From positions 29,636,001 to 29,700,000 of the forward strand of contig NC_043003.1 in assembly GCF_006345805.1 (NCBI RefSeq): a stretch of DNA of 64,000 nucleotides. The letters run 5' to 3'. Within the stretch, counting starts at the first letter, position 1. Each line of letters opens with the position of its first letter. This stretch comes from Octopus sinensis (lineage: Eukaryota). Below are positions 1-64,000 of the stretch, in pieces. The translations under genes were made by a program, and so were the position numbers. The notes under the pieces were generated by a model. The model had not been told where the DNA came from, ran no database searches, and saw only the letters and a list, made by a program, of their open reading frames with translations.

Positions 1-17
1 ATTTTTCAGTGTTTTGC

Positions 18-128
18 TTATTTCTATAACAATACATTTTGGTAGTTGTAGTATACTGCATCTACACAAGTTCTTTGTGTAGATGTGTGGTACACTACAA
101 CTATCAAAATATATTATTATAGAAATAA
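18..128. repeat. Imperfect ~110-bp palindrome (hairpin/MITE-like)
   Basis: ttatttctataacaatacatttttggtagttgtagtatactgcatctacacaag is mirrored by tttgtgtagatgtgtggtacactacaactatcaaaatatattattatagaaataa. Confidence 0.7.
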
Positions 129-659
129 CAAAAATGGCAAACACATCTGCACCTATGATGCACCACAACTGTTTGTACAACTTCTCACCTGCAAGGTTCC
201 AGTGCATGATAGGTGGAAATGATTGTAGTGCATAATAGGTGGAAATGATTGTAGTGAATAAATGAATTCCATTTTCTTTTTCTCATATTTTTATAAACTC
301 TATGGACACAAATTCCTGAAATAAATCCAATTGTTTGTACCTCCATATTGTCTACTGTACCAAGATTACTTTTCTGTTGCACTTCACCCCAACTTTTCTG
401 CACTTTCATTCATCTCCTACTCTCCAACCCATATGTATCATTGGTAACCCCCCACCCCTTTTCCATCATTCATTACACCCACCCCTTAACCCTACCCAAT
501 CTTTGCAGTTGTCACCTACTCTTCCCTGCCTTCATTAATCATCATCCCTCAACATTATTTTTCATTTATTATATTCACTCTCTCATCCATTCCACATTTT
601 TAATCACCTCTCACTCTCTAATACTCTCTTGCAACTTGCACCCAACCCTGTTCTCCTGT

Positions 660-1110
660 CCCCACTCACATCTATTCACCTTATACTTTGAGGATTGACC
701 TTGACACCACATCACTACTACTTTTATCTCTCTCCTGTTCCACATCTGACACTTCCACCCTCCCTTCTATATTGTGAGTGGCTATGTAGCTCCTCTACAG
801 CAAAAAAACCTGTTCTGATCCTTTCTCTTACATTTTAACTTCTCCTCTCCTAGCATAAAGCTGCCTCCCTCTTTACCACACCACTTCTCAATTGAAAGGT
901 ATCTTACTCTTGCCAACTGCATGGTGATTTCACTAGTGTTGTACTACTAAAAAAGCACCTAATACATGCTGAAAAGTGATTGACATTAGGAAGAGAGCCC
1001 AGTCATAAAAACTGTGCCAAAGCACACATTGGAGTATTTTGCAGTTCACAAACCTATCAAGTCTTGATAAACCATCCAACACATGCCAGCATGGAATATG
1101 GACAAGATGA
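660..1110 (+). mobile_element. Degenerate RTE-family 3' UTR fragment
   Basis: Ends in ccatccaacacatgccagcatggaatatggacaagatgat, a decayed version of the RTE 3' terminus seen many times in this window; resembles 57660-58080. Confidence 0.5.
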
Positions 1111-1557
1111 TATATTAGCTCAGATTTAGGGAAGATTGAATTTTCCCTTTTGGTTTTATATTGCATGTAGCTGCCTATGTTCTTTTGTAATTTTCACATC
1201 AGCATTTTCTAACTCAGCCATGAATTTATATGGTAAATATATATATACTGACAATCTGGATTTAGCCAAACCATTCAGCGATGGAGTAGTCACTGTTGAT
1301 GAGTCTGCAATTTTACAAATAAAACTCATCTAGTCCAGTGATCTAGCCTTGCTTATGGGATGGTAATCTCCCCTATCACTGTATAAAAATGTGCTTCCTT
1401 GCAGTTCTAAGGGTTTTAACTCTTATAGCATCTTCAGTCACATTTAGTGACAATTGAATCTTCCTTGTTGGTTTTATATTACATATGGCTATCTACATTT
1501 TACATGGCAATTGAATCTTCCTTATTGGTTTTATATTACACATGTCTATCTACATTT

Positions 1558-1599
<42 letters not shown>

Positions 1600-1807
1600 A
1601 TATATATCATCAGTTGTTCGTATATCTTCTATCTGAAAAAGAAACACACTCTAGGAATCTTTGATTCTGAGTTGCCTTTACTACTAAACACTTTATAAGT
1701 CACTCCAGGACCAGTCGTAACTTTTAACTTCTTAAAATATATATACATATATACGAGTGAGTGGACAAATGAAAGAAGGGCACTCAACAATTTATTGGGA
1801 GTTTCAT

Positions 1808-2452
1808 GTATGGATCAAAACAGTCTGATTCAAATTCATTGGTACTCTTGAGTATGAACGAATTTGAATCGTCAGCCATTTTGAATTTGAATGACAGAAG
1901 TTGATTGTTATTACTGTAAGGTGGGCTGTGATTGATCAAGAAAGGTCATGCAGTGTTGTGGTTTGATGTTGATACATGGGTACATGCATGTGAATATAAA
2001 TATGTACATATGAACGAATATGCATGTGTGTGTGTATGCATGTATGAGTGCATGTGTGTATATGCATGTGTATGTTTGTGCATGTGTATGCATGTGTATT
2101 CATTTAATTGTGTGTGTGTGTGTGTGCAGACATGTGCATGCATGCTCATATACAGATGTGCACACTCACATCAATATACACATATAAGCGCATCTACACA
2201 CCCACATATAGAATTATATACTTGCACATGCCGCCCATTCCTACTTCCACCCCCAACAACCTGGCTGATTTTCTGAACACCACGTAGTCTATTTCCTGTT
2301 CACTATATGGTATTTTCCAATTAACTGTTATGCATATACCAACATCAGACCACAACATCATGTGACCTTCTGTGACCAATCACAGCCCACCTTATGGTAA
2401 TAACAATCAACTTCTGTCATTCAAATTCAAAATGGCTGATGACTGTTTTGAT

Positions 2453-2458
<6 letters not shown>
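1808..2458. repeat. Inverted-repeat (foldback/MITE-like) element with CA/TG-rich spacer
   Basis: About 1808-1985 is the reverse complement of about 2325-2458 (gtcagccattttgaatttgaatgacagaagttgattgttatta vs taataacaatcaacttctgtcattcaaattcaaaatggctgatgac). Confidence 0.75.
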
Positions 2459-2502
<44 letters not shown>

Positions 2503-2519
2503 TTATATATAATAATAAT

Positions 2520-3025
2520 ATTAGGGAGTATAACTCCAAACTGACAGGGCAAAATTCAATTTAGTATTAAATCAAATTTCACAATATAAATATATAAAAT
2601 ATAAATTAGAGATAAAGCCACTATTATGCAACTCAAACAGTGATAGACATAAACTAAAACATAAATAACAAATAAAAAATATTTTTATAAAACATATAAC
2701 TAGATCTCAAAAAGTATAAAAATGAATAATCAATATATAATAAGTAAAAAACTACATATGTTTCATGGCTACAATTAAATTCGAATTACAATTAAATTTA
2801 AATTTGATTGAAATAGATTCAATTTAAAATTATAGTCAATCTATTAATAATAATAGTTAAATAAATAAGCAAATAGAGTTAAACAATATTTATTTTAAAA
2901 ATAAATAAAATATTTTTTCTTATAGAAAAAACTCCATTAACTAAAATTGAAACTTAAAACATTAGGATTATTTCCTACAACACATTTATTATGTTAAATA
3001 TTTAATATTTAAGGTAAAAAAAAAA

Positions 3026-3057
<32 letters not shown>

Positions 3058-4020
3058 ATAAATAGATAGAAATATGTATTTATCTGTGAGGATATAATTT
3101 AGCTTAAAAAACATTAATAAACTATCGGATATCTTTAACTCAGTTATACTCCAATATTTAATTACCAAATTATTTAACAAAATAATCACTATTAATATTT
3201 TTAGATTTTAGCATGCATATAATAATTATAGAATAATAAATACATAAAAATAAGTATCTAAATTATAATCAACAAATATAGTAATTAAAAATCTAAAATT
3301 TTTTCTGTCAATAAATGTATAAACATATAACCAAAAATAAATTAGTCCATTATTACTTACATAAATATTATAGATATCTATAGAAAATATTTATGAAATA
3401 CAATTTAAGAATTGAAAAATTCAAATTAAAAATGTATAACCTATCTTTATAAAATACTTATTATTATTATCATCACTATTATCATCACTATTATCAAAAA
3501 CATTTTACGATCTATATCGCAAAGTGACTAACTAATATCTTAAAATTTATGTTCAGATATAATAATTATATACTAATAATAATTAAATAAATGTACATAT
3601 CTAAATTATCATTAACAAATAAAAACATTATAAATTCAAATTTAACAATCAATAGTTATATAGAATACAATAATATTTCTTAAATAAAAAAGTTTACTTA
3701 TCTCTTGAAAAGCATGTCATTTTAATGACACGCTTTTCGAGAGATAAGTAAACTTTCATATATTATATCTTGACATATCATATTATAACATTTTATCGTA
3801 ACATATTTTTTTATTCAGCCATATTCTCTCTTTCTAGTCATGTCATATATATTTTACGATGTCACATCATGTCTGGCTATATCCTACCATATTTTATGAT
3901 CATTCATCATCAAATATGCTTGCTTGTTCTTGTTTGTTTTTAAACATATTTAACCATACCATAATTCTTGTTGTGTTACCTTTAACATTATGTATTTTAA
4001 TGCCATACATAATGTATCAG
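2520..4020 (+). mobile_element. Extremely AT-rich decayed element, probably Penelope-like (GIY-YIG remnant), with a near-perfect 68-nt hairpin at 3689-3756
   Basis: Vestigial motifs in Penelope endonuclease order: KCITYLYK (~3431), IYIAK*..FMFRYNNY (~3510-3575), LNKK (~3680). Flanked by (TA)n and (CAT)n. Confidence 0.4.
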
Positions 4021-4334
4021 CATCATCATCATCATCATCATTGTCTTAATGTCCACCTTTCTATGCTTGAATGGGTCAAATGAAATTCATTGAGGAAGAT
4101 TTTCTATGGTTGGATGCCTTTCCTGTTACCAACCCTAACTTGTTCCCAAGCAACATAATATTTCCTCATGGCAGGACATGTTTTCAGGAATAATTGGAAT
4201 TGACATCACTTGTATGACAGAGACACTCACAAGTATTACATAATGTCAAGACAAGGGGACACAAACACATGCATACATACATACATTCATACTTGCATGC
4301 ATGTATACACACACGCAAGCACACACACACACAC

Positions 4335-4825
4335 ATGCACATGCACGCACACGCATGCACACAAATGTGTGTGACGACCTTCTTTCAGTTTCTGCCTACC
4401 AAATCCAGTACACATCTCATAAGGCTTTGGTTGATTCAGGGCTATAGTAGTGGACTCTCGCCCAAATTGTCATGCAATGGGAATGAACCTGAAACCATGT
4501 GGTTTGGAAGCAAACCTCTTAGTCACTCAGTCATGCCTGTGTCTATAATATCATATATATATATATGCATACACACACACAACACACACATGCACATGCA
4601 CGCACACGCATGCACACAAATGTGTGTGACGACCTTCTTTCAGTTTCTGCCTACCAAATCCAGTACACATCTCATAAGGCTTTGGTTGATTCAGGGCTAT
4701 AGTAGTGGACTCTCGCCCAAATTGTCATGCAATGGGAATGAACCTGAAACCATGTGGTTTGGAAGCAAACCTCTTAGTCACTCAGTCATGCCTGTGTCTA
4801 TAATATCATATATATATATATGCAT

Positions 4826-4835
<10 letters not shown>
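4335..4835. repeat. Perfect tandem duplication, 255-bp unit x2, bounded by CA/TA microsatellites; unit includes a reversed SINE-head fragment
   Basis: atgcacatgcacgcacacgc at 4335 and 4590; the ORF-track translation repeats an identical block with an 85-aa period. Confidence 0.9.
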
Positions 4836-4857
<22 letters not shown>

Positions 4858-5020
4858 TATTTAAAACAGTTTGATTTGGTCCCATGCTACTTCAAGTTTT
4901 GCAATCCCCTAATAGGAGCCCAACTCCTTCAGGCATTTCAGGGGCTTGAAGGAATTGGGCTCCTGTTAGGGGCCTGTGAAACTTGAAGTAGCATGGAACC
5001 AAATCAAACTGTTTTAAATA
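4858..5020. mobile_element. Hairpin MITE, TA-flanked (Tc1/mariner-like)
   Basis: tatttaaaacagtttgatttggtcccatgctacttcaagttt pairs with aaacttgaagtagcatggaaccaaatcaaactgttttaaata; inner arms also pair. Confidence 0.75.
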
Positions 5021-5077
5021 AACCATGTAACTCCTACTAAATGTGCTGAGTACCCTTTTCTTTCATTTGTCCACTCA

Positions 5078-5130
<53 letters not shown>

Positions 5131-6135
5131 CATCATCATCATCATCATCATCATCATCGTTTAACGTCTGCTTTCCTTGCTGGCACGCGTTGGACAGTTT
5201 GATATGGAGCTGGTCAGCTGGGATCTGTCCAGGCTCCAATTGTCTCTTGTGACATAGTCTCTATGGCTGGATGCCCTTCCTAATGCCAGCCACTTAACAG
5301 AATGTGCTTGGTGCTATTTACGTGTCACCAGTATGGGTATATTTACACAACAGCCGCATGGGTACAGTTATGCAGCATCAGTATGAGTGCCTTTTATATG
5401 GCACCAAAACCTGAAAGGACCAGCCTGTATGTGTGGAAGACAGTGATTTTATTTAGCGTGATGCATCTTATCAAGTACAGCAAATCGTCACACCTCCCAG
5501 TCCCTTGTCATTCCCTCAGTGAGGACCAGTGTCTGAAGATCCTTTCATACCACTTTGTGCTACATCTTCCTGGGTCTACCTCTTCTACACATACCCTCAA
5601 TAATTAGAGCTCAACACTTCTTTACACTGCTGTCCTTATTCATACACATCACATGACTAAACCAGCTCTGTCTTCTCTCTTATACATAGCATCTGATGCC
5701 TATTATACCAAGTTTACCTCTTAAATCATTTACAATCTGTCATGTATTCACACTGACATTACCCATCCAGTGGAGCATGCTAACTTCATTTCTTTCAATC
5801 CTTTACAAGTCCTCAGTAATGAAAGCATCATACAATCTGCCTTTCACTCTGAGGGAGAGGCCCTTAGTTTCCAACAAAGGTAGAAGCTCTCTGAACTTTA
5901 CCCAACACGTTCATATTCTAGCAACTACACTTTCAGAACTTTCTCCACCACTGCTAACTTAGTTTCCATTCTCCATTAATCTTCTTGTGATACCATTACA
6001 CCTCTTATGTTTCCAAAGCTTGTACTGGGTACAACATATGGAGTTTCTACCAACATCCTTCTTACATACTGAGCAGAGTAATCTCCCAGAAGGTACTTGG
6101 GATTTGACTGTTTTCCTATTTACTAGGACTTTAGT
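5131..6135 (-). mobile_element. 5'-truncated RTE LINE (RT C-terminus plus 3' UTR, (GAT)n tail)
   Basis: Minus strand encodes CSVCKKDVGRNSI...HKRC and GLSLRVKGRLYDA; 3' end appears as catcatcatcgtttaacgtc. Confidence 0.85.
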
Positions 6136-6476
6136 TTTTTCTAAATTATATATATATATATATATATATATTGCAACATCATACCTTGTTTTGTTGAACC
6201 ATTTCTTATATTTTATGAGTGATGAAATAGCAAAATCAGGAGAGTACTTGATTAAATGCCTTGCAGTATTAAGTTAAAGCTGTTCTGAGTTCAATTCCTG
6301 CCAAAATCAAATTTCTTTCATCATCATCATCATCATCATCGTTTCATGTATTGATTAAATAAATACCAGTCATATATGGATGGAGAGTGTAGATATAATT
6401 GACTGTTCTCATCCTCAAACTTTTCCATGTCATAATGTCAGTTCTCTCTCTGTTTCAGTGATCTCCCTTGTCACAG

Positions 6477-6946
6477 CTGACAAACGATCCTATGATCGGA
6501 ATCCATCGCGGTACAATGAACTAGGAGGACGTGACCGTTCAGATGACAGAAGTCAAATGGGTAACCCACATGATGACAGAGATCGAAGAGGCAATGCACG
6601 AGATGATCGTGGCGATCGTGGTGATCGAGTTGACCGAGACCGAGACCGAGACCGAGACCGTGGGAGCCGTGATGACCGTCATGATCGCATGGATCACAGT
6701 GACACGGATGACCACAACGACCGTGACACTGTCTATAACACCATTGTCAATCCCAATGAGCGTGGCATCAGCCATAGTCCAGATGATGGTCATAACCATG
6801 GATATACTCATAACTCTGACCATGAGGACAACACCCGGGCCAATAAACATGGTAAGGAGAATGGTGGTGCTTCAATTGGATCCCAACTCTCTTGGTTCCA
6901 AAGGATTGTGTTGGCTGGAACATCACTACTGATGGTTGTTATGTAA
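6477..6946 (+). CDS. Terminal coding exon of an unidentified gene: Arg/Asp/His-rich region plus C-terminal GPI-anchor-signal-like hydrophobic tail
   Basis: Pyrimidine-rich acceptors tttcag (6458) and tcacag (6476), both phase 1. Frame is open to TAA at 6944-6946. GC-richer than flanks, with varied synonymous codons. Ends NGGASIGSQLSWFQRIVLAGTSLLMVVM*. Upstream exons not found in the window. Confidence 0.75.
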
Positions 6947-7033
6947 GGGAATGATTTCCACCACCACCATCATCCCCACCACAACATACACATAGTGAAC
7001 AGTAGGGAGTGCATAATATACATATATACATAC

Positions 7034-7087
<54 letters not shown>

Positions 7088-7556
7088 ATACATGTATGTG
7101 TATATATAAGAGACAGGTCCTTTATTGGATCATATGTAACCGGGGAAGCTACCATTTTAAAGTTTCCTCATTAGTGGACTGTTTGTAGGAAATCATAGAT
7201 TTGAGTGTTAGTTTTGTATAGAACATCGTTTCCTCCTGCCCCCTCTTCTCTGATCCTCTGTGCAGGTCACTTTTTCAGATCAACTCAGTGTTTAATACAT
7301 GAGTATTAGTGTGTACAGTAATGTGTTATCGTGTTTAATGTATACCACTGTGTTTTAGCTCATCTATGTTAGGGTATATAATTCTGAATATTATTATGTA
7401 TTAAAGATTTTAATAATTATTGTGTAGCTGTAATCTTACAATGTACTAGTATATAACCTGTACACCAAAGGACTATTAAAGAATCCATCAAATGTAACAG
7501 AATGGCTTTTGTTCTTTTTTGTTCTTCTTTTAATTCTTTCTGTCTTTGTTCCTTGG

Positions 7557-7589
<33 letters not shown>

Positions 7590-7594
7590 CACAG

Positions 7595-7694
7595 AGAAAG
7601 CCTTTAAGTGGCTTTGGATAAAGAAGGCAGACCAATGGTTTGCTGCTACTTGGTTGCAAGCTGGGATTTGATAAAAACTAGCTCGGTCAACTAG
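7595..7694 (+). other. Candidate 100-nt exon
   Basis: About 30-nt poly-T plus cacag acceptor ending 7594; donor ctag|gtaagg at 7695. Phase-1 reading gives KAFKWLWIKKADQWFAATWLQAGI*. Confidence 0.35.
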
Positions 7695-8158
7695 GTAAGG
7701 GGGTTCTGATGCTGAAAGATCTTTACCACCTAGGACTCCAGGAATATCACTGACAATGCATGTCATAGTATCTGTAAAATGTATCTTAAAACCAAACATG
7801 ATTCTCATTCGGATCAACAACAAACTTAACCAAAAATAATAATGTTAATAACAAAAAGAGCAAGAACATTGACAACAACAATGACAACAACCACAACAGA
7901 GGGACTTAAATTTAGGTCTGCCATCAGCCCTATGATTCTTAAGACCAAAGTTTGACCTGGTTTGCATGGCATTTAAGTTACTCAGATTGCAACCACTTTC
8001 ACTGGTTTGTTTGGGAATTAACTTCCTGGCAATTGGTGGAACTCATTTACAGCTGAATGAACTGATGCAACATGAAATGAAATGTTTCACTCGAGAGTAC
8101 ACCTCACTGCCCAGTCTGAGAATTGAAACCCAATTTTATGATAGTGAGTACATCTTAG

Positions 8159-10058
8159 GGTTAACCACCAGTTTCTGACCTGGCAAAAAAATGAAAAAAA
8201 ATTGTGTAATAGGTGTAAAACAATATGTAGTAAATGAATATGCAAACGAAGAATGTGCACTGGTGAATAAGGGGGAGACGACTCAGAATGGGAGAGATGA
8301 TTCAGAATGGGAGAGACAACTCAGAGGGATGACTCAGAATGGGAGAGACGACTTGGAATGGGAGAGATGACTCAGAATGGGAGAGACGACTTGGAATGGG
8401 AGAGACGACTCAGAAAGATGATTCAGAATGGGAGAGGCAACTCAGAGAGATGACTCGGAATGGGAGAGATGACTCAGAATGGGAGAGACAACTCAGAATG
8501 GGAGAGATGACTTGGAAAAATCACATCGGGAATGTTCCAAGTCCTCTCACCACTTCTCTGTTTGTCGGTGCTAATTTTTTTCTTCATATTCATTTACTAC
8601 GCATTATTTTATACCTAGTACATTATTTTTTTTCAATTTTTGTGATGGGGGTGGGTGGGATGCAGACTCAGATAATTCACATGATCCAGTAACCCGAATT
8701 TGACACCCAGCCACCAAAAGAAAAAAGAAAAAGTGCAATAGGTGTAAAATAATGTGTACTAAATGATGATGAAAAAAAATGTGCACTGGCAAACAGCGGG
8801 GTAAGGACAAGACTCAGAAAATTCACACAAACTCACAGGATCCAGAAACTCAATGTTAACACCCAGTCACAAAAATGAAAAGCAGTGGAAAGTTTTGTAA
8901 TTAGGGGCAGAGTAGGGGTGAATATTTAAAAGAATTTGCAGTGCGTAAGATGTTTGTAAGCAATTCCAGAACAACAAAAACCATTAGTTTCACTACAACA
9001 TTTAAATTTCATTTGTGTCTAAATATTTTCATTCTTTGAAACCACAACAAAACCCTGACAAAAATTCGTGCTACATCTGTTTTGTCTGTGAACAAGTTGC
9101 GGTTTCAAAGCAACAAAAATATTTAGACACAAATGAGATTTAAAAAGTTGCAGTGAAACTAACGGTTTTTGCTTTTTTTTTGTTTTTCTTTTTTTGTTTT
9201 TTCTTATTCTTCAATGGTTTACAAACATCTATGCTGCAATTGTTTCTGTTAATACCATTATACAGAAGACAGAATTGAAAACATTTTGTGTGCATATTTT
9301 TGTTTTCATCTTTGTTTACAGCATAGATAATTTTTCCTCTGAAATGCCTCCTTTGGCCTCCAGGACACATTGGTCAGCCCGAGGCTATAGTTGAAGATAT
9401 TTGCCCAAGGTGCCATGCAGTGAGACTGAACCCAGAACCATGTGGTTGGGAAGAATATCCATTTTCTTGAGGGAAAAAATCAGATTGTGTGAATTTTCCT
9501 GGTCCTCTCCCCACTCTTGTTCGCCAGCACAGACTTTTTTTCATATTCGTTTACTACATGTTGCTTTACACCTATTACACTATCTTCTTTTCATTTTTGT
9601 GACCGAGTGTTAACTTCGAGTTTTCGGATCCTGTGAGTTTTAACACGTGAATTTTCTGTGAGTCCTGTCCTCACCCCACCCCATTTGCCAGCGCACATGT
9701 TTTTCATAATCGTTTAGTACACATTATTTTACACCTATTGCACTTTTTTTTTTGGTGGGTCATGTGAATTATCTGAATCTGCACCCCACCCACCCTCATC
9801 ACAAAAATTGTACTAGGAATAAAATAATGTGTTGTAAACAAAGATGAAGAAAAAAATTGCACTGACAAACAGGGAAGTGGTGAGAGGACTTGGAACATTC
9901 CCAAAGTGAATTTTCTAAGTCGTCTTTCTCCCCAACCCCATTCGCTAGCGTGCATTTTTTTTTTTTCTTTTTGCATATTCATTTACTCCATGTTGTTTTA
10001 CACCTATTACACTATTTAAAAAAATTTTTTTGCCCGGGTCAGAAATTGGAGATTAACC
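8159..10058. mobile_element. 1.9-kb foldback DNA transposon derivative with long modular inverted arms and 8-bp TSD
   Basis: TSD catcttag at 8151-8158 and 10059-10066. Termini ggttaaccaccagtttctgacc and ggtcagaaattggagattaacc. Left arm ~8159-8880 is inverted relative to ~9480-10058. Confidence 0.8.
8272..8515 (+). repeat. Minisatellite (~19-bp unit gactcagaatgggagagat) inside the foldback left arm
   Basis: About 12 degenerate tandem units; perfect TGACTCA at 8330, 8368 and 8470. Confidence 0.9.
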
Positions 10059-10439
10059 CATCTTAGCCACTAGGCAACAAGCCTTCACAGTATCAAACAG
10101 TGAGAACAGCCAAAAAAAAGAAAAATACAATGAGAATATCGAAATCAACAAGAACAAAAAGCATGAGAATATCAATAACAATAACAATAATAAAATTTAG
10201 AACCTCAAGAATTTTGTCAGAAACATTAGTAACAGTGAGAACATCAGAAGCAACAATAATAACAACAAAAAGAAGATAAAAAAACAGCAATGAATCTTTG
10301 GAGCAGACTTAATTTGAAAAAAATATTTTGATATCAGTGATGAAACTTAAGCTAAGAACAGTTGTACTAAAGATAACAGTTGAATTAATGTGAGTTACAC
10401 AAATGTCTATGATGTAAAGCTGTTACAAAGACACCATTA

Positions 10440-10860
10440 AGGGCTTTTTTGGACGACCTTACTCTTTTATCAGAAAGTAGGGAAGCAGCAGAGGGAACGT
10501 TAGAGCAGTTGGACGAAGTGATAGGATGGGCAAGAATGAAATTCAAAGCCAAAAAACCTCGCTGGGGCTGCCTGCTGGAGCTTAGCAGCAGGTATTCAAA
10601 GGGAAATTTGACAAGACACTCAGTCGCCCACTAACACTCGTTGACGCTACATCGAAGAGGCCAGGGAACAGAAGAAAGAAGGAGAAAGAAGACATGCACC
10701 CAACACCAGAGCTGAAGACACCTCCAAAAGGCGGGGGTGCCATGTCAAAACGGTAGAGGAGTAGGGGCCGAAACCGGACGTGGTTCCTCCTGATGATATC
10801 TTGAGCTAACTGGATCCTATAAAGGAGCTGTTGTGGTAGCAGACCACGAAACACGGTTGA
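10440..10860 (+). mobile_element. HERO-like (R2 superfamily, RLE-type) non-LTR retrotransposon remnant, internally deleted
   Basis: RAFLDDLTLLSESREAAEGTLEQLDEVIGWARMKFKAKK matches the AFMDD...WARMxFKxxK RT signature of HERO/NeSL-type elements. Downstream YIEEAREQKKE resembles the RLE region. Confidence 0.6.
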
Positions 10861-10865
10861 AATGC

Positions 10866-11400
10866 CTATGTGTCAGTGGTGTGAGATGTGTGTCGGTGGA
10901 GTGTGATGAATGTGTCAGAGGTGTGTGTTGTGTGTGTCATGGGGTTTATATTGTGGCATGTGATGTATGTGTGTAGCATGTGATGTATGCGCTGGTTGTG
11001 TGTGATATATGTATCGGTATTGTATGATATGTATGTGTGTGACATGGATATCAATTGTATGTGATGTATATTACAGTGGTATGAAATGTGTTTATCAGCT
11101 GTGCTGATGTGTGTTTCAGTGATGTGTGACATATGTATCAGTTGTGTGTTATGTGTGTCAATGTTGTGAGATGTGTGAGTTGTGTGTGATGTGAGTTTCA
11201 GTAGTGTGAGATGTGTGTGTCAGTAGCGTGTAGTATGTGTGTCAGTGGTGTGTGATGTATGTGTTAGTTTTGTGTTATGTGTGTGTCAATTGTGTATGTG
11301 TGTGACAGTTGTATGAGATGTGTGTGTCAGTTTTGTGTGATGTGTGTGTCAGTGATGTGTGATATAAGTGTCAACTGTGTGTGACAATGGTGTGTATGAA
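10866..11400. repeat. GT/GTA-rich low-complexity repeat
   Basis: Degenerate (tgtg/gtgatgtgtgtcag)n tract. Confidence 0.9.
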
Positions 11401-11412
11401 ATTGTGTAATAT

Positions 11413-11604
11413 ATTTCTTTATTACCCACAAGGGGCTAAACATAGAGAGGACAGACAAAGGGATTAAGTCGATTACATCGACCCCAGTGCGAAACTGGTA
11501 CTTTATTTATCGACCCCGAAAGGATGAAAGGCAAAGTCGGTGGAATTTGAACTCAGAACATAACGACAGACGAAATACCACTAAGCATTTCGCCCAGCGT
11601 GCTG
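11413..11604 (-). mobile_element. tRNA-derived SINE (Nin/Deu-domain-like core)
   Basis: Core gaccccagtgcgaaactggtac...cgaccccgaaaggatgaaaggcaaagtc; B-box (gagttcaaattcc) on the minus strand. Confidence 0.85.
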
Positions 11605-12834
11605 TGTCAATTGTGTATGATGGGTCAGCTGTGTATGACATATATGTAGATTGTCTTTGATGTATATGTCAGTGGCATGTGATGTATATGAGCAACAGTA
11701 GTACCTGGCATCCTATTCAGGGTGGAGTTGAGTCATGTACTCTGAGCCTAAACACTCTGAGAATCCAGCTAAGCTCCAGCTTCATGACATTGTAAGCTCA
11801 AGGTTTAATTTTGGTTACCCAACGCCATGATAACGCCTCACCCAAAGTGCTGACAGTGCAATAGGACATGAAACCACATAGTTGCAAAGGGAATTTCTTA
11901 ACTACACAGACATACCTGCAATCTGTATTTGACTTTCATTATCATTAGCAGCCGCAGTCTTTTGCTTCTATTCCATGCTGGCATGGGTTGGACAATTTTG
12001 CCTGAGTATGTTTAACAGCCAGATGCTCTTCTTGTTGCCAACCCTTTTTGTCACCTCTTATGATGACACAGGGTCACAGAGTACCTATTCTAAAACTAGA
12101 ATACACATGGTGCATGTATGTGACCTTCAGAAATATAAATATTTTAAATTAGTCATGGAGCAGATGGAATATAATGATTGCCAAGTGGGAAACATCAGCA
12201 AGAGTGTAGTTGTTTAGCCCAGGTTAGCACGGGCAAGTAGAATTATAATTAAACTTATTCCAGCTATATCCATCTTGCTCTTATTTTTATTCTCATGCTT
12301 CATTTTATAAAGGCAATATGGTATGATTTCTGGAAGAATTTGGCTGCTATTTCTAGCAGGTTGAGCAACTATGTAGCAGCGCCCTTAGTTTTGTTGTTGT
12401 TTAACCCCAGATCAACCCTGACTGATCAAAGCTATGACCAAAGTCATTCTGACAATTATCTTCTTGTCTTTTACTTTCATGTATTTCCTTCATTATTTTA
12501 AGACAATGCAAAAGCTAACAGAACCATTAGAGCACTGGGAAAATGCATTGCTATATTTCTTCCAGCTGTTTCCATTTTATCTCAAATCCCCTGCAATCAA
12601 TCTTGCTCTTCATCCCTCCAGGGTCAATAAAATAAAGTACTTGTCATGTACTGAGGTCATGGCATCAGCTTACTCCTTCTCCTCAAATTTGCCGGTCTTG
12701 TTCCAAAATTTGAAACTATTATTTAAAGACAAGACAGTGGTGGGATTATAGGAAGATTTGATTGCTATTTCTAGAGGCTCCCAAGCTGGCTCATTAGCAG
12801 GTTTGGAGTAAATAACTCTAAATATCTTTTAGAA

Positions 12835-13040
12835 CAAAAGTGGTGAGCTGGCAGAATCATTAGCACACCAGGGGAAATGCTTAGTGGTATTTTATTTGTC
12901 TTCATGTTCTAGGTCCTAATTCTGCTGAGGTTGACTTTGCCTTTCATTCTTTTGGGGTTGATGAGATAAGTACCAGTTGAGTACTAGGGTCAATGTAATC
13001 AACTAATCCCGCACCCAGAATTGCTGGCCTTGTTCCAGGA
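12835..13040 (+). mobile_element. tRNA-derived SINE
   Basis: ggtgagctggcagaatcattagcac head; gttgactttgcctttcattcttttggggttgatgagataagtaccag core. Confidence 0.8.
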
Positions 13041-13049
13041 ATGGGTTAA

Positions 13050-14720
13050 GTCGGGGCTGGATAGCTGATGGTTATGTCTAAAAAATAAAATTATTTGATT
13101 ATAAGTTGGCTGGAGCATGTCTGTGAGTGACTCTTTTAGGTGGCTCTTTCTGGATGCAGTCCAAGATGTATGCAAGTTCAGAGCAATTCTGTCCCATATA
13201 TGGAAGAAATACACTATTGTGGGCTTCACTTTAACTTTGTAGGGTGCCAATAATTGTTGAGAGTTGAAGTAATTTCTTGCCCTGAAGAGACGGGCTAGTT
13301 GTTGAGCCTGCTATGTTGAGAATTTGCTTTTGCCAGGACAAGTCCTTGATAATAGCAAAACACAAAATTTGGAGTAATCTTGAGGGCCTTACTTGCATGC
13401 TACTCCTTGTGATTAAGAGGACTGTGTTGCAATGATGCTTTCTTGATATGAGTAGCATTTGTATTTTCCTGCTGTAGGTTTCAAATTTTGTCATAAGGTC
13501 AGCAATTTTGGAGGTGAGGAAAATCAATTACATCAACTCCAGTACTCAGCTGGAACTTATTTTAAGCACCCTGAAGTGATGAAAGACAAAATCAACCTCA
13601 GCAGAATTTTAAATCACAACATGAATATGGATAAAATACTGCTAAGCATTTTGCCCAGTGTACAAATGATTCTGCCAGCTCACCTCCCTTGAAAGAGATA
13701 ATATTGGCATATCCTCATTAGAGAATAGTTATTAGATCATTGAGTCACTGCAGGCTTGGTATATGATCTCAAGATTACATGATTGGAGAATGCTCAAGAA
13801 GAATGAAGTGGAGTGTCAAAAGCTTTGCTGATGTCAAGAGTGACAAACTTTACTGCTGCCAAATTTCTCCATGGCAAAATCACACTGGTAACTAACAGAG
13901 AAGAGTAGGTTGACAATACATCTGGCTTTATGGAAACTGTATTGATGGTCATTAAGGAAAGAGATTCAAGTTGTTGGAGGACATCACTGCAAATGACTGT
14001 TTCTATTACCTTAGAACTATTAGAAAAGAATACTTTAGGATGACAGCAGGCAGGGTAAGAGAGGTTGTCTTTCTTGAAAGTGGATGCACTGTATTCATCA
14101 TCATCATCATTTAACATGTTTTCCATACTGGCAAGAGCTGATCAGTTTGACTGGAGATGACCAGACAATTGAAACCCATTTGTCTATTTTGGCTTGGTTT
14201 CTATGGCTAGATGCCCTTCCTAACACCAAACACTTGACAGAGTGTACTGGATGCATTTTATGTGGCACTGGCATGAGTGTTTTTACATGGAACCTGCACA
14301 GGTGCCTTTTACATGGTACCAAAACAGTTTTATGTGGTGGTGCTTTTTACCTGAAGAATGAGGGGAATGTTTTTTTTTTTTTTTTAGGATACATTCCAGT
14401 AAGGAGGAAGAAATTCAAAAGTTTGGTGAGTAAAGGGTTTAGCTCTGAAGGCATTAATGTTGGTTATGTGGGATACCCATAAGGAGTTGTGAATAGTGAA
14501 GATATTGAGGATAATAACTTCAGACAGAAGCAAGATGTAGGTCCTCAATGTAGGAGAAAATATAGCTGAAGAGTTGCTGGTTATTGCAGGTTTTTGAGGA
14601 GTCATAGAGAATATTATACTATCTAGATGTTCCTGAAGCAGTTATACATCTATCATAATAAATGCAAAATTCTGTCTGTCCATCCATCCTGGACCCTCAT
14701 ATCCAGACTACATTTGCTCT
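13050..14720 (-). mobile_element. Decayed CR1/L2-like LINE, interrupted by a SINE (~13478-13692) and an RTE 3' fragment (~14095-14350)
   Basis: Minus-strand remnants VKFVTLDISKAFD, IIKDLSWQKQILNIA and YKVKVKPTIVYFFHIW. Confidence 0.7.
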
Positions 14721-15079
14721 ACATAAACATATTATACCTTTTTGGAATCAGGATTATCCCAGGATTGAAATTCTGCCCTTCATTTGGTTCTTGGCCATAT
14801 AGCATTGGGATCAAGTCTGGATGAGGATTTGTTACATGCCAGCAGTTAAAAATTCAAATTTTAAAAGAACTCCAAAAATTTGTGAACTTAAAAGTTTTCC
14901 GTTTAAACTGAATTTAAAGTAATACCATATTGGCAGGGTGCCAATAAATGCTTTATTGTAATTGCTCTGTTTAGTTTGGGGTTGCAGACCCAAGTAGCCC
15001 TTTACAGGAGTGTGGCTTTTAAGCTAGTATCCTTTCAAATAAATCCTACATTATACAAGATCAAATACATCGATCTATA

Positions 15080-16700
15080 ATCCAATAAATCCTTGAATTG
15101 TATTATTTCAGACATGATCAAGGATGCATGTGTGTGTAGCTGTGGTACTATTGCCACAGATGTGGGGAAGAACCCCACTGTGTGTCTCACCTAAACTATG
15201 CAGAGGATTAGTGATTGTTAGAAATATTTTCTGATCCAGAAGATGGTCAATCTTTATAATGGAGTCTTTGCTTTATTAACGATGTGTTTGCCAGAAGAGA
15301 TCCATAGTGGTGATGATATCTAGTACTTGCAATGACCTTGAGGGTTCTAGTAGGGTACTTTTCATGTCTAAGGGGAGGCAGGATGTGATGTTTTTATGAT
15401 ATGTGAAGTGAAGAAGGGAAGATTGGCAAGATACTTTTGGAGGCGGTTTTGGGGGATCTGTTCATGGAGTCAGATTTTGAGAAAAGTTGTCTAAATTACA
15501 TATGGATGAAATTTGAAATGTAGGTTAGGGATGTATTAGAGGTGATATCATCTATGTAGGAGTGACATGGATGGAGGTGATAGCAAGTAAGTTATTGGTA
15601 TATAGGAGAAAGTATGTACAAAAAAACGGAACCTTGTCAAACACTAGAGTTGGTAGAGTGTGGGTCAGAAAAAGTCCCAACAGGACACACCATGATAATG
15701 TAATCTGACAGGATGCTACTAATCCAAGAGATGGAAGATGATAGAGCCCAGGGTCAGGTAATTTTGACTGAAAATTTGCTGGTTAGACACAATCAAATGC
15801 TTTATTAATATTGAGTAACAACTTAAGGCAGCAAGCTACAGAATCATTAGCAAACCACAAAAAATGTTTTGCGGGATTTCATCCATCTTTATATTTTGAG
15901 CTTAAATTCCACCAAGATCAGCTTTGCCTTTCATCCTTTCAGAGTCAATAAAATAAGTACCAGTTGATGACTGGGGTCATGTAAATGGTTTAGCCATCCT
16001 CTGAACTTGCTGGCCTTGTGCCAAAATTTGAAACCAATATTGAGTGACAATACTGCTTTCACTAAATTTTTTGAGGGAAAAAGTCCACTAGTGAGTGGCG
16101 TAAAACAGCAAATGTCCAGTAGATCTGACTTTATGAAAGATGTACAGGGGAAGGAGGGGAAGAGAGAATCAAGGCATTGAAGAAAGCCATTGTTAATAAC
16201 TATTTCCATCATCTTTGAAATAGTGAAAGTGAAATAGGATGGTAGTTGGTAGGGTGAGAAGGGTTACCCTTTTCTTAAGAATAGGGTACCCTGCAGTTTG
16301 TTTCCAAAGACTGGAATATATTCAGAGAGAGGGGGCCAGAACAAGAGAGAGAGAGAGAGAGAGAGAGAAGCATTTGACAAGGAAAGTTGAGTTCTGGGGC
16401 ATATTATTTAAAGGTAATATTCCCAATGGGTCAGATGTAAGGACATGTGCTGTTGATGATAGACCAGCTGACTTGAAGTGCTATAGAGCCCTGAAAATGG
16501 GTGGGAGCATTGCATAAGCAGATGTGTGATGAGCAACCACTATAAGGCCTCAACCTGTGAATTACAGAAACAGCAATAATTTAGCAGAAGCTGAGTCTGA
16601 ATGTAAGAAAGATATCAAGTGTTTGAATTGTTTGTGTGTCACTCATGGATGCATACAGGGAATGAAACTATATGAAGAACATTGGAATCTGTTGAGATTC
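15080..16700 (-). mobile_element. Second decayed CR1/L2-like LINE, with an embedded SINE (~15830-16045, +)
   Basis: Minus strand around 15540-15650 reads QGSV...FLLYTNNLL...DD (RT motifs B/C, degenerate). Confidence 0.55.
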
Positions 16701-16924
16701 TTGATAAACCAAATTTAGTCTTCTTGTACACAAAAAATGAATGTTGTCATTACTACGAACAACAAAACACCAAGAGAGTTTTGAATGTTATTGTTCTTGG
16801 TGCTGTTGTAGCAGCAGATAAAGTGTTGTTAGTTGCTTGCTGACCACTGACTTCCAATGTTGTTCATCCTCCAGCTGTGTATTGCCTTTATGTTGTCAGC
16901 TGCTGTCCACTGTCTCTGTTGACC

Positions 16925-17520
16925 AACTCTATCACCATCATCGTCATCATTTAGCATCCATTTTCTATGCTATAATGGGTAAGATAGTTGCTGGTAAGCT
17001 GGAGAGCTGCACCAAGCCCCAGTCCATTTTGGCTTGGCTTCTACACTTAGATGCCCTTCCTAATGCCTACCTCCCCATAGAGTGTACTGGGTGTCTTTTA
17101 CATGGGCACCTTTTACATGACACCAGCATGGATGCCTTTTAAATGTCACTGGCATGAATGTCAGTGGTACAGGTGCCTTTCACATGTCACCAGCACTGGC
17201 CACGACTATAATTTCACTTAGCTTGATATATCTTCTCAAGCACAGCAAATCACCAAAAGTCTCAGTCACTTGCCATCACCTCCATGAGACTCAACATCTG
17301 AAGATCATATTTCACATCCCACATCTTTCTGGGTCTAACTCTTCCACGGGTTCCTTCCACAGTTAGAGATCGGTACTTCTTTATGCAGCTGTCATCTATG
17401 CACATCACATGACCATACCAGTGTAGTCTTCTCTCTTACACACTATATCTGATGCCTTTTATACCCAATATTTCTCTTAAGATGCTTACACTCTGTCATA
17501 CAAGCACACTGACATTGCAT
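16925..17520 (-). mobile_element. RTE LINE 3' fragment
   Basis: catcatttagcatccattttctatgc tail and gatgcccttcctaatgcc 3' UTR motif. Confidence 0.75.
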
Positions 17521-18082
17521 ATCCAGCAGAGTTTCAACTACTATCATTAGAGTTATCTTCCTTTCTAAAGGGAGGTTTATCTATTAATTGAAAGCATAAC
17601 TTCAGATGATTGACATTTTTCAACTCCCAATATACGTGAGACCCTACCATAAATGTATTTAGTATTCTGAACCCTCCCATAAGATGTTTTCCTCAGTCAT
17701 ATTGTTGATGCATAACTTTTCTCAACAAATGATCATAGCTTTGTTAGTGAAGCATACACCATATATGCCAACATACAAGTTGATGTAGTACACATATTTT
17801 CAGGTATATTTTTCAGTCAAAATATCAATGTTTAAGTCTATACTCATCATATAAGTCAACCCGCTTTCTCCCAAATAATCAATCTGCCAAAGATTTTTCT
17901 ATGCAGCTATTGAGAAATCAGGACATCATCAGGATTAGAATGGATTGGATCATCAGAGCTTGCACAAGGAATGACAAATGGCAGATTTCGCAACAGGATG
18001 AAAAAAAGACATAATGGGGAAAATAGTTTCCATTTGAAATAATGTTTAATCATTTAATTTTTGATATTTGCCTTTATTTATG

Positions 18083-18465
18083 ACTAGCAGTATAGCCCAG
18101 CATTGCTCAGGCTTGTTTTCTTTTCGACCCTTTAGAATTGGGATTTTTGAAAAGTAAAAATTTTGCATTTTGTAGCTTGTTATTCTCTTTAAGTGAACAT
18201 TTTTCTGGTTGAAATACACCGAAAAATGGTGCCACAGCAGTAAAAAAATCGTAAAAAATAGGGATTTTCAGAGAAAAAAAGCACCTTTTTGATGTAAATA
18301 ATTTTTGATGTTAACATGGTCTGATTTGAATTTTTTCTTCTACGGAAGGAAGAGCAAGCCTTCTTCTATCATACTCTCAATTTTTGTCAACTTGCGCCAC
18401 AGGGTCTCAGAGGAGATAGCGTTAGTTGAAGGCTACCAAACCTGCCATACACAGACAACTTCAGC
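18083..18465 (+). mobile_element. Non-autonomous Helitron/Helentron-like element whose 3' end is interrupted by a CR1 tail
   Basis: Starts actagcagtatagcccagcattgctcagg; ends acagacaacttcagct, with the remainder (atatatagagagagagat) after the CR1 insert. Confidence 0.5.
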
Positions 18466-18722
18466 TGAAGCATGGAACAAACTGCCAGCATCAGTTGTTA
18501 GTTGTCGGAGCACTGCATCCTTCAAAACTTCCATGCTTTCTGAGATTCGCCAACACTACACCTGATTTTCTCCCCTCCACACACACACACAAGCATGTAT
18601 CTGACTCATACATTGTTCACTTTCCAGACATTTGTACATTACTGCATATACTTTATATGCACTTTCTGACAAGTTGTGGTGCACCTGAGCACTGTATACA
18701 ATAATTTCATTATTATTATTAT
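18464..18722 (+). mobile_element. CR1 LINE 3' end
   Basis: AEAWNKLPASVVSCRSTASFK...EIRQHYT*, then gtgcacctgagcactgta and a (TTA)n tail; homologous to 52440-52985. Confidence 0.85.
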
Positions 18723-19492
18723 ATAGAGAGAGAGATTACAATCACACATCAATATGAAAACAAAGTATGTATAAAGAGAATTAACAGGTAACTAAAATTT
18801 TTGTTATATGCTGTCAAAATGGCCCTGAATTGTGTACATTCAGACATCGTCACTATCTTTCCAAATTCTGCTGCATTTCAAGTTGTCTTGGTGCAGAAGT
18901 AGACCTACCATTTTTGGTTGTAAATTTTATTCTGAAAAATTCAACTTGTGCGCTGAAAAATACAATAATTGGTTTAGTCAATGTTCAGGTTTTGCTTATA
19001 TGCAATCTATCATCTACAGCAAAACAAAGTCGCCTTGTGAATGTTTGAACACTGAATGTAACAGCTTGTAACTAAATACTGAAAGGTATTTTGTCTGACA
19101 CTGTACACCATTCTATATGTGCAATATCAGTCATCTACATATATAGGAATCAATATTCATCTGTCTTGTAGCAACATTAGCATTTCTCAATGAATGTTTT
19201 CCAAACTTTGCACTCAAATCTAAAATCATTCTGTAATAATGCATGGAAAACAAAACAATTCATCGAGTCTGAGTTTCCTGAACATAAATCAAAGAGGATT
19301 CAAGAATTGTGGTGGCTTAAGACTAATAGTTGTAATGGAGTGATTACCTCTCTTTTTTCTCTCTAACTTAGACTAATTCTTTCTTTCTCATACATACAGA
19401 ACACATGCAATACAAAATGACATACGATAAACTTACACACTTTTTTTACCCCACCTTCCTCTTAAACAATGCTCTATATACAGAAAATATTG

Positions 19493-20304
19493 GTTTCAAA
19501 TTTTGGCCCAAGGCCAGCAACTTCTAGGGAGGGTTAAGTTGACTACACTGACCCCAGTACTCAACTGGTGCTTATTTTATTGACCCCAAAAGAATGAAAG
19601 ACAAAGCTGACTTCAGCGAAATTTGAATTCAGAATATAAAGACAGATGAAATACTTATTTCTTTACTAAACACAGAGGGAACAAACAAGCACAGACAAAC
19701 GGATTAAGTTGATTATATCGACCCCTGTGCGTAACTGGTACTTATTTAATCGACCCCAAAGGATGAAAGGCAAATTCGACCTCGGTGGAATTTGAACTCA
19801 GAATGTAGCGACAGACGAAATACTGCTAAGCATTTCGCCTGGCGTGCTAACATTTCTGCCAGCTCGCCACCTTAGACAGATGAAATACCTATTTCTTTAC
19901 TACCCACAAGGGGCTAAACACAGAGGGGACAAACAAGGACAGACAAACGGATTAAATCAATTACATTGACCCCAGTGTGTAACTGGTACTTAATTTATCA
20001 GCCCCGAAAGGATGAAAGGCAAAGCCGACCTCGGCGGAATTTGAACTCACAACGTAAAGGCAGATAAAATACCTATTTCTTTATTACCCACAAGGGGCTA
20101 AACACAGAGGGGACAAACAAGGACAGACATAGGTATTAAGTCGACTACATCGACCCCAGCGCGTAACTGGTACTTAATTTATCGACCCCGAAAGGATGAA
20201 AGGCAAAGTCGACCTCGGCGGAATTTGAACTCACAACGTAACACAGACAAAATACCGCAAGGCATTTCGTCCGGCATGCTAACGATTCTGCCAGCTCGCC
20301 GCCT
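19493..20304 (-). mobile_element. Nest of four tRNA-derived SINE copies
   Basis: Outer TSD acagaaaatattg (19480-19492, 20307-20319); inner TSD agacagatgaaatac (19640-19654, 19874-19888); three junctions gaaatac|(c/t)tatttcttta. Confidence 0.9.
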
Positions 20305-20611
20305 ACACAGAAAATATTGAATTGGTGAAATTCTTAAAATTCTTAATCTTAAAATCATATCTTCAAAAAGTCAGTGTGTAGTTTCAAATACTATGGAAGG
20401 TAGAACATAATTTAATCTTTTATTGCTATACATCTAAATTTGTTTTATTTATAAAATATTCAGATCTTATGCTCTATGAATTAGACTGTTAATTTTTTTT
20501 ATGTTTATAAAGTATACTAAAGTGTTACTCATGAAATGACTGGTGACTATAGAAATATACTTTTACCACTATGGATTATTTTACAAAAGTTGCGTTATTA
20601 TTACTATATAG

Positions 20612-20830
20612 TGGTGAGCTGACAGAATTGTTAGCATGCCAGGCAAAATGCCTTTCATCCTTTTGGGGGCCAATAAATTAAGTATCAGTCAAGTACTGGG
20701 GTTGATGTGATCGACTTTCCCCCTCCACGAAAATTTCAGACTTTGTGCCTATAGTAGAAATGATTCCATGCTAACCGTCCAACCCATGCTAGCATGGAAA
20801 ATGGACGCTAAATGATGATGATGATGATGA
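20612..20830 (+). mobile_element. Deleted SINE followed by a short RTE 3' tail
   Basis: ggtgagctgacagaattgttagc head, then ccaacccatgctagcatggaaaatggacgctaaa(tga)n. Confidence 0.7.
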
Positions 20831-21174
20831 TGTATACAATATTTTCTGACAGTACTCATCATGGCAAAAGTGTGTTGTCTGAGTGTGTGTTATGTTGAAA
20901 CAATGTTGCTGGAAAGGATTATTGGTTAATTTGAAGATTATGTAATAATAATTTAATAACACCAAGCAAACATTTAAACATGATTTATTATTACTGTAAG
21001 AGTCATATAAAGTTGGTCATGCATTACAAATAAACATGTAAAGTCAGCAAGATGAAAGAAATATAATAATGCAACATGCAAAGTGGCAGGATATCAAAAT
21101 AACCACTGGGGTTGAATTAAACGCAAGAAATGTATGTGTGTGTGTGTGTGTGTGTGTGTGCACTTCACTTCTGC

Positions 21175-21320
21175 TATCATCATCATTTAGCATCCGCTCT
21201 CCATGCTAGCATGGGTTGGACGGTTCAACTGGGGTCTGGGAAGCCAGAAGGCTGAACCAGGCGCAGTCTGATCTGGCAATGTTTCTATGGCTGGATGCCC
21301 TTCCTAACGCCAACCACTCA
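21175..21320 (-). mobile_element. RTE 3' end fragment
   Basis: catcatcatttagcatccgctctccatgctagcatgggttggacgg...gatgcccttcctaacgcc. Confidence 0.8.
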
Positions 21321-23069
21321 TAAGTTGTATATTGATTTAAGCATGTGGTCATTAAAATGACAAAAATTGTGTATTTTGTACCATGGCCACGGACATACTG
21401 GAGCTTGGTAAGAGTGGTTACAACATTCTGGCCTAATGTCTACAATCTACAACACTCTACCAAATGGTTTTAAAAATCAACTCTATTTATAATCATTGGA
21501 GGTAAAAGTTCCAGGGCCTTCCATAATCTTTCATGTGATGTCTGGCTTCTGATTAGACAATAACTTTGCTGCACATATGATCAAGCTGTTGGTATATTGT
21601 GACTTGAAATCCACAATGTGGCAATGCAAGTTTGCATCCTGCTACAAGTGTTTTAATATTATTGTGGCAGTTGTAGTGATAAATCCATTTGGAACAGTTT
21701 GCTATAAATTGTACTGGTAGCAAATACTCTAGTGATTAATGCTAAGAAAATTTACTCTGCTAATAAGCAGCTTACTTGAAAGTCATCTAAGGAAAATATT
21801 CAACACAATATAAACTATTGCAGAATCTTTTTCAGCAACAGCCAACCACTGAGTCATTTACTCCTCATACTCTCTTTCAATGATTCTTTGTGTGTGTAAG
21901 TAATGTTCCTTTACTTATTGCTTGCCACCAAGCCTAGTATGTGCACTCATCCTGCATCTCTTATGTTAGCTCACTCTTTATCTCTCTTTTACTCTCTCTG
22001 TTTTCACTCTCTATATGATGCAAAATATGACTGGAAAATCAACCAACCAACTAATCAACTAACAAACCAACCAACCAACCAACATTTATCATTATATGGA
22101 GAAAATGTATATGAAACACAACCCCAACTTTCAGAAGACCACATGTGATTCTATAGACTTTGTGCAAAAAGAAGGATGGATGCTAACTCTTAAAGTCAGA
22201 GAAAAGATTTACTCTTCAGCTGGTTCTCTTTTGCTCCACTTCGTAAAAAGCCAAATTTAAGCACTAAGTCTTGGATAGGTTGTGTTTTAAAAGAAAATGT
22301 TACTTTTGTATGTTATTTTGTTTAGCTCCAGGTCAACCTAGATTGAGCAAATCTATGATCAAAGGACTTTTACATCTGAGTATTCTGTGGGGGGGGGGGG
22401 TTCTAGATATATCTTAGACTACATTATTACCATCATCATTATTAAAGGCCCATGTTTCAAGCTAGCACAAGTTGGATGGTTTGACAGTCTAAGGACTGCA
22501 TCATACCCCAGTTTCTGCTTTGGCATGGTTCGTATGGCCAAATACCCTTCATGACACCAACCACTTTACAAAATATACTGTGTGCTTTTTTTTATGGCAT
22601 CAACACTAATGGAGTTGCAATATTGCTTGCAATACTATGAACCCCTAAGGAAGTTGTTTTATATAAGGAGATGGGGGGTTAAAGTATGAAAGAAAAGGTA
22701 GAGTAGAACAGATTTCTTGCTGTTGAGGAGCAGCATAACCACCTACATTTTAGAAGAGAGGGTGGGAGTAATCAGGTGGAGCAGTAACCAATATATCCTA
22801 CTATGTTTTAATGTGTTATGAAAGGGAGGTTGGACTGCTTACAGCAGGTCAAGTCCCCTTATTGACTTTAGGTATATTTGAATGTGTTTGTGATTAATAT
22901 AGACCAGAGGTTCTCTATTTATTTGTAGCTTAGTAAGTAGAATTTTAAGACAATCCCACCACTCAATAAGAAAATGCCAACACTTTCTTTTCAGTTTATT
23001 CATGGCCATCCTATATTTAGTCACAGAAAATCAATACTTAATAATTGTTTCTAATTTAAGTATAAGGCT

Positions 23070-23285
23070 AAGGCAGTGAACTGGCAGAATCATTAGCACA
23101 CCAGACAAAATGTTTAGCAGCATTTCGTCTGTCTTTACATTCTGTGTTCAAACGCTCCAGGGTCAGCTTTGCCTTTCATCCTTTCGGAGTTAATAAATTA
23201 AGTACCAGTTCAGCACTGGGGTCAATGGAATCAACTTGCCCCTCCCAGAAATTGTTGGCCTTGAGCCAAAATTTGAAACCAGTTT
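23070..23285 (+). mobile_element. tRNA-derived SINE
   Basis: ggcagtgaactggcagaatcattagcac...gcctttcatcctttcggagttaataaattaagtaccag. Confidence 0.8.
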
Positions 23286-24235
23286 ATGTATAAAGCTAGC
23301 ATTTTTAAGGGGATGGGATTAGTTGATTACATCATCTCCAATACTTAACTGCTACTTTGTTTTATTCATCCTCAAAAGGATAGCAGGTAAATTTGCTCTG
23401 AATTCAAATCCTAGGGAGGTCAAATTTAAAGTGTCAGACATGGCGGGACAAATACAGCAAAGTGATTTAATTTATAACACTTCATAATTTTTGGGGTTTT
23501 TTTGCACAAGTCCAGCTGTTTTGAGGGAAGGAGACAAAAGCAGAAAATGTTTGTCTGAGCCCTTTTTTGTTAATAAATAGCATGAGGATTTTTTATTTTA
23601 ATTCAGAGGCAAGACTTTGTTTTCAGGAACCTATGCCACAATATTTTTGTTGGTGTTGAAGCACATGTAACCAAGTTTGACTGAGGTGAAAAGACAGCAT
23701 TCTTTGTCATGTATTAATGATTTGCTGCATAATTTTATTTAGCGGAAGAATAGAGTGTCGCTGTTAATTGAAAGCTCATTCCTAGTATTATTCCCGCCAT
23801 TTTATATGCAACACATGAGAAGCAAGAATTTGTATTAAGAGACATCTCCTTCCAGCAATAAACTCAGAATGTAAAGTCTGAAGAAAGGTTGCTAAGCATT
23901 TTTCCTGGCATAGTAACAATTCTGCTAGCTCACTGCCTTATATGTAAGAATAATATTGATAAAAGAATTCTAAAATTTGAAATAAAACAAAACGTTTTAT
24001 ATCTTTTGTTTCAATTTCAATAAATAAAATCCTTTGAAAAAGAAGGATGCTTACTAATTTAAATTTTAAAATAAATTAGAAATATTGGATTTTAGTACAT
24101 CATGTCATTTATTTCACTCACTGATAATACAATATATATGGCATAACAGAATGTATACTTCAATGCAGATATATATTTTACATAATAAAAAAAAAAGTAA
24201 AATATTTTAATGCAGCACTTAGTGCCTTAATTGCT

Positions 24236-24480
24236 TGCACACCACAAGGTTCAAAGGAAGCTACAGAAGCAAGCCAACACACTCGCGGCATTACCATGGG
24301 CGATGGCGTGGTTAAGGTGTTGGAAAAGCCAAGTAGAGTCACAGGCATCAACTGACAACTCGGTAAGGCGAGCTGTCAAAGACGACAAGAACTTCGCCGT
24401 TAGCGACGAACCCTCTAAACGTCTCAAAAGTTACAGGCTGGAAGAGGTAGTTCACTGTCAGGTCTCGATACTTCAGGGAC
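24236..24480 (-). mobile_element. CRE-clade non-LTR retrotransposon 3' fragment (RLE C-terminus)
   Basis: Minus strand reads SLKYRDLTVNYLFQPVTFET, then after one frameshift TAKFLSSLTARLTELSVDACDSTWLFQHLNHAIAHGNAASVLA*. This matches the CRE signature KY..L...Y.F.P.A.ET...QRLS.AIQRGNAASVL. Confidence 0.75.
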
Positions 24481-24758
24481 ACAGTATAACACAATACACT
24501 ACTCAAATTCTGGTATTGACAAAGATTTTCCTTGAAAATGAGTTAGAAATATTAATAATGCACTTGATTTTAAATATTTTAAATGCACCTCCACCACAAC
24601 TAACACCAAACTCGCAGCATTGCTCCAGCTTTGACATATGCTGCCACCTCGTGAGTTTACAACGGTCTCAAAGGGGCGCAACTGTGAAGAAGTACAAGGC
24701 GAAGCGATACAAGGGAGGTAAGTACGTTTCACCTTCACACTTAGGTCGTGGATACACG

Positions 24759-24775
24759 ATGGCGGTTTTTCTTCG
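24759..24775 (+). CDS. MRPL55: MRPL55 coding exon 1 (MAVFLR)
   Basis: acgATGG context; donor cg|gtaagt; phase 2 matches the exon 2 acceptor. Confidence 0.75.
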
Positions 24776-27067
24776 GTAAGTCCGTGTGTATTTTGTTAAT
24801 TAAAGAATAATATTTTGGTATATAAGCATTAAATCTCAGCGATTTGTTTTTCAGCCTTCTATTCTGCTGCTTACAGTAGTGAGGAAATTTGGGTAATTGT
24901 TGTGATTGCGTAAAAGCACTGTATACAATAATTTCATTATTATTATATATTCCTGAAGATCGGCGGAGTTTCGAAATAGCTACTTTATGGGAAAGAAAAA
25001 GGGCAATTTTTGTGGAAAAAATTCTTTCAGAATCATAATCCCCGTTTTACGAAACACAGGAATACTAAAAACTAAAGAGGGAAAAATCACTTAATTCCTT
25101 GACCCTTTCCTTCCACATGAGGTAAGGATAGCTGTTCCGAATCACCAAGAAAATATAACAAGGTTTGACACAAATGAAGGTTGCCGATGTATTTTATATA
25201 AGTTGTGAGTGACATTATTGCAGACATATTTTTGACACAAAACTGTTTTATTACACCGGAGTGTAATCTATCACTTAGGTTTTGTGAAAGTATAACAGCT
25301 GGAAATGTTCTTGTAAAAGCATGAACGGCACAAATCTTTCATCTTCGACAAGTATAACACCTACACGCCGCCGCGACGACTCATGTATATATATATAGAC
25401 TGAACATTCACCGAATACTAAAAGCTGATCTTAGGAAAGTCCGTTTTATATGTCGATCTTCAGATCAACATATAGAGGATGATATAAACTACGTTGAATT
25501 TCTTATCCGTCCGTAAACTCTTTGGATATTCTTTATAAATGAGTAAAACCTTGCTCGAGAGGTCATCACAGTGGAGCATCATGGATTGAATCCGATGGCG
25601 TTTACGATTTTATGATTGGATTTGCTTGTTTCACTTGTGTAAAATGGCCTTTTCTTATATATATTTTTCTTTAATGGAGAGTCTTTGGAGATTAAGTAGC
25701 GGAGGTGGGGTCGTTATAGCTAACTATTGTAGGAAAAGCACGAGCAGGTAGGGAATTCTTGAGGATTGGCATCTGGATAGAAAGAACTGAGAAAACCGAT
25801 TAATGCACAGGACCTGGAAGAAAAGCAGGCTCAATGTAGGTTCACATGAGGAGGGAGGCAGGTGGGCCTTACTGAAAGTGGCACATGACAAGCAAAGGCC
25901 ATTGTCAAAACAGTAGAAAAGATTTCTTAAGGTAAATCCACGCCACACATTATAAGGGAGTGGAATATAATCAGCTAATATTGTCACAGGACATAACTGA
26001 TACTTATTGCATTGTTCATTCAGATGGAGGCACATGGCTCAATGGTTAGAGCATCAGGTTCATAATCATGAGGTAGTGAGTTTGATTCCCAAGCTGGGCT
26101 GTGTGTTGTGTTCTTGAGCAAGACACTTTATTTCACATTGCTCCAGTTGTGGTGAGGCGAGGTTGGTATGCATATGCAGCTGCTGGTCTTCCATAAACAA
26201 CCTTGCCTGAACTTGTGATTCTGAGGGGAACTTTCTAGGTGCAATACAATGGTCATTCATGACCGAAGAGGATTTTTACCCATTTAGATGGAAGGCTGTT
26301 GAGCAAAGTCAATCCCAGCAAGATTTGAACTCAAAATGTAAAGGAATGCATTACAGCAGACAAAGGTTTTAAGTCAATTTCATCGACCCAGTGCGTAACT
26401 GGTACTTATTTAATTGACCCCAAAAGAATGAAAGGCAAAGTCAACCTCAGTGCAGTTTGAACTTAGAACATAATGGCAGATGAAATATCGCTAAGCATTT
26501 CGCCTGCCATGCTGATGATTCTGCCAGCTCAACGCCCTAATGCAGTTAAATTTAGCTACAAACAGAGTAATCTATGCACAATCGTTTCTGTTTCATGTGC
26601 ATATACTGATTAAGTTCCAGCTTGACACCTCCACACACATCAGCATATATCTGCTATTTCTATGGTCAAGTGTGCAGGAATGTGTTATATATAGATGTAC
26701 ACATCATTATTATATCAAATTTCTTTATTCTTTTTTGACATCATTTAAATATAAATGAAAATCATTGCAACAAATCACTAAATTCAGAGACAATGGGAAA
26801 TATTTTCAGCACTTTAACAATTGTCAAACCACTTCACTTAATAATAATTTGTTCTAATTCTGGCACAAGGCCAATTTTGAAGTGCAGGGCAAGTTAATTA
26901 TATTGATCTCAGTACTTGACTGGTACTTACATCATTGATCCCCAGAAAGATGGAAAGTAAAGTTGACCTTAGCAGAATTTGAACACAGAACTTCAAGCTA
27001 GAAGAAACACTGCTAAAAATTTTGTCTGACACAGTAATGGTTCTACTAGTTCATTATCTTAGTAATA

Positions 27068-27098
<31 letters not shown>

Positions 27099-30000
27099 TC
27101 CTTTCTACTACAGGCACAAGGCCTGAAATTTGGAGGGAGAGGGCAGTTGATTAGATTGACCTAGTATGCAACTGGTACTTGATTTATCGACACCCCCTTC
27201 CCACCCCCATAAAAGGATGAAAAGCAAAATCAACCTCGGCAGAATTTGAACTCAGAACATAAGACAGACAAAATACTGCTAAGCATTTCGCCCGGAGTGC
27301 TAATGATTCTGCCAACTCACCACATTAGTAATAATAATAATAATAATTCTTTCTAATGTTGGCACAAGGCTAGCAATTTTTAGGGGAAGGGAGTTAGTCA
27401 ATTACATCAATCCCAGTACTTGTCTAGTACTTATTTCATCAACACTGAAAGGATGAAAGAACAAATTGATCTTGTCCGAATTAGAGCTCAAAATGTTGAG
27501 ATTGGGGGAAAATGCTTGTAAGTATTTTTCCCAATGCACTGATTTGGGCTCAAGCCCAGCAATTTTTAGCAAGAGGTGGTTAGTTGAATAAATTGACCCC
27601 AGTACTTGACCAGTATTTTATTTTACTTATCCCAGCATATGAAATGGTGATGTCGGTTAGAACCAGATTTAATTTTATTCAGCATGTAAAGGGACATAAT
27701 TACATGATTTGAAGGAATGATGTAATTTTTGGTCCAAACCCATAACCATACTTAATTTTTCTTTCTGATATTTTTCTCATTTTATTTTTCATATATATAT
27801 TAATCAAAGGACATACTAAGTACGTCTACCTGCTGCAAATAACAATAAAAACTCTTAGATCGCCTAAATACACTGATAATAACTACAGAAATCTATAGTT
27901 GCTATCAGTGTGTTTTGGTAATTTAAATAAGAGTTTTGACTGTTATTTCCAGCAGGTAGACATACTTAGTATGTCTTTTGATTAATTTTAATCCTTCAGC
28001 TATTTAGTGCTTTTTGCGGGATTTCCAATCGCCTGTATTATTGATTCTGTTATTATCGTTTTTTTAAATTGTTACACTAGATAATAACAGGGTCAATGGT
28101 ATCTTCGCAAATTATTTTTTCTCATGAATTATTTGCTCCACATATATATAAAATTCATTTAGTGTTTTGTTTTCTCTTTCTAGCCCCAGTCTGCTGGGCA
28201 GCATTTATGGCAGAACTTGCGTCCGGTGGAACTCCAACCGAACCTCAATGTGTAAAATTAACCGATCCATCTATAAACGGATGTACCCTGTCACACTTGT
28301 CCAGCCTGATGGATCCACCATTGTAATCCGCTACAAAGAGCCTCGACGAATTATCACAGTAAGAATTAATTTCAGTAATTTCATTTTCACATCTAGAATA
28401 ACATGTGTGTGAGTAAAGTTGTCAGGCAAGCTTGAGGATCCAAAATTTCCTAGATTACTATAAAAGACCTCCTTCAGTCATGAATGACCATAAGATTGTT
28501 CCTAGAAAGTTCCCCTCCTACAAGTTTGGGTAAGTTTATTTGTGGAAAACCAGTCGTTGTCCATGCATACCAGCCTCCCCTCTCTGTGCCACCAGTGTTG
28601 TCTAAGGGAAAAGCAAAAGCTGATACAGGCAACTCATTTCTACAGCTACATGAACTGGAATGTCACTGGTGTCAAGCTATATCAGTCTTTGCCATTCCCT
28701 TGGACAACATCGATGGTATCGGATGGTGTGGGTTATGGCCTTGTCACCTGCATCATAAATCAGGTAGTTCATGAAGGAGTCCTACCCAATGCCTGGTGTA
28801 GCAGCACCATAGTCAACTGCTATAAGGGTAAATGTGATGCTTTAGATACAAGTAACTACAGGGGTATCAAATTATTGGATCAGGTGATGAAAGTTACAGG
28901 GAGGCTCATAGCCCAACTAATTAGGGAGAGAGTTAGCCTAGATGAGATGCAGTTTGGTTTTGTGTCAGGCAGAAGCACCACTGATGCTATATTTCTGGTA
29001 AGGCAACTGCAGGAGAAATATCTAGCCAAAGATAAACCTCTGTACTTGGCTTTTGTTTACTTGGAGAAAGCCTTTGACAAGGTCCCCCAATCCCTTATCT
29101 GGTGGTCAATGCAGAAACTGGGGATAGACGAGTGGTTGGTAAGAGCTGTACAAGCCCTGTACAGGGATGCTGTCAGTAAGGTGAGGGTTGGCAATGAGTA
29201 CAGTGAAGAATACCAAGTAGAAGTAGTAGTTTCCCAAGGATCAGTCCTCAGCCCCCTCTTATTCATTATAGTCCTCCAGACAATAACAGAGGAATTCAAG
29301 ACAGGCTGCCCCTGGGAACTTCTTTATGCTGATGACCTTGCTCTAATAGCCAAGTTACTGCCAGACCTAGAGACAAAGTTTAGGGTGTGGGGGCAAGGTA
29401 TAGAATCGAAGGGCCTTAGGGTTAACCTAGCAAAAACCAAAGTCTTAGTTAGTGAGAAAGCTGTCAAATCACAAACCCCTTCAGTTAGATGGCCCTGCTC
29501 GATCTGTAGAAATGGCGAGGGTAGAAACTCCATACGATGTACTTGGTGTAAGCTATGGACACATAAAAGGTGCAACAATATCAAAGGAAGGTTAACCGAA
29601 AAGACAGTTTTTGTGTATGGCAGATGCACAGGGTCAATAAACACTGAAGATTCCATTACATGCCAGGGGGAGAAACTAGAAGTAGTTGATAGCTTCCGCT
29701 ACCTAGGTGACCAAGTCTGTTGTTGGGGTGGTTGCTCTGAGAGTGTAGTGGATAGAATAAGAATAGCCTGGGCAAATTTCAGGGAGCTCCTACCTCTGCT
29801 GGCAACTAAGAGCCTCTCACTCAGGATGAAGTGTAGACTGTATGATGCATGTGTATGAACTGCCATGCTACATGGCAGAGAAAGATAGGCCATGACTGCT
29901 GAGGACATGCATAGGCTTGAAAGAAATGAAGCGAGTATGATCCGCTGGTTGTGTAATGTCACTGCATACACAACAGAGTGTAAGCGCTCTGAGAGAAGAG

Positions 30001-33000
30001 TTGGGCATAAGTAGCATCAAATGTGGTGGACAAGAGAGACGACTGCGCTGATATGGTTCTGGGTGATATTAAGAACTCTTTAGATGTAATCATATACTGT
30101 CATAATGGAGATGTTCAGCAAATAAACTCTGTCCATTGATCATACAATCCACTGCATTATGTTCTGCTGCCACTGAAGGGAACAGGCGGTTGGCAGCTCA
30201 ATATGAAGAAATCAAATGAACAAACATTAACAGCTATGAATTTTTATGCTTACCAACTGCAGGTAAGAACTAATTCAGATAATCATATTATGTGAAATAG
30301 AAGACTTTTACAGTAATATGATGTAGAACAGTGGGTGAAAGTAGTACGGAGCAGGCTAAGGTGCCAGAAAACACTCAGGGTTGCTTGATACTGTCAACCA
30401 AACTAATACAGTAAAACCAGGAAGAAGAATTATTCTCCCACCAACCATCACCTGCAGTCCAAGATTTTACAGTGAGGCCTTCCAAAACACCATGGTAATA
30501 CTGGGAGCAATGGGAAAACCAGATTACTTCATCACATTTACGACAAATCCAAAATGGACAGAGATACAGACCACCTTATTTCCAGGGGAGCATGCACAGG
30601 ACTGACCTGATATTCCTGCCGAGTATTCAAAATCAAGTTCAACACATTTCTCCATGATCTACTGAAAAAACACTTTCTGGAAAAAGTTAATACCTATACA
30701 CTAATGATTGAATGGCAAAAACGTGGCCTTACACATGCACATACATTTATAATGGTTAATTGTCTTAAACCAACTTCCAGAAATCATAGACAAAGTAGTT
30801 AGTGCCAAAATACCCAACAAAGACCGCATCCCAGAGCTATCCAACTCAGTAATGGCACATAATGTTCATGGTCAATGCAGTGCTATCAACCTCCAAAGTC
30901 CATTTATGGAAACCAGGTGAGATGGAGCTCGATGTACTAAGGAGTTTCTGAAACCCTTCGAGTCAGCCACCTATACATCAAGAAATAGCTACTTGACGTA
31001 TCACAGAAGAAGTCTAGCATATAGTGGAAGAACCAATAAAATTTACGTTAAGGGTCAGACAGATTTTGTGGTAAGATTTTTCTTCAACTTATACTGACAA
31101 ATTTTTGATATAGAAAATTTATCATTATGTTTCAAATCTCATAATTTTAAGTCCAATTTTAACAAACCCATATCAACTGGTTCTGGCTTTACACTCAACT
31201 GCATCTACCAAAACAATGTCCATGGAAAAATATAGCAATATATACTATTTACTTACGTTTAATATTTTCTTCGCAGGTTGACAATTCTTGGATAGACCAT
31301 ACAATCTGTATCTGATAATTAAATACTATACCCACATCAGCGTCGAGGTCGTACATACCATCCAAGCAGTAAAGTACTTATACAAATACATTACAAAAGG
31401 GCAAGATCGAATCATCTTAACATCGGAAACAGGACAGCCAATTCCCGTATTAAACGATAAAGAAAACTTGATAAATGCTTCATACATCTCTGCAAGTGAA
31501 GCATTCTGGAAGTTGTATGAATTTTTCATACACCAAAAGCATCATGCAGTTGAAAAGCTACTCTGTCGTTTACCTGATGAACAGACTGTACAATTCGACC
31601 CGACTTCTGTCGCTGTGGTTGTGGAATGTAGACCATCGATAACTAAATTGACAGCTTATTTTCAAACAAACAAACTTGACGAAAAAGCTCGAGAGATTTT
31701 ATACCCAGATTTTCCTAAATATTTCACCTGGAACAATAAAACCAAGTCGTGACAAAAATGAAAACGAGGTACAACCGATGATAATGGTGATGTTAAAACT
31801 GAAACTATCAAACAAATCCCAACCATATCATATAGTGCTCATCAGAGTCAGAACTGTTTCACCTTCAGATACTCCTTCACCATATTAAAGGTGCAACTAG
31901 CTTTGATGAACTGAAGACTGGAGGGAAATGTATGTTCAACATTTCAGCAATCATGCATGAAAACTGGACTGATATTGGACGACCAAGAAATACACTGTGC
32001 AATGGAGGAAGCAGCCAGTGTTTGCTTTGGAGATTCACTGCATGACTTCTTCACTGACATGTTAATTTACTGCCGGCTGCTTGATCTGATGAACTTTTGG
32101 GGAGAGTGTAAAACGAGACCTCATGCAAAGAAACAACATTGGAGGTCTTACCCCTCGCATTGAAAATGAAATATTGATTCGTCTGCAGGAGCAACTTCAA
32201 AGGGATGAACTTGACCTAGTTTGAGATTTCCAGCTTCCTCAACCTGAATATAACGAAACCAGTCAATTGATGCCAAAGATTATTACAGACTGTCTTCGAA
32301 TAGTGTCTACTGACATTTACAATACTCTGACCAGAAGCACGTTTTTGATATGGTTGTAAACTCAGTTTTACAACAGGAAAACAAGGTTTTCACCTTGAGT
32401 GCAAATGGTGGAACTGGCAAAACATATCTTATCAATGCAATCATGGATTTTCTACATTTGGAGAAAAAAATCATACTCACCACAGCTCTATCTGGGATTG
32501 CGGCAACATTGCTGCACAATGGCCGGACATTTTATTCTCAGTTCAAAGTACCCATAAACATAACACCAGGGTTCTGCTGCAATGTGTCATCTCAGGATGC
32601 AACTACACAACTCTTCAGAATGACCTGTCTAATAATAGTTGATGAAGTCAGCCAAGGCAACAAGCTCATACAACTGCTTGGATCATTCCCTATGTGATAT
32701 CAGAGCGAACAAATCCCTGTTTGGAGGAGTATGTGTTATTTTTTTTTAGGTGACTGATAGATTCTACTGGTTATTAAACGTGGTAGTCAAGCTCAAATAG
32801 TGCAAACCACCTTGAAAACATCGTACATCTGGAGGTCTGTGACGGAGTTGAGTCTAAAGAAAAACATGAGGGTACGGAATTCTTCATATACAACTTTCGC
32901 AACTTGTTGGTTACAAGATTGGTTCAAGACAATGCTCGTTCTCTGAGCCACTGAGGAATGTGATTCAAATTAGGCCAGATTTTATACTCAAAATATCATC

Positions 33001-34344
33001 TATTTCTGAATTATGCAAATTCGTCTTTAATGATTTAAGTGAAAACTACAAAAACACATCATGGTTGTGTTCACAAGCTGTCATCGCCTCAACCAATGAA
33101 GTAATAAACAGTGTGAATGAGCACCTGGTTAGCAACTTCTCTGGAGTAAATCAAGAGTACTGTAGTTCAAATACAATAGATGACGGAAACTACCACCAGT
33201 ACCCACAGGATTTCTGAACAACTTAAATCCATTGGAATTGCCATCTATAAAATCAAATTGAAAAAGAACTGTGAAATAATGCTCTTTAGGAATTTCGATC
33301 CAGCCAATGGACACTTCAATGAAACAAGATACATGGTAACTGGACTAAATTCCAGTGTTATCAAAGCAGTGATTGCAACTGGCCCACACAATGGTAAACG
33401 CTTGTTCTTTCAATGGATACTGTTTACACCAACCAATAACCAGTTTCTGTTCCTATTAAGACGCAGGCACTTTCCTATAAAACCGGCATTCTCATTCACA
33501 GCAAACAAGGCACAGTGCCAGACTTTAGATTGTGTTGGTGTATTTTACCCACTCCAATGTTTACACACGTCCAGTTATACCTCACTATGAGTAGAGCAAT
33601 GGACTCGAGTAATTTGAAAATTAGTGTCAACCAAGCAGAAAGTATTCATCTACAAAGAAGTTTTGACTATATTGTATAATTCATAATTTTAATAAGGAAG
33701 TTTGTGAACTTTGAATGTGTAAGAGTATAAACAAGCATAAAATAGTGCAAACAGCTAAAATAAAAGTATATCTAAATAACATTTTTTCTTAATGCTTTTT
33801 CATGCAGTGGTTGAAGGAAGCTCTGATTTTCATTAGGAGTGGTCCACATAACCATTCATGATACAGAGGCTGGGAGCCTATTTCAGTTTGGAAGTGAATC
33901 GTTATCACATGTCACTTAGTTGCAAACACATGTCATATAGCTGCAATAGAATGCTGTATCACCAACAATAATGTGCTTTCTCTAAGACATCACCCAGTAA
34001 TCTATCAAATCCATTTGCACATTTTTCAATTCATCCTGCTGTTATGATTTGCCTCCATCATAGATGGGTAGATTTACTAGTAAAAATAATTAGCAAAGCA
34101 AAAGTTTGGAAAATAAATCATATCTCCATCCCACAGAAATAAAGTTTTCTTCATTTTTATTTTCAAACATTGCTTACCCAATTATCTTTCTTTCTTTCAG
34201 CTTCCTATAGATATTGAAACTCTGACTCCGGAACAGAAGAAATTGCAGCTACAGAAACGAAAACCTAAACGAATCATTCAAGTAGTAGAAGATTTTGAAG
34301 ACGATTTTGATATTGGCCGATACAGGCATCTCTGGAAGAAGTAA
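24759..34344 (+). CDS. MRPL55: Mitochondrial ribosomal protein L55 (mL55/bL31m), spliced gene, 111 aa; exons 24759-24775, 28184-28358, 34201-34344
   Basis: Spliced product MAVFLRPSLLGSIYGRTCVRWNSNRTSMCKINRSIYKRMYPVTLVQPDGSTIVIRYKEPRRIITLPIDIETLTPEQKKLQLQKRKPKRIIQVVEDFEDDFDIGRYRHLWKK. YP..LV..DGSTI.IRY.EPR is the L55 signature. All introns GT-AG, phases 2 and 0 consistent. Confidence 0.93.
26024..26285 (+). mobile_element. Second tRNA-derived SINE family (cttgagcaagacactt core, Meta/V-domain-like)
   Basis: A-box tggctcaatggttagagc, B-box gagtttgattccc, then tgtgttcttgagcaagacactttatttcac. Confidence 0.7.
26290..27680 (-). mobile_element. Cluster of about 5 same-orientation SINE copies separated by (AAT)n tracts in MRPL55 intron 1
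   Basis: Repeated actggtactt...aaaggatgaaa...gaatttgaactcagaac units at ~26300, 26370, 26850, 27100 and 27350. Confidence 0.8.
27799..27986. mobile_element. ~190-bp hairpin MITE about 200 nt upstream of MRPL55 exon 2
   Basis: attaatcaaaggacatactaagtacgtctacctgctgcaaataac pairs with gttatttccagcaggtagacatacttagtatgtcttttgattaat. Confidence 0.8.
28184..28358 (+). CDS. MRPL55: MRPL55 coding exon 2
   Basis: tttctctttctag acceptor; aca|gtaaga donor; encodes YPVTLVQPDGSTIVIRYKEPRR. Confidence 0.95.
28713..30060 (+). mobile_element. RTE LINE reverse transcriptase fragment (5'- and 3'-truncated)
   Basis: ORF 28542-29858 contains QFGFVSGRSTTDAIF, LEKAFD, QGSVLSPLLF and LYADDL. Premature stop at 29856 is a CGA>TGA change (intact gtgcga in the copy at ~58605). 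Confidence 0.95.
30062..33668 (+). mobile_element. Helitron Rep/PIF1-helicase pseudogene in MRPL55 intron 2, with an internal GT-AG intron (31071-31276)
   Basis: GKPDYFITFTTNPKWTEI (Rep motif 1), EWQKRGLTHAH (HUH), KYLYKYITKG (motif 3), GGTGKT (Walker A), IIVDE (Walker B), FPIKPAFSFTANKAQCQTL and terminal YKEVL; many frameshifts and stops. Confidence 0.93.
34201..34344 (+). CDS. MRPL55: MRPL55 coding exon 3
   Basis: tctttctttctttcag acceptor; LPIDIETLTPEQ...YRHLWKK*; ATTAAA ~40 nt downstream. Confidence 0.93.
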   Translation, partial: LPIDIETLTPEQKKLQLQKRKPKRIIQVVEDFEDDFDIGRYRHLWKK

Positions 34345-34639
34345 TCCCCTCTCCATCATCCTGTTTTACACTATTTCATATTTAAATTAAATCAAAATAG
34401 ATGTTATTCCATGATCTTTTTTTACTTTATTTTGTGTGATTTGATTAACTCAGCCAATTGTTATGTTAATTTAACCTTCCTTGTACTCTCCACTACCAGG
34501 AGAATCTTGGCTTCCTTGACACACCCACTTCTGTTTCACCATCACTACACTGATGATGACATGTTCATATGCATTTGTATGCTTTTATGTCTGTTTTTGC
34601 CAATCTAGCATGGGTTAGATCTGTTTGTGATCCAATTGT

Positions 34640-35270
34640 AGAGTGCTTGAAACTTCTCAGCATTCAGGTCTTTCTGCAGTTTTAGGGTATCATCAAAGTT
34701 CTTGACCACCTGGGATACTTTTGTATCATCAGCGTAGCTGGTGAGAGTAACTGACTATAACTGAGGGCCTGTCTGAGAGAGCCACCACAAACAATAGTGG
34801 TTCCTGTACAATTCCCCGAGAGACTCCACTGAAAATTAAAGTTTCCCCACAGAGAGTGCCATTGGCTGGAGTTGTTTTAATCATAGTTTTTAAAAATATG
34901 CAGTCGCTCCTCTAGTTTTCCAGTGATACCAAGGTCATGAACTTTCTGACATATCCTCCCATGATCAACTTTGTTGAAGGCCTTAGCAAAACTGAATATA
35001 TCACATCCACATTCAAGAGATCGAGAAGTTGCTGGTAGTAGCTGTGTGAGGCAGCAGCTTCTTGGACAGAAGCCATGTTGCATGTTTGAGCACAAGCTAT
35101 TATCTTCCAGGAATGCCATCATTCTCCTTCTGACAATGCATTCCATGACTTTGCTAATTTGTAAGGTGAGAGATAGGCTTGTAATTGTTAGCATCTACTC
35201 TGCTTCTTCCTTTAATATTTTGGGAAGTTTGCCACATGCAAAGAAACTTAGGAAAACTATCTGCATTTAG
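34640..35270 (-). mobile_element. CR1 LINE RT fragment
   Basis: KVMECIV...QHGF...CLTQLL, FAKAFNKVDH, and SYADDTK on the minus strand (~34730). Confidence 0.85.
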
Positions 35271-35439
35271 CTTCATTATCCCATTTAGCCATTTTTTATT
35301 TCAGGATTTAGTTATCTAGCCATGTATTTATCTATATCTATCAATTATATAAATGTACATATCTATGAACATATATGCATGTGTGTATGCATATACACAA
35401 ACACACAAGAACATATGCAAGTGTGTATGCATATATACA

Positions 35440-35465
35440 CACACATATATATGCATATATATATG

Positions 35466-35531
<66 letters not shown>

Positions 35532-35910
35532 TATATCATCATCATCATCATCATCGTTTAACGTCCGCTTTCCATGCTAGCATGGGTTGGACGGTTCAAC
35601 TGGGGTCTGGCAAGCCCGAAGGCTACACCAGGCCAGTCAGATCTGGCAGTGTTTCTACAGCTGGATGCCCTTCCTAACGCCAACCACTCCGAGATATGGT
35701 GTTTTCGGTGTTTTTCTTATGTGCCACCGACACAGGTGCCAGACAAGGCTGGCGAACGGCTACGATCGGATGGTGTTTGTTACGTGCCCACGGCACGGAG
35801 GCCAGTCGATGCGGTACTGGCTACGGTCCCGTTCGGATGGTTTTCTTATGTGCCACCGGCACTGGTACCACAAGGATACAAATTCCATTGATGTTCATCT
35901 ATTTTGATTT
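35440..35910 (-). mobile_element. (TA)n/(CA)n/(CAT)n microsatellite plus RTE 3' UTR fragment
   Basis: catcatcatcgtttaacgtccgctttccatgctagcatggg... Confidence 0.85.
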
Positions 35911-35943
35911 GGTTTGACTTGATTCGATTTGACTTTGATTATA

Positions 35944-37240
35944 TATCATTCACACACAGTAGTGTGTGAATAATAATCTTAAGGTTAACATTTACACACT
36001 TGTGACCACTTCTAGGTTTTGTCACTACCTCAGTTTTTAACCAAAGTAGATTGTGCTTACATTTCTAGATAGGTAACATCCTAAACTACATTTGAAAACT
36101 GCTTTGATAGAAAAAAAGTTTCAGGAAAGCATGTGAGTTCAAAAACAGGAAAGTAATTCCTGAAATCCACTTTGAGTCTTTTTTTTTTTTTTTCAAGAAA
36201 TCTAAATTTTATTTTAGCTTATATGATAGATCTCAGCGAGAGGAATCTATCCATATTAGTTATTCAAAAATGTTCAGTAAGTACTGAGGTAAAAACCAAC
36301 GAAAATATTAGATTAATTCCTGAAATCGACTTCGACTCCAAATATTCTTCTTTCAAAAGAAAACTATATTTAAATTTAACTTTTCTGACAGATCTCAACT
36401 ACAGGAATCCCATGATACTAATTATATATAAGAAAAATTTTATTAAAAAACTGCTGGGGCCAGATGTGCCGAAAACAGTGGTAACACCTCAAAGCCAATT
36501 CAAAACCTAAACGTTTTGTTTTTGTTTAGTTCATGTGATAGAACTCAAGATGAATGTCATGGTGCTAATCTTTTCAAAACATATTCAAAATTTTCTAAGT
36601 TATTATATAAGCTAAATGTGCCAAAAGTACATAAAACAATTTTCAAGTAATACTATTACTTATTACAGTACTAAGATGACCAGCTGGTGGTATCATTAAC
36701 ACACAGGGTGAAAGCTTCGCGACATTTTGTCTGTCTTTACGTTCTGAGTTCAAATTCTGCCAAGGTCATCTTTGCTTTTTATCTTTTCGGTACTTGATAA
36801 AATGAGTATCAGCTGAGCACTGAGGTTGACGTAATCAACTTCCTTCCCCACTGGATTTGATGGCCTTCTGCCAAAATTGGAAACCAATATAGCAAAATGT
36901 TTTATTCAATTCAGTATTTAGGTATCTTGCAAAGATCTACCTCTATTCATAGAATACACTATATTGCAGTAAATATATATAGTAATAAATATCATTCACA
37001 CACAGCAGTGTGTGAATAATATTTTTAACATCAACATTTACTCACCCACAATCACTTCTAGGCTTTGTCACTAATTCAGTTTTTTACCAAATTTGATGAT
37101 GTTTATACATTTTTAAGCTACATTTTCAGCTACAAAATTTGAAATTTAGTTCAGTAGAAAAAAAGTTGAAATTTCAAACATGTGAGGTCAAAAAGGGGAG
37201 AATAACACCTGAAATCGACTTCAGGGATATACAGGCAACA
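35944..37240 (+). repeat. Two diverged direct copies (~35944-36175 and ~36990-37240) of an element starting with a 10-bp-stem hairpin; a SINE lies between them (~36690-36890)
   Basis: atcattcacacacag(t/c)agtgtgtgaataat...cacttctagg(t/c)tttgtcacta in both copies. Confidence 0.7.
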
Positions 37241-38007
37241 CTGCATACATATTTTTGTAAACACGTGCGCACACATGTGCACATACTCATAAGTAACTTT
37301 TAAAACACCCATGAAGGGAAACAAAGGTGAGTGTAATGAATATGTAGCTTTAAGGAGAGAGGGGGTAAGTTGACAACAATTGATGATGAGTGGACTCTTT
37401 TCTGCTGTCCATTGTAAATAAACATTCACACACACACACACATACATACTTCTTGCAGAAAAATGTTACTGAGGTTTAAAGTTTAATAATTTTTACCTAA
37501 TCTGAAAACAGGATGTAGAAGCTGGCATTTTCTGCATGATAGTTGTCTATCACAAAATGAAAGCAAAATCATTATACAAGGAGGAATTTTTATTAAACAA
37601 CCAAAAGCAAAGCATGACAAAGACCAAAGTTGTAAGAACTTTTGCAGTCTTAATAAGTTTTTTGTTTGCTTTTAAACTTTAATTCAGTATTAAGAGTAGC
37701 AGAATTTAGATTATTATTTCTTAGGGTAAATTGACAAGGTTTTTGCTTTCAGATGGTATGATTGGATTTTCAGAGTAACAGGATTCAGATTTTTTATTGA
37801 AGGCAAGTTGACAAGAACAGTAGCTGAATTGCTGACTTTATTTTTATATTGCATGAATTTCAACTAACAAACTAAATTTGCCCTAACAAGGGCAGGTGCA
37901 AAACTAGCCAATGCATCCCATCACAAAAAATAAAATATTGATTCTACATTAAAAAAAAAATTAATCTGACAAATAAATCATAAGTAAAATTTATTAGTTA
38001 GCATTAA

Positions 38008-38453
38008 TACAGTAGAATTAGGCTAATTCATTACTTCACCTAATTCATCACTTTCAATTTTCTCCTAGGGATGACTAACTAGGCAAATTCTACTGTATTT
38101 TTTAAAACATTTATTTTATTTCATTTTTAAAATACTGCTTTTTTCCAAATATAAGCCCATGGGCTTAAATGCAGAGTTAAATAATTTTGCTTAAATGATT
38201 TTCTTCTGAAAATAATGAAAATTCTTGGGGTTATACATGAAAAGAGTTTCAGAATATAAGCCCATAGGCATAAAATTGGATGATCTTATTTTTGGAAAAA
38301 AAACCAGTAATGTTTTTAATTTTTGTTTTAATAAAATATAGTAAATTGTTTAAATGTTATTCTTGGCGGCAATATTTTAAGTACAGTAGAATTTTAATTT
38401 TAAGTACTTTTCATTTTCCTTTAGAGGTGATGAATTAGGCCGATTCTACTGTA
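38008..38453. mobile_element. Two short Tc1/mariner-pogo-type MITEs (38008-38097, 38382-38453)
   Basis: Both have TA-cagtagaat...attctactg-TA termini and share gatgaattaggc-type inner sequence. Confidence 0.65.
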
Positions 38454-38561
38454 GAAATCTTGTTCTGTACTTTTCCAGGTGTAATAACTTAAGAATATTA
38501 ATATGCATGCATCCACATTTTTCATTGTAATATATGTATATATACTGATATGCACACATAT

Positions 38562-39000
38562 AAGGAAGCAAGCTGACAGAATGATTAGTACATAGGACAA
38601 AGTGCTTAGTGGCATTTCTTCTATTTAAATCCTACAAGGGTTGACTTTGCCTTTCATCCCTTCAAGATTGATACAATGAAGTATGGTGGATTGGAGGTGT
38701 CAATATAATCAACTTCCACCACCCTTCAAAATTTCTGGCCTTGAACCCTGCAACAGACCAGCATTTTGCCAATGTGCTAATGGTTCTTTTCTACTCTATG
38801 CACAAAGCCCGAAATTTTGTGGGAGGGACCAGTCAGCTAGATCGATCCCAGTACGCAACTGGTACTTAATTTATCGACCCTGAAAGGTTGAAAGACAAAG
38901 TCAATCTTGGCAGAATTCAAACTCAGAATGTAAAGACAGACGAAATACCACTAAGCATTTCACCTGGCATGCTAACTGTTCTGCCAGCTCACTGCCTTAA
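38562..39000. mobile_element. Tail-to-tail inverted SINE pair (+ ~38562-38760, - ~38790-39000)
   Basis: gttgactttgcctttcatccc on the + copy; aaaggttgaaagacaaagtcaa and ctgccagctcactgcc on the - copy. Confidence 0.75.
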
Positions 39001-39459
39001 ATTTCTATTTAGTATTGATTTTTTACATTGGCTCAAGTTTAACCCTTCCTTCCCAAGCCCCACACAAATCTATAACTCCAATTCTTCTTCCTTGTAATGT
39101 CATCTCTCTGAAGTTTCTTTCACATCCATGTTTTTCCTACAAACATCAAGCTTTTTTTATGTTTATTGGAAAGGATCAGGGCTCATGGTTTCACAAACCC
39201 TCCAAGAAGAGTGAGATCAATGTGGTCAATGTCTCAACTGAAAAGCAGGAGTAAAAGAATTCTAAAAATTCATCATTTTGAGGAGGAAAGACTTGGTATA
39301 GTGGTCAGTGTGGGAAACCTGAGTGAGTCAGGTGTACCCTAAGCAGAGGTGGTATAAGACCAGCCTGCTTTGAGGAGGAGTGAGGCCACTTTAGTAATAA
39401 TAAAAAAGATAGAAGACAGCATGTATGTGGGTCAGAAGTCACTGACCTTCATGCCAATC

Positions 39460-41378
39460 AGTTGATCAAACTGAACATCCACCACATCAATCCCAGAAGC
39501 CATGAGTACTGTTCCTACTTTCTGACTGAACTTATTAACCTTTCGTCAATCTCCAGTTTCTGCATCGCCCACCAGATAAGGGAACGGGGGACCCCGTCAA
39601 AGGCTTTCTCCAAGTCTACAAAAGTTAAGTATAGGGGTTTGTCTTTAGCTAGGTATTTCTCCTGCAGTTGTCAAACCAGGAATATGGCATCAGTGGTGCT
39701 TCTACCCGGTACAAAACCGAACTGCATCTCATCTAAACTGACTCTCTCCCTAATGTAATGGGCTATAACCCTCTCCATGACCTTCATCACCTGTTCCAGC
39801 AGTTTGATACCACTGTAGTTATTTCTGTCTAGAGCATCACCTTTACCCTTGTAGCAGTTGACTTTGTTGCTGCTATGCCAGTCATTGGGTATGACTCCAT
39901 CATGAACTACCGGGTTTACAATGCATGTGACTAGGCCATAGCCTATACCACCAGATGCTTTAAGCATCTCAGCAGCAATTTGTGATGGGCCTGGGGCTTT
40001 TCTTGGCTTCATACCCTTAATTGCTTTATCTACTAGGGAGCTCTCTATTTGGATAGCTGGTCCCTCTACTCCTCCCATTCATTCTCCACATTCAGCAGCC
40101 TTTCATAATGGCTTCTCCAAGCCTCTTTCTTTGCAGAATCATTAAAAGCAAGTGCACCATCATCCATGCGGATGCATTTCTCTCCTGTGACATCACAATT
40201 TTCTCTCACACACTGTCATGCAATCCGAAATACTTCAGTTCTTTGGTCCTCACGTCACTGGACATTGGCAAACTTCTTCTTTTCTGCTTCACCCTTGGCT
40301 ATGTCTACCTGCAGCCCAGCATCCCTTTTGGCTACCTGGTAAAGTTTCCTGCTTCCCCCAGCTTTCCAGGCCTGTTTCTTTGCTCTAATGGCTTTGTCTA
40401 CTATACTATTCCACCACCATATAACTCTAGGTCTGGAATGGACTTCGCATCATCCACAGATTTTGTCTGTAGCACTCAGCAAGCTGTCCCATAGGAATTT
40501 CCAGCTACCTTCTATGTCTGCTACGTCTGATATCTGTAGCTCCTCCTCCCTCTCATCAAATTTCTTGATGAGGATGTCCCTAAATCTCTGACCACATGAA
40601 GGGTTCTTTAGCTTCCAAATCCTTTTTTGGATTGGTCTGCTTCTTGGTATCCTTCTGACCTGAAGCCTAAGGTCACTAATGACTAGCCTATGCTGGGAGG
40701 ATACATTCTTCATCCAAGAGGGTCTTTGTATTTAAGAGCAACCCTGCATACCGCTGTCTGGTGAGGATGAAATCAATCTGGCTAGCAGAGTCACCTGATT
40801 GATAGGTTATCAGGTGGCTGTCTGATTTCCTGAAGTTAGTGTTGCAGATTAAAAGGTTACATGCATCACAAAACTCCAGTAGCATAGTTCCCTCATCGTT
40901 TTGGGAACCAATACTATGTACACCAGTGAAGATACCGGATTGCTGCCCAACATGTACACCAGTGAAGATACCGGATTGCTGCCCAACATGCCCATTAAAA
41001 TCTCCAGCCGCAAAGATGAGGTCATTGCCACTCATCTTTGAGGTAGTCTGTAGAAGAGTATCATAAAAATGATCCTTCTGATCATTTGGTAGGCCCGTTT
41101 GTGGGGCATAGGCAGAGATAATTGTAGCTGTGCTGTTCTGCAGGACTAGCCTGAGCTGAAGCACTCTATTGCATACCCTGACAACCTCTAGGATTTTATG
41201 TACCCATTTCTCTGCAAGGAGTATGCCTACACCCCCCACTCCATCCATGTTACCTTGCCAGAAGATTTTATACTTATGTGCCTTGCCTGTGAGGACTCTA
41301 GACGAAGCTCCTCTCCATCTTACCTCTTGTATGCAGCAGCATACATCGACACATCTCCTTTCAAGCATCTCTACAATC

Positions 41379-41385
<7 letters not shown>
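39460..41385 (-). mobile_element. RTE LINE: APE endonuclease, linker and RT N-terminus; 36-bp in-frame internal duplication
   Basis: ORF 40688-41368 has QEVRWRG, GDFNGHVG and SQIDFIL. ORF 39671-40078 has KAPGPS...QFGFVPGRSTTDAIF. HVGQQSGIFTGV occurs twice. Confidence 0.93.
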
Positions 41386-41437
<52 letters not shown>

Positions 41438-41939
41438 CTGTTTAGATATCAGATCTTAAGCTTACCCATATCATTATCATTATCCTCATTTAACATCTGT
41501 TTTCCAGGCTTGTGTGGATTGGATGGTTTGACAAGATTCTATGAACTGCAGACTGCATCAAGCTCTGCTATCAGCTTTGGCTTGGTTTCTATTTCAACCA
41601 CTTTACAGTATGTACAAGATGCTTTTCTATGATGATACCTGCATGAGAGAGATCCTGGCAACCTTTCTTATGCTGATGATGGGTTTCTTTCAGTTTCTGT
41701 CTATCAAATGCATGAACAAGGCTTTGGTCAGCCTGAGGCTATAATAAAAGATATTTACACAAGGTTTTACATAGTGGAACTGAACCTGAAATCATGTGAG
41801 TGTGAAACAAAGTTCTAAATCAAATAACCATCCCCATACCTACAAGTGTAGGCATAAGTTTTAAGATAATGTACGCATAAATATCGGTGAAACTGGCCAC
41901 TGGCACAAGAGCACAAGGACAATTTTATTTTCATTTCTA

Positions 41940-42265
41940 GGACATCTGCAAGAGAGATATGAAGTCAATAGATCTGGACATCTTGAGATGGGAGGCAGTT
42001 GCAAATGATTTCCCCATACTGCAGAGAAGTACTATGCAAGGGGAAGAGAAACTGGAACTTGTCACCAAAGAATAGTGTACTTGAAGAAAGGAAAAGTCAG
42101 TAATGTCAGTGGAGAGCTTTTTCAAATGCAATCGTTGCATGAAAGTCTGCCACTCCCATGTGGGCCTTACAGTCACAGCAGACACTGTACCACCATCAAC
42201 AGCTGACACAAAATTCTCCAGGTGCATATCCCTGGTCTTTCAAGACTGATGGATGCCTATCTACA
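41940..42265 (+). mobile_element. RTE-BovB-type LINE 3' end with C-terminal zinc finger
   Basis: DICKRDMKSIDLDILRWEAVAND...FKCNRCMKVCHSHVGL, and 3' terminus gtctttcaagactgatggatgcct. Confidence 0.7.
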
Positions 42266-43067
42266 GGTATGAATATTGTAAATATGTACGCTGAAGGTAA
42301 GGGAAATAGTTCAGAAAATTAAAAATTTATTAACAACTCATCTTGGATATTCAGCTTTATAAAATACATGTGAGTTATAACATTTTACATTTGTTTTTCA
42401 ATGCTCACATGAGGAGGATGTGTAAAAATGATAGTAAGACATTGTTCAACAGCTGTATACCCTTCTATTCATAACCCTTAAATGTTTTTTCTGCAAAATT
42501 TCAGCATAATATCACCAAATATTTTTTTGCTCAAACAGCTTCATGCAAAGGCAACTAAACCAGGAGATAGAGAACTCTAACAGAAAAGCCTGAGGTATGC
42601 TGTTCCTTTAGTTTGTGACAAATAAGTTTCACCTATCTAGTGACAGCATTTCCAAAAAGTGTGGCTAGTCCTACACAAACCTTCATCATTAGAAAACAAA
42701 TCACCTATATACACATATACAAATGTACATACGTATGAATGGATGAATGATTTTTATTACAGTTTTATGTAAGTTCTTGAGAGTTCAAGCTGGTTGTTAT
42801 ATGTATGTATTGAATTCTCTCAATTTCAATTTATGAAGGTCTGATGGCCTAGCTGTTAGACAACCCACACATTTTGGAAATGCTGATAATAGGTAGTTGG
42901 TGCAAATGTTTGCCACAAACTCAATGATCAGCATGACTGAAGCTTTTCTATAAGAGTTCTCCATCTCCTGAGTTAGTTGTTTTTCCACAGCTTAAAATCC
43001 AGTCCACCCTAGTAGGCTTACTTGCACCTTGGCACCAAACTGGGAATTTCTAAGTCCTCGCATTTAT

Positions 43068-44530
43068 GTCATCATCATCATTTAACGTCTGTTTTCCATA
43101 CTGGCATGGGTTGGACAGTTCAACTGGGGTCTGGGAAGCCAGGAGGCTGCACCAGGCTCCAGTCTGTGCCCTTCCTAATGCCAACCACTCTGTAAGCGTA
43201 GTGGGTGCTTTTTACATGCCACCAGCACGGAAGCCAGTCAAGACGGCGTTGGTATTGGCCACATTCGGATGATGCTTTTTATGTGCCACCAGCACGGGTA
43301 TTACAATTACAATTTCCATTTGATTTTCATTTTGATGATGATGTACTTGACTCAATAGGTCTCCTCAAGCACAGCAGGTCGCCCTACGATCCAAGGTACT
43401 TTTGAATGGGATATGGCTGGTTATGAGAAACTGGTGTAGGATACAGCTGTGAACTCACTTTATTTGCTGGGTCTTTGCAGTCACAGCATATCTCCAGAGG
43501 TCTCGGTCTTTTGTCATTGCCTCTGTGAGGCCCAACGTTCGAAGGTCATGCTTCACCACCTCATCCCATGTCTTCCTGGGTCTCCCTCTACCCCGTTCTG
43601 GGAAGCCAGGAGGCTACACCAGGCTCCAGTCTGATCTAGCAGTGTTTTGTAGAAACATTATTATCATAATCGTTTAACGTCCATTTTCCATGCTGGCATG
43701 GGTTGGACGGTTCGACTGGGGTCTAGGAAGCCAGGAGGCTGCACCAAGCCCCAATCTGATATGGAAGTGTTTCTACAGTTGGATGCCCTTCCTAACACCA
43801 ACCACTCCGAGAGTGTAGTGGGTGCTTTTTACGTGCTACTGGCAGAAGGAGTCAGAGGAGCTGGCATCGACCACACCCAGATAGTGCTTTTTATGTGCCA
43901 CTGGCACGGAAGCCAGTCAAGGCGGCACTGGCATTGGCCACGTTTGGATGGTGCTTTTTACATGCTACCGGCACAGGGCTCACAACTACAATTTCCATTT
44001 GATTTGATTTTGATATTGCTGATGATGTACTTGACTCAATAGGTCTCCTAAAGCACGGCATGTCGCCCTACGAGCCAAAGTACTTTTGAGTTGGCTGGTT
44101 ATGCAACACTGGTGCAGACTCACTTTATTTGCCAGGTCTTCTCAGTCCCAGCATACCTCCAGAGATTTTGGTCTCTTGTCATTGCCTCTGTGAGGCCCAA
44201 CATTCGAAGGTCATGCTTCACCACCTTATCCCAGGTGTATAGATATATATATTGTGTGTGCATACATATATGTGTACCATACTACATATGTAAAGGAGGA
44301 TGACATTAGATCTTCAACATTCATGGCCCACATCATGCTACTATACTTCATACACAAGTGTCGGGCAAACTATCCTTCAGTTTGAGAGAGAATTCTTCTG
44401 TTGTTTGCAGAGGTAATAGTTCCCTGAACTTTTTCCAATCAGCTCTTACACTTTACTGTAGCCTCTATCTATCTTTTGATACACCCACCTCAATCATAGC
44501 TTCTTACATCGTCAAGCAGCCATAGCTATC
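43068..44530 (-). mobile_element. Tandem cluster of 5'-truncated RTE 3' fragments
   Basis: Two tails (43068, ~43670) each followed by homologous 3' UTR; RT C-terminal remnant WKKFRELLPL at ~44400-44440. Confidence 0.8.
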
Positions 44531-44934
44531 AATTATTGCTAGTGAACCTTCTTAATATTAATTATTCCTGTGCGTATGTTATATACAAAGTTCCCCTTCT
44601 TTGGCAGTTTGCCCGCATGAGTTCATAATTTATACAAGTTGTAGTGAAGGAGATTTCTACCAATTCCTTTCTTGTATTTCAACCATGGTCATTTCTCAAA
44701 TAAAGGCAGGGTCGTGTTTTCTTTCCTACTTACTAAAACTTTAGGTTGTTAAATTTACTTTTGAAACCTTCCGGTTCTTTGCGTATACAGTATCAAAATA
44801 TACACGTAACAGTATAATCTATATGCATAGACTAACTCTAGTCTCACAACTTCTAATATTACCGTGATATTAACTTTCATATTGACATAACACTCCTAGT
44901 AATGCCAGAAATTAAATATATGTAAGCAGTAGTC

Positions 44935-45028
44935 ATCTCCCTTGTTTCCAAGATCCGCATCGTGGCGTTAGCGTATTGGACGAGATTTAAGTGAAGTCAC
45001 ACGAGATATTAAATGACAGAGTGACAAT
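44935..45028 (+). promoter_or_regulatory. CpG-enriched putative promoter/5' UTR of HM13, with a 3-codon uORF (45013-45024)
   Basis: Local CpG density is high relative to the window; ATG ACA GAG TGA ends 4 nt before the main ATG. Confidence 0.45.
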
Positions 45029-45235
45029 ATGGCAGATACAACATCTGAAACAGCGTCAGTCCTTAATGCAACAAGTGCGGACAATGCAGCCACATCTGGT
45101 GCTACTAATGCCACCATGCGTGTACCTGCAACACCTGAGGGAATGGTGGTGGCTTACAGTAGTCTAGTTATCATGGCATTACTACCAATCTTTATCGGTT
45201 CCTTTCGCTCTGTGAAGCACCATAAGGAACAGAAG
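45029..45235 (+). CDS. HM13: HM13 exon 1
   Basis: MADTT...PATPEGMVVAYSSLVIMALLPIFIGSFRSVKHHKEQK|gtacgt; two NAT sequons. Confidence 0.95.
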
Positions 45236-48200
45236 GTACGTTCCGTTAAACTACTCAATTTTTTCCTGTCCCATTCTTTTTCCGTTTTGAAATTGGGTTT
45301 TCTTTCTCTCTTTATTTTTTCTTCTGACCGAGACATTCCATTACCTATGTATGTTCGTTCTTTATCCAAGAAAATAATAATCGGCTTATTGTACTTCTGC
45401 TGTTTCGCCTCCAAACTGTACCAAGAACCCCCCCAGCAAGCTTGCCGGTTGCTGTCCAGATGGCAACCACGTCTGAACGGTCCTTGCTTTATACACGATT
45501 TCTTAGCCACACCACTTCGAAAATGTATTAGATATGAATCGAGATTGTGTAACGTTCATGCTTTTCTTAAAAGATGTCTTCGCGTTCCACACAGTTGAAG
45601 AATTAGGGAATATTTTGCAGCTACTCTTTCTTCATTATATATTTCCCCGTTTAAACAAATGTTGTGTAAAATTACTCCCCATTAATGTTACAAATATGTC
45701 TGTTGTATACTGCGGATGTGGAACCAGCTGCACTGAACTTGATTAGCGTGTAAAGATCGCTTTATGAAATAAATGGCGTATTTTTACTATATTGGTTTGA
45801 TATTGAGTGAGGTAAAAAAAAAAAAAAAAAAGAAAGTATGAAATATCTTTAAAAATCACAGAATACTTTAGTAGCACACATTGAACATACGTGTGCGCGT
45901 GTAGACGGATACGGACATCAGCGATTTATTTATTTATTTAATTCTTCCATTCAGACGAAAGGAAGAATAATACGAAATGGTTATTATAGTCAATCGATCT
46001 TTGAAAGATATCTCATTGATCGATTATTCTTCACTCCATCTAAAAATTGGGGTATGAAACGACCAATTTGTTCTAGATTGATGTTCGAACTGTCACCCGT
46101 ATGTAGATGTCTAGATTTACGTACATATGACATATTACTACCATTTTCCCCCCATTGTTTTCATTCCGCGATGTCATTACTTGCACAGTGTCTGTTTCTG
46201 TAGTGTATGCATGTGTTCGTACAGAAAATTCCATATTTGTGTAAATACTGAACTAATTAAGTGGTTAATATAAAGCGTTACGCCTATTAAGTCATCTGAA
46301 GTGAAATGGCAAGTAATAAAACTACTACCGACACAACTATGCTGGATTTAATAAGAATCATACAGGAACAAGGAAAGAAATTGGTTACATTTAGTTTTTT
46401 TTAAAAACCCACTTTACTTATTTCTGTAAACTATAAATGAATTCGATAGAACGTCCATCTCTCTCTCTCTCTGAGTAGCTTATTTTTGTTCTGCCCATAC
46501 TAGAGCATTGTTCCTATCTCACTACGATTTTTATTTATTAATTTACCATTAAAAGTACAACAATAGATTTGATTTACTGTTAAATGTTATATTTATATAT
46601 ACGCATGTAGCGGAACTAATACCTTTCTAGTCACATAAAGTAACAGCTGTTTAAGACTTCAATACAAAAACTCAACATATTTTTCATTTTAGTTTCTTTT
46701 TTTAAACAAAGGCATGCGTATCAATGAATCTCATTTTCTCTCTTCTAAGCTCTTGAGGCTTTGGTGTTAGATGCCATTTTTTTAAAAAGAACTCACATAA
46801 CCAGTATTTTTCACACCCCGCCCCTTCCCTATTTCCAAACAAGAAACTACCGAGTTCTAATTCTGATTGAGTTCAAACCGCACGAAGATCCCTTTGAAGT
46901 CGATAAAATTAAATATAAATAATACGTGGTCGACTATGTCGGAACTTGATCTAAAACGTTTTGTACATCGACGAGAGTTTAGTGGAGTCTCATAGTAGGA
47001 TCCCGAAAGATCGCCAGTTAGGCTTTTGACAAAAAGTTTATGGGGATTAATGTACTGGATTATCAAAAAATAAACATGAACGCTATAAGAACCAATTTTT
47101 CCTTGTCCCTGAAACTCTGAAGCGCTATAGCAATTGCTATTTGTGTTCTATGAATTGTGTTCGCATTTTGCGAAATAGATCCCCATCTTCAGTTCTTAAG
47201 AATTACAAGTTCGATATATCGACTGTCATTGGCATGATTTTTAACTATAATCCCCATATTAAAAAAGAAAAAGAAATTACTCATAAATATTTTGATACAT
47301 GTACATTTGTCTTGTATGAGTGAAACATGCTTAACTATTTCTTCCGGCTCTACGTTCTGAGTACAAAAACCGCCAAGGTTAACTTTGCGTTTCATCTATC
47401 TGAGATTGATGAAATATACCAGTGAAATATTGGGATCGAGTTAAGCGACAAGACACGTCACTCAGATTTCTGGCCTTGTGCCTATATTAGAAACTATAAT
47501 TATTCTTCCCATATTGTGTGTGTATGTATATATAGTACAGTTCCTGTTATCTTCTATATTACACACGTGGAACTGTTCTCATGTATTTTCCATACCGTAC
47601 ATATATATTAGCATACGGCTTTTTAAATAATTGAAAAAGCGATGTTATTATTTTGCTTCCTTTTGACACATTGTCTTTCTCCGATGTGAGACTATATTAA
47701 AAGAACAAATTATAGTGCACTATTATGTTCTAACTTGATTAAACTCGCTAATAGTTTTTGGAAGAAGGAGGAATCTTCTAACTCTTCGGCCTATACTTTA
47801 TCATTATATCTTATATTAATTTACCTGGGGATTAGGAGTGGGGGGAATTATGTTCCACCCCATCCCACTTATTTGTTGAACCGACTAAATTCAAGGCGTG
47901 TGAGAACCAACTTGCAGATATTTATTTATCATTCTACGCCCCCCCCCCGTCCACCGTTTGCTTTGTGTCAGTTGTTGGTTGGTTGCTTATCTTCAACAGT
48001 TCGTGCTCTCGTCAGATTATCTAACAAAAAATTTCTGACTCCTATAAACTTATAAGAACTATTGAATGGTCGACTCGTTTCTAGAACATCGTTATGGTTT
48101 TCTTTCATTTAACAATAAAAATTCATTTATTTCTTCTTTTGACACAAAAACATCACATTTTTAGAGATGACGAAAGTGAAAGCTGAGTGGCCATGCTTTC

Positions 48201-51055
48201 TTTATCTTTGACGTTAATAAAACGAAATGGTTTCTAGTGGCAACACGGTGACTATTACAACAATGATGGGAGATACGATTTCCTGTCCCCATCCATTATT
48301 AAATCTTTTAAAATTGATATTTGACAGATAATCGCTTCAACTGTCTTAAATTCTTGAAGATGGGTCGTGTAAAAGCTAATTTAGTTGTAACATATTTAAC
48401 GGGGAAGCAATAATTTATACTATTGGACCAATAGTAGTTTTATTACTACGACATACCATTATACAGTGGCTAATTTTTGTTTTCTTTTTCCCCACAAACA
48501 TCTGCAACTACTTCGAATTTGTTCCAGTCTTATTCTAACCCCATCAGCGGAACAGTTATTAATTTCCTAAGAGTAATTAATAATGAATAAACTACTAAGT
48601 AAATGTCAGTATCGTGACAATTCTGTTGTTCAATGTTCTGATTCCTTTCTAAATGTTCAAATTAGTCCAGTTCTCATTTTCAGTTGATTGTTATAAATTT
48701 GCAACATTTCACTGCATGCAAACCTGTTAAATCCTAGTTCTAACCTGGCTAATTGACCTGTAAGTAGTCTGTGTGTGATTTTCTTTTTCTTCCTCTATTT
48801 AATTTGATTTGAGCATTTCTTTTTAAATTAGATTTCATTTCAGAAATCTGGTGAGAAACCTGAGACCATGTCGTCTAAAGATGCTGCCATGTTTCCTATT
48901 ATTGCCAGTTGTGCATTGTTTGGTATATATATGATTTTTAAGGTACATAACCTCTTTCACTTGTGTGTGTGTAATTTAACTCTTTTAGTGTTTAAGCAGG
49001 CCATATTAAGCCAAAATATCTTGTGTATCATGTTTAAGTTATCCAGCTCTGACTTCTCACACCAACACTACAACGTCATTCTAAAAATAAAAAGTTACTT
49101 TAAAATTTCGAAGCTGAGCTGATGCTTAATTAACAACAATGGTAATAAATAAACATTACATTTGATGGAGTAATATTGCTACTAAAAGGTTAATGTCCAC
49201 ATCGTTTTCACATCCACCTTTTCAAAATTTGCATGGATTAGACCAAATTTACTGACAGATATTTCGACTGTTCAATTGGATGCCCTTAATATTACCTGCT
49301 CTTAACTGTTTCCAAGCAAGTTAATATTTCCTCATGGCCAAACATGTTGTACATGGAAGATGGGAAGCAAACAGCATCACTTGTATGTTGGTGATGCTTA
49401 TTTATGACCATCACTTGTCAAGACAAATATATATGAACGGCTTCTTTCATGCCTCCTTTACAAGTTTTTGGTATTGCATTCAGTGTAAGAACTCAATATT
49501 TCCTTTTTATTATAAATTGTGACTGATTTATTAATGTGTAAATAGATTCATTGTTATAATACAGTCTTTTTTATTGCTAATGTTTGTTTTTACATTTTCT
49601 TATTAATTCTTAATTAGGATATTTTAAAAATAAATTTAAGGTTTGCCATGAAGATGTCTGCATTTTAAGCAGACAACCATGATGACATTATTTTAAGAGA
49701 AACTATTTTATATTTTGAGGAATTATTTTTGGTTGTGCTTCAGTGACAAATTCATATATTGCGTGTTTGTGTATCATCATCGTTTAATGTCCGCCTTCCA
49801 TGCTGGCGTGGGTGGGATGGTGTGATAGGAGCTGGTTAGGTAGAGGCCTGCAGCAGACTACTGTGACTTTTGGTGAGATTTTTACAGCTGGATGTCCTTC
49901 CGAACACCAACCACTCGGCATAGTGGACTTGGTGGTTTTTTTCTATTTGGCACAAACACAGACAAGGTTTTTACAGCTGGATGCCCTTCCAAATGCCAAC
50001 TACTTTACAGTATGAACTGGATGCTTTTTAAGTGGCACCTGCACTGATAGCCATCAAGTAACCTGCAAAACAAAAATCGTTTGAGAGAGACGGGGGCATT
50101 GGAGGAGGTGATCTTGCGTCAGATGATGAAAGGTTGTAGTGAGACAGACACACAAATAGGTGTCTTGCTGTAGAGCAAGTACAAAGTTACCTGGATAGAG
50201 AGAGAAGCATGAGAAATGAGGACAAACAGGTGTGCTGCTGTAAAAGATTTTTTTGGTTACCCAACCTGCAGGAAAAGGAGAGAGAGAGGTGGGAGAACAT
50301 TAGGATAGAGATGGTGGCAAAGTGCCAGGCATACTCTGAAGGGACAGGGATCAGAATATAAATGGGATGGTCAAGTAAAGGCGGAGAGAAATATAGATGG
50401 TGGCAAATGCCAAGGCCTACCCTTGAGGTTTGAAGGTCATATGTGGCAGGATATTGCCAAAGAAGTGTGATTAGAGAGTGGTGAAGACCTGGGTATATAG
50501 GGGGTGGGGGCGCTACAGGATAGCAATGATACAGAGAAGCAGGGCCATGAGGACAGGATTGGGGAGTGAGATGTAGGCATAGTGCATGAAGGTGGAAATG
50601 TGAGAAAGATATGTAGATGGATTTGTCGGGGTAGGGTGTGTGAAAAGTTTTAAGTGTGGGTGGAACATACAGATCGGTGGGGGGCAGTTAGTATATAGCA
50701 ATGATACAGTGAGACAGGTCCAAGAGGAGAGGATGGGGAGTGGGAGGTAAGCATGAAGTGGGAATGTGAGGAAGAGAAGAGATGTAGTTTGGTTTGTTGT
50801 GGTAGGGTTTGTGAGAAGTTTTGTTATTAATCCAAACAGGTGGAGAATAGAAGAAATGAAGTTGAAAATGCACTGAGAATGTTATAGAATTAATTAGAAT
50901 TTAATTATATTTTAAAATATAAGAATTCACTTGACCAGTTTCACATTAGAAGAGTTATAATTATCTATTTCATCAAGTGTATTCCTATATTTTAAGGTAT
51001 AACTAAATTATAAATTAATTCTAATATATTCTCTGAATTTTCAACCTTCATTTCT

Positions 51056-51095
<40 letters not shown>

Positions 51096-54000
51096 TCATT
51101 TTTCATTGAACCATGGCCATGCTGGAGCACTGCCTTGAAAGGATTTAGCCAAATGAATCATCCCCAGTACTTATTCTGTCAGTCTTTTTTACTGAACTGC
51201 TAAGTTAGTGTTGTAAACAAACTGGCACCAATCAAGTGATGGTGGAGGACAGACACTAGCCCAACGACACATATGTACACATATACAACAGGCTTCTTTC
51301 AGTTTCCATCTACCAAATTCACTCACAAGACTTTGGTTGTCCTGGCGCTATAATAGAAGATATTTGCCCAAGATGCTATGCAGTGGGACTGAACCCAGAA
51401 CCATGTATTGGGAAGCAAATATATATTACCATACGAGTTGAGATTTTTTTTTTTCAGAGCTACATGGTTGTAAGTTTAGTCCCACTGTGTGGACATTGTT
51501 GGTTGGTGTCCTCTACTATGGGTTGACCAGTGCTTTATGACTGAAATCGGTAAGCAGAAGCTGAAAGAAACCTGATATGTATGTATTCTCAGTTGGGGAA
51601 TATTATGCTTGGAAACAGGTGAAGGTTGGCATCAAGAAAGGTATATGTGATTGTAGAAAATTTTGCCTCAATGAAGTCTTATCTGGCCCATGCAAGCATG
51701 GAAAAATAGACATTAAAACAATTTTATACATAAAATTGAGTGGACAAACAAAAGAAAGTTGCACTCAACACATTTGGTACAAGTTACATATACTTAATAA
51801 GTTTGATTTAGTTCCTTGCAACTTAGTTTCGTAGGCTCATCAAACAAACCTATGCCTGTTTTTCATGCTAGCAGGACTCAAATGAATTGTCTAATCCAAG
51901 TCATTTCTTATTTGGAATCACTGCCCTCCTATATAATGAAGAGTCACACTTCACTCGTACTTTCCATCTAATCATGATTTCTATGGTTAGGTTTCCTTCT
52001 TAACATCGGCTACTGTCAAGTAATTGGTTCAACAAAAAGGAGCACTCGCTACCCTATGATGTCTCCGTTCATTTACTAACCAGTTTACAGAATTTACACT
52101 GAGTGTATTTTGTGACACCAACACAAAAAATTACATTATCCTTATAATAGAAACAAGTCACCTGTACATTTCCTTCATTCTTTTCAAGGAAGTTCTAGTG
52201 CATATTGTGAATAGAAGAGTGGAAGAATAGTGTGTGTTTGATAAGATGTTAGTGGAGGAAGTAATGGGAGAGAAACAATGATAGCTGTATGTTGGTTAGT
52301 GGTAAGGAAATTAAATTGACAATCGGCATGAACAGCTAGCAATAAAGAATGGTGGCAAGCACTAGTTGGGTGGTAGATTTCGAAGAAGAGGATAAAATTT
52401 CTGTTTAGTGGCAGAGAAGTGGGTGCTCAATATGCGCTGATAATAATAATAATAATAATAATTGTGTACAGTGCTCAGGTGCACTACAACTCATCTAAAG
52501 TGTATATATAATCAGGTGTAGTTTCGACGGATTTCGGGAAGCATGAGGGCCTTAAAGGATGCAGTGTCATGGCAGTCAACAACTGATGCAGGCAGTTTAT
52601 TCCACGCTTCAGCAACCCTGAGCGTGAAAAAATGTTTCCGAAAGTCATGGGAGCTGTGCTGTTTTCTAACTTTGTAGGCATGTCCACGTGTGGTAGACAC
52701 ATGGAGATCAAAAAGGTGTTCAGTGTTGTTGTTGGTGAGGTGGTTGATAACCTTGTGGGTGTTTACCAAGTCCGTCGCTAGACGCCGGAGCTTCAGTGAA
52801 TCCATGCCCAAGGAAACGAGGCGCTCAGAATATGGTAGGTGTCTGATGGAGGGTATGCATTTGGTTGCACGTCTCTGGACAGATTCCAGGAGGTCAATGT
52901 TCTGAGCAAGATAGGGATTCCAAACTGATGATGCGAATTCCAAGTGTGGTCGTACCATAGCTGTATACAGTTTTAAATAGATGGCTGGAGAGCGGCTATC
53001 AATTGCTTGCTATCACTCATTACTTAAGCATCATGAGAGAAATAGCACTGGAGGGTTGATGGTGGATGGATTGAACATAGATATATCACTGCCATTCCTC
53101 ACTACACAATTGGTATGGTACAGTGAGTAGGATACAGGAATAACAAAGGGCAGTAATAGGAGTTTTAACTGGAATAGGGTTGGTAAGACAGTGTAGATAG
53201 ACTCTCAACCTCCATGACGACCACCATTATCATTTTAATGATTACTTTGTTACACTTGCTTTTGTAGGCAGGTCTTCTCCAATAGCCCTGTATCTTCTCT
53301 ATAAAGCAAGGCACCTCTAATTGTCTCTTTCCAATCTCCCAAATGCTCCACCACTACTTAGTCAAGAGGACCTTTCTCCTTTGACCTGTTTCCTTTTTTC
53401 CTGTCCTTTTCACTCTTACAACTTACTTTGCAACTCCACTAGTTCTGGTGGCACAGAAAAGGGACCTAGTATAACCTAGTGGTTGGTGTCAGCTAGAACA
53501 TCCAGTTGTAGGGACCATATGTAAGCTGATATGGAGCACAGGATCCTGTCAAACTGTCTAAGCCATGCCCACATGGAAAATGGACATTAAATGACAATGA
53601 TGATGATAACTATAGAATCAAGTTAAATCAAAAGTCCTAAATTTACTAATGACTTGTTTTTGGAACAAGATTGCTTGTACCAGAAAAATTTAGAAATGAT
53701 TTATTTTCAGAACAGAAAACAACCAAACTAGTTTCTCTGAAATGGGAACTTTTAACAATTTATATTTAGTTGTTGTCACCGATGGAAAGCGGATAAAGGC
53801 CAAGAAAATATCTTATAGCACAGTCCAATGAAAAGCTAGTAAAAGAATAAGAGAAACTTACTGTTTAGAAATTCTCCAAATCCAGCTTACCTTCAATTAT
53901 AGTAGCACTAAAAACCAAATTTATAGCATTCAGAAAATAGCCTTTACAGATACCTTTTTTTATGTGTTACATTTTGTACTAAGTTTGATTTAGGTTATGT

Positions 54001-57000
54001 AGGCAAATATGGGTCATACCTTAGGGTTATGTCCTAATGAGTTCTTGTTTAAACTGATCACACCATCTTGGTGACAGTCTGTACTAATTACTTTCCTTCT
54101 ATTTTCTTTCAGGTATTTTCGAAGGAATATATCAATTTACTGCTGACAGTCTATTTCTTTGCACTTGGTGTGTTGTCGTTAGCACACATTAATAGGTTTG
54201 CATTAGTTTTTTATCCTTGTTTGACATTTTAAAAAATTGTTGCGTCTTCCTTTCTTTGTCTTACTCTATCTTGTAACTTTTGACTGGGTTTTTTTTTCTG
54301 TCTACTTATTTGCTTTATGTAAGGATGAATTATAACTGACAGTTCTACCATTTTAATAACACACCTCAGATTGCCTCTGGTTCTTTGATAAAATATATTA
54401 CTTTCTATTAAAACAGAAGTATCCCCACATTATGAAAATGTTGTTCTTAAAAGTTTTAATGTAACACAGTTCTACAATGCAAAACTTTATCCAATTGACT
54501 GCCATATAATCTGGAAGACAATGGAAAATAGATAGCAAAATATGCCAAAATTTTTCAGGCACACATTTTTGTAACAAAAAATTCCTGCATTCATAATTAA
54601 ATTAAAGCATTTTATCCTAATTATGTTCTAAATGTCAGCTTAATATGGAAATATATGCAAAAGTTAATTATTTTGCTAAATGCATCCAGATTCTTACTTT
54701 GCTTTCAAAATCAATAGAAACACATTTTAAATATTAACATAACGGGTTAAATATTTCTTGCTAATATTTGGAATTTTATTATTCAGTCCTTGGATCTCAA
54801 AGCTGATTCCGGATTCCTTCCCCAACAAAGAATACCATCTCCTTTTCACACAGGGTAAAGGAGAGAACAAGGAGGGTAAGTCTCGATACTTTTTCTCACA
54901 GCATGTTTTGTGTGTGTGTGTGTGTGTGTGTAACTAGAAGATAACCAGTGTCAGCTGTTGGTGCAGTTTTGTGTGAGTGTGTATCAATAGATGACACATC
55001 TTTATCTTCAACATTGTAATGTCCACTTTTTCATGGGCCGGATGGAATTCATTGAGGCTGATTTTCCACACACAGATGCCCTTCCTGTCACCAATTTCTA
55101 ATTAAGACAATATCTCCCTGACGGCTTAACACTTTCATGGAAGATTAGAATCAAAGCAAGGTGACAGTGATACACACATATGTATATATGATGGGCTTCT
55201 TTCAGTTTCCATTGACCATATCCACTCAAGATTAGTCAACCCATCATTATAATAGAAGACACTTGTCCAATATGTCATGCAGTGGGACTGAACTCAGAAT
55301 TATGTGTTTGAGTAGCATACTTTGTAACCATATGAGTTTTTTTTTGTTTTTTTTTTTAAGAATTACTTTATCCAATGGTTATTTTTACAAGATAGTGGAG
55401 TGTGATTTGAGGAAGATTTTATTGCTGTTTCTTGTTGCTATCATTTCTATTATCAACTTCCTCTGTGTAATATGCTGGTATGTACATATTGTTTTGTAAC
55501 TCTTTTTTTGCAGAAGTCATAAACTATGAATTTGACAGAAAAGACTTAGTTTGTCTGTTTGTCAGCTGTTTAATTGGCCTGTGGTATGGATTAAAAAAGG
55601 TAACTCATTTAGTTAATTACATTGGCAAACCTGTTAAACTGTGTGTGCATGTATTTTAACCCTTTAGTTACCATATTTCTGTTTAAACACACTGGCTTTG
55701 TTTCAATAAATTTTTAGTTAAGAATTTGATATATCCTTAATGTTAAGTCCTCAATCAACATTGCCAAAAATATAATCCATTTGCAGTTTGTAGGTTGATG
55801 AATAGGGAAGAAAATTCAGTTATGACCTATGTTAAATTATCTTTGGTTTCTTCTATGTATTGCTTTCCTAATGAAATCTTTTTAGGTAACTAGTGAGTAG
55901 ACTTGATCGACAGAAACTGCTAGAAGCCTGTCATATGTGTGTATTTGTGTCTCTCTGTTTTAATGTCACATGATAGTTGTAAATGAGCATTGCTGTTCTA
56001 CAGTCGGTGGTATTCGTTTCTTAAATTCTGCAGAAATATGTCTGGTTATGGGGAAATATTACCTTGGAACGGTATCCAGCAGTAGAAAATCTGCCTCATT
56101 GAAATCTTCTAAGCCATGCAAGCATGGAAAAATTGGACTTTAAAATGACGATGAGAAACCAAGGAGTTAGAGCTTCATCTCAAGTGTAATAATGGTTTCA
56201 AATTTTGCCACAAGGGCAGCCATTTGGGGGGAGAGGATAAGTCAATTACACCGCCCCCCCCCCTCCCCCACCTACCTTCTGTTACTGCCAAAATTTATCA
56301 ACTCAGAAAGGATGAAAAGCAAAGTCAACCTTGGAATTCGAACTCAGAACATAGTGACAAATGAAATACCGCTATGCATTTCGTCCAGCATGTTAACAAT
56401 TCTGTCAGCTCACTGCCTTATTCTCAAGTGTAATAATGCAGTTCAGAAAGTGTTATGAATGAATTTAAATCCAAAGCCTTCTTTAAAATTTTTGATTTTG
56501 AAACAAATGTCTCATATTTATATTTTTTCTAGCATTGGGTAGCAAATAATTTATTTGGTTTAGCCTTTGCTGTGAATGGTGTTGAGTTGCTGTCTTTAAA
56601 CAGAGTTAGCACAGGTTGTATTTTACTGTGTGGACTCTTCCTGTATGACATTTTTTGGGTGAGTATCCTTACTCATTGTTATTGTCTACTAATTAACACT
56701 AATTCTAATTTTCTTATTTAACCTAATTTCCTGTCTATTGATTTTATGCTTGTTTCTCTCACCTTTATAGGTATTTGGGACAAATGTTATGGTAACAGTT
56801 GCTAAGTCTTTTGAAGCTCCTATAAAATGTAAGTATGACCTGCTTGTTTTCAATGAAAGCACTTTGGTGTTAGAGAAGTTAGTGATAGGAAACTTATAGT
56901 AATGAAAGTTATTGTACATATAAGGAATATGTCCTTAATGTTGATAAGTCCTCAATCAACATTGCCAAAAATATAATCCATTTGCAGTCTGTAGGTTGGT

Positions 57001-60000
57001 GAATAGTGAAGAAAATTCAGTTATGAGCTATGTTATATTATCTTTGGTTTCTTCTATGTATTGCTTTCCTAATGAAATCTTTTTAGGTAACTTACCTCAC
57101 TATATTCTGTTGGGCATCTCTTAGCATAAACTTTTAGAGGCTGTAGAGTCACTACATACATTATCTATCTTCTCTATCATTGTTTCTTAAGTTAAAGCAA
57201 TAATTAATGTTAGCCAAGATGAATCTATGTTGAAGTATTTGAAATTGCATACTTGATTCAAAATGGAAACATTTAGAGTCTTGTTTTATATGGTTGAATT
57301 TTGTGATACACATCTACGGAAAAAACATCATCATTATTTCCTGATCACTTGTCATAATGAAATCTCAACTAGTACCTACTCTTAGAATGCAATAGTATCT
57401 TTCCAGCTCAACAATTTTAAATCATGGTTGTAAAACACATATTGTATTAATAGCATTCTGAAAAACACACTTCTTTCTCTTAGACTGTTTATATATGATT
57501 CAATATAAGACTGAATGTGCCAAGTGTCACAAATTTGCAAAATAAAATGCAAAACTTTATAAAATCAGATGTTCATTAAACTAAATTTCCAAAAATGAAT
57601 TTTGATGACAAAATATAGAAACATATTTGGTTGCACCATCAACAAAAGTTTTCTTTATATATATATATATATACAGCAAGATACCTGTTTCTTCCTCAGT
57701 CTCACTGTTACTCTAATCTTTCATTATCTGACACAAGATTACCTCCTTTAATGCCCCATCCCCTCTCAAAATTCCTTGTCTTGCAAGCTACATGATGACC
57801 CTACTGGTGCCACATAAAAAGCATCCAGATCACACTGTGATGTGGTTGGCATTTGGAAGGGCATCCAACTGTAAAAACCATGCCAAATCTGACCCCCACC
57901 TGTGCTGGGGCCACATAAAAAGAACACTGTCCACTCTACAGAGTGGTTGGTATTAGGAAGGGCATCCAGCCATAAAAACTATGCCAAAACACACTGTAGC
58001 TTAGTGTAGTCGTCTAGCTGGCCAGCTCCTGTTAAACCGTCAAACCTATGCCAATATGGAAGATGGACATTAAATGATGATGACCCTGCTCTAATAGCTG
58101 AGTCACTATCAGAACCGAGAAGTTTCAGGTGTGGAAGCCAGGTCTAGAATCGAAGGACCTTAGAGTCAGTCTAGCAAAAACCAACGTCTTAGTGAGTAGG
58201 AAGGCAGACAAATCACAAATCCCTTCAGGTAGATGGCCCTGCTCAATCTATAGAAGAGGCATATGTAGAAACTCCATAAGATGTACCCAGTATAAGTTAT
58301 GGACACATAAGAGGTGCAGCAATATCAAAGGAAGGCTAACTGGGAAGATAGATTTTTTGTGTGGCAAATGCATAGGTGCAATAACACTGAAAATGTGCAG
58401 AAAACAGCTTCAGTCACATGCCAGGGGCAAAACTAGAAGTTGATAGCTTCTGTTACCTAGGTAACCAAATCAGTAGTGGGGGTGGATGCTCTGAGAGCAT
58501 AGCTGCTAGAACAAGAATGGCCTGGGAAAAGTTCAGAGAGCTCCTACTTCTGCTAATAACAAAAGGCCTCTCTCTCGGAATGAAAGCTAGACTGTATGAC
58601 ATGTGTGCGAACTGCCATGCTACATGGCAGTGAAACATAGGCTGTGACTGCTGAGGACTTCCATAAGCTTGCAAGAAATGAAGCTAGTATGCTGTGCTGG
58701 ATGTGTAATGTCGGTGTGCATACACAACAATGTAAACGTTCTGAGAGAAAAGTTGGACATAAGCATCAGGTATAGTGTGCAAGAGAGATGACTGCGCTGG
58801 TATGGTCATGTGTTGCGTGTGGATGAGGACAGCTGTGCAAAAGTGTGTCACACCCTAACAATGGAGGGAACCTATGGAAAAGGTAGACCCAGGAAGACCT
58901 GGGGTTAGATGGTGAAGCACGACCTTCGAACATTAGGTTTTACAGGGGTAATGACAAGCAACTGAGACCTTTGGAGATATACTGTTCTTGAGAAGACCTA
59001 GCAAGCTAATTGAGACAGTGGCCTATGCCAATGTTGCATAACTGGCCCATTTAATAGTACCCTTCAATCATTGAGCAATATACTGTACATGAGAAAACCT
59101 GTTGAGTCAAGTGAAATCATTGTTGTGGCCGATGCCAGTACCACCTGATTGGCACCTGTGCCAGCGGTGCATAAAAAACACCATTCAAGCTTGGTTTATG
59201 CCAGTCCAGTAGTACCAGTAGTACGTAAAAAGTACCATACAAACATGGTTGATGCCAGTGGCATGTAAAAAGCACTCACTATACTATCAGAGTGGTTAGT
59301 GTTAGAAAGAGCTGTAGATTGGAGCCTGGTGCAGCCTCGATCAAACCATTCCCACCATGCCAGCATAGAAAGCGGATGTTAAACGATGATGATATACAGC
59401 AGCCTTAAGATATTGTTGCCCTTCATAAAATGTGAATGTGGAATGAAAATTTATCAAGAAAAAATAGACAACCAGCCTTGTTCTGCTTTTGTCCACTTTT
59501 TAGTTTCATACATAAAAATTTATATTCTATAGACAAATTTTACTTTTGTGATTTGAAAATTTGAAAGCTACTAAATAAAATTGCTGTCAACCAGTGGTTG
59601 ACTGAATTATTGGTTGTTCTTAATTTCAGAGGTTGTGTGCTCTGTAATTTCTTCTTCTCCAGTGGTGTTCCCACAAGACTTCTTAGAAAAAGGACTGGCA
59701 GCAGACAACTTTGCCATGCTAGGACTTGGAGACATAGTTATTCCAGGAATCTTCATTGCCTTACTGCTCAGATTCGATGTCAGGTATGTTTAAAGATTTT
59801 TCTTTTTTTTTTCTGCTTATGGAAGTAAAATATGGTGATGGCCTCTTTTCATATCAAACCGTTATACGAGGGGGTGCCAAAAAAATAACCGGAAACGCTC
59901 TCTGTGGGACAAACCCGTTGTAGTTCAGACTTCCATCACTAGAAGCCACTTCATGCAACCCTCGGGTATCAGTCTGCCAACCGGCAGTGTCTAGTGATGT

Positions 60001-63000
60001 CATACTGCCATGTAGTGCATCTTTGTTTTGCACTGCTCCTCTCCTGCTTGTCAATTTTTGCGATGGATGAAATGAAGGAACTGCATGCTTCTATGAAATA
60101 CTGTTTTCTGCCATGGAAAATGGTGATCAGAACAGTTCTCATACTTCAGATAGCTTACAATGATGTTGCCATGAGCAAAACACAAGTTTACAAGTTATTT
60201 TCACACTTTAGAATTGGTCCTTGTCATTCAAAGGCCAACCTCGTTCAGGGCAACATCAACCTTCCGAATGAATGAAAACACGAAATTCATGAACTGATCT
60301 TGGAGGACTGTCACTGAACAATTGACGGACTTGTTGATATGATCAGTGTGTCCTGGAGCGCCTTGCAAATGAAAAGAGTTTTGCGAATGTCATCACTGGT
60401 GCTACAGAAATTGCAGATGTGGAAGAGGTGAAGAAAAAACAACAGAGACATTAAAAGACATCACTTTACAAGAGTTCTAGCACTGCTTCAAACAGTGGAA
60501 AACGTATCTGGACCAATGCATTGCTTCAAATGGAGAATACTTTGAAGGCGATAAAAGTGTAAATGTAAATCTAAGTGAATAAAACAACATTGCAAAATTC
60601 CGGTTTCTTTTGGGTACCCCCTCGTGTTTACACCAGTCTGCTGTAAAATAACTATTATTACTCTTTACTTGAAAGCCATGGATTGGTAGAATCACTAGAG
60701 AATCAAACAAAATACCCTGTGGTATTTCTCCCAGCTCTTTTATGTTCTGAGGTTGATAAAATGAAGTATCAGTAAAGCGCTGGAGTTTTTGTACCTGACT
60801 AAACTCACACTGTTCCAAAATTTCAGGCCTTGTATTTATATGCTTTCTAAAAGACTTATTTTCTATTTTACTGCTTATACATCTTGACCTGATTGTTTTA
60901 TGAATTAGGACTGATGGTCTTTCTGGATTTGAACATGTCTGTTCTGCTTTATTCTTCTATTATAAAGATAGAGCTCTATCTTTACTTGAAGGATTTTTAT
61001 AAGTAAATAGTGCTAAGACTGTTGGTCTCATAATTCTTCTAATTTCAGCCTGCCTGAGACTGCTCTTGGTTCTGATACAAACTTCCTGTTTAGAGTGATT
61101 GAACTATCCATTAAAATTTTGTGTTAATTTACATTTGAAACCCTGGTTAATAACAGCAGAGTTGTATTAGTAAATTCATTATTTTCAAAATTATTGCAAC
61201 AAAGGTAATAAACTTTAAACCTGAAACTGTCAATCCCAGATAACTGGATAGGTTGTGGCCAAAATCAGCTCATGATATAATCAATCTTATCATCATCTTT
61301 TAACATCTTTTTCCCATGCTAGCATGGGTTGGACGGTTTGACTGGGGTCTGGGAAGCCAGGAGGCTGCACCAGACTCCAGTCTGATCTGGCAGTGTTTCT
61401 ACAGCTGGATGACCTTCCTAACACCAACCACTCCATGAGTGTAGTAGGTGCTTTTTACGTGCCAGGGGCCAGGGAAGGCTGGCAACGGCCATGATCGGTT
61501 GGTACCTTTTATGTGATTTAAAAAATAATTTTAATCAAACAAGCTAGTTGTAATAATATTTCATCAACTTATACCTTTTTTTAGAAATTTGTTTGAACTG
61601 GTGCTTATATAATGAAATAACATTAGACCTCGGTATATCATTCAGTTATGTTTTCTGTTCACTGATAACATAGAACCCTGATACTTAATTTATCCTTGGT
61701 AAAGATTATTTTTTCTAAATGGGTTTAAAATATAAATATTGTATTTCAAGAAAAATCACAACCCTCCCTAAGCATTCATCATTCTCTTGTGAACTTACAA
61801 CACCCTTAAAGGAGTTACTACTTCTAGGTTAAGAATCACAAGTTCTGAACTTTAACTTGCACCAATATATGAGGCCTTGTAAAAATAAAAGGTTGTAGGT
61901 GCAACCCTCCTTGACTAAATGTTTAATAAAATATCAGTCATTGGCTTGATTTATTATTGAAGAAATCTACATCCACTTTATGTAAACGGATATCACTTAT
62001 AGAAAAAAATTGTTCCATTCTCTCTATTTGTGATTCTTTACCATTTTGTCTGTCTGTACCAAAGTGAGTAAATGGCATCTTTCCATTCCCTAACTGCCTT
62101 GAAAGTTTGTAGTTGATGGTAGCCTGCAATTTTTTTTTTTTTTTTTCCAGTATGAAGAAAGGATCACGAACCTATTTCTACTCAAGTTTCCTTGCTTACT
62201 TCCTTGGTTTAGTGGCAACTATTTTTGTTATGCACGTTTTCAAACATGCTCAGGTATGTATTGAACTGTTATTCTTTTTATTGTAATGTCAATGGCTTAC
62301 TTAACATGTGTTGTATTGAAAACCAACAGGTTACAAGACTTCCTTATTGTCTATTGGTTATCAACTAGCTTCTCCAAAATTATTAGTCTAAATAAGAAAT
62401 AATAATTATTATTATTAGTGTTGGATTAGCAGAGTTTTAGACCATTGGGAAAAAATGCTTTGTGGCATTCATTCCAACTCCTTATGTTCTAAGTTCAAAT
62501 CCTGCAATGGTCAACTTTTCCTTTTATCCTAATAGTTGATAAAGTACCTGTCAAGAACAGAGGTTGATATTAATTGTACCCCTCCCTTCAATAATTGTTG
62601 GCTTTGTGTCTAAATTAGAAACTATTGTTGCTTTTGATGTACTTATTTGTGGTATCCTACTTATCAAATCCAGAATCTAGCTTTAAACCCATTACATACT
62701 GTACTGTCATTGAGATTTATGTGCACACTTGGTGAATTTATGAACTTGTCTATTTAAGAAGTTATTATCCATGTTTCTTGTCAACATTTCATTGTTATTT
62801 TTTTTTAAACTGTGTCAATGTTCTCTCTTTGCAGCCTGCATTGCTGTACCTGGTACCAGCCTGTATAGGTGTCCCTATAAGTGTAGCTTTACTTCGTGGA
62901 GAAATTAAAGAATTGTTCAGGTAAGATTGACCAAGTCAGCTGGTTGTTTTATTCTTCTGTATACACATAGCATGTGTATGTGTGTGATATTGACCAACAC

Positions 63001-63673
63001 AATCATAAGATTGTTGTTTCAATTCCCAGACTAGACAGTGCATTGTGTTCTATTTAGGGTCTAGGCAACTCTGGCTGTTTACTTTTTGAATTGCTAGATG
63101 TCAGCTCTTAAAGAAATTTTAACAATTTCTTTAACCATTTATTATATTTCTTTAGAAATATAATGCTTTCTTTTCAATTTACTTCGAAAATAATAAAGAA
63201 TGTAGTAAAGCAACTTCATTATTTAGTTGGTGTTTGGAATATAAATTGATATGAAATTTTGATGGAAGAATTTTAGATCAATTTAAAATGGGAAATTTTT
63301 ATCATAAAACCAAGGGCAGCCTCAAGTGGGTTGGTTTCAGAAAAGTTAATCCCTTCTAATAGTGATTTCAATTATAAAGAGAAAAAACGCTTTTAGTTAT
63401 ATAGATTTAAGGCTTGTAAGAAGGTTGAACATTTGTTGTTTCTTGTACAGGTGTCAAAATGGTTAACTTTGTACTACTGTAAAGTGTAGTGGCCACCAAA
63501 CTAGATCCTACTCCATTGTATTGCTGTATATTTTTGCAGTAATTGTAATAGTAGTGATATAAAGCATTTTGTTTTGTTGCAGTTATGAAGACCACAGTGA
63601 CAAACCAGCAGTGGACAGCACAACAGCCAGTGGAAGTGGTGGAACTTCAACAGGAGACAAGAAGGCTCAGTAA
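45029..63673 (+). CDS. HM13: Signal peptide peptidase (minor histocompatibility antigen H13, presenilin-type A22B aspartyl protease), 11 exons, 382 aa
   Basis: Exons 45029-45235, 48844-48942, 54113-54195, 54787-54875, 55514-55599, 56533-56658, 56771-56828, 59663-59783, 62151-62253, 62835-62920, 63583-63673. All GT-AG with consistent phases, total 1149 nt. Motifs LYDIFW, GLGD, QPALLY; C-terminal KKAQ. Confidence 0.97.
48844..48942 (+). CDS. HM13: HM13 exon 2
   Basis: KSGEKPETMSSKDAAMFPIIASCALFGIYMIFK. Confidence 0.95.
49778..50330 (-). mobile_element. RTE 3' UTR fragments in HM13 intron 2
   Basis: catcatcgtttaatgtccgccttccatgctggcgtgggt and gatgcccttccaaatgcc. Confidence 0.7.
50846..51061. 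repeat. AT-rich imperfect hairpin (MITE-like) in HM13 intron 2
   Basis: aatagaagaaatgaagttgaaaat...aagaattcacttga pairs with tcaagtgtattcc...attttcaaccttcatttcttttatt. Confidence 0.7.
52440..52985 (-). mobile_element. CR1 LINE 3' fragment with intact C-terminal frame and (TTA)n tail
   Basis: ORF 52512-52958 VRPHLEFASSVWNPY...LESVQRRATK...TRGH...FFTLRVAEAWNKLP. Confidence 0.9.
54113..54195 (+). CDS. HM13: HM13 exon 3
   Basis: VFSKEYINLLLTVYFFALGVLSLAHIN. Confidence 0.95.
54787..54875 (+). CDS. HM13: HM13 exon 4
   Basis: SPWISKLIPDSFPNKEYHLLFTQGKGENKE. Confidence 0.95.
55514..55599 (+). CDS. HM13: HM13 exon 5
   Basis: EVINYEFDRKDLVCLFVSCLIGLWYGLKK. Confidence 0.95.
55734..55891 (+). repeat. 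Intronic ~160-bp duplicated segment, copy 1 (HM13 intron 5)
   Basis: About 95% identical to 56932-57092 (by eye, 5 substitutions and one 3-nt indel). Confidence 0.9.
56190..56420 (-). mobile_element. tRNA-derived SINE in HM13 intron 5
   Basis: aaaggatgaaaagcaaagtcaaccttggaattcgaactcagaac...ctgtcagctcactgcc. Confidence 0.8.
56533..56658 (+). CDS. HM13: HM13 exon 6 (catalytic YD)
   Basis: HWVANNLFGLAFAVNGVELLSLNRVSTGCILLCGLFLYDIFW. Confidence 0.97.
56771..56828 (+). CDS. HM13: HM13 exon 7
   Basis: VFGTNVMVTVAKSFEAPIK. Confidence 0.97.
56932..57092 (+). repeat. Intronic ~160-bp duplicated segment, copy 2 (HM13 intron 7)
   Basis: Both copies end in cctaatgaaatctttttaggtaact. Confidence 0.9.
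57790..59393 (+). mobile_element. Head-to-tail RTE dimer: 3' UTR copy (~57790-58083) fused to a 5'-truncated RT-to-tail copy (58084-59393)
   Basis: Junction taaatgatgatga|ccctgctctaatagc; RWPCSIYRRG...HKRCSNIKGRL...CGKC; tail gttaaacgatgatgat. Confidence 0.85.
59663..59783 (+). CDS. HM13: HM13 exon 8 (catalytic GxGD)
   Basis: LVFPQDFLEKGLAADNFAMLGLGDIVIPGIFIALLLRFDV. Confidence 0.97.
59867..60624 (+). mobile_element. Internally deleted mariner transposon in HM13 intron 8
   Basis: TIRs TA-cgaggggggtgccaaaaaaataaccggaa and ttccggtttcttttgggtaccccctcg. Transposase remnants MDEMKE...KYCF...AYNDVAMSKTQVY and CIASNGEYFEGD. Confidence 0.9.
61290..61515 (-). mobile_element. RTE 3' end fragment in HM13 intron 8
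   Basis: catcatcttttaacatc...ccatgctagcatgggttggacgg... Confidence 0.8.
62151..62253 (+). CDS. HM13: HM13 exon 9
   Basis: MKKGSRTYFYSSFLAYFLGLVATIFVMHVFKHAQ. Confidence 0.96.
62420..62620 (+). mobile_element. Degenerate tRNA-derived SINE in HM13 intron 9
   Basis: agcagagttttag...aagttcaaatcc...gtcaacttttccttttatcc...gataaagtacc. Confidence 0.6.
62835..62920 (+). CDS. HM13: HM13 exon 10 (PAL motif)
   Basis: PALLYLVPACIGVPISVALLRGEIKELF. Confidence 0.96.
63583..63673 (+). CDS. HM13: HM13 exon 11 (terminal, KKxx ER retrieval)
   Basis: YEDHSDKPAVDSTTASGSGGTSTGDKKAQ*; ttttgttgcag acceptor. Confidence 0.9.
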
Positions 63674-64000
63674 ACCGGACTACCATGACTTTTATCATTA
63701 TCATCATCATCATCACCACCACCAATGTCATTGTAATCACCCCCCTTATCTCCACCCTATTTTCCCTGAATACAGCGGTACTCAACTTCTGTTGCCCCTC
63801 ATTTACAGTTGACGAACTGGTTCAGATACTACTATTGCTGCAACTACTACTACAGCTGAATGGTTAACATAACTGTTTATACAACTCAGTACATACTCTC
63901 TATGTCTGTCTCTAGCTGTTGAACCAACCAGTATAGACATCTTCCATTCCACCAGTTCCTCACTTTTTGACTGTTTGGTCACTAAACTCATTTTCAAGTT

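Follow-up and report, generated by a model that had tools for sequence, protein, structure and literature searches.

A small two-exon gene of Octopus sinensis, whose last exon lies at 6459–6946 (+) of the 64,000-nucleotide stretch analysed here (the window), encodes a short protein with a predicted signal peptide, a mature region without a predicted fold and a C-terminus of the GPI-attachment type. The reading that we favour, with moderate confidence, is that the product is a GPI-anchored, fully disordered surface polyampholyte, which acts through its composition and belongs to a gene confined to Octopus. The gene is already held in RefSeq and UniProt, where it is uncharacterised and, judged by its sequence, misnamed.

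Gene structure and coding status

The peptide strings quoted in the original prediction (the RD run, RGDRGD, the His/Asp segment, NGGASIGSQ and the terminal IVLAGTSLLMVVM) all lie in the + frame that ends with the TAA at 6944–6946. This frame belongs to exon 2, the last of the two exons of O. sinensis XP_029638843.1 (183 aa), whose residues 22–183 are identical to the translation of the exon in the window; the window itself is base-identical to the O. sinensis chromosome CM016865.1 over the 16,946 nt compared. The 3′ end of intron 1 (6440–6458, +) consists of a polypyrimidine tract and the acceptor AG (6457–6458), and is identical in O. vulgaris and O. bimaculoides. The acceptor is strong (...tctctctctgtttcag followed by TG across the junction) and sets the exon start at 6459, from which the coding part of exon 2, residues 22–183, runs to the stop at 6944–6946 (+). 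The intron is in phase 1, the last base of exon 1, an A, joining the TG at 6459 to form the codon of Met22. Exon 1, composed of MMVYRCQQLSLFFLLVVLTSN plus this A and followed by the donor GTGAGT, is located 10,703 nt upstream of window position 1 in O. sinensis, which gives intron 1 a length of 17,161 nt; a tblastn search of the window with the 22-residue N-terminus returned no credible match. It encodes the core of a classical signal peptide (n- and h-regions), and exon 2 opens with the c-region. Genes of secreted proteins commonly have this layout, with a separate first exon for the signal peptide and a phase-1 intron after it.

The same two-exon model was annotated independently in O. vulgaris and O. 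bimaculoides. All three models use the acceptor equivalent to 6459, and the three orthologues, of 178–183 aa, start with MMVYRCQQLSLFFLLVVLTSNM. The exon had been proposed to begin at 6477; an acceptor there would have the same phase as the one at 6459. It figures in none of the three gene models, on whose evidence the start is moved to 6459. Nor is the exon an orphan tail, as it had been called, the gene being already annotated in RefSeq (under a wrong name) and its exon 1 having been found upstream. The reading frame stays open 5′ of the acceptor as far as an in-frame ATG at 6380, inside the intron (6380–6458), and a transcript that retained the intron or was initiated internally would give a version of the protein without signal peptide. 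A probable 3′ UTR follows at 6947–7500 (+), with ATTAAA signals at 7400 and 7475, from which a putative poly(A) site is placed. Its identity to O. bimaculoides is 95–98% over 7100–7499 and 86% over 7500–7599, the value for the CDS being 89.8%.

In DNA so repetitive and so rich in GC (0.49 in the CDS versus 0.34–0.37 in the flanks), the open frame alone is weak evidence of coding, and it is not unusual for such sequence. The next + frame has just two stops, one minus-strand frame is open for 110 codons, and in a simulation 48 random substitutions left the frame open 24% of the time. The assignment as a coding last exon, which agrees with what had been suggested, rests instead on the in-frame splicing to a conserved signal-peptide exon, on indels that keep the frame (12 nt and 3 nt), on near-invariant ends and on the three concordant gene models.

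Several other elements are found in the window. Within intron 1, a 255-nt unit is duplicated in tandem at 4320–4853 with 98% identity between the copies; it coincides with the only other 485-nt bin of high mismatch between O. sinensis and O. vulgaris (15 mismatches), which probably comes from a paralogous alignment. The same intron is extremely AT-rich at 2400–3900 (GC 0.15–0.23) and carries an (AT)27 microsatellite at 2457–2511. About 1.3 kb 3′ of the stop there is a degenerate tandem array (8271–8517) with a period of 19 nt and higher-order periods of 51 and 121 nt; read in one frame, it gives GRDDSEWERQLR-like repeats interrupted by stops, and its alignment between species is poor. A non-LTR retrotransposon remnant at 28542–29858 (+) has an ORF with a reverse transcriptase (RVT_1, 1.3e-26) and a PHD-like finger, and a second non-LTR copy at 39671–41368 (-) combines a reverse transcriptase fragment with an endonuclease/exonuclease/phosphatase domain. 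A broken PIF1-like helicase extends over several ORFs at 31288–33590 (+) (PIF1 7e-26; Pif1_2B 2e-5) and is probably a decayed Helitron-type element. The ORF at 45029–45235 (+), which starts MADTTSETASVLNATS...PEGMVVAYSSLVIMALLPIFIGSFRSVKHHKEQK, presumably resembles the first exon of a signal peptide peptidase (HM13/SPP); this short piece had no match in Pfam or among PDB sequences. Rfam and tRNA scans of the window for RNA genes were empty.

Predicted targeting signals and disordered mature region

The full-length orthologues start with MMVYRCQQLSLFFLLVVLTSNMISLVTA, that is, with a basic n-region (R5) followed by a hydrophobic core, L9–L18. This h-region, LSLFFLLVVL, comprises 10 residues with a mean hydropathy of 3.16 (peak at residues 10–18). 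The c-region M-I-S-L-V-T-A (6459–6478, +) fits the (-3,-1) rule by inspection, with V at -3 and A at -1, so that cleavage is predicted by this rule after A28, leaving D29 as the next residue. An N-terminal ER signal peptide, as GPI proteins require, is thus indicated by sequence rules in the full protein, encoded for the most part by the exon outside the window. AlphaFold2 predicts only two helices, at residues 2–34 and 167–182.

At the other end, N156 to the C-terminus (6860–6943, +) has the characteristics of a GPI-attachment signal. According to the PredGPI and NetGPI papers, such a signal is made up of a polar flexible linker, small residues from omega-1 to omega+2 (omega being C, D, G, N or S, and omega+2 being G, A or S), a spacer from omega+3 to about omega+9, and a hydrophobic tail that begins at about omega+10 and reaches the last residue. 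The octopus C-terminus follows this layout region by region, as had been suggested. The polar linker D-N-T-R-A-N-K-H-G-K-E precedes N156-G-G-A-S160, in which the candidate omega sites N156, G157, G158 and S160 all satisfy the published rule; the spacer is contained in A159–R170, and the protein ends with the hydrophobic run I171–M183 (6905–6943), with nothing after it. The omega region, spacer and tail are therefore all of the kind expected in a putative GPI signal. The mean Kyte-Doolittle hydropathy of I171–M183 is ~2.5 (summed by hand), the last 9-residue windows score 1.9–2.0, and the tail is identical across the three species. What counts against the GPI model is that the purely hydrophobic run is short, 13 residues being at the low end of the range, and is preceded by Q-R. 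Judged from its sequence, such a run is also too short for a conventional transmembrane anchor. GPI tethering is well supported by these rules, from which we infer GPI addition and display at the surface.

Between the two signals, D29–N156 (~128 residues; 6479–6862, +) forms the mature disordered polyampholyte, as defined by composition and AlphaFold2. It is built almost entirely of R, D, H, N, G and S (30 D, 24 R, 13 N, 11 G and 10 H), and contains neither Cys nor any N-glycosylation sequon (N-x-S/T). The fraction of charged residues (FCR) is 0.48, NCPR is -0.055 and kappa is 0.08. With an FCR above 0.35, a near-zero net charge and no predicted fold, the region is a strong polyampholyte by the criteria of Das and Pappu. 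The pLDDT of the AlphaFold2 model is below 50 over nearly all of residues 31–140, in agreement with the disordered middle that had been proposed. The pI of the mature chain is 5.8–6.0, its net charge being about -7 at pH 7.4 and about 0 at pH 6. The composition is steady in the three species, with R at 24/25/22, D at 30/29/28, H at 10/10/11, FCR at 0.47 and kappa at 0.08. A low kappa reportedly goes with an expanded coil and not with a collapsed or condensing chain (Das and Pappu, 2013), and the suggestion of a condensate-forming role is disfavoured because the charges are well mixed.

The RD core is encoded by tandem DNA repeats. A perfect hexanucleotide repeat, (GACCGA)x4.8 at 6632–6660 (+), gives the DRDRDRDRDR run, and a 9-nt repeat of GATCGTGGC (2.6 copies; 6605–6627, +) gives DRGDRGD, with the RGD motifs at 6608–6616 and 6617–6625. 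In composition-matched shuffles at least two RGD motifs arose by chance with P=0.08 for the mature region and P=0.13 for the RD core. The tandem RGD is thus not clearly beyond chance, and is most likely a by-product of the 9-nt repeat. RGDRGD is conserved in O. vulgaris and O. bimaculoides, which, as close relatives of O. sinensis, provide little statistical power; the proposed significance of the motif is weakened by the chance level for this composition and by the repeat origin.

The His/Asp/Asn-rich half comprises H96–D145 (6680–6829, +). The C-terminal cluster H133, H135, H139 and H143, together with H127, is conserved while the neighbouring residues vary, a pattern that is not statistically significant at such divergence; elsewhere, R and H swap between species by CGT↔CAT changes. 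CGN accounts for 21 of the 25 Arg codons. Because R↔H (CGT↔CAT) and R↔Q are the commonest interspecies changes, the “His-rich” character may in part be a decayed RD repeat.

A furin-type motif (R-x-[K/R]-R), R-D-R-R at R62–R65 (6578–6589, +), is conserved in the three species. Besides it, the protein has a single KR pair, absent in O. vulgaris, and no Gly-dibasic amidation site. A neuropeptide precursor was considered and set aside, the amidation sites being absent and the one RDRR being the only conserved site.

Taxonomic range and sequence evolution

The gene was searched for among annotated proteins by a word-indexed search of 5.8 billion clusters (E≤0.01) and by an exhaustive HMMER profile scan of 1.84 billion representatives (E≤0.001). 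The word-indexed search matched two clusters only, one with O. vulgaris CAI9725478.1 (at 93% identity), which also contains O. sinensis XP_029638843.1, and one with O. bimaculoides XP_014786561.1 (at 72%). Neither search returned a homologue outside Octopus, the HMMER scan recovering the query's own cluster alone, and no paralogue was found among the annotated proteins searched. As far as annotated proteins indicate, the gene appears to be restricted to Octopus. It had been described as possibly cephalopod-specific, which agrees with the lack of any detected relative outside the genus but overstates the evidence, as it was seen in just three Octopus species. Pfam gave no domain in the three orthologues (E≤10) apart from a sub-threshold PFF1_TM, at 15 bits versus a cut-off of 32, and a search of PDB sequences gave no relative. 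In the literature, no mention was found of six accessions of the gene and its orthologues, of a link between octopus and ribonucleoprotein 70 kDa, or of anything relevant on GPI-anchored His/Asp-rich disordered proteins.

RefSeq names the gene “U1 small nuclear ribonucleoprotein 70 kDa”. This identity was rejected, since Pfam detects neither an RRM nor U1snRNP70_N in the three orthologues (E≤10); no U1-70K protein was returned at E≤0.01 in the cluster search or at E≤0.001 by HMMER.

The ends and the middle of the protein differ in their evolution. Between O. sinensis and O. bimaculoides, the signal-peptide exon and the last 22 codons together differ at 3 of 130 nt, where the rate of the whole CDS would predict 13.3 differences (P=5e-4) and that of the flanks 7.4 (P=0.057, marginal). 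Over exon 2, dN/dS is 0.92–1.06 in all three species pairs, a range in which no purifying selection is seen on the residues of the mature sequence and which counts against the explanation that we favour. Between O. sinensis and O. vulgaris there are 14 substitutions in 485 nt of CDS versus 106 in 16,161 nt of surrounding non-coding sequence (OR 4.5, P=1e-5). This excess holds at non-CpG sites (OR 4.7, P=8e-4), and is weaker against O. bimaculoides (OR 1.6, P=0.026). Of these 14 changes, 11 are non-synonymous and 3 synonymous; the synonymous ones are raised too (0.7 expected; dS 0.028 versus 0.0066 in the flanks), so that a local mutational hot spot is a possible alternative cause of the fast divergence.

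Six of the 14 changes are packed in 21 nt, in codons 6–12 of exon 2 (6476–6496), right after the predicted cleavage site. Where they can be polarised by the outgroup, they fall on both lineages, and O. bimaculoides has its 12-nt deletion at the same spot.

The CpG observed/expected ratio is 0.85 in the CDS, 0.10–0.18 in the flanks and 0.33 window-wide. CpG sites have changed in 12 of 56 cases in the CDS versus 16 of 34 in the flanks (P=0.018), the CGN Arg codons decaying more slowly. The idea that hypermutable CpGs alone drive the fast divergence of the CDS was rejected on two grounds, the excess that stays at non-CpG sites and the better preservation of the CpGs in the CDS.

We read this pattern as selection that keeps the targeting signals, Arg content, length and composition and leaves the residues free to change, those of the N-terminal tip being possibly driven to do so. 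The three species are close relatives, and their conserved composition, RGD and His positions carry little statistical power.

Proposed mode of action, alternatives and significance

In the mechanism that we favour, the precursor would enter the ER by means of its cleavable signal peptide, and the GPI transamidase would remove the last ~23–27 residues and add the anchor. The remaining chain of ~15 kDa would stand on the outer leaflet as an expanded, strongly hydrated and slightly acidic tether. Its activity would come from composition and not from exact sequence, through the alternating charges and the conserved His/Asp cluster, which could coordinate divalent cations or switch the net charge near pH 6. 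An activity of this type would explain why signals and composition are kept while single residues are replaced as fast as, or faster than, expected under neutrality. The gene structure, the signal-peptide and GPI-type features, the predicted disorder, the taxonomic restriction and the evolutionary pattern were computed here, and from them we infer the steps beyond, namely GPI addition, surface display and a function dependent on metal or pH.

The same divergence data bear on two other readings, in which the middle of the protein is either left to drift or driven to change. A young, lineage-restricted gene, either born de novo or too far diverged to be recognised, may yield a transcript and even a protein, with a mature peptide that is essentially unselected, a middle that is a decaying microsatellite and histidines that are mostly CpG-decay products of Arg codons (CGT→CAT). 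The dN/dS of ~1, the lack of homologues outside Octopus among the 1.84 billion representatives and of paralogues, the perfect tandem repeats (GACCGA)n and (GATCGTGGC)n behind the core, the dominance of R↔H and R↔Q among the interspecies differences, and the survival of the ORF in 24% of trials with 48 random substitutions are all consistent with it. Such a gene is nevertheless unlikely, if the first to be considered among the alternatives, given that signal-peptide exon, splice sites, tail and 3′ UTR have clearly changed less than the middle, the CpG-containing Arg codons outlast the CpGs of the flanks (o/e 0.85 versus 0.1–0.18), length and composition are constant, and substitutions are above the neutral flank rate and not equal to it. 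That last excess (OR 4.5, P=1e-5; OR 4.7, P=8e-4 at non-CpG sites), the 11:3 ratio of non-synonymous to synonymous changes, and the six changes immediately after the cleavage site, on both lineages where they can be polarised, would fit instead a molecule for recognition at the cell surface (with gametes, self/non-self or pathogens) that diversifying selection has shaped, of which the membrane-distal N-terminal tip would interact and the RGD pair, present in all three species, may bind integrin. With a dN/dS of only ~1, a dS (0.028 versus 0.0066) that would also fit a mutational hot spot, and an RGD that lies within chance for the composition and derives from a DNA repeat, we consider this quite improbable, and below the non-GPI topologies discussed next.

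Those topologies concern the hydrophobic ends, and include L165–M183 as a transmembrane anchor without cytoplasmic tail, a hairpin held by both ends, or a chain that is plainly secreted. They draw on the two terminal hydrophobic helices predicted by AlphaFold2 and on the 19 residues that L165–M183 would offer if Q169 and R170 were tolerated. The unbroken hydrophobic run of 13 residues, however, lies at the very end of the protein and has no flanking basic residues, the small-residue cluster N-G-G-A-S is found 10–15 residues upstream as in GPI signals, and the V-x-A after a 10-residue h-region favours cleavage of the signal peptide; we therefore regard them as improbable, and as somewhat less so than diversifying recognition. 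A nuclear role, as U1 snRNP 70 kDa or another RD-repeat protein, has in its favour only the RefSeq names and the RD-rich composition, and such membership is refuted by the lack of RRM, of U1snRNP70_N and of significant U1-70K similarity in a protein of just 183 aa that is hydrophobic at both ends, in its signal peptide and at its C-terminus. The boldest reading would make the protein an undescribed type of metazoan surface molecule, a GPI-tethered, fold-less Arg/Asp/His polyampholyte whose tip diversifies between sibling Octopus species and which serves recognition or metal- or pH-switched adhesion, for example at gamete, sucker or epithelial surfaces; this we hold to be quite improbable.

Among known systems, the tails of U1-70K (SNRNP70) and NELF-E have alternating Arg-Asp runs like those of the octopus protein, which is the source of its RefSeq name. 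Both are nuclear RNA-binding proteins with an RRM, whereas the octopus protein has no RRM and carries secretory and GPI-type signals, so that the likeness is compositional only. The procyclins (EP/GPEET), CD24 and CD52 are small proteins in which a short, disordered repeat of dipeptides or of low complexity lies between a signal peptide and a GPI signal, and whose function resides in their composition. The octopus protein shares this architecture and has no sequence relationship to them. Procyclins are acidic Glu-Pro rods, glycosylated or phosphorylated; unlike these trypanosome proteins, the octopus one, which is metazoan, balances R with D in a His-containing polyampholyte and lacks any N-glycosylation sequon. 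In GPIHBP1 (acidic tail) and the prion protein (His repeats), a disordered N-terminal region of a GPI protein captures a partner electrostatically or binds Cu/Zn, but a folded domain stands between that region and the anchor; the octopus protein has none and is not homologous to either. The omega region of CD59, with Asn, Gly-Gly, a small residue, a spacer and a hydrophobic end, resembles the K-E-N-G-G-A-S of the octopus protein and offers a lead; CD59, however, has a folded Ly6/uPAR domain with disulfides, and the octopus mature part has no Cys. Reflectins and the His-rich, metal-binding disordered proteins (e.g., histidine-rich glycoprotein) are comparable in disorder and in richness in His, Asp, Arg and Asn, and the net charge of the octopus protein lies near the switch point of His titration (pI 5.8–6.0). 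Reflectins are cytoplasmic, rich in Met and Tyr and built on conserved motifs, and no similarity to the octopus protein was detected. By analogy with these systems, an extracellular RD/HD polyampholyte on a GPI-type signal would be an unusual variant of the small GPI-anchored low-complexity coat proteins.

Lineage-restricted small secreted disordered proteins are numerous in molluscs, and the finding has no bearing on a long-standing open question. It corrects a misleading RefSeq name that had spread to two species. If the prediction holds, RD repeats, normally a mark of nuclear RNA processing, can sit outside the cell on a lipid anchor. The gene provides a clean, small, genus-restricted case in which signals and composition are under constraint and single residues can change freely or are driven to do so, and would be useful for studying the origin of low-complexity surface proteins by microsatellite expansion and their evolution between sibling octopus species.
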